DNA of 64,000 bases from the human T2T-CHM13v2.0 reference genome, Homo sapiens: NCBI RefSeq assembly GCF_009914755.1, contig NC_060936.1. The stretch is one strand, 5' to 3'. Numbering within the stretch: the first letter of the stretch is position 1; each line of letters begins with the position of its first letter. Positions 1-64,000 of this stretch are shown here, in pieces. Under the pieces are notes generated by a model. That model did not search any database and was not told where the DNA came from. It saw nothing but the letters and a program-made list of their open reading frames with translations. Both the position numbers and the translations under genes were made by a program.

Positions 1-101
1 ATAGAAATATAGCATGATTAACCAAAATTTTGTGTTATGAACCACTGAAAATTTAGGGTTCTTTGTTACCAAGACGTAACTCAGACTATGCTGACTGATA
101 C
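1..101 (+). mobile_element. 3' end of MLT1-type (ERVL-MaLR) LTR
   Basis: Ends ...ttgttacc...ctgactgataca, the typical MLT1 terminus. Confidence 0.55.
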
Positions 102-3100
102 AGAGCCCTAACAGGGGATCCTGATACCCAAGCACCACACAGAAATATTTGAGTAACTGCCCAGATTCTCATGCAATATGCTTTTCAGAAGCCACGTTGC
201 CTTCTTTCCTTTGTAGTTTAAAATGCGTGCGCACACACGTGCGCGCGCACAGATGTGCTCACATTCATGGACATAATGAGCCACTGCTGATAAACAGACA
301 TCACTTCCAAGTTAAGCTTTTCTGGATAAAAGAGAAAATAAAACCCAGAAGGAGAAAAATGTATATAATATGACAGCCATGGATTTGATCTTGCTGGAAA
401 ACGACTCTGCTTTGAAAAACTCATTGTAGCCCCTCTGCAACCAAGCTGAGAAATTTTGATTAAACCACATTTCTTGCCCCGACACCTGAAAATTGCCAGT
501 GACTGCTATCTAAATCCAGAGATTTTCATCTGGGCCTATCACTTAAAACAGTTCCTTGGCATATCTGATCCATCTTCTTGAAGATCCGTTGTTCTCTACC
601 ACCACCACAACATAAAAAGGCTAAGAAAAGAGAAAGATTTTCATCACCAGTGCTTACAGGCAAGCTTAATGGAGTACAAGAGAAAGGCTCATGGGCTTCA
701 TTTTTAACTTGCTTGAACTCCCTGTGACAGCTGGCAAAAACTTGATCAAATCAAATCTTCAGATGCTGTGACTCTACCACGTCAGGCCAGAATGGAAAAG
801 CTTTTGTTTCAGCCGAATCCAGGCCTTATCACCTCATTCTGCCACTCACACTTCCTCAGTCCACCCACAAATCCTCCAGGATTTATTGCAGATGTAGCAA
901 GCTTGCTGGAAATAATGGTACAAGCAAAGAGGCTAGTCGGCTATCGACTCCAAGCTCTGGGTAATACCAATGGGAAATTATTTGCACAAAAGGTGCGCTG
1001 GGGTGACAAATGAAGAGGGGCTGGCCCATTGAAGATGCTGGGACTTAGACAAAGCTAACACACTAATACCAAGCCACTAGCTTTATCTGATTACTTCTGG
1101 GGCTGATGGCTCCCCACACGGCCCCCCTTTAGATCTCCCCACCCACCCACACTCTTGCGTAAAAGACACAGGTTGCTTTCTTTGGTGTGCAGTGTACCGT
1201 GAAATGGTAATCTAGAGAATTACTACATTTATATAAACCACAAAGTTTTGAGCCCCACAAAAACAATTTTCAGATCGACAATAAATTGTTTTTACACTGT
1301 TGACTAAAGAAAAATGTAACAGAGGAAGCGTTACATTATGACAAAGGGAATTAAGACTGATTTTTGCCCAGAAAGAGCAATTTTTTGGCATTATCTTAGA
1401 AAAATTTTTCTTGGACTCTGGTCAGACTTGATTTAGAAAAACATGCAGAACAATAGCAATTCCATTCTTCACCCATATTTTTGTAAAAGAAAATGTGTTA
1501 TTATTTCCCCCACTTTAATCTTTGAGTAGGCTTGTGTTTTAGGGTAACTTCTTGCATTCATTTTTGTTATTTTTGCTCAGTTTGCTCTCACTCTAAGCAG
1601 GTGCAATGCTAAATTCTGTGTGATGTAAAATGAGCTTAGTGTTCCTCATTATAAAAGCCCTCAGCTCTTAAAGTGAGAAAGACTTATCCTCATGAACAGT
1701 TTCTTCCTTTTTCTAATCTCCTCATTTTCACAGAAACAAAGTCGAATTCTTTTTTATCAGTGTCCTGATTAACTCTTAATGTCTTAAACCAATTTCATCA
1801 AAAAACTTCCCTTCACAGTGCTTCTCCTCAAGTTTGGTAAAAGCACAGTAGAATGAATAAACAATCAAATTTGAGCATCATTAATGCAACTCCAATGTGG
1901 TTTGGGAGTGAGGTGTTACCAGCAGAACACGAATATCAATTTCAGAAAAAAAAAGAAAATTTTTCTTCAGAATGTACTCTTAACATCTGTATTTATATAA
2001 TGATGTAACTTAAATAATGTGTAATGAGGCATATTTGAATAGAAAGTTGTTTACCTCACTCACAAAGATTCCCTCAAATGTCAATAGTTTCCAGTTCATT
2101 GATTATATTAGGTGAGAAATACATACGTCTTAATTGTAACATGGTTGAGGAGACACAACAGAGAACAAAATAGACTCCTGCTTTGGTGTTTAAAATATAC
2201 ACAATTAATTAGAAAGCTGTGTAAGTCAGCACCTTTTCAGCAAAGTTTCCTTCTCTGATTGCTCTTTGTTAATGTGTGTTACACATTCCTTGAAGTATAA
2301 TATTAATAAAAGGTGATTTGCAAACCAAGAAAATTCTACCAGTGTCATCTATTCTAAAATGCCCTTGGTCTGACTCATACTCACACAACGGCCAGCGCTG
2401 AGACACAGAATTAGGACCGTTTTCAAAGGAGAGGTCTCAAAGGCAATCCTTGGGGAAACTCACTCCTAAAATTATCTCCCAGCAGATTCGAGAGTCTCAA
2501 TCTTTCAGCTTTTCCCTTGATGATCCCTCCGCCTTGCTCTTCCTCATTGTGCATGGCCAGTCAAGCCTTCCAGTCTGGCTTGAACTTTCTATTCAGTACC
2601 CACACGTCTATGTATACGGTGGAAAGGAGTGTTTTCTCCATGTTGATTTTCAGTTTGTATCCTCCAAATTCTTTCTTAATGCAATTAAATTTTGCTTTGA
2701 TCAAAGAACCACACACACATAGTTTAATAAGATAAATGGAATAAATGTGTTTAAACAAAACCTGGAAATCTCCTGCCTTATTGTTCTCAGTCCACTCTTT
2801 AAAGACAGCCCTTTCCTGGCATCTTAGCTGTTTCTTCCATACTTTTTTTTTTTTAAGTGTCTTCTACTATGTGAATTTTAGACATTTTCTATTGTGTTTC
2901 TAAAGTGAAAGATGGTAATTTTCCACTTTTATGTTCCTCCTGCCTATTTTCCTCTCACATTATTCCAAATTATAATTCTATCACAATTTTTGGTTAAATA
3001 GATATGAGATATTTACATTGTTGTGTCTAGGTAAATGTTCTTTCCTGAGTCAAGTTGTGAAACAATTCTATTTTTCTGTTTGCCTAAACTTTATCTTGAA

Positions 3101-3429
3101 GCAATCATTTCATTTTTCCATTTCCAAATTTTTTTATATTTCTATAATTATAATTCTTCCCAAACTCACCACTGAACTATAAATCGCTTCCTAATATTCT
3201 TTCCCACACAGTTAGATACGTACATTTTCTACCACTTGCCTCTCTCCTCACCTGGAGGCTGCTTCCTTTTTCACTCTGTGGGGCCATCATCAGGGGACTT
3301 CTCATTGCTATTGCCTGAGAAAGCCTGTTGCCCCTTTGCCTCTTTTATGGGCTATATTGCATTTCATGAACACTGTTCTTCTGCTACCATTGGTAATATC
3401 CTCATCTTGGTGTAACACCCTCTATTTCT

Positions 3430-3947
3430 TTTTTTTTTTTTTTTTTTTTGCTTTTAGTTTTCTTTTATTAATTGTTTATGTAACTTAGACTGCTCATGAT
3501 CAATAAAACATACAGGAAGTTACAAGACCTTTTTCCATGACTATCACTAATTCAGTCAGGGTATTAGTAGTGAAGAAGAAAACACAATCTCAATATAAGC
3601 AAATATACCTAGTATCCAACAAAATAAGCTCTCAGCTGGGTGTGGTGGCATGTGCCTGTAGTCCCAGGTACTTGCGAGGATGAAGCAGGAGGATCGCTTG
3701 AGCCCAGGAGTTCGAGTAGGCAGAGCTATGATCGCACCACATCCAGCCCGGATGACAAAGCGAGACTCCATCTTGTAAAATCTCCTGCTGGAGCTCTCCA
3801 CCCTTTTTCCATCTGGATTGATTGTTCTTTAGTCTCAGCAAGCAGTGATCATTCTGTAGATTCCCTACAGCTCTTTGTTGGCTGGATTATTGTTTCCTGA
3901 GTTCTCTTTCTGGGTTTTCTCTCTTGCTTTTTTGGAGCATATCCTAC
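3430..3947 (-). mobile_element. Orphan L1-mobilised retrocopy (non-L1 3' end, poly(A), TSD)
   Basis: 16-bp direct repeat AACACCCTCTATTTCT at 3414-3429 and 3948-3963; poly-T 3429-3449; minus-strand AATAAA at 3464-3469; TTCT/AA endonuclease-type site. Confidence 0.85.
3633..3780 (+). mobile_element. Old Alu monomer (FAM/FRAM/AluJ-like) inside the retrocopy
   Basis: gctgggtgtggtggcatgtgcctgtagtccca...gcgagactccatct; single arm. Confidence 0.8.
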
Positions 3948-4044
3948 AACACCCTCTATTTCTAACAGAAGGTATACAGAAAGCTTTTTTGTGCATGTGG
4001 AGATTTTGTTTATCTAAACATCTTTAAAAACTAATGCAACCTCT

Positions 4045-4205
4045 GGTGGCACTTCCTCTTCTTATAAGGCCACCAATCCTATCTAATTAGGACCTCATCA
4101 TTAGGACCTCATTTAACCTTTATTACTTCCTAAAAGCCCTATCCAAAAACAGTCATGTTGGGAGTTAAGGCTTCAACATATAAACTTTAGAGGAATCCCA
4201 TTCAG
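4045..4205 (-). mobile_element. MLT1-type LTR fragment
   Basis: cttataaggccacc...acctcatttaacc...ggcttcaacatata resembles MLT1. Confidence 0.55.
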
Positions 4206-4214
4206 CAGCCTGAG

Positions 4215-4616
4215 CCTGTTACTACTAAGATTAAGTTATGAAAACTGTGGCTTCCATCTTAGGTTTTGTCTCTCAAATCACTTGCTGTGAGAGAAGCCAG
4301 CTGCCAGGCAACTTACGAAGCTGGCCAGGTGCTAAGGAATGAAGGCATCCAGCCAACATCCAGAGAGAAACTGAGTCCTGACACCAACCATGAGAGTGAG
4401 CAGGAAGGTCAGTTCTCCAGCCTTGAGAATCACAAGGCTAAGGCTGGGGAAGTCAACCTGATTGCAATCTAGTGAAAGACCCAGCTAAATCATTCAGAAC
4501 AACCAGCTAAATCATTCCTAGATTCCCGGCTCTCAGAAACAGTGGGAAACAGTAAATGCTTATTTTAAGCTACTATGTTCTGGAATAATGGTACACAGTA
4601 ATAGATAACTAATACA
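4215..4616 (+). mobile_element. MLT1-type LTR
   Basis: Terminus ...ttttaagctacta...atagataactaataca. Confidence 0.65.
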
Positions 4617-4624
4617 CAGTGGCA

Positions 4625-5620
4625 CTTGTCAGATATATATGTTGCAAATATTTTTCTCAGTCCCTTTTGCTCCCTCAACATTATTGTTTGAAAGCATTTT
4701 TTTAAATTTTAAGGTACATTTTATAATTTTTTCTTTCATAAAGAGTACATTTAGTGTCCTATATAAGAAACTTTGCCTAAACAAAATTTTATCTTAAGTT
4801 TTCTTCTAGAACTTTAACAGTTGTAGCTCTTATAATATTTGATTCATTTTGAACTAAATATTGTACATAGTGTGAGATAAGGTTTAATATTTATTACCTA
4901 TATTTTTTCTTTCCACAAAGATAACCATGTGTTACCTTTTTAAAACATAACTTCAATATTCTTATTACCCACCAAAATTAATAATTATTCCTTAATATAA
5001 TTATTCTTTAATATCATCAAATACCTGGTCAATGTTGATATTTGATTGTCTTATACATGTGTTTCTCCTTTTCACAGTTTGTTTATTCAAATTGGGATCA
5101 AAAGGAGGTCCATAAAATGCAGTTAACTAATGTATTTGTTTCCTCTTTTCATTTAGATGTTTTCCTTTTATGTTTTTTGTTTAACGTTGTTGAAGAAACA
5201 GGTTATTTGTTCTTTAGTGTCTCAAATAGTTTGAGTTTTGCTAACTACATCTCTCTGGTGGTGTTGAATGTGTTCCTCAGTTCCCTATATGTTTAGTGAA
5301 TTTGTTGACCAGACTCAGGTTCAGATTTTGGGGGGAGGGCAAAACTATTTCATGGATAGTGTTGGGTATATCCATCAGCAGGCACATGACATCTGTTTGT
5401 CTCTCTTTTTGTGATGTTAGTAGCTACCAAAAGTCATTGTCTATGTTCATTAAATCACTGGGAGTTGAGACATAGTAGAATGTTAATTCTATTATTTTAT
5501 CGTTATTAGCATAGTTAATTCTATTATTTTATCATTATTTATCATTATCATCATACTTCCCTAAAAAAACACTTGTCCTTACTACTTATCCAATTTGGCT
5601 ATCCTGAAACATAGTATCTA
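4625..5620 (-). mobile_element. Degraded ancient L1M fragments
   Basis: T-rich with L1-like stretches (gttgcaaatattttttctcag, ttttcttctagaactttaacag). Confidence 0.45.
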
Positions 5621-5959
5621 TGATTATTGTAGGCATCCTCCTGACTTTAACAATAAACATTTGGCTCCAGATATGTTTGAAACTCATTGATAACCTACTA
5701 TTCTGCAGTTAGATACACACACGCACTACATATATATATATATGGTGTATGTATGCATATATATATATAATTAAGACATTATACTACTTTAAGTGATTAT
5801 ATTATTAAAGTTCTACAATAATGAAAATACTATGCAAACTTTGGATGTTTTTACCAAATCTCAGAATAAGGTCACAATTTAAAATGCTGGAATTAAAAAA
5901 AATATTTTAGGTCACAATCAAAGGCAGTATTGCTCAAAGCTGAAGAATCCTTAGGCTTA

Positions 5960-6140
5960 TGATGTGCCAGGTACTAAGTACTTTCCATAAGAGATCTCAT
6001 CCTCTTAACAATAGTACAGTGCTACTGTCATTCCCATTTCACAGAGGAGGAAACTGATGCCAGGAGAATGACTTGCCCAAGCTCAAGTAAGTGATAGGAT
6101 CAGGATTGGAACTTATGGTGTCTAACTCCAGATCCTACTC
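5960..6140 (-). mobile_element. MIR
   Basis: MIR core: cccatttcacagaggaggaaactga...gacttgcccaag. Confidence 0.65.
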
Positions 6141-7989
6141 AAGATTATCATTGCTTTCAACCACACAAAAATTTTGTAAATCTCTTTATTGAACAGAGAT
6201 TAGGCATCTCTCCCCAAATCAGCTAGCTAGACTCTAGAAGGGCTTGAATTAATTTGGGGATATGTGTTCTTGTGTTCAAAGGGAAGCATGCATATCTAAA
6301 GCATAAGTGTTTATGCTTCACTAGCATAGCAAAGCATATGTCCTCAGTGCCAGCAAAACAGAAGCCATCCCAGGAACACTGGCCAGCACTCCTTCCTCTC
6401 CCCTGGATCTTCGTGCAGTTGTACCATCTTTAGTTTTCTCGAGGAGATTCAACACACGGGTGCAAAAAATGAAAGTCAAGGATCAAATAGGAAAATCTGT
6501 CCAGAGGAATCTAGGGATCTGAGAAAAACTCACCAGAAAGTTTCCGATTGCTGCAGTTCTACTGTTTCATTTTTGACCATGGACTATGAGTCCCCCAGCT
6601 GTCTTTTCCCCATAATTTGTATTTAAAATCTGAGTTCTCTGCCTTTGGACTGAGTCTGGGGTTTTCAATAGGACAGAATTTCATGAATCTCATTTTCCAT
6701 GGATTGATACCCAGCACATGAGCTGAGAAAAAGTGGACCAGCTTATTTTTAAGTCCTGTTTGTTCAACAATGATCAGATGAAAGGACAATGATCATGATT
6801 AACAATGACAATGATCACTAATGCTCTTTAAGTACTTCCTTAACAGAGTTTGGCACTTTTCTAAGCACTTTGTATGTAATACCCCATTTAATATTCAGGT
6901 GGCTTAACTTGAATACTGAACTTGTTCCCATCAAGTTTGAACAAGGAGCCTGTTCTCTGAATAATTACACTATAGCTTCCATGACTGGATGCTTGTGCCT
7001 TAGAATATTAGCTTTGTCAGATATCACAGAAGATAAAAAGAAAAATTTCATTGTACAGTCCATTAGTACAAGTCTGTAGTTTCTCCTTTTCTTTTTGTCC
7101 TGTAGGGATGATTTGGGGGCTATTCAGATGCTTCACGAAGGCTTGTTGAATGATGTCTATCTTTGTGAGGAAGAAACAGAGGCACAGAACAATGGTCTGA
7201 ACATCCTCCTTTCCAAATTACTGACAAATGCAGTTTCTACTGACTGGGTCCCACCTCACTTTAGTGGGACCAGCTCAGTTATCCCCGCACGGAGATCTGG
7301 TTTATCCAGCAAGTGGCATCCTAATTCAAAAGACGGGCCAACAAGCTGTGATTTTAAAAATTTATCCTGAGTAATAAGATTGCTGATGTAAGAGCAAATC
7401 GAGATCACCCCAAGAAAATCAAGTTCTCCCCAGGGAAGATATTTTAGGGGGAAACATCTCCATTGCCCTTATTGGTTGTGTGGAAATAACGGTCATAGTT
7501 AAGGGAGTCCACTGAAAATCCCAAGAGATTTTCTCCAACTTAGCGGGATGAGTCTATTGAATTGCTTATCACTATTTCTGTTGCATCTTTCCAAGCTTGG
7601 CCCATGGAGGGAGGGAGTTTTTGTTGATGCCGTGCCACCATCACCATCCCCTGACATCCTGACCTCTTTACTTACCTTTCCTAGACCAAACCTCACCAAA
7701 ATTGTCCAAATAGTTTTCCTTCTCTGCAGAAGGCTGCACCATGTTCCCAGGAATAAATCTACTATGCAACATTCCTCTCGAGCAAGAATATTCTCTATAT
7801 ACCAAAGACAATACTCTGCAGTGGCAGTTCATTTGATTTAGCAAAATGATTCTTAATACATATTTATTGCATGGAAGAGAAAGTACTAATCTTTCCCAAA
7901 AGACAAAGGGGGAAATCTCAGTGCAGGGGAAGAAATAAACATGTCTTGAACCCCCATTTGTGCCACAATATTGTTCTGGATGTTTTATT

Positions 7990-8170
7990 ATATTAATACT
8001 AACACTTTATTATATTAATACTAACACTAACTCTGACACTGATACTAATAATAATGATTATACCAATACTAATGCAAATATAAATACATATATTAATATT
8101 AATACCAAAACTCATATATATATACTAATACAAGTATTAATAAAAATCTGATAATGACACTGGTGCTAAT
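7990..8170. repeat. Degenerate AT-rich (ACTAAT)n-like low-complexity repeat
   Basis: Repeated actaat/aatact units. Confidence 0.6.
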
Positions 8171-9110
8171 AAAATATTTCTCAGGGATTTTTCTGCATGG
8201 AAGGACCTCCACTTGAGTATCCCTCCTGGCCTCTTACCCCATCACTTCTGTATCCCTCTCCACAGAGAAGGAATGAGTAACCTAATGGATGAGTAACAGC
8301 CTCTGATCAATTAAAAGGCTATAACCCCCAAAGATTTATTCTCTTTTCATCTCTCTTTGCCCAGACAGCATCTACAAAAGGCAGTAATCCTGGATAAGAG
8401 ATTCTGCTCTGTCCTTCACACTTTGTATAAAGGCTGGGATTTCAGGGCTGGTGCCTTCAAAGAGGAAAGCAAGCCAGCCCATCTGAATGATCAAGAAAGT
8501 GCACCCTCCAACCTAGCTCTATCCATAGCAAAGCTGATGCTGTGATGTCCACCCTTAGACAGAATGAAAATGCCTGAGCCTTGGAACACAGTACTCAAAA
8601 GAGAAATAGAAATGAGACTTTCTAAACATGCTGGATGAGAAAGAAAAACCTGGGAATAAGGTTTCCTCTGCTGCAAATTTCTAAATCTTCTAAGAAGACA
8701 TAAATATCTCAAGTGTCTCCCTCTCGGAGAGGAGAAAATAGAGTTCATTCTCACAGAGTGCATTCTCTCATGTCATGCCAGCCTACCATATCAAAAGGCA
8801 AAAATGATGTTGACCTAATTTCTCGAAGGGAGAGTTCTCCCAGTTGTGGTCAAAGTCACCGATCACAGATTCAGAGAGAAGTTTGGACTCTCTGGCATAC
8901 ATACTGACCAAGAAACTAAGATAAATTTTCTCTCTGTCTTTCCTTCTTCTCTCTAATATGAGCCTATGGTCTTTGGCAACACAATTATTGGATTCTAGGA
9001 ATAGGATTCTTTCTGAGGTGACAGCTCTAGGGAGTATGGATTCGCTTCTTTGCAGGTTTGGGGTCAGATGTATAATTATTTGTGTTCTGTTATTTCTTTT
9101 TACACTTTAA

Positions 9111-9987
<877 letters not shown>

Positions 9988-10026
9988 TGAAGTGCTGAAA
10001 CATGCTTGTTAAAAGAAGCTGCTTCT

Positions 10027-10337
10027 TAGATGAGTGCAGCGGCTCACACCTGTAATCTCAGCATTTTGGGAGGCCGAGGCGAGAGAATCACTTGAAGCTA
10101 GTTCAAGACCAGCCTGGTCAGCATAGCAAGACCCTGTCTTTACAAAAAAACACACAAACAAACAAAAAATTAGCTGAGTGTCATGGTGCATGCATGTAGT
10201 CCTAGCTACTTGGGAGGCTGAGGCAGGAGGATCCCTTGAGCCTCAGAGGTCGAGGCTGCAGTGGGCCATGATCATACCACTGCCCTTCAGCTTAGGGGTG
10301 ACAGAGTGAGACCCTGTCTCAAAAAAAAAAAAAAAAA
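10027..10337 (+). mobile_element. AluJ
   Basis: gaggtcgaggctgcagtg and gagaccctgtctc followed by an A-tail. Confidence 0.85.
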
Positions 10338-10788
10338 GCTACTTCCAAAAAATTAGATATAACTCCTTTTTCTGCTGTTACTGCTCACTCCAGAACACCG
10401 TACAGATCACAGACACATCTCCCCATGCTGTGCCGGCTACTTTCCTACTCAAAACCTTCATGAGAGGCTTGCCACTACTTACAGAACTCAGTCTGAAGCT
10501 TAGTGTGCAGTGAAATGTTTTTCACAAAGAAAGAACTGCTATTCCTCTCTATATATAGTTATATATATTTGCTCACAGCCTTTCCTTCCTTGTAGAGCCC
10601 CCCTTACTCCCATGCTGCATCAATCTGTCCCTTCCTAGTGTGGTCCCAGGGGTCCTTGCTAACATCTTTCTTATCAGAGCCCCTGGTTATCTCACTTACT
10701 GTTGAAATCCTGACACATTTCTTGTCTATACCATTCATTTGTTGCTGCATATCTCATCATCCCTTTTCACTTATAGAAACGAAATCCT

Positions 10789-11085
10789 CGGCCAGGCACG
10801 GTGGCTCACGCCTGTAATCCCAGCATTTTGGGAGGCGAGGTGAGTGGATTACCTGAGGTCAGGAGTTCGAGACTATCCTGGCCAACATGGCAAAACCCGT
10901 CTCTACTAAAAATACAAAAATTGGCTGAGTGTGGTGGTGCACTCCTGTAATCCCAACTACTCAAGAGGCTGAGGCAGGAGAATCACTTGAACCTGGGAGG
11001 CGGAAGTTGCGGTGAGTGGAGATCTCACCAATGAACTCCAGCCTGGGCAACAAGAATGAACTCCGCTTCAAAAAAAAAAAAAAAA
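10789..11085 (+). mobile_element. AluS
   Basis: ggccaggcacggtggctcacgcc...A-tail. Confidence 0.9.
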
Positions 11086-11716
11086 GTCTTTCTTTCTCCC
11101 CACTAGAATATACTCTTCCTGAGGTCAGGAAAAATAGACTAAACCTGGTTTTAGCTACAGACAATGGTTGCACAATATTGGCACTTAATAAAATAATTTC
11201 AAGTTGACAGTGATGTCCTCTGAATATTTACTCCCTGTACACTCTTTGACCTCTCTAGTACTGAGCATAGGGATTTGAATTGGTGCCACTAAATACTAGT
11301 GGCAAACTGCAAAACCGAAGTATTCTGGGAAATGCTTCACTGGACTCTTGCATCTGTCTTAGGTAATTCTGGTACTACCCAGACACGGCAGGCAGAGGCA
11401 GAGGTGTCTACTTTTTATTTGAATTGTGGAGTCAGGCTGTGGACTGTGACAAGTGGCTCAGGATTTTGGCTCAAAAGGAGAAAATATATAATCATCTCTG
11501 TTACATGCACTAATAAAGGAGAAATATGAGGCAGAAAATAAGAAAAGCTATTTGTCCTTTCTGGTCATTTCCACAGTAGATTGACCTTTCCAATTTACAG
11601 AATGAGAATTGCAAAAAATTAAAAAATAAAAAAATCTTAGCAAGAATCTTATTAACTGCCATTTTACATTTGAATTGTTACCACAACCCTGTTATGCAAT
11701 CTCTGAACACGTAGAA

Positions 11717-13195
11717 GAGATTCCCTCAGGTGTCTACACCACCAGGGCCCTGGGTTTCAAGCACAAAACTGGGTGGCTGTTTGGGCAAACACTGAGCTAG
11801 CTGCAGGAGTTTTTTTTCATATCCCAGTGGCACCTGGAATGCCAGGGAGACAGAACTGTTCATTCCCCTGGAAAGGGGGCTGAAGCCAGGGAGCCAAGTG
11901 GTCTAGGTCAGTGGATCCCACTCCCATGGAGGTCTTGACTCTTTATCCAATTTGCCAGTCTGTGTCTTTTAATTGGGGCATTTAGCCTGTTTCCATATGC
12001 AGAAAACTGAAACTGGACCCCTTCCTTACACCTTATACAAACATTAACTTGAGATGGATTAAAGACTTAAACATAAGAACTAAAACCATAAAAACCCTAG
12101 AAGAAAACCTAGGCAATACCATTCAGGATATAGGCATGGGCAAAGACTTCATGAGTGAAACACCAAAAGCAATGGCAACAAAAGCCAAAATTGACAAATG
12201 GGATCTAATTAAACTAAAGAGCTTCTGCACAGCAAAAGAAACTGTCATCAGACTGAACAGACAACCTACAGAATGGGAGAAAATTTTTGCAATCTATCCA
12301 TCTGACAAAGGGCTAATATCCAGAATCTACAAGGAACATAAACAAATTTACAAGAAAAAAACAAATAAGCCCATCAAAAAGTGGGCAAAGGATATGAACA
12401 GACACTCCTCAAAAGAAGACTTTTATGTGGCCAACAAACATATGAAAAACCGCTCATCATCCCTGGCCATCAGAGAAATGCAAATCAAAACCACAATGAG
12501 ATACCATCTCACACCAGTTAGAATGGCGATCATTAAAAAGTCAGGAAAAAACAGATGCTGGCAAGGATGTGGACAAATAGGAATGCTTATACACTGTTGG
12601 TGGAAGTGTAAATTAGTTCAACCATTATAGAAGACAGTGTGGCAATTCCTCAAGGATCTAGTACCAGAAGTAACATTTGACCCAGCAATCCCATTACTGG
12701 GTATATACCCAAAGCATTATAAATCATCCTACTATAAAGACACATGCAAATGTATGTTTATTGCAGCACTATTTACAATAGCAAAGACTTGGAACCAACC
12801 CAAATGCCCATCAATAATAGACTGGATAAAGAAAATGTGGCACATATACATCATGGAATATTATGCAGCCATAAAAAGGATGAATTCATGTCCTTTGCAG
12901 GGACATGGATGAAACTGGAAACCATCATTCTCAGCAAACTAACACAGGAACAGAAAACCAAACGCCACACGTACTCACTCATAAGTAGGAGTTGAATAAT
13001 GAGAACACATGGACACAGGGAGGGGAACATCTCACACCAGGGCCTCTCAGGGGGTGGGATAGCATTAGGAGAAATACCTAATGCAGATGACGGGTTGATG
13101 GGTGCAGCAAACCACCATGGCATGTGTATACGTATGTAACAAACCTACACGTTCTGCACATGTATCCCAAAACTGTAAGTATAATAAAAAAATAA
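11717..13195 (+). mobile_element. Rearranged L1PA: 5'UTR piece, short inverted ORF2-start piece, then 3' 1.2 kb
   Basis: 5'UTR-like 11717-11931; antisense ORF2-start 11931-11992; sense ORF2 C-terminus, 3'UTR and A-tail from 11993. Confidence 0.85.
12049..12912 (+). pseudogene. L1 ORF2p C-terminal fragment, disrupted
   Basis: [47 protein letters not shown]; in-frame stop near 12630. Confidence 0.9.
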
Positions 13196-14903
13196 TAGAT
13201 AGAAAAGGGAGAAAGACTGACCAATAAATATATATATTTACAGATTTTTTCATGAAACTGACTTTCATTTGTAGACATGTCAGATTATACAAAAGATCTC
13301 TTTTTATACATTTTTTAAAGGGTGGAAGCTTCAGTTCAATAGCGTTCGTGAGAAAATCCTTTAAGCTGTGTCAAAATGCCAGTTATCCTAAATGCCACCC
13401 AGATTTGAATAATTTAAAGAGAGACAAAACACACACAGAAAGAGGGAATCATCTTTTGACGACCATTGCTTTTGACGAGTCGGCCTCCCCCGCTCCCTCC
13501 CTCTTTTCTGAAGTATCTTCCTCTCTCTATCAGTGGTGACAACTGCCAGTCAAGCCTTCTGTGGCTGAGGGAGGAGGAGGAATGGGCAGGGGAGAAGCCA
13601 AGGGCAGGAGAGAGGGGAAGAACATGAAACATTCTTGAACAATTGCTCAAGGAAGATTCCCTGTCAGTGTGTGGTCTGGGGAAAAGAAGTCTTTTCCTTC
13701 TTTCATTTCTAATCTCTAACTGACTATTTATCTCTTTTTATAAACTTGAATCTCTCTGTTGCTCCAAAGGTTCCCAAACAAATCGCCAGTCAGCCAGGAT
13801 TAACCTGCTTTGTTGCTGACGATTAGCAGGTTTGCTTGTAGTTTTAACATCTTCAGCAACAGCTGAATGTCAAACGATTCAGGAAATACTTGTCTTATTT
13901 TGTCCAAAGCCATATACATGTTTGAAATAAGCTGAGAGAAAGATACCACACAGAGAGGATTATAGAACATTTCAGAGAGATGGAGTTTGACATGAACAAC
14001 TGAGAACTCTATCAACACTTGTACTTCTGTTGTTTTTATGCCACCATTTTTTTTTAAGTGTTATATTTTGGTCAACTCCCTTTCCCAAAGAAAAATCTGT
14101 AAATGTCTATTTGAATGCCAAACTCTATGAGATGAGCACATTGTAATTTACAAATGCTCATAGCATTCATTTATTGAATATCTACTGGGTGCTGAGTACT
14201 GTGCCAGAATCAAGTCCAGTCTCAGTTTTCAAGAGCCTTCTATTGCATTCACTTATATGTCCATTTCAGCATTTAATCTTTTTTAAAAAGCAATTAAATT
14301 ACTTATGACTCTGTGTTACTTGCAAGACCCTGAAAGACAAAGACTATGTCTTCCTTCTCTACCATCCCTTACTGTGTTGTTTCTTATTAATCTTCTAAAT
14401 GTTAGTTACTCAAGAGCATCTCTTCCTTTTAAGCATCATGATACAGAGAAAGGCATTGGTTTGGAATCAGGGGCTCTGGCTCTAGCACTACCTCATTTTA
14501 TGGCCGTGGACAAACCCATCCTTCAGTAAGCCTTTGGCTTTCAGCATTTATAACGTGAGGAGAGTTCTTTTCCATTGTTCCTTGCAATGCCAAAGTCTGT
14601 GATTCCTTGACCTCAGGGCAAGGAAACTGAATAGCAAGGCTGAGGGACACCTGCCCAATTTTAACCACCTTGAAGACAGGATTTGTCTTCTTCATTGAAC
14701 TCCCTGTGTCAACAAACATAGTGTCCTGCAGTAAAGGTCTACACACTTGAAAGGAACTCAAACTAGGAGTTTGTGAAGCAGAAAAGGAAACAATTTGGTA
14801 GGCATCAACATGGTCCTGGGAGGTAAGCCATAGGAAGGGCAAGATGAGAGCAGGCCCAAGATGTCATATGCATATTTTTGAGTTAATCAGCAGCCACCAT
14901 GTT

Positions 14904-15357
14904 TTTCATGCGCGTCCCTGTGAAGAGACCACCAAACACGCTTTGTGTGAGCAACATGGCTGTTTATTTCACCTGGGTGCAGGCGGGCTGAGTACAAAAA
15001 GAGAGTCAGCGAAGGGAGATAAGGGTGGGGCCGTTTTATAGGATTTGGGTAGGTAAAGGAAAATTACAGTCAAAGGGGGTTTGTTCTCTGGCGGGCAGGA
15101 GTGGGGGGTTGCAAGGTGCTCAGTGGGGGTGCTTTTTGAGCCAGGATGACCCAGGAAAAGGACTTTCACAAGGTAATGTCATCACTTAAGGCAAGGACCG
15201 GCCATTTACACTTCTTTTGTAGTGGAATGTCATCAGTTAAGGTGGGGCAGGGCATATTCACTTCTTTTGTGATTCTTCAGTTACTTCAGGCCATCTGGGC
15301 ATACACGTGCAAGTCACAGGGGATGCGATAGCTTGGCTTGAGCTCAGAGGCCTGACA
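14904..15357 (-). mobile_element. HERV-H 3' LTR (LTR7)
   Basis: Minus strand TGTCAGGCCTCTGAG...GCGCATGAAA; AATAAA at 14963-14968; 454 bp. Confidence 0.95.
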
Positions 15358-15909
15358 ATGTTCATGGCGTGTGCAGATAGGAGTGGACAATCTCATCAGG
15401 GCCTTGCAGGTGAGACTATAGGAAGTGAGACTGGGGATGAAGGGAAGGCTTCTGTCCTGGTATATCTTGAAATACTTTCTATACAAATGTAAATTTACAT
15501 ATTTCCCTTGTACTGAGTATATTTTACTACATTTTTTCTATAAGAGCAATTTCTCCTATCTCTGTATGGATGGATCTACTCTGTCCCCACGCAGATGTCC
15601 CATATCAAGCCACTAATACAATAATGATCTCACCCTGTGTAGGGTATAAGAAGCATTCTAGATCAAGCCCAGGAGTTTGCCACTCTCACTTGGGAATCTT
15701 GCTCTGTTATTTCTCTCATCTTTTCCTCTACTTTCAGTCTCTTCCTCTTCACTGGCTTCTTCCATTCAGTCTACAAACATAATCTCATTCCATTCATTCA
15801 TTGATTTCTTTATTCATTCATTCACATTAATTGCACACCTATTATACATAGTGTATAAAAATAATTACTCTTCCTCAACAACATATGTTCTCCTCACTTC
15901 AAGCAGATA
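15358..15909. repeat. 552-bp direct copy of host flank 21346-21901, inside the provirus
   Basis: Manual alignment: 13 substitutions and 3 indels (1, 7 and 4 bp). Confidence 0.97.
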
Positions 15910-15926
15910 GACATTCCTGCCTTCTT
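15910..15926 (-). other. Polypurine tract plus first 4 nt of an LTR (TGTC)
   Basis: Minus strand AAGAAGGCAGGAA-TGTC, the normal HERV-H PPT/U3 junction, here followed by host DNA. Confidence 0.9.
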
Positions 15927-16249
15927 ATATTAATAAGAAAAATAAAACAAAATAGTGTTGAAGTGTTGGGGTGGCGAAAATTTTTGGGGGGTGGTATGGA
16001 GAGAGAATGGGCGATGTTTCTCAGGGCTGCTTCAAGTGGGATTAGGGGCGTCGTGGGAACCTAGAGTGGGAGAGATTAAGCTGAAGGGAGGTCTTGTGGT
16101 AAGGGGTGATATTGTGGGGATGTTAGAAGAAACATTTGTCGTATAGAATGATTGGTGATGGCCTGGATATGGTTTTGGATGAATTGAGAAACTAAATGGA
16201 ATAACAGAAGGAGAAAAACAGGTATAAAAGGTCCAAGAATTGGGACGAC

Positions 16250-18400
16250 TCAGGATATCTGATTAGAGAGTGCCTAAGGAGATTCAGCATAGTCCTGCCA
16301 GCAAAGATTATTTATTTACTTCAAGAGTTAAGAGTGGCAGTTTGGTGATAGCACCAGGAGATATCAGCTGTGGTGGCTTGGGAAAACAGTGTAAACCGGC
16401 AGTGTAAACAAAAGCAGGGCATTTATGAGTAGTTGAGAATGGTGAATAGGAGTATGACTAGACAGAAGATAGTAGGGATGACAAGTTTTTTGGGGCACAG
16501 TCTAAGTTGGTCTGGTGTCTGCAATGAGACTGGGGCCTAATAAAAAGGAGCATCTATACAGGAGCTTAAATGGGCTGTACCCTGTAGCATTCCGAGGACA
16601 GGCCTGAATTCTGAGAAGGGAAAGTGGTAAAAGTAGTGTCCAGTCCTTTTTGGTGGCTGAGCTTGGTGAGGTGTGTTTTTAAAAGACCTTTAGTCCATTC
16701 TATTTTTCTTGAAGACGGAGGACCGTAAGGGATATAAAGTTTTCACTGAATACTAAGAGCCTGAAAAACTGCTTGGCTGATTTGACTAATAAAGGCTCAT
16801 CTGTTATCAGACTGTATTGAGGTGGGAAGGCTAAACTGAGGAATTATGTCTGACAGAACGGAAGAAATGACTGCGGTGGCCTTCTCAGACCCTGTAGGAA
16901 AGGCCTCTACCTATCCAGTGAAAGTATCTACCTAGACTAAGAGGTATTTTAGTTATCTGACTCAGGTCACGTTGAGTAAAGCTAATTTGCCAGTCCTGGG
17001 TGGGGCAAATCCTCGAGCTTGATGTGTAGGGAAGGGAGGCGGCCTGAATAATCCCTGAGGAGTAGTAGAATAGCAGATGGAACACTGAGAAGTTATTTCC
17101 TTGAGGATAGATTTCCACGATGGAAAGGAAATGAGAGGTTCTAAGAGGCGGGCTAGTGGCTTGTACTATAGCATAACCTGCCTTTGCTGGTGTGTGGCGA
17201 TTAGGCCTGGTGGAACCGCCATCAATAAATTAAGCGTGATCAGGGTGAGGAACAGGAAAGAAGGAAATTTGGGGAAATGGGGTGAATGTCAGGTGGATCA
17301 GAGAGATACAGTCATGGGGGTCAGGTGTGGTATCAGGAATAATGTGGGAGGCCAGATTGAAGTCTGGGCCAGGAACAATGGTAATTGTGGGACTTAAAGA
17401 GTGAGTACAGCTGAAGGAGCCGGGGAGCAGAAAGTATATGCGTCAGGTGTGAGGAAGAAAATAGATTTTGGAAGTTATGAGAACTGTAGAGAGTGAGTTG
17501 AGCATAGTTTGTGATTTTGAGGGCCCCTAAAAGTATTAAAGCAGTGGCAGCCACTGCACACAGACATGAGGGCTAGGCTAAAACAGTAAGGTCAAGTTGT
17601 TTGCACAGAAAGGCTACAGGGTGCAGTCCTGGCTCTTGTGTAAGAATTCTGACCACACTATGCCTAGGAAGGAAATGAGTTGTTGTTTTGTAAGGGATTG
17701 AGGTTTGGGAGATTAATCGGACACGATCAGCAGGGAAAGCACGTACGTTTTTATGAGAATTATGCCGAGATAGGTAACAGATGAGGATGAAATTTGGGCT
17801 TGACTGAAGTAATGGGGGCTGTCTATGAAGCCTTGCGGCAGTACAGCCTAGGTAATTTGCTGAGCCTAATGGGTGTCAGGGTCAGTCTAAGTGAAAGCAA
17901 AGAGAGGCTGGGACAAGGGGTGCAGGGGAATAGTGAAAAAAGCATCTTTAAGATCAAGCATGGAATAGTGAGTTGTGGAGGAAGTTATTGAGGACAAAAG
18001 AGTGTACTGGGTTGGGCACCACAGGGTGGATAGGCAAAACAATTTGGTTGATAAGGCGAAGATCCTGAACTAACTTGTAAGGCTTGTCTGGTTTTAGGAC
18101 AGGTAAAAATGGGGGAATTGTAAGGAGAGTTTATAGGCTTTAAAAGGCCATGCTATAGCAGGTGAGTGATAACAGGCTTTAATCTTTTTAAAGCGTGTTG
18201 CGGGACGGGATATTGGCGTTGAGTAGGGTAAGGGTGATTAGGTTTTAATAAGATGGTAAGGGATGCATGATCGGTCACCAAGGAGGGAGTAGAGGTATCT
18301 TATATTTGTGGGTTAAGGTGGGGGGATACAAGAGGAGGACGCAAAGGAGGCTTTGGATTGGGAAGAAGGGCGGCAATGAGATATAGCTGTAGTCCAGGAA
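16250..18400 (-). pseudogene. pol: HERV-H pol remnant (partial RT and integrase; deleted, frameshifted)
   Basis: Minus-strand translations [11 protein letters not shown] (~18050-18080), [12 protein letters not shown] (~17925-17960) and WQISFT (~16975-16995); boundaries approximate. Confidence 0.85.
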
Positions 18401-18434
18401 TAGTCAGGGAAGCAGATAATTTAGTTAAAGTGTC

Positions 18435-18659
18435 TCAGCCTAATAAGGGAACTGGGCAGGTGGGGATAACTAAAAAGGAGTGCTTAAAAGAGTATTGTCT
18501 AAGTTGGCACCAGAGTTGGGGAGTTTTAAGAGGTTTAGAAGCCTGACCATCAATACCCACAACAGTTATGGAGGCAAGGGAAACAGGCCCTTGAAAAGAA
18601 GGTAATGTGGAGTGGGTAGCCTCCATATTGATTAAGAAGGGGATGGGCTTACCTTCCAC
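18435..18659 (-). pseudogene. pro: HERV-H protease remnant, catalytic motif lost
   Basis: FLINMEATHS in place of LIDTGA; ...CPVPLLG. Confidence 0.85.
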
Positions 18660-18839
18660 TGTGAGAGTTACCCGAAGCTCGGCGTCCGTGTTGGTCTAAG
18701 GGGCTTCCTAGGCGATCGGGCAGTGTCTGTCTTCAGCCGCTAAGCCGAGAAGATCTGGGAAGGAGTCAGTCAGAGAGCCTTGGGACAGAGTTCCAGGGGA
18801 TCTGGGAGTGGCTGCCAGGTGAGTTGAACAGTCCAATTT

Positions 18840-19900
18840 TCAGTGGGGTCCCACACAGATGGGACGTGGCTTAGGAGGAATCCCAGGCTGCGGGCATTCC
18901 TTGGCCCAGTGGCCAGATTTCCAGCACTTGTAGCAAGCTCCTGGGGGAGGAGGTTCTGGAGGAATGCCTGGCTGCTGCGGTTCAGGCGTTTGGAAGTTCT
19001 TGTGTGCTGGAGATGTGGCTGGGGTTTGTCTCACAGAGGAGGCAAGGAATTGCAACTTTTTTCTGTTATTGTACACCTTGAAGGTGAGGTTAATTAAGTC
19101 CTGTTGTGGGGTTTGAGGGCCAGATTCCAATTTTTGGAGTTTTATTTAATGTCGGGAGCAGATTGGGTAATAAAATGTATATTGAGAATAAGACAGCCTT
19201 TTGACCTTTTAGGGTCTAGGGCTGTAAAGCATCTCAGGTTGCTGCCAAACGAGCCATGAACTGGGCTGGATTTTTATATTTGATGAAAAAGAGCCTAAAT
19301 GCTTCTGATTTGGGATAAAGAAAAAGGAGCATTAACCTTGACTATGCCGTTAGCTCCAGCCACCTTTTTAAGAGTAAATTGCTGGGCAGGTTGGGGAGGG
19401 CTAGTCACGGAAAGAAACTGTAAGCCCGACCAGGTGTGAGGAGGGGAAGTGATAAAAAGATTATAGGGCGGAGGAGAAGAGGCTGAGGAAGAATTGGGAC
19501 CTAGCTCAGCCTGGTGAGGAACAGCCTGGGGAGGAAAGGAGAGGTCAGATGGGTCTGTAGAAAAGGAAGATTAGAAAGACTCAACGACGCTTGTGGTTGG
19601 TACTGAGGGGACAGGCGGGAGGGAAAGAAGGAAGGTTTGGGACGAGTTGCACTGGGCACAGAGACTAGGAAGGGACTGATGTGTAAAAGAATGCCTGGAC
19701 GTCAGGCACCTCAGACCATTTGCCTATTTTACAACAAGAATTATTTAGATTTTGCAGGATGGAAAAATTCAAAGTGCCATTTTCTGGCTATTTGGAACTA
19801 CTGTCGAGTTTGTATTGGGGTCAAGCGGCATTGCAGAAGAAAATAAGGCATTTAGGTTTTAAGTCAGGTGGTGAGTTGAAGAGGTTTTAAGTTTTTGAGA
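18840..19900 (-). pseudogene. gag: HERV-H gag remnant
   Basis: ORF 18840-19130 has the NC zinc knuckle [14 protein letters not shown]; upstream boundary approximate. Confidence 0.8.
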
Positions 19901-20040
19901 ACACAGGCCAAGGGAGTAGAAGGAGGAATGGAGGTTGGAAGGCTGCCCATAGTGAAGGAAGCAAGCCTAGAGAAGAGAGTAGAGAAATGGAGGGAAGGGG
20001 TTCAGGGGTTCTTACCTTCCAGAAAAGTGGGAACAGGGGT

Positions 20041-20293
20041 TGGGGCTCAGAGATAAGAGGTCGGGGCGTGGAAATAAGGGACTAGGGTGCAGAGATATAA
20101 GAGGTTGGGGCACGGAAATAAGGGATTGGGGTGCAGAGATAAGAGGTCGGGGTGAGGAAATAAGGGATTGGGGTGCAGAGATAAGAGGTCGGGGTGTGGA
20201 AATAAGGGATTGGGGCAGAGATAAGAGGTTGGGGTGCGGAAATAAGGGATTGGGGTACAGAGATAAGAGGCTGGGGTGTGGAAATAAGGGATT
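20041..20293. repeat. Six-copy ~42-bp minisatellite in the HERV-H leader
   Basis: Unit GGGGTGCAGAGATAAGAGGTCGGGGTGTGGAAATAAGGGATT. Confidence 0.9.
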
Positions 20294-20873
20294 GGGGGTT
20301 CTTGCCCCATAGAAAAGTGGGACTTGCCGCTAAGGGTGAAGGAGAAGCGGTTGAGGGGTACTTGCCCCTCTCCCAGAAAAGCAGAGAAGGGTTAGAGACA
20401 AGGAGAGAAGGGGTTGGGGTACTTGCCCCTTCCCCAGAAAAGCGGGACTTGCCGCTAAGGGTGAAGGACCAAGGCAGGCATCCCTGTGTGGTCTGACACC
20501 CTTGAAACGTGGGTGTATAATCAGAGAGGCGTCCCTGCAATGATTAAACACCAAGGGAAGCCTGCCTTCCCAGTCCATGACCGGCGCCGGAGTTTTGGGT
20601 CCACGGATAAAATGTGTCTCCTTTGTCTCTCCCAGAAAATGAAAGGAATTGAAATTAAGAGAAGGGAGAGATTGAAGAGTGGAAAGGAGAAAGTGGTTGA
20701 GGGACAGTGAGAGAGGTTGGAGAAGAGAGTAAGAAGAGGCCACTTGCCTGATTTAAAATTGGTGAGATGTTCCTTGGGCTGGTCGGTCTGAGGACTTGAG
20801 GTCATAGGTGGATCTTTCTAATGGAGCGAAGAACACGAGTACAGGGGATTGATCTCCCAAGGGAGGTCCCCTG

Positions 20874-20891
20874 ATCAGAGTCACGGCACCA
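20874..20891 (-). other. Primer binding site, tRNA-His
   Basis: TGGTGCCGTGACTCTGAT, one mismatch to TGGTGCCGTGACTCGGAT, 2 nt after the 5' LTR. Confidence 0.92.
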
Positions 20892-20893
20892 AA

Positions 20894-21345
20894 TTTCATG
20901 TGCGTCCGTGTGAAGAGACCACCAAACAGGCTTTGTGTGAGCAACATGGCTGTTTATTTCACCTGGGTGCAGGCGGGCTGAGTCCAAAAGAGAGTCAGCA
21001 AAGGGAGATAAGGGTGGGGCCATTTTATAGGATTTGGGTAGGTAAAGGAAAATTACAGTCAAAGGGGGTTTGTTCTCTGGCGGGCAGGAGTGGGGGTCGC
21101 AAGGTGCTCAGTGGGGGTGCTTTTTGAGCCAGGATGACCCAGGAAAAGGACTTTCACAAGGTAATGTCATCACTTAAGGCAAGGACCGGCCATTTACACT
21201 TCTTTTGTAGTGGAATGTCATCAGTTAAGGTGGGGCAGGGCATATTCACTTCTTTTGTGATTCTTCAGTTACTTCAGGCCATCTGGGCATATACGTGCAA
21301 GTCACAGGGGATGTGATGGCTTGGCTTGGGCTCAGAGGCCTGACA
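20894..21345 (-). promoter_or_regulatory. HERV-H 5' LTR (LTR7), promoter facing lower coordinates
   Basis: TATAAAA 21023-21029; AATAAA 20953-20958; two ACAAAAGA motifs (21201-21208, 21251-21258); adjacent to the PBS. Confidence 0.93.
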
Positions 21346-22809
21346 ATGTTCATGGCATGTGCAGATAGGAGTGGACAATCTCATCAGGGCCTTGCAGGTG
21401 AGACTATAGGAAGTGAGACTGGGGATGAAGGGAAGGCTTCTGTCCTGGTATATCTTGAAATACTTTCTATACAAATGTAAATTTACATATTTCCCTTGTA
21501 CTGAGTATATTTTACTACATTTTTTTCTATAAGAGCAATTTCTCCTGTCTCTGTATGGATGGATCTACTCTGTCCCCATGCAGATGTCCCACATCAAGCC
21601 ACTAATATAATAATGATCTCACCCTGTGTAGGGTATAAGAAGCATTCTAGATCAAGCCCAGGAGTTTGCCACTCTCACTTCTCACTTGGGAATCTTGCTC
21701 TGTTATTTCTCTCATCTTTTCCTCTACCTTCAGTCTCTTCCTCTTCACTGGTTTCTTCCAGTCTACAAACATAACCTCATTCCATTCATTCATTGATTTC
21801 TTTATTCAGTCATTCACATTAATTGCACACCTATTATACACAGTGTATAAAAATTATTACTCATCCTCAACAACATATGTTCTCATCACTTCAAGCAGAT
21901 ACCCTCTTCTTCTTTCTCACTGGGATCAAAGTGAATTAATGAGAATATCTTCAGTATCCCTTTCTTCATTGTAATTCTCCACATCTGCCTTCCTTCCTGC
22001 CTCTTCACTTTTGTCTTAAAGGAGGATATTTCCGGTCTTCATTTATCAGTTAGGATGGTTTCTGCATGCCTCTTAATAAGGAAATGTATTATTTCACATA
22101 GCAGGAAGTCCCGTGATAGTACAGGCTCCAGGCAGAGTATGACCAATGCTCTGGTTGCTTTGCTTTGAGATTCTCTCAGCGATTCAAAAACACAAAAGCA
22201 AGGCAGTGGTTGTGTTTGGGAAGGTGAGGGAAGAGAGAGAATGGAACAGTAAGCAGGGATCGTCAATTATATTTATAATTATTTATTTAAGCTGGTTTGT
22301 GTGTACTTGGGTATACATTAGTCTAGTCTTACCATTTTGTGTGAAAAGAAACATAAGATTTAAATATATTAATACAATGATTATTTGTAACCACATCCAA
22401 CTGAAGAGTGCTTCTGAAGTCCCTTGTGTTTCCTTCCACATTTTTATTTTCCATCCAGACTCCCAGAGGGAATGACTATATGGAAGTGTGTGAATCTTTG
22501 AATTTTATGTAAATTGAATAATTCTATATCTCATTTTTTACTTTTATTCTTCTATGACTTGACTTGTTTCTCTAACATAGTATTCTAGGATTCATATATG
22601 CTAATGCATATAGCTACAGTTCATTTGTTTTCAGCAATAAATAGTATTTTATTACACAAGTTAGCTACAACCGAATCCTGTGGGAAATGTCAAGAAGCCA
22701 CCACATCCGAGGAGTGAGAGTTTTGAGGCATACCCATGAAGTTTGCCAGAGTTCATGAAAAAGTTTGTAAACCTGACAATTTGATAAAGTTTGAGTTTAT
22801 TGAACATAT

Positions 22810-23370
22810 ATTACTGGTCTATGCTGCAAAACAAATTATTGGCTAAGTGATTTGTTTAAATGATCAAATATTAATTACATTGAATTTAAATTATTAAACA
22901 TATTGGCTGAAAACAACACACAATTATTATCTCACAATTTCTATGAACCAGAAGTATGGGCACAGCTTAGCTGGGTTCTCTGCTTGGTTTTCACATGGCC
23001 ACAAACAGCATGTTAGCAAGGGCTGAGTTCTTATCTGGTGGCTTGGCAGAGAAAACTACTTGCTTCTAAGCTCCCTTGGGTTGTTGGAAGAATTTTTTTT
23101 TTTAATGGCTGAAGGAGTCATAAAATGTTCCTTCTTCAAAGCCAGCAACTGACAGAAAGAACTACTCTAGAGCAAGCTGGCTTGGTACCAAGGAGGAGTC
23201 TTATTTAATGAAATATAGTCATGGATGTGATAGCCCTTCATCTTTGCCATAGTCTATCACTTAGAAGAAAGTATCAGGATCCACTCACACTCAAGAGGAG
23301 AGGATTATATAGGGAAATGAATACCAGGAAACAAGAATCATAAGGACTATTTTAACATGTGTCCATCACA
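22810..23370 (-). mobile_element. MLT1-type LTR
   Basis: aaacaacacacaattattatctcacaatttc...gggcacagcttagctggg. Confidence 0.65.
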
Positions 23371-23934
23371 GAGTCATCTTCAAAGATGCCACATTTGACA
23401 AGGCCTCTTGTCTGACCCCCACTACCACTGGAGAACAATGGCCTCTCCTTCACTTATTCATTCCCGAAATTATTGAAGTTTTCCTTCTCTGTCTTCATTA
23501 ATCCTACCAGCTACATAAATGTTAGTCTTCTAAAATAATTAACTTTTACTTTGTTGATTCTCTCAGTTATATGTTGATTTGCTGTTTCATTTATTTTTTG
23601 CTTTTATATTAAACATAATTTTTAAAAATTTCTTTGGACTTATGCTGTTCTGCTTATAACTTGAGTTGGATTTTTAGTTCATAATTTTTGACCTTTCTTT
23701 TTCTAGATTTAAGCATTCAAGGCTCTGCTCTAGCTATATCCCAAAAGTTTTTATACATACTGTCTTTTATTATTTATATAATATTTACAGTATAATTTCC
23801 AGTATATTTTCTTCTATACCTATGACATATTTAGAAGCACATTTTAAATTTACAAGTGTATGAGGTTTTCTAAATTATCCTTTAAAAATTGATTCTTAAT
23901 TTTGTTGTGGTCTGACATATAATGTTTTCGATGG

Positions 23935-26900
23935 ACCTCACATTTTATAGCAATTTTAGTTTTATAGCAAAATTGAGCAGAAAGTGTAGAGATTTCCCAT
24001 ATATCCCTGCCTTCACACATGCATAGCCTCCACCATTATCAGTATCCCCCACCAGAGTGGTACATTTATTACAACTGATAAGCTGCATTGGCACATCCTT
24101 TTCACTTGAAGTCCAGAGTTTATATTAGGGTTCACCCTCGGTGCTGTACATTCTATGGGTTTGCATGAGTTTATGATGACATATATCCACCATTATAGTA
24201 ACATACAAAGTAGTTTGACTGCCTTAAGAATTCATGTGTTCTGCCTATTTATTTCTTCCTCCTCACTACCCCTCACAACCATTGATTGCTGTCTATGAAA
24301 ACTTCATAGTTTTCACTTTTCCAGAATATCGTATAGTTGGAATCATACAGTATGCAGTTTTTCAAACAGTCTTCTTTCACTTAGTAACATGCATTTAAGT
24401 TTTTTCCATGTCTTTTGATGGCTTGGTAGCTCACATCTTTTTAGCACTCATCATGATACATCCATTGTCTGGATGTATCGGTCTGTTTATCTGTTCATCT
24501 ACTGAAAAATAACTTGGATTCTTCCAAGTTTTGGAAATTATGAATAAAGCTGTTATACACATTCATGTGCAGATTTTTATGTGGACATAAGTTTTCAATT
24601 CCTTTGAGTAAATATCAAGAAGTGCAATTGCTGGATCATATGGTAAGAGTATTTTTAGTTTTGTAGAAAACTGCCAAACTGTCTTCCAAAGTGGCTGTAC
24701 CCTTTTGCATTCCCACAAGGAATGAATGAGAGTTCCTGTTGTTCTACATCCTTGTCAGCATTTGATGTTGTCAGTGTTTCAGATTTGGCCATTCTAATAG
24801 GTGTGTAGTGGTATTTCATTGTTTTAATCTGAATTTCTCTGATGACATGATGTGAAGCATCTTTTCATATGCTCATTTGCCACCTAGATATCTTTGGTGA
24901 TAAGTCTGTTTAGGTCTTTGGGCCAATTTTAAATCATATTGTTTGGTTTATATTTAATGAGTTTTAAGAATCTTTTCTGTATTTTGGATAACAGTCCTTT
25001 CTCAGATATGCATTTAGCAAATATTTTCTCCCAGTTTGTGGCTTCTCTTTTTAATCTCTTTATAGTATCTTTAGCACAGTAGAATTTTTTTATATTAATC
25101 AAATCCAGCTCACCGACTCTTTCTTTTATGGATTGTGCGTTTGAAGTTTTATCTTTAAAGTCATCACCAAATCCAAAGCCATGTACATTTCTCTCATGTT
25201 ATTTTTTAAAAGTTTTGGCTGGGTGCAGTCTCTCACACCTGTAATCCCAGCACTTTGGGAGGCCGAGGCGGGCGGATCATGAGGTCAGGAGATCGAGACC
25301 ATCCTGGCTAACACACGGTGAAATCCCATGTCTACTAAAAATACAAAAAAATTAGCCAGGTGTGGTGGCAGGCGCCTGTAGTCCCAGCTACTCAGGAGGC
25401 TGAGGCAGGAGAATGGCATGAAGCCGGGAGGCAGAGCTTGAAGTGAGCCGAGATCACGCCACTGCACTGCAGCCTGGGCAACACAGCTAGACTCCGTCTC
25501 AAAAAAAAAAAAAAAAAAGTTCTATAATTTTGTGTTTTACATTTATGTCTATGATACATTTTTAATTAATTTTAGTAAAAGGTGTAAGGTCTGCGTCTAG
25601 GTTCATTTTTTTTGCATTTGAAAACATTTGAATGTCCAGTTGGTTCAACACTATTCTTTCTTTAAAATAATATTTCGAAGTTTTGAGTTTTTTTATTGAT
25701 ACATAATAGTTGTACCTATTGGGGGGGTATATGTGATATTTTGACACATCACAAAATGTGAAATGGTCTAATCTGGTAAGTGAGATATGTGTCACCTCAA
25801 ACATCTATCTTCCAATCCTGCTCTTCTAGCAACTTTGAACTATACACTAAATTAACATTGCTAACAAGACTATCTCTGCTCCATTGAGTTGCCCTTGCCT
25901 CTTCATCAAAGATCGATTGACTATATTTATGTGGCTCTATTTTTGGTCTCTCTATTCTATTTCATTGTTATATTTGTCTGTTCTTTTGCCAATACCACAC
26001 TGTCTTGATTTGTAGATTTGTAGTAAGTCTTGAGGTCAGATAGTGTCAGTCCTCCAACTTTGTTCTTTTCTTTCAGTATCATGCGGGCTATTTTGCGTTT
26101 TTTGCCTCTCCATATAAACTTTAAAATAAGTTTGCCAATATCCACAAAATAATCTTTGAGGATTTTGATTGGGAATGCACTGAATCTATAGATCAAGTTG
26201 GGAAGAACTGACATCTTGACAATATTGAGTCTTCCTATCCAGGAACATGAAATAACTCTCTGTTTATTTAGTTCTTTGATTTCCTTCATCTGAGTTTTGT
26301 AGTTTTTCTCATAAAGAATTTGTGCATATTTTGTTAGATTTATACTGAAGTACTTAATTTAGGGGTAGTGCTAATGTAAATGGTATCGTGTTTTTAATTC
26401 CAAATTTCACTTATTCATTGCTGGTGTTCAAAAAAGTGATTGACTTTTATATATTAACCTTCCACCTTGCAACCTTATTAGTTCCGGGAGTTTTTTGCCA
26501 GGGGTTTTTGTCCAGGAACTTTACAGATATTTTTACAGAGACAGTCATGTCACCTACAAAGAAAGACAGTTTTATTTCTTAATTCCCAATCCATATACAT
26601 TTATTTTGTTCTTATTGCATTAGCTAGAACTTTCATTATGATATCGAAAAGAAGTGGTGAAAAGAGGCATCCTTGCTTTACTCCTGCTGCTAGTGGGTAA
26701 GTACAGTATTAGCTATAGGTTAAATTGTAGATATACTTCAACAAGTTAGGGAAGTTCCTCTCTATTTATATTCTCACATAAATAGAAACTGAGAGTTTTT
26801 ATGATGAATGGGTATTGGATTTTGTCAAATGCTTTTTCTAAATCTATTGATATGTTATGTAGATTTTCTCTTTTAGCCTGTTGATGCAATGGATTGCATT

Positions 26901-27000
26901 AATCGATTTTTGAATCCTGAGCCTTGGCATCCCTGGGATAAATCCCACTTAGTCATGGAGTGTAATTCTCTTTATACATTGTTGGTATACTAATTTTTAA
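23935..27000 (-). mobile_element. Old L1 (L1MC-like), interrupted by an Alu and a short L1MA-like 3' end (~25680-25860)
   Basis: ORF 25957-26289 CSWIGRLNIVKMSVLPNLIYRF is ORF2-like; 3'UTR starts near 23935. Confidence 0.85.
25217..25518 (+). mobile_element. AluY/Sc
   Basis: gagatcgagaccatcctggctaac...A-tail. Confidence 0.9.
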
Positions 27001-30000
27001 AAGTTTGTTGCTTTATTCTTTATGATATATGATATGGTCCATCTATATAACTGTTGTTCATGTGCTTAGGTACAATATTCCATTTATGCCTATTAGAATA
27101 AGTGCATCAATTTTATTCTTCTCATTTTCTATATCTTATAATTTTGTGTGTGATTGTTATTCTAAAGAGATTTGTCATGGTGACTTTTTTGTGAATCTGA
27201 GGAAGTGGGAGGACTGAGGAAAGGGTTCTTAGTATTACTGTTATATTCATTGAAAAAAAATTGTTTGGGTAAGAACAATGCCAAATGGACCCTCACCCTG
27301 CTAATGCCTACTCCATTGGTACACAGCAGATCCCATTTACTGCCTAGTGTACTGGGGGATCATGGATCTCACTACATCTTACATTAAATTTACTTTCTTG
27401 GACTTTTTTCCAAAAATCACTAATACATTGGACCACTTAACTTGCTTTGTTTTCTAACCCTGTCTTGCCTTTGTTCCTTCAGTTCCCTCCTCTTCTTCTA
27501 TTATAATGTCTTTCCCCAACCCACAGACACATATTAAAACCCACCAGGTCCTTTATGAGACATCTCAGGTTTTTTCTTCTGAACATATATACAGCACTTA
27601 CTTTATTGCTCAGTTATGAATTGTTCTATTTTACACTGCATGATAATCTTCATGAACATACTTTCTTTCTCCTACTGGATTACTGAATACCTTGACGTCT
27701 GGAAATTAATCTTGTTCATTTTTGTAGTCCCAACATTACCGAGGAAGAATTCAATATATAAATGTTAAAAAAATATGCAAATTTCCATATTCAAATGCAA
27801 AATGTTTCATGGCAATAATTTCATTATTTAAAAATTATTTTGAAAGTGTCTATCTGCCTGAACGTCATAAGTGTTCTGAGTTACAGCAAACTAATTGTTG
27901 GATATGAATAGACTTCCATAAATACTTCTGACATTTTTATACTAATTGTTGTGTATTTCAAGACCCAGATGTTCCAGAGTTGTGCTAAAACAACTTGAAT
28001 CAATTTGGCAGCTCAGTTTACACCCATGGGAGGCTTTGTGACAAGTAAAATTACATTTCCTTTTTAGCTAGATTTGTCCCTATTTTCTGTTAACTTGAAC
28101 TGGCTAAAGAAACCAGGAGAGATTCAATATGAGGGTCAAGAAAACTATAACCTAATGATTGTTTTAGAAGTTTCTTTCCAACTTAAAATTTTCTTATTCC
28201 ACATCCCCATTATTTCAGATGTTTTCAAATGTTGAACCAGCCTTGCATACCTGAGGTAAATACCAATCGGTCATGGTATACAATTATTTTAATCCATTGT
28301 TGGTATACTAATTTTTGGAAACTTATTAACATTTCTCTTATGATTTATAATAAAATCCATCTGTATAACTTCCTCATGTGTTTATGCATAGTGTTACATG
28401 TATGTAAGTAACTTCCCTGCACTTCAACTTATTCATCTCTAAGTGGCTTTAATAACACTTCGTGTCTGATAGTGTTGAAATGAGCATCAAAAGAGTTCAT
28501 ATATGCAAAGTTTCTAGAGCAGTGCCTTTCACATGGTAGTGTTTAACCACTACCACTGTATTAATATTGTGCTTGGAGATCCAACTATAACTACCTCCCA
28601 TTTACATGTTGAATTTATGTTTTTAAAATAAAGCCACGAAGAAATTTGAGCTTAAGACATATGCATGCACTAACTATGGAATAACTTAGTTTAAAATTCT
28701 TGCCAACTATGGTGGTGGTTTATGTTGGCAAAATAGCTCAGAAATGCTCCTTGTGGTTCTGGAAATAAGGTAAGTCATGCAAGATAATTTCTCTGCCACA
28801 TCTACAGCCCAGTTACCATTGAGGAAATGCTCTGAGATTGCACTTCAGGAACTTCCATATTTTCCAAATGTTTTATTTTTTTTCTTTATGAACAAATAAA
28901 TTTTATTTAAATATTCTAATTACCTGTCACTTTTCAGAATCTTAGTCATCTACAAAGTGCATTGTGAACCTGGTGTGTATTCTAAGTCGACAACAAGTTT
29001 TGATCTTACATGTCAGAATGCTATGTTAACACTGAGATGCTTAAGCGTAAAACTGAGATAATAAATTACTGGGCCAGATTTTGCCAGATGAATAAATTCT
29101 TTCAATAACAACAGAAAATCTTGTTCCCTCAATGACTTGAAAAATGACTTGAAAAACACATCTCTGAAAACACTTACCTTGAACTCAATGAGCTGTTGAT
29201 TTACCCCATGCAAGCTGCTCAGTTTTATCACCTGAAAGTGTCTTCTTTAATCATGGCTGAAATGTAGGTTTGCACTTGGATGGTATTTGTGATTATCTCA
29301 GTTCACTAAACTGCAAACCTGATTATTCTCCCAATTAAAACAGCAGTGGGTGCATATTTCTCAGCAAGACACATGGAGGGTCTTGAATGACCAAGATTTC
29401 ATTTCTTTCTCAGAATATTTTATACGATTCAGTAATCAGTAAAATTGGTTCTTCTACAATGGGCCCCCTCTGTCATTAATGAGAATTAGCAAAGTTCTAT
29501 TGCCTTAAAAAAAAAGTAAAGTGGTCCATTACTGTGAATGAACCTGCTTTTTTGTGTGAGGACTTCTTTTAATTTTAAGGGGGGCTTTCATGCTTTTGTG
29601 TTGTGAATTAAATCACCATTTCATGAGGTTTATCTTTGTCAAAGAAGGAAGAAAATCAATCTTTCGTTAAATCTATGAGACCAAAAATCCTGCTCACAAA
29701 AAGGACTATAGACCTGGCAGATTCAGCAGCATATCGTAGGTAGGGTGTCTAGGGAAGCATTACATCCTCATCCAATGTCTGCGCTCTGCAAAAGGTGCAT
29801 TAATATTTCTTTCAAGGAAGCACTATACTTTTTAAAGTTTTAAATAGTATACAAATGTCAATATTTCTTAAGTAGCTTGTTAGCATGTTAGTTTGGCTAT
29901 ATTTGAGGTTAAATCTTGCCTGCTCTGAAATATATCACAGGCAATCTGGCCTAAGAGGTATAACACAACTGTAGAGTTGTTTTACAAAACTCCCTCAATA

Positions 30001-30329
30001 TCAGTGTTGGCTGCTTTTCCTGGTGGGCTTGAATGTCTAGTCTTCAACAATGGTGTGTGTGTGGCATTGTTGGGGAGATGCTGGGATTGAGGATGGAAAT
30101 GAAGAGGGGGATATCAAACCTAACTGAGATGACAGACAATATTGGCACAGTGACAAGATCCCAGGGTCTGCAGTCAGTTAGAATCCCAGCTTTGTCACTT
30201 ACCCACTGTGCTCCCTTGGGCAAGTTTACTAGCTGAATCTTGGCTCATTATTTGTAAAATAGACATAATACTGAATGTATGGGGTAGTTCAGAAGATCTT
30301 TGATAATTCGCCTGTTTATCACATAGCAG

Positions 30330-30790
30330 GTGTATTGGTTAGCTTTTAATGCATAACAAACCAACTCAAACTCTGTGACGTGCAATAAAAATTCATTTGT
30401 TTATTCCTGAATCTGAAATTTGGCAATTTAGACTGCACTCAGCATGGCAATTCTGGTCTTGGCTGGACTCCCCCATGCATCTGTCAACAGCTCTGCTTCT
30501 GCAGTTACTGGGGTGCCTTGGCTCTCCTCCTTGTGCTTTCTCATCCTTCATTGGTTAGTGCAGACTTGTTCCTTTGGGGAAGGAAGGATTCCAAGAGAGC
30601 TAAAGGGTGGAAGGCCTCTTGAGGACCAAGGTGGTAACTGGTGCTACGTTAGTTCTATCATGTTCCGTTGGACAAAGAAAGTCACAGGAAACCTGGATTC
30701 AAGTAAAAGAGAAAGAGATTCTACCTCTTGAAGAAGAAATATGCAACATCACACTGCAATGAATGTAGATATAGGGAGGCCATCAATGCG
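30330..30790 (-). mobile_element. MLT1-type LTR
   Basis: Starts tgtattggttagctttt...cataacaaacca. Confidence 0.6.
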
Positions 30791-30853
30791 ATTAATATAC
30801 TGCAGGAGGCATGTGGTGGATTGTGGCTGCCACTACAGAAAGACAAATCTGCA

Positions 30854-31005
30854 CCCTAGAGTAGAGTATGGAGGGACATGGGACTAATATGGCCATGGCT
30901 TGATTTTGTAAGTAAAATTCTACTGAACTCCCCAGAGTAGAGTAGGAAGGGACATGGGACAAACATGGCCATGGCTTGATTTTGTAAGTAAAATTATATT
31001 GGAAC
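30854..31005. repeat. Diverged ~76-bp tandem duplication
   Basis: agagtagagta..agggacatgggac..atggccatggcttgattttgtaagtaaaatt occurs twice. Confidence 0.85.
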
Positions 31006-31145
31006 ACGGCTACATCCTTTTTTTTTTTTAACCTACTGTGTGTGGCTGCTTTCACACTGCAACAGTACAGCTGAATAGTTGCAACACAGATGACATGGCC
31101 AGCAGAGCCTAAAATACTATGATTCTTTAGAGAAGGAGTCTTCTC
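30955..31145. mobile_element. MER58-like hAT DNA transposon
   Basis: ttttgtaagtaaaattatattggaacac...tggctgctttcac...gcctaaaata. Confidence 0.65.
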
Positions 31146-31149
31146 TAGA

Positions 31150-31300
31150 GTTTTGATACTCCAAGTATTGTCTGTGGATCAGCAGCTTTGGCATTGCCTG
31201 AGAACTTGTTGGAAATGCAGAATCTCAGGCCTACTGTACCAGAATCTTCATTCTAACAAGAATCCCCCAGAAAATGCACACTAGAGTTTGGGCACCACTG
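31150..31300. mobile_element. MER5A-like DNA transposon
   Basis: gaacttgttggaaatgcagaatctcaggcc...ttctaacaag. Confidence 0.7.
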
Positions 31301-34300
31301 GACCAGAGAGCAGCTACACTGCTTGGATATAATCTGAGGAGTGTAGGAGTCCCAGTGGTAATTATTGAAAGGATAAACTCCAGCTGGAAAACCCAACAAC
31401 TGTTGTTTCTTTGGAGCCAGCATGACTGCTGTGCTGCTTCCAGGAGCTCTGTCCATCCTTGGGAGAGATTATGCCCTTGATCTAGGAAAACAGAGGGGAA
31501 TGAAGGCCCTATGAGTGCAGCACGGTGAGAAAGAGCTGTAGGATGCCCCAGTCAAATCAGTTGGCCAGGACTGAGCTCTGATTCCTGAAAGACTAAAGGA
31601 AGAGGGACCAGGGAACAGCCAGCGACGTGGTCTGAATCAAGGTGGTAGTAGCCAGTTCTATAAGCTCGATGGAGTCATAAAGGGATAAGGAATCCTAGTT
31701 AAGGGATTGACCCTGGTACTGCAGATGTCGACCATGGCTGGCAGCTGAGGAGAATTGTGGGCAACTGTGGCTGGGCCATTGGGCTTGCACTTGGGAGTGT
31801 GGCTAGTCTCTGCTCTAGTTTTCTTCTTGGGCTTTTAGTTTTTTCTCAAGGGTATATGAGTAAGAATTAGTGCATATGGGGAGTTTTTGTAAGGCTACAA
31901 ATAGGCACTCTATAATATTTGGATAAAATAAAATCTTCCTCATGGATTTCTTGTGAGCATTGAGTTAATCCATGTAAAGACTTAAAATACTGCTTAAAAC
32001 ACATACAACGCTCATGAAATGTTACCTATTGTTATAATCATTGTCAGCATCATCATCTTTGTTGTCATCATCATGATCACCATCAGAATAAAAACTCAAA
32101 GTCATTAGGGTCCCAAGTAGCCCTTGGCATCAACTATAATCGGACTCCTTCTTATTTTTCTCCCATGTCTCACCTGTCTTCTCTCTGCACCACTCTCAGG
32201 ATGTCTTTCCCTTTCTGAAAACCATCTTCCACCTCTTCCAATCCATGTGTTTTCTGGTCTTTCACAATTTTGGTTGCAACTGGCCTTGGCTTACCATTCT
32301 AAGAGTCAACCCGCTCCTTCAGCTATATTACTAGCTAGAAAATTCCCTTCGTGTTTCCTACCATAACAGAATCTCATGGGCCCTGCCTATCTTCCTGTAT
32401 CAGACCATAGGTGGTTAGCTTGTTAATCTGGGATCAGTTCCCCATGAGTCAGGTATCCATCTTTGGTTCAATCAGCTGTTGAGGGGGGCAAGGGTGGGTG
32501 ATTTCCCTTGGAAGTGGGTGTGCATGAATAGGTATTGAGACTTAGTCTACTCAGTACTCTTTTAAACCATGTTGGTCTGGGGATAAGGAAGGAGATACTG
32601 AAGATGCAGATGGTGACGGCTTTATTATCAGAAGGGAGGAAGGAACTAGAGACAAAGTGCTCCTGAACTTCCAGATGGAGACTGGCTTGCATCCTATCTT
32701 GGAAGAATTGTGGAAATAAATCAGAAGTAGGAAAGAGACTATATTACCAGTAAACACCACTCTGAAAATGAGACATTCAACACAGAAACAATTATAGAAC
32801 TTCTACTATGGGCAAAAGATACCTTATTGGAATTCTTCATATTCAGAATTATTAACACCACTAAGCATTTACTAATATACTACATACAATAAATATTATT
32901 ACTATCATATAATAAACGTCAACATTTATTAGGTGTTACCATGTGCTAGGCACTAAGATAAATCTTCACCATGTATTTCTTATTTGGATCTCACAGTAAC
33001 TCTATGAGTCAATCATAGAGATCCTCAAAATGCCTCACAGACTATATAGTCCAGACATCAAGCGACCTAAACAGATGCCAGCCAGAAGTAGATAAGACGA
33101 TAAGACCATACAAGGGCACATGGGTTCAACATCAGCTCTAGATATAGCTTCTATTGTCATCACCCTTAGTAAATGAAGAAACTAAAACACAGGAGAGACA
33201 CATGCTAGCAAGTCATGATGCTGGGCATTTGAGGCCAGACCATCTGGTTTCAGAGTTCTCACAGCCTACCTACAACCTCCACAGCTCTGAGGAGTCACAC
33301 TTGCTCCTGAAGTCATGAGAACTGAATTAATAGTGCACTCACAAGACATAAGAGTAGTTGGACTGTGTGTAGGCTTATAGTTGGAGTCTTTATTTAATGC
33401 CAGAACCGCTGTTTCCATGTCCCAGGCTAAAAGAAATGCTAATCAATTCCTACCTCAAAATTCACTCCAATATTATATTTTTTGCAACATTTCCCAAGTG
33501 TCTCTACCCTGCATGATACGCAGAATTGGAGTTATGCCATCTTTAATGCAAGGAGCACTTTACATTGCATTAAAATTATGTGAATGTACACTTCCCCAAG
33601 AAAACTGTAGGCTCCTAGAAGTCAGGGACTGTGGCTTTCTTGACTCTGTATCCTAAGCACTTAATATAATATTTAAAACACAGTAGATGCCCTGCATGTG
33701 TTGCTGAATGAATTAAAAAAATAAATGAATGGTTGATGAAACAAATTGCTCATAGCAGAATGCAATGCTCTAACATCTTTTAATCATTGTAAAGAGACAG
33801 TCAGATAAAGTTATTGTAAGAGAATTGCAAATGTCTAATTATATTTCTATTAACCTACATTTTTAGAAAAAGAGGGCATACTTATTGACAAAGAAGTTAT
33901 AAAAACCATTTGGTCTCAAAACACACAATGGCATTGTTTTCAAACCTTTATGAGAAGCATAGCTGTTTTGTTTAAAAAAAAAAAAAAAAGAAAACATTTT
34001 ATTAGGTTTTTCTCCCTGAGTCTTCCTTCTCCTGTCCCTGACAGCCCCCACCCCATAACAGCATACAGCTCTAAGATGCCACTTCATTTATTTAGATTCC
34101 ATTTTAGTGGATTAGTCATTTACCTAATGGAGCTGGCCTCTCTTGTTCAGAAAGCAAACATATTGAAAGGTAAATACAACTGAACAGATCAAGTAACCAC
34201 GTCCGGTGGCTGCACCTGCCATTTGGACCACTCTCCATGGGCAATTTGAAAAATATCTGGCAAATTTTCCTATTTACCTTATAAAAGTGGAGGAGTAGAA

Positions 34301-34691
34301 ACAGCACTGCAACATGAGTTAGGAAATTTAGGTCACAGCCATAGCTTTGATCTTAAGTGCAATGTGACCATTGGCTGGTCATTTTCTTCTCTGGGTCTCA
34401 TTGTCTTGGCTTTTAAAATAAGAGGGTTGGACTATGTTACTTATAAATGTCCTCCCAACCTTAAAATTGTATCTTCATTCATTTGATAAATATTCTCTCA
34501 AGACCCAGTCTGAGTAAGACACTTTGTAAGGCATTGTGGGAGAGACAGAGGCACAGACAACATGGCTTCTCCCCACCTCTTGGGCTTAAAACAAACGGGA
34601 TCAAAAGGAAGCCTGAAAACATGTGTGTTACACTCATTTGTTTTAAGACTATTTAGCCTGTGTTATTAGTCTTTTTCAAAGAATGATTTTA

Positions 34692-34763
34692 AAATAAATG
34701 TATAGGCACTAAACCTCAAGGTGGTTACTAAGACCTCCAGATTTAGTGCCTATACATTTATTT
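34692..34763. repeat. Inverted repeat with perfect 22-bp arms
   Basis: AAATAAATGTATAGGCACTAAA (34692-34713) and TTTAGTGCCTATACATTTATTT (34742-34763). Confidence 0.95.
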
Positions 34764-35821
34764 AATTAAACACTTGCTGAATCCTAAGCAATTTGGAAAG
34801 TTCTTCCAAGGACAAGGTAAAGTGACAGCTTTGAGAGGAGCATTTTCTTATGGTGGATGCGTCTTTTATTCTCTTCCTTTTCATTCATTGGCTCATGGAG
34901 TCAACTACTCTTCCAAGTCTCAGAACATGAATCTTTTCTTGTCTAAGAGAGCCTAGAAAGAAACTAATTGTTAACTTTCTTCTTAAGTGCTTTCCAAATT
35001 CAGCACCAGAACTCAGCTCTGAGATCCACCTGTTGTAAGACTGGAAAAGGTAAGGACACTCTAGATTGCAGTTGTGTTTGACCTAAATTTATTTTCTTTC
35101 AGTTGTGCTATGAAACATTTTCTCAGACTTCAATTCAGCCTCAATTTTTACAATGGAAACTACTGGAATAATAGCTAAGTTGTGTTTTCTGCACTGGTAA
35201 GACCACATCAATATCCTTTTTTCAAATAAATAGTGGTTTGAACGAAAAGTTTATTGGTCTGTGAAATATTGTTTTTAATACTTCACCCTGTCTTTTTAAA
35301 AAGTTCTTTATTACATTTTTCAAATTTTTTTTCTGCTTAAAAAAATTTAAAAGGTCACAAAACACCCAAATTCTAATTTCTGAGAAGTCATTTTATCCCA
35401 CTAACCATATGCAATAAAATAAGCATCAGATGTGCACTCACAAGATATTGCCACCCTAATATTTGGAATAGAAATAAATGGCAATCAAGTTGGAATAGGT
35501 GATGAAACATGTGTTTTAAGAAAGGAAAAACAATATTTTAATAATTACTTTGAAAAAAGTATATGGAAATTCAAATCAATGCAAAAACATATTTTTAGTA
35601 ATTCACTTTATAAAAAGACTCAAAATAAAATATATTTCATATTAGATTTTCCCAGTGCATTGAAAGGAAGTTTGCTAATAAAAATTCCACTTAAATCCAA
35701 TTTTCATGGTGCTTGTGTAATATTGAAATCATAATCTCCAGCATTATTGTCATGACTATTACTTTACTACTTGCCATTTACTTTAATATAATCATAATTA
35801 AACTCCAAATGTTATGGGAAA

Positions 35822-36116
35822 TTTTTTTTAAGAGATAGGGTCTCACTCTGTTGTTTAGGCTAGAGTGCAGTGGCACAATCATAGTTCACTACAGCCTTGA
35901 AATCCTGGACTCAAGTGATTCTTCTACCTCAGCCTCCTGAGTAGCTGGGACTACAGGCACACACCACCATGCCCAGCTATTTGGTTTTTCTTTTTTTTCA
36001 GAGATGAGGTCTCACTATATTGCCGAGGCTGATCTCATACTCCTGGACTCAAACAATGCTCCAGCCTCAGCCTCCCAAAGCTCTGGGATTAAACGTGGTA
36101 GCCACTGTCCCTGGCC
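35822..36116 (-). mobile_element. AluJ
   Basis: agggtctcactctg...atagttcactacagcc...cctggcc. Confidence 0.88.
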
Positions 36117-36240
36117 AGAAAATATTATTATATAATGTATATGAAAGTAAGTAAAAATGGGGAAATATCAAAATGATATGTAGTTGACAACATTCCCATG
36201 CTATATATGCCCCAGTCTTCACAAATACATTCACATTATC

Positions 36241-36298
36241 TGTATCCTTATTGTAATTATTAAAATAATTGTATCCTTATTGTAATTATTAAAATAAT
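36241..36298. repeat. Perfect 29-bp tandem duplication
   Basis: TGTATCCTTATTGTAATTATTAAAATAAT x2. Confidence 0.95.
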
Positions 36299-36666
36299 TT
36301 TAATTAATTAGATACTCAGGAAGTAATGCCCTGTTTTATTAAATGTCTTTTGCATTTTCCTGAAAGGCATATTAATATTATAATTATACATTTAATGATT
36401 GATGATGCCTTTCTAGTAAGTAGAAAATGCTTCTCTTTGTTAGCAAAACTCTATCCACAATAAGCTTAACAGTGTACTGGTAATTATTTGTAGTTGCTAC
36501 ATTTAATTTTATAAAAATGCTCAGATTTATCCCTTTTTCTCAGCTGTAGAGGACAAAGTCAGGTCACTTGTGTTTTGTCAGAAAAATGGATGTTGTCCAT
36601 GGCAGTGCCAGCAAGGAAGGAAAGCAAAATAAATATGTGTTATATCTGGAAGGAAGATGTCCTTTA

Positions 36667-36845
36667 GGGCAGAGGCTCTCAGTGTTGGTTGCCCATTAAA
36701 ATTACTTGAGGAGATTATCTAAATCCCATTCTACAGCTACACCTCATTCCAATTAAATCAGAATATTTGGCAGTGTGGCCCAGGCATCATTATTTGTTAA
36801 ATTTTCCAAGGTTGATTCCAATGTTCAGCCAGGGTTAAGAACTGG
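36667..36845. mobile_element. MER5-like DNA transposon
   Basis: ccaattaaatcagaat...gattccaatgttcagccagggttaagaac. Confidence 0.65.
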
Positions 36846-39800
36846 AGCTACAGGGTAGGCAAGAGAAAAATAGGAATCTGACCTCAGACTGCCTTTATAT
36901 GTCTCATTTCCAGTAGGTCACATTTATGTTACCAAAGAAAACATTCAGCCACCTGGATCTTCTGGACATGAACTTTCTAGTCCCATAACATGCACGGATC
37001 CTAATCCCTGGCCTGCTGGAGGCTTGGGCTGATGTCAACCTAACAAGGGCTCTTGGAGTGATTGGCAGATACCCTCTAAAAAGACAAGGGTTAACTGCTC
37101 CAAACACCCACACTGGCAGTATGGCATCTCCGAGATCACCTGTTCAAGGTGTTTTGGTCCATGCATAGGTTGGCTCAGGAATAGATGCCTAGACATAGGC
37201 AGTGATGGTACTCACTCTAAGTACTCCATGTACTAGAGGAATCTTCCCCCATGTTCAGCCTGAGCCCCTGAAGACCTGTCCTGACAGTTCTCTGTCAACT
37301 GTAAATATTCCTCTTTCCCTAAGCAGTGTTCAGCATTCTTTGAAAAAAAAAAAAAAAGAAAAATTTCTAAGTTAGTATAAAGTCTCTAAATTAGTAGCAC
37401 TCTGAGCAACAATGTTGCTATGAACATACATAACTATACTATAAATAACCACATATAGAATTTCCCCTCTTTTTTATCTTGATTCCAAGGCCATACATCT
37501 AACTTATTTTTCACTTGGATACAATGTATTTTTTACTTTCTTTTCTCACTTCCTTCCTGAGCCCCTATCTTGTCATTAATGTTCTCTCCACTTCCTCAAA
37601 ATCTATCCAGTGTGCCATGGACACACCATGTTTAAACTAATACTCCTGCTAAATAACCAAAGATGATTCTGAGGTACATGGACATCTCTGTAGGTCTTTT
37701 TATTTGTGGTGACATCAGAAGCACATATCTTAATTCATCTCTTTAAAGAACATACTTAAAGAGTCAACAGAAGCAAAGGGGGAAAACAAGGAAAGAAGAT
37801 ATTGTTGTATTATCCTATTTTCACCAAGCATCAGGAACAAATGTAATAAATAAACATCTAAAATGAATAGAATTGTTTAAGTAATCCCAGAGGATGAACA
37901 GTAATAATGTACTTTTCAAAATTTGAGCCCCATTCCAACAGTGTGACAGGTAACTAATACTATTATGTTGAGTTAAGAAAATTCAGTTGGAAACAGGCAG
38001 TGAAAAACTCACCTAGTAAAGATAAATGAACACAAGCTTCAGCGGTGGTTATTTTCTGTATAACCGTGGGCAAGATTATTAAGCTCTCTTGGTTCCAGTT
38101 CTCTTACCTGTACAATGGTAATCATTCCTGAGGGACATTATTTGTTCACAAAATAAGTACAAGCTATGGAATCACAAAGATGTGTGATTGAATTCCACTT
38201 ATGTTGAACACTAGAGGAGTAATCACAGGCAAGTCAATTAACTTTTCTGAGCTTCACATTTTTCATGTAAAAAAACAGTGAAAATAAACCCTAACATAGA
38301 GAGTTATTTTTAAAATAATGAGATAACATAAATAAAATGCCTTGTTAGATGCCAGGAGCACTCTAAGCACTTTATAATTGATATTGATTATTATTTCTCA
38401 GAACACTAGGAGCTGCCACGAAGATTACTAATTGTAAGAGCCAAATACTGGGCCAAAAAATTCTTAATTTGTTCCATAAACATTTATTAAGCCTTGATAC
38501 ATAGAAGCCAATGTGCAGAAATAAACAAATGTATAAAACATTACTTTGCCCCAAATCAGTTATGATTTAGATGAGATATGGGACACGTATACACCTAACT
38601 ATTGGACCAGGCAGTCTGTTGGCTATCAGGTGCCTGATACTTGCCCAAACCAAGCCCATTAAGATACTAGAAGGAGTGTCTAGCTAGAGCAATACAGAGG
38701 TCAGAGGGAAGAGGTAGCCTTTGAGCTGGACTTTGAAGGAGCTGGACAGGCCAACATGTGAGTGAAGGACATCCAGGGGTGACAGATGTGAATTAGTCAA
38801 CAAAGTAGCCAAAATAATGGGCAAAGTTCATTTAATTTGGCCATATTTCTTTTACAAAATAGAAGTGATTGGCAGTAGTTAGCTTGCTAACCAATTATTA
38901 TGAGTTATCACAAAGTTGCCAATTTGGTTCCAACTTACAGATTCAGTCATAGTAAACGGAAATAAACCAATATTTTAAAATTCAAAACATGGAAGCCCTC
39001 CATGTAACTCCAAGAAATGTTCTCTTTAAATAGTTGAAGCAGAAATATGCCATGTCATTGAGAATATCACCTCTCTCAATACCAAATCAAGTTTGTTGGG
39101 CGATTTCTTTTAAGTAAACCCAACTGGAAATCAAAGTGACTTTTACTGAGGGAAGTTTTGCTGGATAAACATTTACCATACATTAATTTACCTCTTTAGC
39201 AATTAATTATATTTTAAGAGGGCTGGATTTAAAGGATTTGGAAGAATACCAAAATATAGTCAAATGATCTTATGCCATATGACTCTGTACCATATGTGAA
39301 CAAACTTAATTAAACTGATTTCAAAAAAAAAGATGTCACTGTTTGCCGACAGTGTGGATATAACCCTTGGAACCTAAACATTCCAAATATTGGAAATGAA
39401 GTCATAAAAGTAGTTCAACCGTGCAAAGATTTAATATCTTTTTAAAGACATAGACCTGAGTGAAAGGGATTATCTATTCATATGGTCAGAGTAAACAATC
39501 CACTTTGTGGCCCAACAGATGGAGGCTTTGAATCTGGGAAGGAGAAAGCAGAGAAGAATAAAAATGCAGAGCTTAAAATGACCATGGACTATGTTTTTAA
39601 AAGCTTTCTTCCCTACTCAGTGTGAGCCCAGAGGCTCATTATTGTAGGTAGAAGGAAACATAAAAATCCTTTGGGTGTGAAATTTATCAGTCTATATTAT
39701 TTATTCCTAGCAGGTATGCTTCATTTTTAATATGCATAGTTAATTTTGTAAAAACTGAAATAAGATTTTCATATTTTATTTTCTTTATTTGCAATAATTT

Positions 39801-40639
39801 ATTTCATTTTATTTTTATAAAGCTATGTTTTATAAGAAATGAAAAAGTTTCATGATTTTTAAAAAGGAACAAACTATAAAATCAGTATTTGATAAGAAAT
39901 TTCAAGACTATGAATTCTCAAGTTGATTCTCACTGCAACAAGTACCATTTTTTCAAAAAAAAACCATGATCAATGGTCTTCATCTTAATATTTTGAGTTA
40001 ATATTTAATTAAGATCATATTGGGAAATAGAAGTGTAAGTGTTATAGAAAAACATAAAACAACAAAGTTCTTTGCAGTTTCTCAGACTCATTCCTGCTTG
40101 AAAAAAATAGAGCCAGAACAAACTTTTTATTTGTTCTAGACCTCATAAAACAGCATGAAGCCTGGTAAATAAATTTGTCTAACATTCTGTGCATTTTATG
40201 TCAAAAAATTTTATATGTAATGAGATATTGTCTATGACATCAATATTTCTTGTACAGTTTCAAAAAGTAACTATTCATCATTCTATTTAGGGATAAAATG
40301 TTTAAATGCTATGAGATTGAAACTAATAAGCAAAAGTAAATTTCTGACCCTCTAGTGCCCAGGAATATTCCTAGGCCAGCTTGTCCTCCTCACACCCACC
40401 CCAATTCTTCTTTTCCTTTCTAATGAGTTCTTCTCCCTTTAAGATTCACTTTACTCATTGCCTTTGGTATGGGACTCACCCTAATTGCCCCTAGTCTAGC
40501 TGGGCCAAGCTTCCTGACTCCTCTGTACATGTCTCTAGTGGTTAGGCTTGTCCATACTGGTTGGGAATTTAAAGCTTTTTTAAATGGTCAGGTAGCCATA
40601 ATTGAACTGTTTAAGACTTAGTTATGAAGAGAAACAGTA

Positions 40640-40890
40640 GCTAATAGCTATTAAATGCTCAGCAGGGGCCCAGGCACTATGCTCAACCCTTTTACATGGA
40701 TGCCATTCCATTCTCCCAATAATCCTATAGGGTAGGCACTCTTATTATGCCTATTTTACCAATGAGGAAACTGAGGCTTGAAAAAGATAAGTAATACACC
40801 CAAAGTCATGATGCAAGTAATTAGCAAAGACAGAAATCACTTCAGCTCAGGTCTTTCTGCCTTCAGTCTGTTTCCTTAATCACTGTGGTG
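40640..40890 (-). mobile_element. MIR
   Basis: attttaccaatgaggaaactgaggct core. Confidence 0.7.
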
Positions 40891-41489
40891 CACTTCTTTT
40901 CCTTAGGGTCTTATTCTGTGCTTAAGACCTAAAATTCCTTTGAGTTGTAAATTTGAAATTTATAAGAAGGATTTATGAGAAGAAAACTTCATTTTCTTTG
41001 TAAAACAATGAATCCATTTTTCTTAGCAAACGTTTAGCCATTATACAATGAATTGTCGGCATACACCACCAATATTCATTTACATCTATGGAAATCAACA
41101 TGATTATGTTTTAACACCCACAATGCAAACATTATGGCCTGATATTACAGTAAGTCGATAGTAAAGTACTCAAAATAATTTGACTTAAACTCTAAAGCAG
41201 AGTGTTCGGAGCCAACCAATAATTCAGATAATCCACTCAAGTCAAGGCAATTATGCATTTAAAGGTTCTATGTGAAGAAAACGTTTTTAATTCAAAAATC
41301 AAGTTGTCTTTCAAATGTCGTTAAACATATTTGTTATATTTATACATATATTACATGTATAATATATTTCTGACCCCTTTGAAAAGCATAGAGACATGAC
41401 AGATTGAGAAAATTCCGAAGAGTAAAGAAGTCATTAAGGAAGTGAATTTGTAGTTTTTTGAGGCAGCCTTCTGGGAATCAAATAGAAAT

Positions 41490-41660
41490 GGAATAGGATC
41501 CTAGTCCAACACCCTCTAGCTGTGAGACCTTGCACAAACCACTTGACCTCTTTGTGTCTTAATTTCTCCATCTGTAAAAATGGTTTCTGGAAAGAATTAA
41601 ATGTAATTATGTATGTGAAAGTGCCTTTCACAGTGTTTGGTATATGGTTGACTATTTTTT
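41490..41660 (+). mobile_element. MIR
   Basis: agctgtgagaccttgcacaaaccacttgacctctttgtgtcttaatttctccatctgtaaaa. Confidence 0.7.
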
Positions 41661-42846
41661 TAATGTTAATTCCTTTCCTTTGAAAGTTTTACATATAATT
41701 GTTGAACCCCAACTAATATTCTAGACATGGTTCATTCTCTGTGAATACATAGATTGAAGATAGAATTTGGCCTCCAAAATGGTCCACAGTTTAGTGGGTA
41801 AGAATGATCAGAAAACCAACTAATAAAACACAACATTAAATGTGTTGCCATAGAGATGACCACAGAGTGGAGGGAGGAATCAAGCTTGAGTCGGGGCCCT
41901 GAGGGAGGTCATATTAGAAGGAGACGCTTAAGATGAGTCTTAAAAGTTCAGAGGATTGGAGTTAGTTTGGGGAGGCCAATCCAAGTTTGTGAATACTCAT
42001 GGAGATTAGAAGCAAGTTTTCTTTACTTATGTTTTTTCATTTAAACCTCACAACAACCCTTGAAGTTACATGTAACTGTTCTTACCTTCCAGACAATGAA
42101 AAGGCAGGACTTAAAGAGTAATTATTAATTTTTATACATATGAATAACAGAAAATAAATAAAGCTGACAATAATATGCTACCATGAGTCAAAGACAGCAA
42201 AAGATGATGGTTGACTAAGACCAGCTGGTCCAGAATCTCGACATAAGTGAAGGAAGAAACTAAAATAATTTTAGTTTCAACTCTAGACTCAGTCTAGATT
42301 TCTAAAGAGAGCAAAATCCTATTGGAAGTCCTTAGAGTAGTGAAAAATTTGGGAATAAATAAGAAAATCTCCTATTCTTACACTATCCCATATCTGTTTT
42401 CCCTGGTTCAATTCAATCCGAGAGAGAAGGCAGGCACTCACAAGAGGCCGCTGAACAAACAGGGACTACCCAGTTTCAGTACAGCACATATTAAATAAGA
42501 GAACAAACTCAAACACACAGGGCTGACAATACCAAGTGATGCAAATCAGTCTGCTTTATGTTATCATGCTGAAAGACTAATATTACCCATTCGTTAGGAA
42601 ACAAAAGCCAGGGTAAGTGAGCAAACCAGTCAATCCTTAGATTTTCTAACCTTCCAGGAAAGAGTTACAAATGTCAACATTGACTCACCAGGGCTAGTTG
42701 CTATTCAAAAAGAAAGTCCTGTTTTTCCCACTAAGGTTTTTGTTCAAGTTATGACAATATTCCCTGTAGAACATCAGTTTCTGCAGTTAGACTCATGATC
42801 TTAGTTGATGCAAATAATATTTTTCCACTTTTAAGAAATCAAAGAC

Positions 42847-42896
<50 letters not shown>
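42847..42896. repeat. (ATCT)n STR, about 12 units
   Basis: Pure tetranucleotide run. Confidence 0.95.
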
Positions 42897-43665
42897 GTTT
42901 GATTTTCTAAAGAAGTATAGTATGTTTTACTTCTTGGAATGTCGGCTAAGATTTTTTAGGTTTAGATTAAAATGCAAGGAGGTTTATCAGCTCATATAAC
43001 TGAGATAGGCCTTGCTTCAGGAATGCCTTAATTGGGGGTTCCAATTATATCACGAGACCCTGGCTTTCCTGTCTCTCAGTTTTTCTCTCTTCCATGTTGG
43101 CTCCTTTCCTATGTTGTGGTTGCAAGACGGCTTCCACAGCCCCAGAGCTAACATCTTTCACCTTCACATCCAGCAGAAAAGCACAAGCCTTTTCTCCAAC
43201 AGCACCTACATTTTAAAGCCCAGAGATGCAGTACAATTGGTATAGCTTCGAACTGCACCCATCCTGAATAAACCAACCATCATGGCCACTGGGATGCAAA
43301 ATGTTGCTAACCCAGGGAAAGGAAAGGGAAACAATGAATGTCCAGTGCTCTTGTTCATGAAATATTGTTCAAGAGTTCCCCCAAAGGACAGAGGGAGAGG
43401 ATAAAAGCAAATTAAACTGATCTTCAAGAAATGTTAGGTGAGAAAGAGTTCACTATTCCTGTAGATGTTGACTTATAGCAGTCACGTGACTTCAACAGAA
43501 AGTTTTATTTTCTATCTTTCTTGTTTTCTCCAATGCCACTTTTTCTTGGTTCCCTTGTTCTCTAATCACTTCTCAGAATCCTTCACAAGCTTTTTCCCTC
43601 CCACCTGTTCCCTTGAGTGTAAGTGTGTTCTTTCAGGGTTCTACCCTTGAGATTCTTTTATCACT

Positions 43666-43700
43666 GTGTGTGTGTGTGTGTGTGCATGTGTGTGTGTGTC
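43666..43700. repeat. (TG)n microsatellite
   Basis: Interrupted TG run. Confidence 0.9.
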
Positions 43701-44742
43701 TGTCTGAATGAGTCCATCTACTCCCATGACTTCAAACATTACTCAAATCCATATTTCAAATTCAGACCCCTCTTTGGTAATCCTAAAGACCACCCCTTTC
43801 TGGCACTTAAGTGACAATCACTCATTCATTCATTCACCTAGTGTTTATCAAGCAACTGTGATATGCCATTCACTACTTGATATGCTAGGATGACAACAAA
43901 GCAAACTCAAGAAGTCATTCCTGACCTCATGGGCTGGTCATGCTGGCATGAAAGGCTGGCACCATCAGACACTTGGTTGCAAATTTACAGTCAATGACCA
44001 CAAACAGCAACCAACTTCTACACCATCCCCCTTTCCCAACCCCACTATAGCAACTAGATGTGCCTAGCTTCCAGAGATCTCTACAAGCTTTGATTTGTCC
44101 GTTGACATCTCTTCCTCATGATGCTGGTTAGTGCCTCTTCTTTGATCCTCTAATTCCCTTACACAAACTTTAATGCCCAGCTCTTTCTGCATTGGGGAAA
44201 TTCCAATTTCTATAATACATTCCTTAATCTGTATTATTCATACAGTGTTCTGCTTCCTTATTTGAACCCTGACTGAAAATTGCAGTCCTTGTGCTGAGTC
44301 TGTAACCCAAGGGTTTTATATATTAATAGCATGTTTTACATCTCCCACTATACGTTCTGTAGAAAGGACAAGAGATTGCTCAAACAAAGGAAGAGAAACT
44401 TGACCATACACCCTTATTACCTCAACTAATTTTGAACATGGCCTGCATAGTATGACACCTACTAGGACTTAAAGTACCAGTATTGGTCATGAAAATCCTT
44501 CACATTTACAGTGTTTCATAATTTTTAAATGCTTTCATATATATCAATTAATCTTCACAACTGCTACAAGTGATTGTTTATTGCTACGCACTGTATTCAC
44601 TGCACTAGATCAGACACTATATATAAGCATATAAGACCTTCACCATGTAATGAAATAAAAATATAAATTTTCTTAACACTGACCACCAAGGTGTCTTTTA
44701 AGACAGAAATTACTTGGGGGCAGGAGGTATATTGATAAACAA

Positions 44743-46597
44743 TTTATTTTATTTTATTTTACTTTAAGTTCTGGGATACATGTGCTGAATATGCAGGTTT
44801 GTTACGTAGGTATACATGTGCCATGGTGGTTTGCTGCACCTATCAACTCATCATCTAGGTTTTAAGCCCTGCATGCATAAGGTATTTGTCCTAATGCTCT
44901 CTCTCCCCCCAAAAATTCTTTTTTATGGCTGCATAGTATTCCATGGTGTATATGTGCCACATTTTCTTTATCCAGTCTATAATTGACGGGTATTTGGGTA
45001 GGTTCCAAGTCCTTGATATTGTAAATAGTGCTGCAATAAACATATGTGTGCATAGGTCTTTATAGTAGAATTATTTATAATCCTTTGGGTATGTACCCAG
45101 TAATGGGATTGCTGGGTTAAATGGTACTTCTGGTTCTATATCCTTGAGGAATTGCCACACTGTCTTCCACAATGGCTGAACTAATTTACACTCCTACCAA
45201 CAGTGTAAAAGCATTCCTATTTCTCCACATCCTCCCCATCATCTGTTGTCTCCTGACTTTTTAATGATCACCATTCTAACTGGTGTGAGATGGTATCCCA
45301 TTGCAGTTTTGATTTGCATGTTGCTAATGACCAGTGATGATGAGCTGTTTTTCATATGTTTGTTGGCCACATAGATGTCTTCTTTTGAGAAGTGTCTGTT
45401 CATGTCCTTTGCCCACTTTTTGATGGGGTTGTTTGTTTTTTTCTTGTAAATTTGTTTATGTTCCATGTAGATTCTGGATATTAGCCCTTTGTCAAATGAA
45501 TAGATTGCAAAAATTTTCTCCCATTCTACCCAACAGGTAGGTTGCCTGTTCACTCTGATGATCGGTTCTTTTGCTGTGCAGAAGCTCTTTAGTTTATTTA
45601 GATCCCATTTGTCAATGTTGGCTTTTGTTGCCATTGCTTTTGGTGTTTTAATCATGAAGTCTTTGCCCATGCCCATGTCCTGAATAGTATTACCTAGGTT
45701 TTCTTCCAGGATTTTTTTAATGTTTTAGGTCTTACGTTTAAGTCTTTAATCCATCTTGAGTTAATTTTTGTATAAGGTGTAAGGAAGGGGTCCAGTTTCT
45801 GTTTTCTGCATATGGCTAGCCAGTTTTCCCAGCACCATTTATTAAATAGGGAATGCTTTCTCCATTGCTTGTTTTTGTCAGGTTTGTCAAAGATCAGATG
45901 GTTGTAGGTGTGTGGTGTTATTTCTAAGGCCTCTGTTCTGTTCCGTTGGTCTATATATCTGTTTTGGTACCAATATCATGCTGTTTTCGTTACTGTAGCC
46001 TTATAGTACAGTTTGAAGTTAGGTAGCATGATGCCTCCAGCTTTGTTCTTTTTGCTTAGGATTGTCCTGGTTATACATGCTCTTTTTTGTTCTATTTGAA
46101 ATTTAAAGTAGTTTTTTTCTAATTCTGTGAAGAAAGTCAATGGCAGCTTGATAGGAACAGCATTAAATCTAAACATTACTTTGGACAGTATGGGCATTTT
46201 AATGATATTGATTCTTCCTATCCATGAGCATGGAATTTTTTTCCATCCGTTTATTTCCTCTCTTATTTCCTTGAGCAGAGGTTTGTAGTTCTCCTTGAAG
46301 AGGTCCTTCATGTCCCTTGTAAGTTGTATCCCTAAGTATTTTATTTTACTTGTAGCAATTGTGAATGGGACTTCACTCATGATTTGGCTCTCTGCTTGTC
46401 TACATTTGGTGTATAGGAACGCTTGCGATTTTTGCACATTGATTTTGTATTCTGAGACTTTGCTGAAGTTGAAGTTTTTAAAGTAAACTTTCACTCCTGC
46501 TTTAAAACTTGCCTCATTCTCCCCTACCTTATGCCCCTCAGTCAAATTCTTGCCCCATGATCTCAGCCCAAAAACTCCTTAAGGTGATAAACAACTT
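44743..46597 (-). mobile_element. 5'-truncated, 5'-inverted L1PA with a 3'UTR deletion (~44910) and a junction filler
   Basis: ORF2 fragments 45239-45676 and 45976-46471; opposite-strand L1 piece 46553-46597. Confidence 0.88.
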
Positions 46598-47730
46598 TGT
46601 CCACTTTTTAATGGGTTTTTTTTTTCTTGTAAATTTGTTTAAGTTCTTCATACATTCTAGATGTTAGGCCTTTGTCAAATGGATAGATTGAAAATTTTTC
46701 TCCCACTCGGTAGGTTGTCTGTTTGCTCTGATGACAGTTTATTTTGTTGTGCAGAAGCTCTTTAGTTTAATTAGATACCATTTGTCAATTTTTGCTTTTG
46801 TTGCAGTTGCTTTTGGTGATTTTGTCATGAATTATTTGCCCATGCGTATGTCCTGAATGGTATTCCCTAGATTTTCTTCTAGGGTTTTTATAGTTTTGAG
46901 ATTTACATTTAAGTCTTTAATCCATCTTGAGTTAATTTTTGTATAAGGTGTAAGAAATGAGTCCAGTTTCAATTTTCTGCATATGGCTAGCCACTTTTTC
47001 CAGCACCATTTATTAAATAGGGGATCCTTTCCCGGTTGCTTGTTTTTGTCAGGTTAGTCAAAGATCAGGTAACAAACCTGCACATTCAGCACATGTATCC
47101 CAGAACTTAAAGTGAAATATAATTTTTTGAAAATCAATGTTCATCAGGGATATTGGCCTGAAGTTTGCTCTTTTTTTGTTGCATCTTTGCCAGGTTTTGG
47201 TATCAGGATGATGCTGGCCTCTGAAGGCATCACATTACCTCACTTCAAACTACACTACGAGGCTACAGTAACCAAAACAGCATAGTGCTGGTACAAAAAC
47301 AGACACATAGACCAGTGAAACAGAATAGAGAACTCAGGAATAAGATAGCACATCTACAACCATCTATGTAGCCATAAAAAGGAACAATATCATGTCCTTT
47401 ACAGGGACATGGATGGAGCTGGAAACCATTATCCTCAAACTAATACGGGAACAGAAAACAAAACACTGCGTGTCCTCACTTATAAGTGGGAGCTGAGCAA
47501 TGAGAATACATGGACACAGGAAGGGGAACAACACAAACTGGGGCCTGCTGGGGGATTGTGTGGGGAAGGGAGACCATCAGGAAAAATAGCTAACGCATTC
47601 TGGGCTGAATACCTAGGTGATGGTTTGATAGGTACAGGAAATCACCATGGCACACGTTTACCTCTGTAACAAACCTGCACATCCTGCACGAGTACCCCAT
47701 AACTTAAAATAGAAATTAAAAATTTTTTTA
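46598..47730. mobile_element. Patchwork of L1 fragments in alternating orientation
   Basis: Minus ORF2 46598-47068; plus 3' end 47069-47120; minus ORF2 ~47133-47221; plus ORF2 ~47225-47365; plus 3'UTR 47366-47730. Confidence 0.8.
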
Positions 47731-47880
47731 AATTATAAATGTTTCATGCATCCTTCAAAAAATATGTATTCTGTAAGTGTTTTATGCAAGATTCTATTTA
47801 TATATTCATTATATCAACTTTTATTATCGTATTGTCAAGCTTTCTGTTCTCCTACTAATTTTTATCATACAGAATATGTG

Positions 47881-48256
<376 letters not shown>

Positions 48257-48559
48257 TTATTTCTCCTTGAAATTATCCATTTATTCCTCTATATATTTTT
48301 GAGAACTATTTTCCTAGGAGTATACAAGTTCATTATTATATACACTGTTAGTGAATTGTTTTCTATTTAATAATACTATTTCTTTTTCTTTCTTTTTAAA
48401 AATTACTTATCGTTTGTTTTAAGGACCATTTAGTCTAAAATTAATATGTTAAACCACCCATATTTTGATTTAAACTTGCCTAGTACATTTTTTCTATCCC
48501 GTTACTTCAAAAGTTTCTGCTTAAATATGTCATTATTATATCTATTATAAAGAATATAT

Positions 48560-49331
<772 letters not shown>

Positions 49332-49650
49332 TTATTTACTGAAAACCACAGTGGGCCAATTTGAGAACACCTAAGAAACTGAAAATAGATTTTTCTCTCC
49401 TAATACCAAGTGAGTTGAAAGAGCATGAAGTAAGGATTAAAGGGGTTGGAGCAGCTTAACTGTTGTGAAATCTCAAAACTGAAATGGGTTCCTTTCTAAT
49501 ACAGGAAACACCTATGGAGAAACCACTAGAAATAGAATAAAAAATGAACAAGTTGGGGAAAACAGAGCCTAAAACAGAAGATTCTTGGTTGGGGAAGATA
49601 ACCAAGAAATATCAAGAAACAAGCAATTATATATTTTTAACATTACATAA

Positions 49651-50165
49651 AATTTACACTCCTACAAGCAGTGTATAGACATTCCCTTTTTCTCCACAAC
49701 CTCACCAGCATCTGTTATTTTTTGACTTTTAATAATAGCTATTCTGACTGTGTGAGATAGTGTCTCATTGTGGTTTTGACTGGATAAAAAAATGCAGTAC
49801 ATATACACCATGAAATATTATACAGCCATAAAAAAGAATTAGATCATGTCCTTTGCATTTGCTAAGGCCATTATCCTTAGCAAACTAATGCAGGAACAGA
49901 AAACCAAATACTGCATATTCTCACTTAAAAGTGGAAACTACATGATGAGAACACATGGACACATAGAGGGAAACAACACACACTGGAGCCTTTCAAAGGG
50001 CGGAGGTGGGAGGAGGGAGAAGATCAGAAAAATAACTAATGGGTACTCAACTTAATACCTGGGTAATGAAATAATCTGTATAACAAACCCCTATGATGCA
50101 ATGACACAAATTTACCTTAACAAACTTGCACATATACCCCTGAATATAAAATAAAGTTAAAAAAA
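49651..50165 (+). mobile_element. Short L1 (L1PB/L1MA-like) with 5' inversion
   Basis: Antisense ORF2 piece ~49651-49778 joined to a sense 3' end and A-tail. Confidence 0.8.
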
Positions 50166-50169
50166 GAAA

Positions 50170-51920
50170 TGAGCCAATAAGGAGCTCAATATTATTTTCA
50201 GAGATGATTAAAGCATGCTTAAAAAGTTATACCCACAAAACAAAACAAAATACAACTTCCGTTTCAAAATCAACTCAAAGACATTAAAGTATACAAGACA
50301 TGAAGAAGCAATAAAAATCAGAATTTTTAAATCTGAGAACTGAAGTGATAGAAAATAATTAGAAATAAAAGAACATATCATTTTGAAAATGAAGACTAAA
50401 CTAGGATACAGTGTGGAAAACACATAGTTAAGGGAAACAGAAGGCAGAAAGGAACATTTCTTAAAGTCAAAGGAGAATAATGAGGTAAAGGGGTTCAAGA
50501 GAAAGTAACAAATACAAAAATAGCAAAGAATATCTAATATAGAGATACTAGGAGTCCCTGAAGAAAAAAACAAAGCAAGAAGAGAACAAAATTATAATTA
50601 AAGAAAACTTTCCTGATATTTAAAAAAAGATTTAAAGCAACATATTGAAACAACATACTGACTACCTGAGACTATTGACCCAGAATGACCAATATCAAAA
50701 AAAATTCTAATAAAATTAATAAAGATTTTTTTAAAATCCTATGGTCATCTAGAAAAGAAAAGTCACGTGACTTATAAAGAAAATAAAATTAGATTTCCAC
50801 CAGACTTTTAACAGCAACACGTTATTTCTGAAGAAAATAGAGTAGCATCAGTAAGCTGTTTAAAACAAGAAAGTATAAGCTCAGAGTTTTATATTTATTA
50901 AAACAGACTTTAGAGAATAAAAGATACACACAAACTTTCATCAACATTCAAGACTACATGGAATATTATCCCAGTGAGCCCTTCCTGAGGACTTTACTAG
51001 GTAACTAAGTTTTAAACAATCAAAATAGAGAACTAAGTCTAAATAATAGCTTAAGAAGAGAGTAGAGCAGCCAATGGATGAATGCTGTGATCATATAGAT
51101 ATCGTAAACTGCCCTAAAAAAGTGATCAGAATAAAAATAGATATGTCAGCTAACAAAAATCTTCAGCAAATGCATAATTAATAATGAAGCATTCAATTTA
51201 AAGGAATAAACAAGTCAAAGACACCCCATCACCACATCACCATTATACCAGTGGTCCAAGCCAACACAATAGGGCAAAGATATTATATTGAATTATAACA
51301 TCTTGTTTTTTGATTTATATATATATGTTTTAAAAATATATAGAGAAATCAAAAAATAAGAATAAAATATTATAATTCAGATATGATAGTCCAAGAGACT
51401 ATACAAACCATTAGAACTAACGAAGATCCAAAAAAGTCCTGTATATAAGATCAATGACCAAAAACCTTGTCTCTATATATCAATAAAAACAATCAGAATA
51501 TGTATTCTTTCAGGGTACCTTTGCAAATAGCATCAAAACCTATATGATACTTAGGAACAAATATAACTGAAGTTTTGCAAGATTTTAATGAAGAAAAAAT
51601 CAAAATACACAAAAGGGGATTGAAATAAGTGGAGAATTATACTATGTTCATGGATGGGAAGATTCAACACCATAAAGATATCAGTCCTCGTCAAATTTAT
51701 CTGTCAATTTAACATAATTTTAAGTTGAACCCCACTAATATGCTGATCATAAAATTCACATAAGAGAAAAAATGGCCAAGCAATTTTTAAAAACAAGGTG
51801 GTGTTCTTGCCCTACAAGACATAGAAAGTTGTGGTAATTAAGATAAGTTGTTCTTGGTACATGGATAGGCAAACAGACCAATTGAATAGGGCAAAGAACC
51901 TAGAAACAGAACCACATAAC
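50170..51920 (+). mobile_element. Degraded ancient L1M (ORF1/ORF2 remnants)
   Basis: A-rich; ggagtccctgaag, tgttcatggatgggaagattcaa and aaacagaccaattgaatag are L1-like. Confidence 0.6.
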
Positions 51921-52081
51921 GGAAAATTTAAAGCCTAAGCCATAATTATATTTTAGTAGATTTTGTTTTAGTGAATTCAATAGTTTGTCAGGGCTCAGAT
52001 TTCACTACATTAAGACTCTGAACTGAAATTGGATTATAACAAGAACAGTTCTCCTAGAGTCAATTTGTTGTCTTACCTTTG

Positions 52082-52437
<356 letters not shown>

Positions 52438-53949
52438 TAAGACAGTGTGAGAAAACCTTGGCATAGCAGGTGGGAAATGTCAATGTCGGTGTTGCCTTTT
52501 GTCAGTGGTTCATTGTGAAGCACTTTAAAAATTCACACATACCCCTCTACCTCATGGTCATAAGTAATAATAATAACTGTTATTGGAGACTTTCTCATGC
52601 TCCGGACACTGTACCAAACACCTTGCAGTACATGGACTGTAGGCATTAATTCTGGAAACAACCATATAGGCAGGTACAATTCGTTTAATGTCTGGCACAT
52701 TCCAGTTTAGAACAGTTAAATAACTTTATCCAAGGTTCAGGTCAATCAGATAGTTAAAAAAATGGAGCTATTTGTATCTATTGAATAGCAGCTCCTGAGC
52801 TCTTAAAAGCTACTCCACAATGTCTCTCTATAAAATATTGTCATTAACCTGTTTGAAATTGAACTAGTACATTTTCAGCCTTAAAATAGAAGAAAAAAAA
52901 ATTGTACAATCTGAATTAATTGAAACCAACTAATGATATCTCCCAGAAACATCTTTATAAAATAAATTGGCTTCTTTATAATTTAGTCTGCTAAAAAGAA
53001 ATAGACAGGGGACCAGTAGGTATTTCTAAAAAACAACAAATTTGAAATGTGTGAGAAACTTGGAGAGAAAGCTGTTTCCTGAAACAAGAATAAACTCCTA
53101 ATGCCCTGTTTTTGGAGGTCTTGCGCTGACACATGATGAAGCTCTTTTTAATTAACTGGATAGGAATTTAATATCTTCACATATGCAAGGCAAGTCGACT
53201 TGCCCAGGCAACAAGATACACCAAGCTTTGTATATTAGTTCTGCTCTTTTGGCTTCCAAGTGAACCTTCTAAGTCATGGGCATTAAGGCTGGGTCTTAAG
53301 TAATGGTTTTGTACTCAAGTGTTTCTTGGGAAAACTAGGATATGCTAACTAGTGGCAAAGAGTACAAAGTGACCTAGCAAATTAAAAATTATTAACAACA
53401 AGAATAAACCACAAGAGCCCAAGTTAAAACATCCAGAAGATTAATTTGCTGAATATCATGTTGTTTTCACTGAATGTGGCCAAAAAGATCTTCAGAGCGA
53501 TGGCAAAATAGGAAACTGACAATTAGGCATACCATGCAAATGCATATCTGTTTTTGCATAGTTTATCCAGAAACCATTTCCAAGATGCCTGAAATGTGAG
53601 TTTTGCCACTTTAATATAGTTGTAAGTGTGAAGGTATATTTTGAGACTCAGGGATATTTCTAAACTCTGATTTAGGATTTGTGGCTTTCTTAGTTGTCCC
53701 CTGAGTAGTCATGTTACCAAAACTGAGAACAGTTTTTCTATTATTTTTTTCTGATATTTTTATCCTAATATTTTGCACTTAGGATAAATATAACACCTCC
53801 TGCAAAATTTCTTAGTTGTATTGGTTATGCTAAAAATTGTTCAAAATTTTTCTTGACATTTTATTAGTGTTATTTCATCTGAGTACACAAACTTTGGGTC
53901 TCTTTATGAGATTAAACACCCTAAGAGCAATTGGTATAATTCCTATTTA

Positions 53950-54293
<344 letters not shown>

Positions 54294-55441
54294 GTATGGT
54301 TCTTGTTGCAAAAATACTTCAGGGCAGGAACTATTTTTCTGTTTGTATTTCCGTCTTCCATAATACTTAACATAGATTATTTCCCAGAGAAGACACTCTG
54401 TAAATTATTCTTCGAGTGGAATTTAATTTGTTTAATTACATTTTTAAAAAATATTTAACTTAATTATATATATCTCATTTTATAATTTTCATTTCCCCTT
54501 ATTCAACAAATATTTATTGAGCCTGTACTTTGTTTCAGAAATATCTTAACATTGTATTTCTTTTGAAACAATTTTTATGACCAAATGACAAAGAATAAAA
54601 TAATAGAATTTTACCATTAGAAGGAAAGTTGAGGATTACTATTCAACACATTAATTTTAGAGAAGATGAAGAAATTTTGCTAGGGTTTGAAAAAGTAAGT
54701 TTGCAAGAGCAAATAGCTGAGCTGAAGGGAAAATAGCTGGTTGGTGCAGAAGGGAATTAACACTAACAGCCAGAACTGTTGATTTTGCTGCCAGGACTTG
54801 CTCTGTCATGAGTTATTTTTAAAAATTTTAAGTATGGTTATAGATATGAAGTTCACAAGAATATGTCACGGTTTGTACCTGGAAATGGTTACTAGTCACT
54901 ACTTATCATAATAGTGCTACTTTAATTAAGAGAAATAAATCTGTATAAAAAATGTTCAAGATCACAGTCAAGAAACTTACAATTATTTGTACCTTTCAAT
55001 TCAATAATTCTATTTTAGGGAACTTATCCTAAGGGAACAGTCAGAGATATACACATAAAGGTTTGTATTGCTGGCTTTTAATCAAAATGTCCAATCATAA
55101 ATTATGATACACCTCTATGGTGGAATTATATGCAGTTTCAAAGGATGTGTAATTATGTGTCAAAATATACTTAGTATAATGTTAAGTTTTAAAAGGTACA
55201 TTGCATACGGTTTAATTCCAGTTTTGTAAATTGAAATCGGATGTGTGCAACAGTGCATTCCAACCTGAGGAAAGCAAACACATTTATAACTCTAGTTATT
55301 TCTGAGTATTACAATGATCAGTACTTTTATTTTCTTCTTTTTATTAATTTTTTGTATACCCAACTTTATAAAATAAACATATATGCATGTATAATAAGGG
55401 AAGAGAAAAGGAACATTATCTTTAAAAGAATACCTTCTATT

Positions 55442-56110
55442 AAAACAACAGATGCTGGAGAGGATGTGGAGAAATAGGAACGCTTTTACACTGTTGGTGG
55501 GAGTGTAAATTAGTTCAACCATTGTGGAAGACAGTGTGGCGATTCATCAAGGATATAGAACTAGAATTACCATTTGACCCAGCAATCCCATTACTGGGTA
55601 TATACCCAAAGGATTATAAATCATGCTACTATGAAGACACATGCACACGTATGTTTATTGCAGCACTATTCACAATAGCAAAGACTCGGAACCAACCCAA
55701 ATGTCCATCAATGATAGACTGGATTAAGAAAATGTGGCACATATACACCATGGAATACTATGCAGCCATAAAAAGGATGAGTTCATGTCCTTTGTAGGGA
55801 TACGGATGAAGCTGGAAACCATCATTCTCAGCAAGATATCACAAGGACAGAAAACCAAATACCGCATGTTCTCACTCACAGGTGGGAATTGAACAATGAG
55901 ATCACTTGGACACGGTGGGGGAATATCACACACCAGGGTCTATTGGGGTGTGGGGGCCTGGGGGAGGGATAGCATTAGGAGAAATACCTAAGGTAAATGA
56001 TGAGTTGATGGGTGCAGCAAACCAACATGGCACACGTACATCTATGTATCAAATCTGCATGTTGTGCCCATGTACCCTAGAACTTAGAGTATAATAAAAA
56101 ATAAAAATAA
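55442..56110 (+). mobile_element. 5'-truncated L1PA with 18-bp TSD
   Basis: TSD AAAAGAATACCTTCTATT at 55424-55441 and 56111-56128; TTT/AAAA site; ORF2 tail DPAIPLLGIYP. Confidence 0.95.
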
Positions 56111-57711
56111 AAAAGAATACCTTCTATTTGAGGTAGGAGCAGCAAATGGCCAAGCTAAACAGTCACCTACAAAAAAAAAGTTTGATTTCAGTGAAGCCAT
56201 AAACCACTACCCCCAAATCCCTGCATTTTAAACATTTAGTGATCATTTCACTACTGGACTTCCATTGTTATCTTTCCTATCTGAACTTTCCTGTCAGGTG
56301 AGGAAGGAGTACCCATGAGCCCTGAATGCTCCAAGGAGATAGTGGTCCTGGCAGCCTGGTCACCGGTGGGATAGAGCCCTACATGCTCCTGGCAAGGAAC
56401 TCCTCTGCTCTCCTTCCACACGTGCTCAGCCTTATCACCCTAACCTGCATTTGATACCATAAGGTGAATCCCACCATGCCCCTGCATCCTACCATGCTTC
56501 TGATCTCAAGTCGTCCCATATAATCTGGACTCTCATATGTAACTGATCCAGTCTGTCACACTCCTTCCAAATCCTTCCACTGCAGCCTAGGAAAGGCTGC
56601 TTGGTTAGCAGCAAATATCCTACATCATCAACCATCTTGCTTCATCAATATATACACCACCAATCATCAATGATTCCCTTCACTTATGTGCTTTAACTGG
56701 AACCTGGCTGATGTCTGGGACCACTCTCAGTAGTTCTTAGTAGAGAATGGCTGTTTTCTCTTCCATCCTCTACCATTGGACCTGAAATGTAAGTTACATT
56801 TCCTCTCTGTTTTTTACCATGACTTACAAAATATTGTCCTCCTCCTCTTCTTTTCTTTTCCTGTGAAGTTCATGCCATCAGAACACATCCTATCTTGGAC
56901 ATATATTTACTTACTGCCTTGCATTGTCAGCATCCAACCTGAGAAAGTAACAATGCTTCTAAAATGTGTATCAAGAGCTTACTCCTCCACTTAGGAGGAT
57001 TCTAAGTGGAGCCTCCTCCACTTAGAAGATTAGCCTGGTTTCAGGTCATAGAGCAGTACTGTGGCTGTAAAACAAATTCTGTCATTGGTACGTATTGTAA
57101 AATGAAATAAATATTCTCCCTAAGCACTGTTGAGATGGTTAGAAGAGAAAGAGGTTTAATTCAGAGTGGGCTGCTCATTTGACTGCTCTGTCCCAGGGGA
57201 TTAAGAAAAGAAACGAGCCGTCAACCAAGTAGGACAACTTCTGATGAGCCAAAGACCCCTATGGACCTTGGCATCTGCAGTGCCCTCCACAGTCCAGGCA
57301 CATGATAGGTCCCCTATAAATATTTATTTGCTAGCTTATTAATGGACTTTAATGCCATGCCACACATTCCAAACTAGTTTAGCCTATAAATTCCTCCAAC
57401 CTGACATTGCCCATTCAACAAATAATAAGTTAGCAAGTTATTTTATCTTTCGGCTTGAGTGGTTTACTGAAAGACTGGAATTTGTAGGGCCTGTACCATA
57501 GAAGAATACAAAACAGGTGTAACAAGTGCTAAAAAATAATTATGTTTATTTATAACTCCAAAAGTAAATTCTAGAGCTGGAACACACTCCAGTCATATAT
57601 GGCACTTTTATTTGAGTGGATGATCATTTTTACATCTTCTGGTTTCTCCTCTTTTCCTTTATTTATCTAGCTGCCTATGAGAATGGCCCCAAGCAACATT
57701 ATCACTCATTC

Positions 57712-58071
57712 TGTCTTAGTCAGTTTAGACTCCTATAGCAAAGTGCTATATAGAGTGGGTGGCTTCTTAACAATAGAAATTCATTTCTCACAGTTCTGGA
57801 GGATGAAAGTGTCTGATATCAAAATGCCAGCATGGTCGGGTTCTAATAAAGACTCTCTTCTAGGTTGCAGACTGCCAACTCCACATTGTATCCTCGCATG
57901 GCAGAGAGAGGGCTAGAGGGTCTCTTTTATAAGGGCACAATCTCTTTCATAAGGGCTCCACCCTCATGAACTAATCACACCCCCAAGGTCCCACCCCCTA
58001 ATACCATCATATTAGGGATTAGAATTTCAACATAAGAATGTTGGAGGGGCACAGACATTCAGTCCATAACA
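57712..58071 (-). mobile_element. MLT1A-like LTR
   Basis: tgtcttagtcagttt...tttctcacagttctggagg...ttcagtccataaca. Confidence 0.8.
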
Positions 58072-58595
58072 CATTACATGCAGTTCTTGGTTTCTTTCAG
58101 CAAGTATTTATCAAATGTCTTCTATATGCTGCGTACTGTGGTAGGTGCTGGAGATGCAACAATAACCAAGACTGATCATGTCCCTGACTTGCCTTCCTTC
58201 TACGGAAATTATAGAAAACTGCTTTACCTATTTTAAATCTATTTCATTCTGTTTTATTATAATAGAATTAGAATTGTGTAATAAAATAAAAATAATATTT
58301 TAATAGCAATTTAAAATTATTAAATCAGTTTCACGTTCAGCTTTTCATTCGATGCTCAAAGAAGCTCCAAGGATAGAAAGAAGGACTAGTTCTAATGCTA
58401 TTTTACAGGTGACAAAGACAAGATGCTGAAAATGTTCATGGCATTAGCAGGAGCCATTCCAAGGACTTCTAGAAACAGACTCACGTGGGTTGGGGGACCT
58501 GGAAACTGTCAGGGAGAGAAGGCAGGAGTCAGCATCTCGTGGTAAAATAGAGTTCAGACACACTGCTCATGATTGCTTTGGAAATTTCTTAGGCT

Positions 58596-58634
58596 GTTTT
58601 GTTTTGTTTTGTTTTGTTTTGTTTTGTTTTGTTT
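58596..58634. repeat. (GTTTT)n STR
   Basis: Direct reading of the sequence. Confidence 0.9.
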
Positions 58635-61600
58635 GCAATGGGCACATACTGTTGCAATAACTATTAACTGCCATCTTGAATCTTTTGTCTAGGGGTGTGT
58701 TGATCAAGTTCACCTTTGATGTTCTTCTTAAATGGATAACCTTCTCACAGGCATTTAGTGGGAAGGCCTCTTTCACAGCATAATCTACCCCTGGATTAGA
58801 CACCCTTGCAAGGAGAGAACATGATCATTGCCTGTAAAAGTTTACCAGTGTCACCTGAGGTACTGTTTATGCTCTCTGAGGACAAGCAATGTGTCTTCTT
58901 TCTATTAGCCTCCTCAAATGCTTCTAAAAGCATTTTCTTAAAGTGTATTATTGAAGAGGTCTCTTTAATATCAAATTTTGATAGTCAAACTATAAGAAAA
59001 ATTGTATTTGGAAATGATACCAGCACTCCAAGAACTAGATATCCAAAATAGAAGGAAAAGAGAAAGATACATAAAACAAAAGCCCAAGACTGGTTGTATT
59101 TATATCTGTATCTTTATTTTAGAAAGTGGATGGCCCAGCCCTGGACTTCCTAAATGATATCATTTAGGAAAATGTGTATAAACTCTGTTATCAGAGGAGT
59201 CAGAAATGGAAAACTGGAGAATACCTTTTATATTATTTGATCTGATCAGTCCCCTTTTTCTCTACAGTTAAAGTAGCTATATTTGTACCCCTTGTGGTTT
59301 CTAAATTCTGAAGAATTAAAAGAAATAGAAAAAAGCAAAGAAAAGGAGTGTCAACTTGGTCGAGGTAGGCATGTGTAAAAGTGAGAGCTATCTCTTCCAT
59401 TTTTTTTTAACTGTATCTAAGGTTGTACAAAAACTCAAACTAGGCAGATGGAGCCCAGGCTAACCTTGAATATTTCTTGCTTAATTTGACTATTTAAACT
59501 TTTTAATTTGTTCCTTTCTGTTCTACATCTTTTTTAAAAAGTAGAGTATTTTTAGATTAAAGAAATAACATATTTTGTGAGCAGGTGGGGAGCTAGAAAA
59601 TTCCAGTCACCAGGTGTCACACTATCAAACAGCACACCAGGTGTAAAAAGTGGAAAAATAACCTTCTAGGGTATCTGGGGAAAATTCCAAGAAAGGTCAG
59701 ACAGTGATTATTTTAACCTATGGCAGGCATTTTGCTTTAAAACTTGACAACAAAAAAACTTTGAGTATTAGGAAGATATGTGCTAATTAGGCACAGCTTC
59801 CAAATCCGGAAACAAGCACACAGGGAGCAAAGCAGAAGCAGTGGGCACCTATTTTCACCGTCTCTTGCTTTGGCTCACATTATTCCTCAGCATGCCTGGC
59901 TGGTCCATTCTTCACCCCCTGTGTAAATCCTGCATGCCCTTCAGGTGTCAGATAAAAGGCCATCAATTCCAGGAAGCTTTCTCTGGTTCGAGTCAATTCA
60001 ATAAATATTTATTGTTCACCAACACTGTGCCCGGAATTGAGGGATCAGCAGCAATGAAAAGAGACATTGGCCTCAAGTTGCTGAGGGTCTAATGGAAAGA
60101 GAGACCCTACATATCCGACAAATATTGATTGAGTGCTCAGTGTAGGCCAGGCACTATTCTAGTAATACCCAGTAATCTAGGTAAGCATCAAAGCTCAATT
60201 CTGAGAAAAACAGACAATTGTAACATATATGTATACATACATATACATATGTAATATGTATAAATGTGAAATTACACAAATTATATATGTATGTCAATTT
60301 GTGTAAATTATAAGCAGACAAATAGTATCACAATTGATTATAAATACAATTAGAATTAATAAAATAATAATAAACCTTTCAAAGTAATTAATTTGTAACT
60401 TACAAAACACTTCATATCAGTATCTTACTTGATACCCAGAACAGCCCCATGGGATGAGAAGGACACTTCGTTTCTCAGTGAAGGTGTTTTAGAGATGACA
60501 AAGCTGAGAAGGGAGCAAGTGGGGTAAACTTATAAACACATAAACTGGAAGGATAAATTTAAAAATCCAAGAAAGGAGTAACATCTAACAGGAAGAGAGG
60601 AAGTAGAATGGGATGGGAAATGGGAACAAATGTGACTTCAAATTTACCTTTGGTTTTCCAGTTCTTATATTTAAACAAAATCTGAAGCAGAGAAGGAAAA
60701 ACATAAACTTTAGTTGTTATTGTGATGAATAAATAGTCCTTCCTATATTAGACTCTACTTTTCAAAATCGTATCAAAATAACAAAGAAGAAAAACATATA
60801 ACAAAAAAGAAATTAATAGTATTTTGAAAATACACCTTCCTCTTTGTTTTTACAACATATTGTAAAAATCAAGAGTGATTATAGAATTGGAAGTTCTAGC
60901 CTGGCTGGTAGCAATAAGCATCTAATACACTGTCCTTTTTTTTTCTTTTCTTATTTCTTTCCTTTTCTCTGTCTCCTCTTCTTTATCCCCCTACACGCAA
61001 TTAAATTATTGTTTTGTATAACAATTGGAGTAAGCTGTTTATACATCTTCTTCCATTAATAGATCATGAGCATCCTGAAGGCAGGGGTCCTGTCTCAGCC
61101 ACATCTGTATATTCAGAGACTGGCACCATGCCTGGTTAATAGGTATGTGATTTGTGTTTGTTGCAAAACACACCTATGCAGAACACAAACAGGGGACTTA
61201 ATCCTAAGCAGTATTAGCAGAGTCTGTTTTATTTTTCCCCGACAGTGACCTGTTTTTTCATTAGCATCCAGAAATGAATTAATAATTTTTCATTAAAAAA
61301 AAAACCGCCACCACTCAGGATCAAGCTCATGACGTCTTTAAAGTGTGACTGTTGAATCACAAATCCTCCTGAACTTGTAAGCAAGATTTGGTTGCATTAT
61401 ATACTTGGAGAAAATGAGGACTTGGTATTGATTTTTCCCCGATTCAAAGAGAGTGCAGGTGTTTAAGCACTTATGAAATTGATTGACTCCCCTCTAGAAG
61501 GCAATTGATAATAAGTTTAAGCTTTGGAGTGAGGCTGTAAAAGGTTTGATTATATTAACAATACTAATAGTCATGGGTTCATAAATCTTAAGAGAAAGCA

Positions 61601-62409
61601 TGCATGTGTCACATATAATGCATGAAAAAGTTGTTCTTTTATCATGGATAACTCTCTTTTGTGTGGAGACCCAGTTGATCAGCTATTCCATTATTTGAAT
61701 AAGTATCTGATGTCTTGTTTTCTTTCAAGAAGGCAGGTGCAGGATGAAGCAGGAAACCTGCCAAGAAAGATGATAAATTACCATTTGGTGCTAGCGACCA
61801 GAGCTCTACAAGTACAGGGCTGCCAGGAACTGTGAGGGAGAGTAACCACAAACAAGGAGGGAAATGACTTCTGATGACAACTTCAGAGATGTTTACTTTT
61901 TGTCTTCATTATCTTTGTAGTGTTTTAAGGATCTCTGTTCATTTTGTAACCTACAAAATGAAGTGCTATTTTAAAACAATCATATACTGGCTCAAAATAT
62001 TCTATTACATCTGCTGAGGTCAAATTTAAAAATTAGAGTTTAGAGGGAGCTGTTCAGAGGAAGGAAGCGGATGACGTAAGTAGACAAATGACATAAAGCA
62101 GAGGTGAAATGTGGCTGCAGCTTCATTTGAGGGAGCACCTGGGCTCAACTCGGAGGAAGCACTCTGCCCCAGATCAATCGCATTGACAGGGCCATACTCA
62201 TATTGTGTTTCATCCCCTAAAACTCAGAAGAATAAAAAGAATAACAACAGTCATGATCATAATAATGGTTTTTGGAACCAGTCTATTTCATTAATATCCC
62301 CTGCCTTCAGGTTGACTGTTCTGTTATCAATCACAAATTTATCAATCAGTGTTTAATATTCATCAGTGACTCTATTGGAATCACCACTGGCAATGGACTA
62401 TTCTAAATT

Positions 62410-63100
62410 TATCAAATTCAACAAGAATTTCTTGAGCCCCTAAAATGTACCTGGCACCCAGCGGGGTGCTTGGGATATAAAGATAAGATAGAAGACCCAG
62501 TCCCTCCCCTCAAACTCATGCTCTAGTGGAGAGGGACAAATCCAGTGCTGTGTGCTCAGTACTATGGTAAGGATGCAACGGGTGTCACAGGAGAGACTCA
62601 CCTGAGGAGCCAGGAAGTGCAGGAAAGGGCTTCTAGGAGTGGTGACATCTGAAATGGCAAAGGATGGAGGAGAGGGATATTCAAGGCACTGGGGAAAGAA
62701 TGAGCTAGAGATGTAGACTTGAATAACACAGCCGTTTACAACCTTCCAGCTTTGTGTCTAGAACTCAGGATGAACATGTGTATGGTAATATATGAATAGA
62801 ATGAGTCTCAGAGTTTATACTACAAAGGATTCTGGGTTTCAGACTAATGAGTTTGGAATTTATTTTGACACTAATGGGAAGTCCCTAAAGAATTTTGAGC
62901 AGGGGAGCCATATGATCAAATAGCATTGGCAGCAAATACTTACAGTACAACATAGTGGACACTGTGCTGAAAACATGACCTAAGTACTACAGAAATGCAG
63001 AAAAGGAGGGGGGTAAGGCTGTGCTTCCAGAGGAAGCCACATGTGAGATGAGTTTGAGAGGATCAGGAGGAGTTTACAGGCACAAAGGGAATGGAGAGCA
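62410..63100 (-). mobile_element. L2 fragments
   Basis: ttcaacaagaatttcttgagcccc...tccctcccctcaa...attttgagcagggga. Confidence 0.55.
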
Positions 63101-63119
63101 TTTCTACTAGATGGAAGTA

Positions 63120-63193
63120 GGTGGGGGAAGGGAAGGAAGTAAGGAGGGAAGGAAGGAAGAAAGGAAGGAAGGAAGGGAGGGAGGGAGGGAGGA
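63120..63193. repeat. (GGAA)n/(GGGA)n polypurine tract
   Basis: Direct reading of the sequence. Confidence 0.9.
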
Positions 63194-63349
63194 AAATTGT
63201 AAACACACTTCAATAAAACTGTGAAAATCTAAAGAAAACCTTAATTTGATTTAGATGATGTAGACTTGATTTACATTTTTATTATTGATTTTTTTCCCAA
63301 AGATATTTATTTTTATTTTTATTTTTATTTTTTTAAGATTTGATCAATA

Positions 63350-63573
63350 TTTTATTTTATTTATTTATTTATTTATTTTATTATTATTATACTTTAAGTT
63401 TTAGGGTACATGTGCACAATGTGCAGGTTAGTTACATATGTATACATGTGCCATGCTGGTGTGCTGCACCCATTAACTCGTCATTTAGCATTAGGTATAT
63501 CTCCTAATGCTATCCCTCCCCCCTCCCCCTACCCCACAACAGTCCCCAGAGTGTGATGTTCCCCTTCCTGTGT
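63350..63573 (-). mobile_element. Young L1PA 3'UTR fragment
   Basis: atactttaagttttagggtacatgtgcacaa...; (TTTA)n tail. Confidence 0.92.
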
Positions 63574-64000
63574 GATTTTTTGTTTTTAATGATCTAAAAC
63601 ATCTAGGTCTTAAAAAGTGAAAAACATCCAAAATATGTCAGATTGATAAAGGAGTTGTAATCTGTTCTCTCTTTATCAAAATATAACATGATACCTTTCT
63701 TCAGTTATGATAATATCAGAATGGGATAATTTTGACAGTTTCCCAAAACAAGGTAGGAAAGAATTATGAAATACAGGACAAAACCAATAATCCAGAAATG
63801 TGAATTATATGATTTGCTTTGCCAGGGGCAAAGCAGTAATTCTGGGAATTTTTTTCACAGCTCCAAAATAGCAGGACAGCACCTTGTTATGTATCAGGCA
63901 ACAGCTGTGTGACTTTTTGCAAGCCACAGTGACCCCTGTAAAGTGGGGCATGGGAGGCCTCCTCTGGATTTCAGGTTTAGCACCTACCTACCCAAGGTGT

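What the first reader, a model, noticed from the sequence alone, without database searches (positions are those of the whole stretch)
14899..21901. HERV-H provirus carrying its own upstream host flank between PPT and 3' LTR
Seen, in viral sense: host X, 5' LTR, PBS, gag/pro/pol, PPT, TGTC, a 552-bp copy of X, 3' LTR, host Y. The 5-bp TSD ATGTT occurs three times (14899, 15358, 21346), so 14899-15909 looks exactly like a solo-LTR allele fused to the proviral body. The fusion lies 4 nt into U3, and no viral sequence appears lost at the junction. Established: normal integration duplicates only about 5 bp of host DNA. Inference: a break at the PPT/U3 border was repaired by the LTR end copying from the 5' LTR (or a solo-LTR homologue), overrunning into the flank and then end-joining. 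An aberrant integration intermediate is an alternative.
Basis: partly seen in the sequence, partly recalled or inferred. Interest (0 to 1): 0.9.

Follow-up and report, generated by a model that had tools for sequence, protein, structure and literature searches.

The report
HERV-H provirus with internal flank copy
A human endogenous retrovirus on chromosome 12 carries a second copy of its own upstream host DNA just in front of its downstream repeat, most likely a scar of break repair, and both breakpoints lie beside purine-rich tracts.

Summary
On the minus strand lies a HERV-H provirus: 5' LTR 21345-20894, PBS, gag/pro remnants, PPT. After the PPT come the first 4 nt of U3 (TGTC), a 547-nt copy of the host DNA just upstream of the 5' LTR, the 5-nt target-site duplication, and a complete 3' LTR. 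ATGTT occurs at 14899, 15358 and 21346.

The flank occurs only twice in the genome, both here. In 29 of 29 other HERV-H copies the PPT runs straight into the LTR. None of 307 copies sharing the 20-nt PPT anchor has another break within U3 nt 1-5.

The flank pair (13/543) and the LTR pair (11/452) are equally diverged, and about as old as the provirus itself.

New here: the original flank copy begins exactly at the 3' edge of a 17-nt host polypurine tract (about 2-4 in 10,000 by chance). Both parents of the junction therefore break just 3' of a PPT-like tract on the same strand.

Best reading (about 0.5): a break at the PPT/U3 border was repaired by copying from the 5' LTR into its flank, then joined bluntly. 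A cDNA patch, or unequal exchange plus LTR deletion, remain possible. It is a one-off variant of moderate interest.

The parts
14899..14903 (-). Target-site duplication ATGTT (AACAT in viral sense), on the downstream host side (Y)
14904..15357 (-). 3' LTR (LTR7-type, 454 nt), complete from TGTCAGG to CATGAAA, with ATGTT on both sides like a solo LTR
15358..15362 (-). Internal copy of the target-site duplication ATGTT
15363..15909 (-). 547-nt copy of the host flank that lies upstream of the 5' LTR (copy b)
   Evidence: 13 substitutions in 543 aligned positions plus 3 indel events against 21351-21901
15910..15913 (-). GACA on the + strand = TGTC, the first 4 nt of U3, left attached to the PPT. 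The novel junction is 15909|15910
15914..15926 (-). Viral polypurine tract AAGAAGGCAGGAA
   Evidence: identical or nearly so in 29 other copies
15914..20873 (-). HERV-H internal region with broken frames. Protease remnant 18435-18695, gag zinc knuckle 18840-19145, 42-nt tandem repeat 20035-20297
20874..20891 (-). Primer-binding site TGGTGCCGTGACTCTGAT (its tRNA-His assignment is recalled, not tested), 2 nt after the LTR
20894..21345 (-). 5' LTR (452 nt)
   Evidence: 11 substitutions in 452 positions plus two 1-nt indels against the 3' LTR
21346..21350 (-). Target-site duplication ATGTT on the upstream host side
21351..21901 (-). Original upstream host flank (copy a, 551 nt), continuous with further host DNA
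21902..21918 (-). 17-nt host all-purine tract GAGAAAGAAGAAGAGGG (viral sense). Its 3' edge is exactly the far boundary of the copied flank

Best explanation
A normal HERV-H integration made the AACAT duplication. This is shown by intact outer LTR ends and matching 5-mers. Early in the provirus's residence, possibly while the integrated DNA was still being repaired, the DNA broke between U3 nt 4 and 5 of the 3' LTR, right after the PPT. The LTR-side end invaded the identical 5' LTR about 6 kb away, on the same or the sister chromatid. It was extended leftwards through TGTC, the AACAT duplication and 547 nt of upstream host DNA. It came off the template exactly where a host polypurine tract begins, and was joined bluntly to the waiting PPT-TGTC end. 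The result is PPT-TGTC | flank copy - AACAT - complete 3' LTR, with nothing lost. Shown: the structure, the blunt junction, the uniqueness, the age, and the purine tracts at both breakpoints. Inferred: the break, the strand invasion, the stop at the tract, the end-joining, and the cause of the break. The break may have come from a plus-strand discontinuity at the 3' PPT of the incoming DNA, or from stalling at the tract.
For: (1) The insertion is exactly the 556 nt (547 + 5 + 4) that precede U3 nt 5 at the 5' LTR, placed at U3 nt 4/5 of the 3' LTR. One side of the event is therefore in perfect homologous register and the other side is non-homologous. (2) There is no microhomology at TGTC|TATC, as expected for classical end-joining of a two-ended break. 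(3) This needs one break and one step, whereas the rivals need two breaks or two steps. (4) Both breakpoints lie at the 3' side of purine tracts on the same strand: viral PPT +4 and host tract +0. The chance of the exact edge of a run of 17 or more purines on a given strand is 30/128,000 = 2.3e-4 in the window, and 3.7e-4 for runs of 15 or more. This is the geometry expected if one nascent strand moving in one direction stopped twice. (5) Age. The flank pair is 13/543 = 2.39% diverged and the LTR pair 11/452 = 2.43% (Fisher p = 1.0). Per lineage the flank pair is 1.2% (non-CpG 11/539, 1.02%), against a terminal branch of the internal region of 1.69% (non-CpG 1.06%), estimated by three-point distances to 27 relatives. 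The copy is thus about as old as the provirus. (6) Host polymerases extending free viral DNA ends on nearby templates at integration sites are documented experimentally (PMC5041404, Discussion read in full).
Against: The final sequence is identical under several routes, so no result here singles this one out. The viral PPT is not a pure purine run (7 + 5 purines split by a C) and the host tract is only 17 nt and an imperfect mirror, so both are poor triplex formers and a structural stall is not well grounded. The stop at the host tract is exact to the base, which fits primer generation by RNase H at least as well as polymerase stalling. No second case exists: of 307 HERV-H copies with the 20-nt anchor ending at the PPT, the two screens for non-LTR sequence starting within U3 nt 1-5 returned only this locus and one copy with a 3-nt deletion. 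Screen sensitivity is about 81% by my calculation. The PPT/U3 border is therefore not a recurrent breakpoint. The purine-tract coincidence was noticed after the fact. The dating interval is wide (flank pair per lineage 0.64-2.05%, Poisson 95%).
Confidence: 0.5

Rival explanations
1. cDNA patch. The provirus lies in sense orientation in a C12orf42 intron, so host read-in transcripts run through host tract, flank, 5' LTR and PBS. Such an RNA was reverse transcribed from the PBS. The host purine tract survived RNase H and primed plus-strand DNA, giving a double-stranded fragment flank-AACAT-LTR whose left end is exactly the first base after the tract. This fragment repaired a break at the 3' PPT/U3 border: homology on the LTR side, end-joining on the other.
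For: The far boundary is exact to the base at the 3' edge of an A-rich tract ending in GGG, which is where a retroviral RNase H would be expected to leave a primer (PPT features recalled). Gene and provirus are on the same strand (hub annotation). The event dates to about the age of the provirus, when HERV-H reverse transcriptase would still have been active.
Against: It needs read-in RNA that escapes polyadenylation in the 5' LTR, then packaging or RT access, then an independent chromosomal break at PPT+4, then use of a cDNA as repair donor, which is rare in mammals. There is no excess of G-to-A changes in copy b: 4 sites have b=A/a=G and 3 the reverse, unpolarised, counted by hand from the list. 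No progeny or other copies of the flank exist elsewhere.
Confidence: 0.15
2. Two-break unequal exchange. One break fell at PPT+4 on one chromatid or homologue, and a second at the host tract|flank boundary on the other. They were joined by end-joining, giving a 6-kb tandem duplication (flank-LTR-int-TGTC twice) followed later by recombination between the second 5' LTR copy and the 3' LTR. Alternatively it happened in one step, if the partner chromosome already carried the solo-LTR allele.
For: It gives exactly the observed sequence. The 3' end looks like a solo-LTR allele. LTR-LTR recombination, solo LTRs and tandem arrays are well-documented ERV outcomes (passages of PMC6298018; bioRxiv 10.64898/2026.09.22.753638; PMC3625200). 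Equal divergence of the LTR and flank pairs is automatic if both were copied at once.
Against: It needs two independent breaks, each next to a purine tract, plus a second recombination or a pre-existing solo-LTR heterozygote. HERV-H is reported to form solo LTRs at a low rate (PMC6298018 passage). The early date leaves little time for a solo-LTR allele to arise first.
Confidence: 0.2
3. Aberrant one-ended integration of the kind produced experimentally. Integrase inserts one viral end, and host enzymes join a truncated other end with a large host duplication.
For: Such proviruses carry host duplications of hundreds to thousands of bp next to a truncated viral end (PMC5041404). The PPT-TGTC end looks like a truncated viral end followed by a duplicated host segment.
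Against: Both outer LTR ends are complete and flanked by the same 5-mer, so both ends were inserted by integrase in concert. The model gives no source for a complete 3' LTR with the duplication on both its sides, unless an internal break in the viral DNA is added, which turns it into the best explanation.
Confidence: 0.05
4. Retrotransposed element with enlarged LTRs (host insert in U3 copied into both LTRs, as in transduction or double-copy vectors), or an assembly artefact.
For: An insert at U3 nt 4 would be copied to both LTRs in one replication round (established retroviral replication, recalled).
Against: The upstream copy is not preceded by TGTC but runs on into host DNA. No 5-mer duplication exists at the outer edges of the 1-kb repeat. 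The flank has no third copy at a source locus (2 full-length matches of 4, the other two covering 54 nt or less). Against an artefact: the two copies differ at 24 substitutions and 5 indel events, so they are not a duplicated read pile. The RefSeq enhancer feature 14591-15572 spans Y-LTR-flank without a break (hub annotation).
Confidence: 0.03

Closest known systems
Canonical HERV-H provirus (LTR7 - HERVH-int - LTR7 with 5-bp target-site duplication)
   Same: Two LTR7-type LTRs, PBS 2 nt after the 5' LTR, gag/pro remnants, the family's PPT, and a 5-bp duplication at the outer ends. The last 291 nt of the internal region are 97-99% identical to the scored genomic copies.
   Different: The PPT is separated from the 3' LTR by TGTC plus 552 nt of host-derived sequence. 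29 of 29 comparators, and 334 genomic copies carrying the 17-mer PPT+TGTC followed by A, run straight into the LTR.
Experimentally induced aberrant retroviral integrations with large host duplications (Hughes laboratory; PMC5041404)
   Same: Host DNA of hundreds of bp is duplicated next to a viral end that stops short. Host polymerases copy nearby host or viral templates onto a free viral end.
   Different: There one outer viral end is defective and lacks an integrase-type junction. Here both outer ends are normal, and the abnormal junction is internal, in front of a complete 3' LTR.
LTR-LTR recombination products: solo LTRs and tandem arrays with shared LTRs (HML-2 pangenome preprint 10.64898/2026.09.22.753638; PMC3625200; PMC6298018)
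   Same: LTR homology guides the rearrangement, and the 3' part of this locus is indistinguishable from a solo-LTR allele.
   Different: There is no second internal region and no shared LTR. Host flank lies inside the element, and one junction is non-homologous. The classes named in the passages I read of these papers are provirus, solo LTR, fragment, tandem array, segmental duplication and non-classical insertion with deletion. None of them has this layout.
Synthesis-dependent strand annealing that ends prematurely and is finished by end-joining (Drosophila gap-repair assays; recalled, papers seen only in the listing)
   Same: Homologous invasion, a few hundred nt of synthesis, dissociation, non-homologous joining.
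   Different: The template here is an ectopic repeat (the other LTR), so the synthesis runs out of the repeat into foreign flank and creates a duplication instead of a deletion.

Membership tests
HERV-H provirus | Two LTR7-type LTRs in direct orientation | tested here: met
   14904-15357 and 20894-21345, 11 substitutions in 452 positions. They align with the 3' LTRs of 27 other copies.
HERV-H provirus | Short target-site duplication at the outer LTR ends | tested here: met
   ATGTT at 14899-14903 and 21346-21350.
HERV-H provirus | PPT directly abutting U3 of the 3' LTR | tested here: not met
   The PPT is followed by TGTC and then 552 nt of host-derived sequence. 29 of 29 comparators meet the feature.
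HERV-H provirus | Internal gag-pro-pol order and a PBS after the 5' LTR | tested here: met
   PBS at 20891-20874. zf-CCHC E 3.9e-6 and RVP E 1.8e-5 in the expected order. 7 of 9 frames gave no match, and pol was not shown by Pfam.
Tandem provirus array (shared LTR) | Two or more internal regions separated by a shared LTR | tested here: not met
   There is only one internal region between the LTRs. The direct repeats are limited to LTR plus flank.
One-ended aberrant integration | One outer viral end truncated or lacking an integrase-type junction and target duplication | tested here: not met
   Both outer LTR termini are complete with matching 5-mers.
Element with host insert in U3 propagated by replication | The same insert, preceded by the first U3 bases, in both LTRs, and a source copy elsewhere | tested here: not met
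   The upstream copy is preceded by GAGGG, not TGTC. Only two full-length copies exist in the genome.
Break repair by ectopic LTR-templated synthesis plus end-joining | One junction in homologous register, the other blunt and non-homologous, with no loss of sequence | tested here: met
   The signature is consistent with this class but is not exclusive to it.
Break repair by ectopic LTR-templated synthesis plus end-joining | Direct demonstration of the intermediate or of the ancestral canonical allele | not testable with these tools

The most novel reading that the evidence does not exclude
The flank copy is reverse-transcribed DNA. A C12orf42 read-in transcript entering the sense-oriented provirus was copied from the PBS. 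A host polypurine tract then acted as a surrogate PPT and set the left end of an 'extended LTR' cDNA. That cDNA patched a break at the 3' PPT/U3 border. This would be a germ-line fossil of surrogate-PPT priming and cDNA-templated chromosomal repair in a primate.
Probability: 0.15. Interest if true: 0.75.

Novelty: new variant of a known kind. Interest (0 to 1): 0.45.

Why it matters
ERV loci are usually sorted into provirus, solo LTR, tandem array or fragment. This locus shows a further outcome in which LTR homology carries host flank into the element. It also fixes both breakpoints to the base, each beside a PPT-like tract. If more cases exist, they would record how breaks at the PPT/U3 border arise and are repaired in the germ line, or show that host purine tracts can prime plus-strand synthesis on read-in transcripts. 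In practice, the layout makes one provirus look like a solo LTR plus a 3'-truncated provirus to repeat annotation. It also duplicates about 1 kb that RefSeq marks as enhancer (hub annotation). As a single ancient event with no shown functional effect, its weight is modest.

Tried and rejected
(1) Enlarged-LTR or transduction reading: rejected.

(2) Flank as part of a HERV-H lineage: rejected. The genome holds 2 full-length copies, both here. The 2 other matches cover 54 nt or less of a low-complexity stretch.

(3) Hot-spot test with a 13-nt purine anchor: useless. It gave 478 and 394 mostly chance purine-rich hits, with controls of 32 and 17.

(4) Hot-spot test with a 20-nt anchor: no second case among 307 copies. 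Junctions further into U3 or upstream of the PPT were not screened, nor were copies with a mutated anchor (about 1154 first-look candidates exist).

(5) Microhomology or homeologous recombination between the viral PPT and the host tract: about 11 of 21 positions match in either register (my by-hand comparison of the strings), as expected for two purine-rich strings. The product also keeps both TGTC and TATC. Rejected.

(6) APOBEC-type G-to-A bias in copy b: 4 against 3, no signal (my count).

(7) Gradient of LTR differences as a crossover mark: uninformative.

(8) L1-endonuclease-type nick sites at the breakpoints: the sequences do not resemble the recalled TTTT/AA motif.

(10) Literature. Searches listed no paper describing this locus or this layout. 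C12orf42 plus HERVH gave 0 papers. Supplementary locus tables of PMC6298018 and others were not opened, so a listing of this locus there cannot be excluded. PMC1617299 (alternate PPTs and integration) is not held.


Full report
WHAT IS THERE

Reading the minus strand as viral sense, the region holds these parts in order:
- further host DNA, ending in a 17-nt purine tract (21918-21902)
- host flank, copy a (21901-21351)
- AACAT (21350-21346)
- 5' LTR (21345-20894)
- a 2-nt spacer and the PBS TGGTGCCGTGACTCTGAT (20891-20874)
- the internal region, with a 42-nt tandem repeat (20297-20035), a gag zinc knuckle (19145-18840) and a protease remnant (18695-18435) (2 of 9 frames tested had Pfam matches)
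- PPT AAGAAGGCAGGAA (15926-15914)
- TGTC (15913-15910)
- flank copy b (15909-15363)
- AACAT (15362-15358)
- a complete 3' LTR (15357-14904)
- AACAT (14903-14899) and host Y

The repeat finder and a pairwise alignment show one continuous direct repeat of LTR + AACAT + flank. It stops abruptly at 15909 and 21901.

THE JUNCTION

In 29 of 29 other HERV-H copies taken from the same genome, the identical PPT is followed at once by the LTR start TGTCAGGCC. Of these, 28 read TGTC and one reads TGTT; one copy has a 4-nt duplication further in. The four bases after the PPT at this locus are therefore U3 nt 1-4, and the complete 3' LTR further on starts again with TGTCAGG, so nothing viral is missing. 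The two parents of the junction read ...GGAATGTC|AGGCC (viral) and ...AGAGGG|TATCTGC (host). The product reads ...GGAATGTC|TATCTGC, so the join is blunt with no shared base.

IS THE FLANK REALLY HOST DNA, AND IS THE LAYOUT UNIQUE?

The 547-nt segment has four matches in the whole assembly. Two are itself and the upstream copy. The other two are matches of 54 nt or less to a low-complexity part, on other chromosomes. It is therefore neither a HERV-H lineage sequence nor a transduced segment with a source elsewhere.

The upstream copy is not preceded by TGTC, and the 1-kb repeat has no duplication at its outer edges, which excludes an enlarged-LTR element.

Genome-wide, the 17-mer PPT+TGTC is followed by A (the normal LTR) 334 times and by another base 8 times. 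Those 8 are five LTRs with a point change, two non-HERV-H chance matches, and this locus.

Using a 20-nt anchor that ends at the last PPT base (307 copies), I ran two screens for non-LTR sequence beginning within U3 nt 1-5. They returned only this locus and one copy with a 3-nt deletion. By my calculation the two screens together would catch about 81% of random junctions. The PPT/U3 border is thus not a recurrent breakpoint in HERV-H, and this is a one-off. Two earlier screens with a 13-nt anchor were worthless.

AGE

- The two LTRs differ at 11 of 452 aligned positions (2.43%), plus two 1-nt indels.
- The two flank copies differ at 13 of 543 positions (2.39%), plus three indel events of 1, 7 and 4 nt (Fisher p = 1.0).
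- Leaving out CpG sites, the figures are 4/428 for the LTRs and 11/539 for the flank (p = 0.20).

For an independent estimate of the provirus's own age I took the last 1.7 kb of the internal region. I computed its terminal branch from three-point pairwise distances to 27 other copies. Two of 29 were dropped because their segments are disrupted. The result is 1.69% (5-95% range 1.38-2.00), or 1.06% without CpG.

The flank pair gives 1.2% per lineage (1.02% non-CpG; Poisson 95% 0.64-2.05%). The flank copy is therefore about as old as the provirus, with a point ratio of 0.7-1.0 and a lower bound near 0.4. With a recalled hominoid rate of about 1e-9 per site per year, this is of the order of 10 million years. 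No ape genome was available to check that.

Under routes in which the LTR and flank are copied together, the equality of the two pairs is automatic. The comparison with the internal region is what argues for an early event.

NEW OBSERVATION: A SECOND PURINE TRACT

The host base immediately 5' of flank copy a is the last G of GAGAAAGAAGAAGAGGG, an uninterrupted 17-nt purine run on the viral-sense strand that is A-rich and ends in GGG. The copied segment therefore starts exactly at the 3' edge of a PPT-like tract, and it was joined 4 nt past the viral PPT.

In the 64-kb window there are 30 purine runs of 17 nt or more on the two strands together. The chance that a given position is the exact 3' edge of one on a given strand is 2.3e-4. 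For runs of 15 nt or more it is 3.7e-4. In the other fetched loci it is 3.8e-4, a background biased upward because 30 of those loci were picked by a purine motif. Allowing a few bases of slack and either strand raises the chance to roughly 0.2-1% (my estimate).

The tract was noticed after the fact. However, the question 'is the other breakpoint also at a polypurine tract?' followed from the first breakpoint, so I take the association as probably real.

MECHANISM

The inserted block is exactly what lies to the left of U3 nt 5 at the 5' LTR, placed at U3 nt 4/5 of the 3' LTR. One side of the event was guided by LTR homology and the other was non-homologous.

- A two-ended break forms at the PPT/U3 border.
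- The LTR-side end invades the 5' LTR.
- Synthesis proceeds through TGTC, AACAT and 547 nt of flank.
- The new strand is released at the host tract.
- It is joined bluntly to the PPT-TGTC end.

The early date allows a peri-integration version, in which the break derives from a plus-strand discontinuity at the 3' PPT of the newly integrated DNA. That retroviral plus strands are made in segments is recalled. A preprint seen only as a listing abstract argues for multiple initiation sites in HIV. Host polymerases extending free viral ends on nearby templates are documented for aberrant integrations (PMC5041404, passages and full Discussion).

Purine mirror repeats are reported to stall polymerases and cause breaks (listing abstracts of PMC11667243 and PMC5027492). 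But both tracts here are short, and the viral one is interrupted by a C, so a structural stall is weakly grounded.

RIVALS

(a) cDNA patch. The provirus is in sense orientation in a C12orf42 intron (hub annotation), so read-in RNA containing tract-flank-LTR-PBS should exist. Reverse transcription from the PBS, with plus-strand priming at the host tract, would give a fragment whose left end is exactly the observed boundary, and that fragment could repair the break. This explains the base-exact boundary best, but it needs several rare steps. No editing signature is seen.

(b) Two breaks at the two tracts, with unequal end-joining. This gives a 6-kb tandem duplication that later lost one internal region by LTR-LTR recombination, or a one-step join with a solo-LTR homologue. 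The end product is the same, but it needs more events.

(c) One-ended aberrant integration. This is disfavoured because both outer LTR ends have integrase-type junctions.

(d) Enlarged-LTR element or assembly artefact. The first is rejected above. Against the second, the two copies differ at 24 substitutions and 5 indel events.

I put (a) at 0.15, (b) at 0.2, (c) at 0.05 and (d) at 0.03, against 0.5 for chromosomal repair synthesis.

COMPARISON WITH WHAT IS KNOWN

The classes named in the passages I read are provirus, solo LTR, fragment, tandem array with shared LTRs, segmental duplication, non-classical insertion with target deletion, and one HML-2 provirus whose duplication contains repeat fragments. 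None has host flank between the PPT and a complete 3' LTR.

Five literature searches listed nothing on this locus or this layout. Supplementary locus tables were not opened.

I file the locus as a new variant of a known kind (ERV rearrangement by LTR-guided repair), not as a new category.

VERDICT

- It is a one-off, ancient event.
- The double purine-tract coincidence is the most interesting and least explained part.
- Interest is 0.45.

Noticed in passing
window 14899-21918 relative to C12orf42 (hub annotation): The provirus lies on the same strand as the host gene C12orf42, so it is a sense-oriented intronic provirus. Host pre-mRNA should read into the flank and the 5' LTR.
   Followed up: partly
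window 20035-20297: A 42-nt tandem repeat (6.3 copies, 87% matches; also read as 21- or 82-nt units) lies in the leader/gag-proximal part of the internal region.
   Followed up: no
window 14904-15357 vs 20894-21345: The 11 substitutions between the two LTRs were polarised against 27 other LTRs. 7 derived changes fall on the 3' LTR and 4 on the 5' LTR. 7 of the 11 are at CpG sites.
   Followed up: partly
window 15111-15530: Differences between the two 1-kb copies are uneven. There are none in 15111-15303 or in 15370-15530, but 5 in the 66 nt between them (15304-15369), straddling the LTR/flank border. This could reflect patchy gene conversion or chance.
   Followed up: no
window 14591-15572 and 20905-21485 (hub annotation): RefSeq 'enhancer' features cover both LTR copies. 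The first spans Y, the 3' LTR and 210 nt of flank copy b without a break, which indirectly suggests that the LTR-flank adjacency also exists in the assembly on which the feature was defined.
   Followed up: no
G000:C5:98943233-98943261; locus L029: Two other HERV-H copies have small lesions right at the U3 start: a 3-nt deletion (T---AGGCCT) and a 4-nt duplication (TGTCAGTCAGG).
   Followed up: no
window 15770-15830 / 21765-21825: The flank contains a low-complexity ATTC-rich stretch. It accounts for the two short extra matches on other chromosomes.
   Followed up: partly

What the first reader, a model, noticed from the sequence alone, without database searches (positions are those of the whole stretch)
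15358..15926. Potential host-extended U3: a route for LTRs to capture cellular DNA
Seen: the PPT is intact and still followed by TGTC, then 552 bp of host DNA, then a full LTR. Established: U3 is whatever lies between PPT and R, and it is copied into both progeny LTRs. Inference: if this RNA were packaged in trans, progeny would have ~1-kb LTRs starting with TG and carrying host sequence. Only 4 bp of the att end remain, so integration might be inefficient.
Basis: inference. Interest (0 to 1): 0.7.

Follow-up and report, generated by a model that had tools for sequence, protein, structure and literature searches.

The report
HERV-H provirus with duplicated host flank
An old human endogenous retrovirus copy had its upstream neighbouring DNA, together with its left terminal repeat, copied onto its right end; this is a tidy but ordinary genome rearrangement, and nothing shows that the virus ever spread the extra DNA.

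Summary
A minus-strand HERV-H (LTR7up1) provirus has an intact polypurine tract, then TGTC, then 552 bp of unique host DNA (15909..15358), then a full LTR7 (15357..14904). The host piece copies the provirus's own 5' flank (21901..21346). A 5-bp target-site duplication, AACAT, brackets the two canonical LTR7s, so the flank is native upstream DNA and was duplicated after integration. The flank pair and the LTR pair are equally diverged (2.4% each), so the event is old and close in time to integration. The new junction TGTC|TATC is blunt. The copied block begins right after a 17-nt host polypurine run. GRCh38 coordinates in Carter et al. 2022 show the same architecture, catalogued there as a "solo" 7up1 LTR plus a "truncated" provirus. 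An AATAAA lies 100 nt into the insert. Best reading: an in-situ, DNA-level duplication guided by LTR homology. The "route for LTR capture" is sound in principle but unsupported here. Low to moderate interest.

The parts
21902..21918 (-). Host 17-nt polypurine run (GAGAAAGAAGAAGAGGG) immediately upstream of the duplicated block. It marks the left breakpoint of the copied unit.
   Evidence: Only 15 runs of 17 or more purines occur on this strand in the 64-kb window.
21346..21901 (-). H': the native upstream host flank of the provirus (556 bp). Its last 5 bp, AACAT (21350..21346), are the upstream copy of the target-site duplication.
20894..21345 (-). 5' LTR7 (7up1), TGTCAGG...CATGAAA, with AATAAA at 20958..20953.
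   Evidence: The subfamily comes from the Carter et al. supplement.
15914..20893 (-). HERV-H internal region. A PBS-like TGGTGCCGTGAC starts at 20891. Gag zinc-knuckle (18843-19145) and protease (18438-18695) remnants are present. The PPT ends at 15914.
15910..15913 (-). TGTC: the first 4 bp of the original 3' LTR, left next to the PPT. The novel blunt junction TGTC|TATC lies at 15910/15909.
15358..15909 (-). H: the duplicated copy of the 5' flank (552 bp, ending AACAT at 15362..15358). It carries AATAAA at 15814..15809.
14904..15357 (-). 3' LTR7 (7up1), full length, with AATAAA at 14968..14963. It is catalogued in GRCh38 as a solo LTR.
14899..14903 (-). Downstream copy of the 5-bp target-site duplication AACAT.

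Best explanation
An LTR7up1 HERV-H provirus integrated normally into host sequence H-AACAT-Y, in sense orientation within a C12orf42 intron. This gave X-H-AACAT-[LTR-int-PPT-LTR]-AACAT-Y. Soon afterwards on an evolutionary scale, a DNA-level event in the germ line copied the block 'H + AACAT + 5' LTR' onto the position of the 3' LTR. The right side of the event was resolved through LTR-LTR homology. The left side was sealed by one blunt, non-homologous junction 4 bp into the old 3' LTR (TGTC|TATC). My preferred sub-mechanism, at about half of this probability, is a single templated event. A DNA end or nascent strand within the 3' LTR paired with the 5' LTR of the sister chromatid or homologue. 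It was then extended leftwards through the LTR into the upstream flank, stalled or dissociated at a 17-nt polypurine tract, and was joined back at the border where LTR homology ends. The result is a provirus whose 3' LTR is separated from its PPT by 556 bp. It is a passive structural variant, not a product or a demonstrated source of retrotransposition. What is shown: the anatomy, the TSD, uniqueness in the genome, equal divergence of the two pairs, the blunt junction, and the polypurine boundary. What is inferred: the order of events and the templated mechanism.
For: TSD: AACAT lies directly before both TGTCAGG LTR starts and directly after the 3' LTR end CATGAAA; the chance of a 5-bp match is 1/1024. 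So H is the native upstream flank and the pre-integration site was H-AACAT-Y. The repeat unit starts at TATCTGC in both copies. Host ...AGAGGG precedes it at the 5' copy and PPT-TGTC precedes it at the 3' copy. It ends at the LTR end in both copies, so there is one novel junction plus LTR homology. Divergence is 13 substitutions in 548 bp of H (2.4%) and 11 in 452 bp of LTR7 (2.4%), Fisher p = 1.0. Non-CpG divergence is 2.0% against 1.3%, and the two LTR halves do not differ significantly (p = 0.46). The duplication is therefore as old as the LTR pair, about 5.5-24 Myr depending on the rate used. This fits the 7up1 wave dated in Carter et al.. H has no other copy in the genome and the junction is unique. 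The junction has no microhomology. The left breakpoint sits exactly at the 3' edge of a 17-nt polypurine run. There are 15 such runs on this strand in 64,000 positions, so about 2.3e-4 per position, judged post hoc. The same architecture is present in GRCh38.
Against: No outgroup genome was available, so the empty site X-H-AACAT-Y and the age are inferred, not seen. Equal divergence cannot order integration and duplication, and the counts are small (11 and 13 substitutions). One breakpoint lies 4 bp after the viral PPT and the other directly after a PPT-like host tract. That pattern could instead point to reverse transcriptase involvement. No sequence feature separates a one-step templated event from a two-step tandem duplication followed by LTR-LTR deletion. 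The polypurine coincidence was noticed after the fact.
Confidence: 0.8

Rival explanations
1. A two-step DNA-level origin. An unequal, non-homologous exchange joined position 4 of the 3' LTR on one chromatid to the X/H boundary on the other. This made a 5,992-bp tandem duplication X-[H-LTR-int-TGTC]-[H-LTR-int-LTR]-Y. LTR-LTR homologous recombination then deleted the second internal region. This is a variant inside the class of the best explanation.
For: It gives exactly the observed order, with one blunt junction and one LTR-sized homologous joint. Tandem proviruses and solo-LTR formation are established for HERVs (my own knowledge; the titles and abstracts listed cover HML-2 structural forms and HERV-mediated recombination).
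Against: It needs two breaks plus a later recombination. It does not explain why one break sits at a polypurine tract edge and the other 4 bp from the PPT. No intermediate with two internal regions exists in T2T-CHM13: only two H copies were found.
Confidence: 0.3
2. A reverse-transcriptase-mediated origin. A read-in transcript entered the provirus from upstream; C12orf42 runs on the same strand. That RNA carried X-polypurine-H-LTR. During reverse transcription alongside a normal genomic RNA, minus-strand synthesis switched by U3 homology onto the read-in RNA and ran into H. It then paused at, or was bounded by, the cryptic host PPT, and returned non-homologously at the U3 border. This made PPT-TGTC-H-LTR. 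The cDNA then converted the parental locus by recombination.
For: Both breakpoints lie at plus-strand-priming-like sites: 4 bp after the true PPT and directly after a 17-nt PPT-like run ending GGG. The event is as old as the integration, when 7up1 was active. The provirus is in sense orientation within a C12orf42 intron (hub annotation given with the finding).
Against: The product sits at the parental locus with the native X-H contiguity and the original TSD. A rare cDNA-to-genome conversion must therefore be added. No progeny with two extended LTRs exists anywhere in the genome. Polypurine tracts also stall DNA polymerases and break as H-DNA (my own knowledge), so a DNA-level event explains the same boundary without extra steps.
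Confidence: 0.07
3. One reading: this locus has served, or still can serve, as a source of progeny with about 1-kb LTRs carrying host DNA (host capture into U3).
For: PPT, TGTC, a full U3-R-U5 and the LTR's own AATAAA are all present downstream of the insert. The LTRs are 7up1. The 3' LTR overlaps NANOG, KLF4 and SOX2 peaks and H3K27ac in H1 cells according to Carter et al. supplementary file 1.
Against: There are zero extra copies of H and zero extra junctions in T2T-CHM13. An AATAAA lies 100 nt into the insert. Only 4 bp of the U3 att end remain. Among ORFs of 70 aa or more, only zinc-knuckle and protease remnants were recognised. The supplement row for the 3' LTR has RNA = 0 and GRO-seq = 0, though that row covers the LTR only. 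The Carter et al. introduction states that no polymorphic HERVH insertions are known.
Confidence: 0.03
4. The 1-kb repeats are true extended LTRs of a retrotransposed element, or H belongs to an uncharacterised long LTR7 variant, or the duplication is an assembly artefact.
For: Two direct repeats of about 1,006-1,008 bp flank an internal region.
Against: The 5' repeat does not begin with TGTC, and the sequences outside the 1-kb repeats (GAGGG and AACAT) do not match. The AACAT TSD brackets the 452/454-bp LTR7s. H occurs nowhere else among the genome's LTR7 copies. The copies differ by 2.4% and GRCh38 shows the same spacing.
Confidence: 0.01

Closest known systems
Canonical LTR7up1-HERVH proviruses (Carter et al. 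2022, eLife, PMC8912925)
   Same: LTR7 of the 7up1 subfamily at both ends, a His-type PBS-like site, gag and protease remnants, a PPT identical to hundreds of copies, and a 5-bp TSD. The 3' LTR is bound by NANOG, KLF4 and SOX2 in H1 cells according to their table.
   Different: 556 bp (TGTC plus a copy of its own 5' flank) separate the PPT from the 3' LTR. Their pipeline therefore lists it as a 'solo' LTR plus a 'truncated 1-LTR' provirus. In my survey of PPT junctions no other HERV-H copy had TGTC followed by non-LTR DNA.
Tandem or rearranged HERV proviruses and HERV-mediated ectopic recombination, for example the HML-2 tandem provirus sharing a central LTR (recalled; related papers seen only as listings)
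   Same: LTR homology is used to resolve a duplication. The result is repeated LTRs in direct orientation.
   Different: Here the repeated unit includes unique host flank and has one non-homologous blunt junction inside the 3' LTR. There is no second internal region.
Double-copy retroviral vectors and U3 inserts in natural retroviral LTRs (recalled; the search found no open paper holding all four terms)
   Same: Sequence placed between PPT and R would be copied into both LTRs of progeny.
   Different: That is a designed or replication-proven configuration. Here the insert arose by genomic rearrangement, keeps only 4 bp of att, contains a poly(A) signal, and has no progeny.
Retroviral and retrotransposon transduction of flanking DNA (oncogene capture through read-through RNAs, L1 3' transduction; recalled)
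   Same: Flanking host DNA becomes physically joined to element termini.
   Different: Transduced copies lie at new loci with new TSDs. Here the extra copy is in situ and unique.
HIV-1 proviruses with asymmetric LTRs (Joseph et al. 2022, PMC9278108; abstract and passages read)
   Same: The 5' and 3' LTR regions of one provirus differ structurally, with breakpoints around the PPT/U3 region.
   Different: Those are deletions made during reverse transcription before integration. This is an insertion of the target site's own flank, and so post-integration.

Membership tests
HERV-H / LTR7 provirus | Two LTR7s in direct orientation beginning TGTCAGG and ending CATGAAA | tested here: met
   LTRs at 21345..20894 and 15357..14904, 97.6% identical.
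HERV-H / LTR7 provirus | PBS next to the 5' LTR and PPT at the 3' end of the internal region | tested here: met
   TGGTGCCGTGAC follows the 5' LTR; that it is of the His type is recalled. The PPT 14-mer is shared with 358 genomic TGTCA junctions.
HERV-H / LTR7 provirus | Retroviral gag/pro/pol remnants on the same strand | tested here: met
   Pfam zf-CCHC (E 3.9e-6) and RVP (E 1.8e-5) hit 2 of the 14 minus-strand ORFs scanned. No RT, IN or env hit among ORFs of 70 aa or more.
HERV-H / LTR7 provirus | Short target-site duplication flanking the LTRs | tested here: met
   AACAT on both sides.
LTR7up1 subfamily | Assignment by phylogeny or RepeatMasker with subfamily consensus sequences | not tested
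   Taken from Carter et al. supplementary files 1 and 2, where both pieces are labelled 7up1. The header sequence shown there matches our 3' LTR start. I built no consensus.
   The 5' copy is preceded by host ...AGAGGG with no TGTC.
   GAGGG upstream against AACAT downstream. The TSD brackets the canonical LTR7s instead.
   Only two full-length H matches, both at this locus. The junction is unique. Only T2T-CHM13 was searched.
In-situ segmental (tandem-type) duplication resolved through repeat homology | Direct repeats at one locus, a single novel junction, the other boundary inside a pre-existing repeat | tested here: met
   Period 5,992 bp, junction TGTC|TATC, right boundary at the LTR end.
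In-situ segmental (tandem-type) duplication resolved through repeat homology | An unduplicated ancestral state in an outgroup | not testable with these tools
   No primate genomes are held; the own genome 'has no relatives here'.

The most novel reading that the evidence does not exclude
Reverse transcriptase rather than a cellular polymerase made the duplication. A host read-in transcript crossing the upstream flank and 5' LTR was co-reverse-transcribed. Synthesis was bounded by a cryptic 17-nt host polypurine tract and rejoined at the PPT/U3 border. The cDNA then converted the parental locus. This would be a natural case of 5'-flank transduction into U3 by a human endogenous retrovirus, caught at its source.
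Probability: 0.07. Interest if true: 0.7.

Novelty: new member of a known kind. Interest (0 to 1): 0.27.

Why it matters
It shows how a structurally complete, young (7up1) HERV-H provirus can be misfiled as a "solo LTR plus truncated provirus" because 556 bp of its own flank sit between PPT and 3' LTR. That misfiling removes it from analyses of full-length elements. It is also a clean, datable example of an LTR-homology-guided duplication whose breakpoints fall at polypurine tracts. This bears on how ERVs seed local structural change.

Tried and rejected

2. Literature.
- 'HERVH' + 'C12orf42': 0 papers.
- 'double-copy' + 'retroviral vector' + 'LTR' + 'duplicated': 0 papers.
- Broader searches listed HML-2 catalogues, NAHR papers and plant gene-capture papers. 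None describes a 5' flank copied onto a 3' LTR. I read only passages of PMC9278108 and PMC3726574. The latter says nothing about capture within LTRs.
- Two searches failed on term format and were re-sent in corrected form.

3. Recurrence of the structure among HERV-H copies.
- Only copies that keep the exact PPT word can be seen, and the 334 TGTCAGG sites were not inspected further.
- Of 110 hits to the PPT followed by a non-T base, 30 were fetched. A longer 18-mer was used to cover the rest.
- Nothing like this locus was found. One different oddity, L108, is listed under Noticed in passing.

4. Gradient of divergence along the repeat. I looked for a chimeric 3' LTR by comparing the halves. 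The difference was not significant (p = 0.46), so it cannot separate one-step from two-step models.

5. Microhomology at the junction: none.

6. The diagnostic 8-bp SOX2/3 motif of 7up is not spelled out in the main text of Carter et al.. I relied on their supplement for the subfamily.

7. Polarising substitutions against other LTR7 copies would need a majority or consensus state of a human provirus part, so I did not do it.

Full report
ANATOMY

All sequence below is read on the minus strand, which is the provirus sense strand and also the strand of C12orf42 according to the hub annotation. The locus reads in this order:
- host X, ending in a 17-nt polypurine run GAGAAAGAAGAAGAGGG (21918..21902);
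- H' (21901..21346, 556 bp, ending AACAT);
- 5' LTR7 (21345..20894, TGTCAGG...CATGAAA);
- TT followed by a PBS-like TGGTGCCGTGAC from 20891;
- the HERV-H internal region down to the PPT ...AAGAAGGCAGGAA (ending at 15914);
- TGTC (15913..15910);
- H (15909..15358, 552 bp, ending AACAT);
- 3' LTR7 (15357..14904);
- AACAT (14903..14899);
- host Y.

The repeat finder had already shown that about 1 kb is repeated at a spacing of about 5,990 bp. Pfam recognises a gag zinc knuckle (18843-19145) and a retroviral protease (18438-18695). These are 2 of the 14 minus-strand ORFs of 70 aa or more that I scanned. No RT, IN or env was found among those ORFs.

WHAT THE HOST DNA IS

The 552 bp are a copy of the provirus's own upstream flank. 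AACAT lies directly in front of both LTR7 starts and directly behind the 3' LTR7 end. This is a 5-bp target-site duplication around the canonical LTR7 pair, with a chance match of 1/1024. The pre-integration site was therefore H-AACAT-Y. H' is native, and the H next to the PPT is the extra copy. Because that copy includes the host-LTR joint made by integration, the duplication is post-integration.

The repeat begins at TATCTGC in both copies. Host ...AGAGGG precedes it at the 5' copy and PPT-TGTC precedes it at the 3' copy. It ends at the LTR end in both. There is thus one novel junction (TGTC|TATC, blunt, no microhomology) plus one joint hidden in LTR homology.

IS IT MOBILE?

A whole-genome search of T2T-CHM13 with H gave 4 matches: the two local copies (100% and 96% over the full length) and two 40-50-bp weak hits on C21 and C23. 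The 25-nt junction occurs once with up to 3 mismatches allowed, and the reversed control gave 0. The 5' copy lacks TGTC. The sequences outside the 1-kb repeats (GAGGG and AACAT) do not match. The present 1-kb repeats are therefore not extended LTRs made by reverse transcription, and no progeny exist in this genome.

In provirus sense a canonical AATAAA sits 100 nt after the PPT inside H (15814..15809). It lies well before the LTR's own AATAAA (14968..14963). Whether it is used is untested.

AGE

- H against H': 13 substitutions and 3 indels in 548 aligned bp (2.4%).
- LTR7 against LTR7: 11 substitutions and 2 indels in 452 bp (2.4%). Fisher p = 1.0.
- Without CpG transitions: 2.0% against 1.3%.
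- The second LTR half (3.1%) does not differ significantly from the rest (2.2%; p = 0.46). The partition was one column off, which does not change the substitution counts.

With rates of 0.5-2.2e-9 per site per year, 2.4% corresponds to about 24-5.5 Myr. Passages of Carter et al. 2022 (PMC8912925) place the 7up1 wave at about 10-14 Mya by liftover and 4-10 Mya in their summary of waves. The duplication is thus about as old as the insertion. With 11 and 13 substitutions the resolution is coarse.

INDEPENDENT ASSEMBLY AND PUBLISHED ANNOTATION

I searched the supplements of Carter et al.. Two entries correspond to this locus.
- chr12:103222116-103222567 (hg38, minus strand) is listed as a SOLO 7up1 LTR. 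Its printed start (TGTCAGGCCTCTGAGCTCAAG...CCAAGCTATCGCATCC) carries the variants of our 3' LTR.
- chr12:103223124-103228554 is listed as 'LTR7up1 ... 1ltr_int ... truncated'.

The 557-bp gap between them equals TGTC plus H. GRCh38 therefore has the same architecture, and the structure has been read as two separate elements. In supplementary file 1 the 'solo' row scores as follows:
- 1 for NANOG, KLF4, SOX2, H3K4me1 and H3K27ac;
- 0 for RNA, GRO-seq, chimeric transcript, KAP1 and H3K4me3.

This fits the RefSeq enhancer features over both LTRs given by the hub. The row covers the LTR only. The 'truncated' provirus is not in that table: the search found only the two coordinates of the solo row in file 1.

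HOW UNUSUAL AMONG HERV-H COPIES

I surveyed sites that keep the exact PPT word. The survey cannot see copies with a mutated PPT.
- AAGGCAGGAATGTC followed by A: 358 sites, control 0. Of these, 334 continue AGG and were not inspected further. The 24 that deviate at the next two bases were all examined. Twelve are HERV-H and all run on into LTR7, one of them with a 3-bp insertion. Twelve are unrelated.
- The same word followed by a non-A base: 47 sites, control 9. All 46 others were fetched. Five are HERV-H with a point change and run on into LTR7. Forty-one are unrelated.
- PPT followed by something other than T, TG, TGT or TGTC (examined).
  - Non-T: 30 of 110 hits were fetched, giving 1 HERV-H and 29 unrelated. 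A longer 18-mer then gave 5 hits, of which 3 are HERV-H point variants.
  - T then not G: 18 hits, 7 of them HERV-H.
  - TG then not T: 6 hits, 2 of them HERV-H.
  - TGT then not C: 3 hits, 2 of them HERV-H.
  - All the HERV-H cases continue into LTR7 except L108.
- L108 is an internal tandem duplication of about 520 bp of the 3' internal region, with an Alu in the second PPT.

This locus is the only one found where 4 bp of LTR are followed by foreign DNA.

MECHANISM

What is shown: one blunt non-homologous junction, one homologous (LTR) joint, an in-situ copy, and equal divergence of the two pairs.

What is inferred: a DNA-level event. Two forms fit.
- Form (a) is a single templated event. 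A DNA end or nascent strand in the 3' LTR pairs with the 5' LTR of the sister or homologue. It is extended leftwards through the LTR into the flank, then released and joined at the border where homology ends.
- Form (b) is a non-homologous unequal exchange making a 5,992-bp tandem duplication, followed by LTR-LTR deletion of the second internal region.

I prefer form (a) because it needs one event and because of a detail noticed late. The copied block starts exactly at the 3' edge of a 17-nt polypurine run. Only 15 runs of 17 or more purines lie on this strand in 64,000 positions, about 2.3e-4 per position, and counting both edges and both strands still gives about 1e-3, judged post hoc. Such tracts are known polymerase-stalling, H-DNA-forming sites (my own knowledge). 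The other breakpoint, 4 bp into U3, is where LTR homology ends.

The same two facts, a breakpoint just after the true PPT and one just after a PPT-like tract, also suggest a bolder reading involving reverse transcriptase. Under it, a read-in RNA (C12orf42 is co-oriented) is reverse-transcribed, with a homologous switch in U3, pausing or plus-strand priming at the cryptic PPT, and a non-homologous return at the U3 border. That reading needs the cDNA to convert the parental locus, and it has left no progeny. I give it about 7%.

It is correct that sequence between PPT and R would be inherited by both LTRs of progeny. The evidence here is against this locus having used that route:
- no extra copies in the genome;
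- only 4 bp of the att end remain;
- a poly(A) signal lies inside the insert;
- the HERVH family has no known polymorphic insertions in humans (Carter et al. introduction).

Whether transcripts reach R remains open. No RNA data were available.

VERDICT

The feature is real and precisely described. Its origin is an old post-integration duplication of flank plus LTR, a new member of the known class of ERV-associated rearrangements. It is of low to moderate interest. Two by-products are worth noting: a mis-annotation in a widely used HERVH catalogue, and breakpoints at polypurine tracts.

Noticed in passing
window 14904-15357 and 15914-21345 (hg38 chr12:103222116-103222567 and 103223124-103228554): In the supplements of Carter et al. 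2022 this two-LTR 7up1 provirus is split into a 'SOLO' LTR and a 'truncated 1-LTR' provirus. The 5'-LTR-driven unit is therefore absent from their regulatory table (file 1).
   Followed up: partly
window 21902-21918 (minus strand): A 17-nt host polypurine run ending GGG lies exactly at the left edge of the duplicated block. It resembles a retroviral PPT and sits in the same orientation as the provirus.
   Followed up: partly
window 15809-15814 and 21801-21806 (minus strand): A canonical AATAAA is present in both copies of the flank, 100 nt downstream of the PPT in the 3' copy, followed by a TG-rich stretch. It is a possible premature poly(A) site for provirus transcripts.
   Followed up: no
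window 20002-20293: An array of about 21-bp tandem repeats (GGGGTGCAGAGATAAGAGGTC-like units, 10 overlapping 82-nt family members) lies in the 5' part of the HERV-H internal region, about 600-900 nt downstream of the PBS.
   Followed up: no
L108 (G000:C5:98941739-98944754): Another HERV-H copy has an internal tandem duplication of about 520 bp of the 3' internal region including the PPT. An Alu is inserted inside the second PPT and is flanked by a short repeat (GACAGG).
   Followed up: partly
L112, L113, L114 (G000:C8 at 7.14, 12.05 and 12.59 Mb): Three near-identical HERV-H 3' junctions share the same LTR-start variant (TATCAGG) and a GAG-to-TAG change. They look like copies carried by segmental duplications on chromosome 8p rather than separate integrations.
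   Followed up: no
L069 (G000:C3:189991884-189994900): A HERV-H 3' LTR start has a 3-bp insertion (TGTCAGTCAGG), the only small indel seen at the att end in the survey.
   Followed up: no
window 9158-11080: A cluster of Alu-like repeats lies in direct and inverted orientation (arms up to 189 nt, 72-93% complementary) a few kb downstream of the provirus.
   Followed up: no
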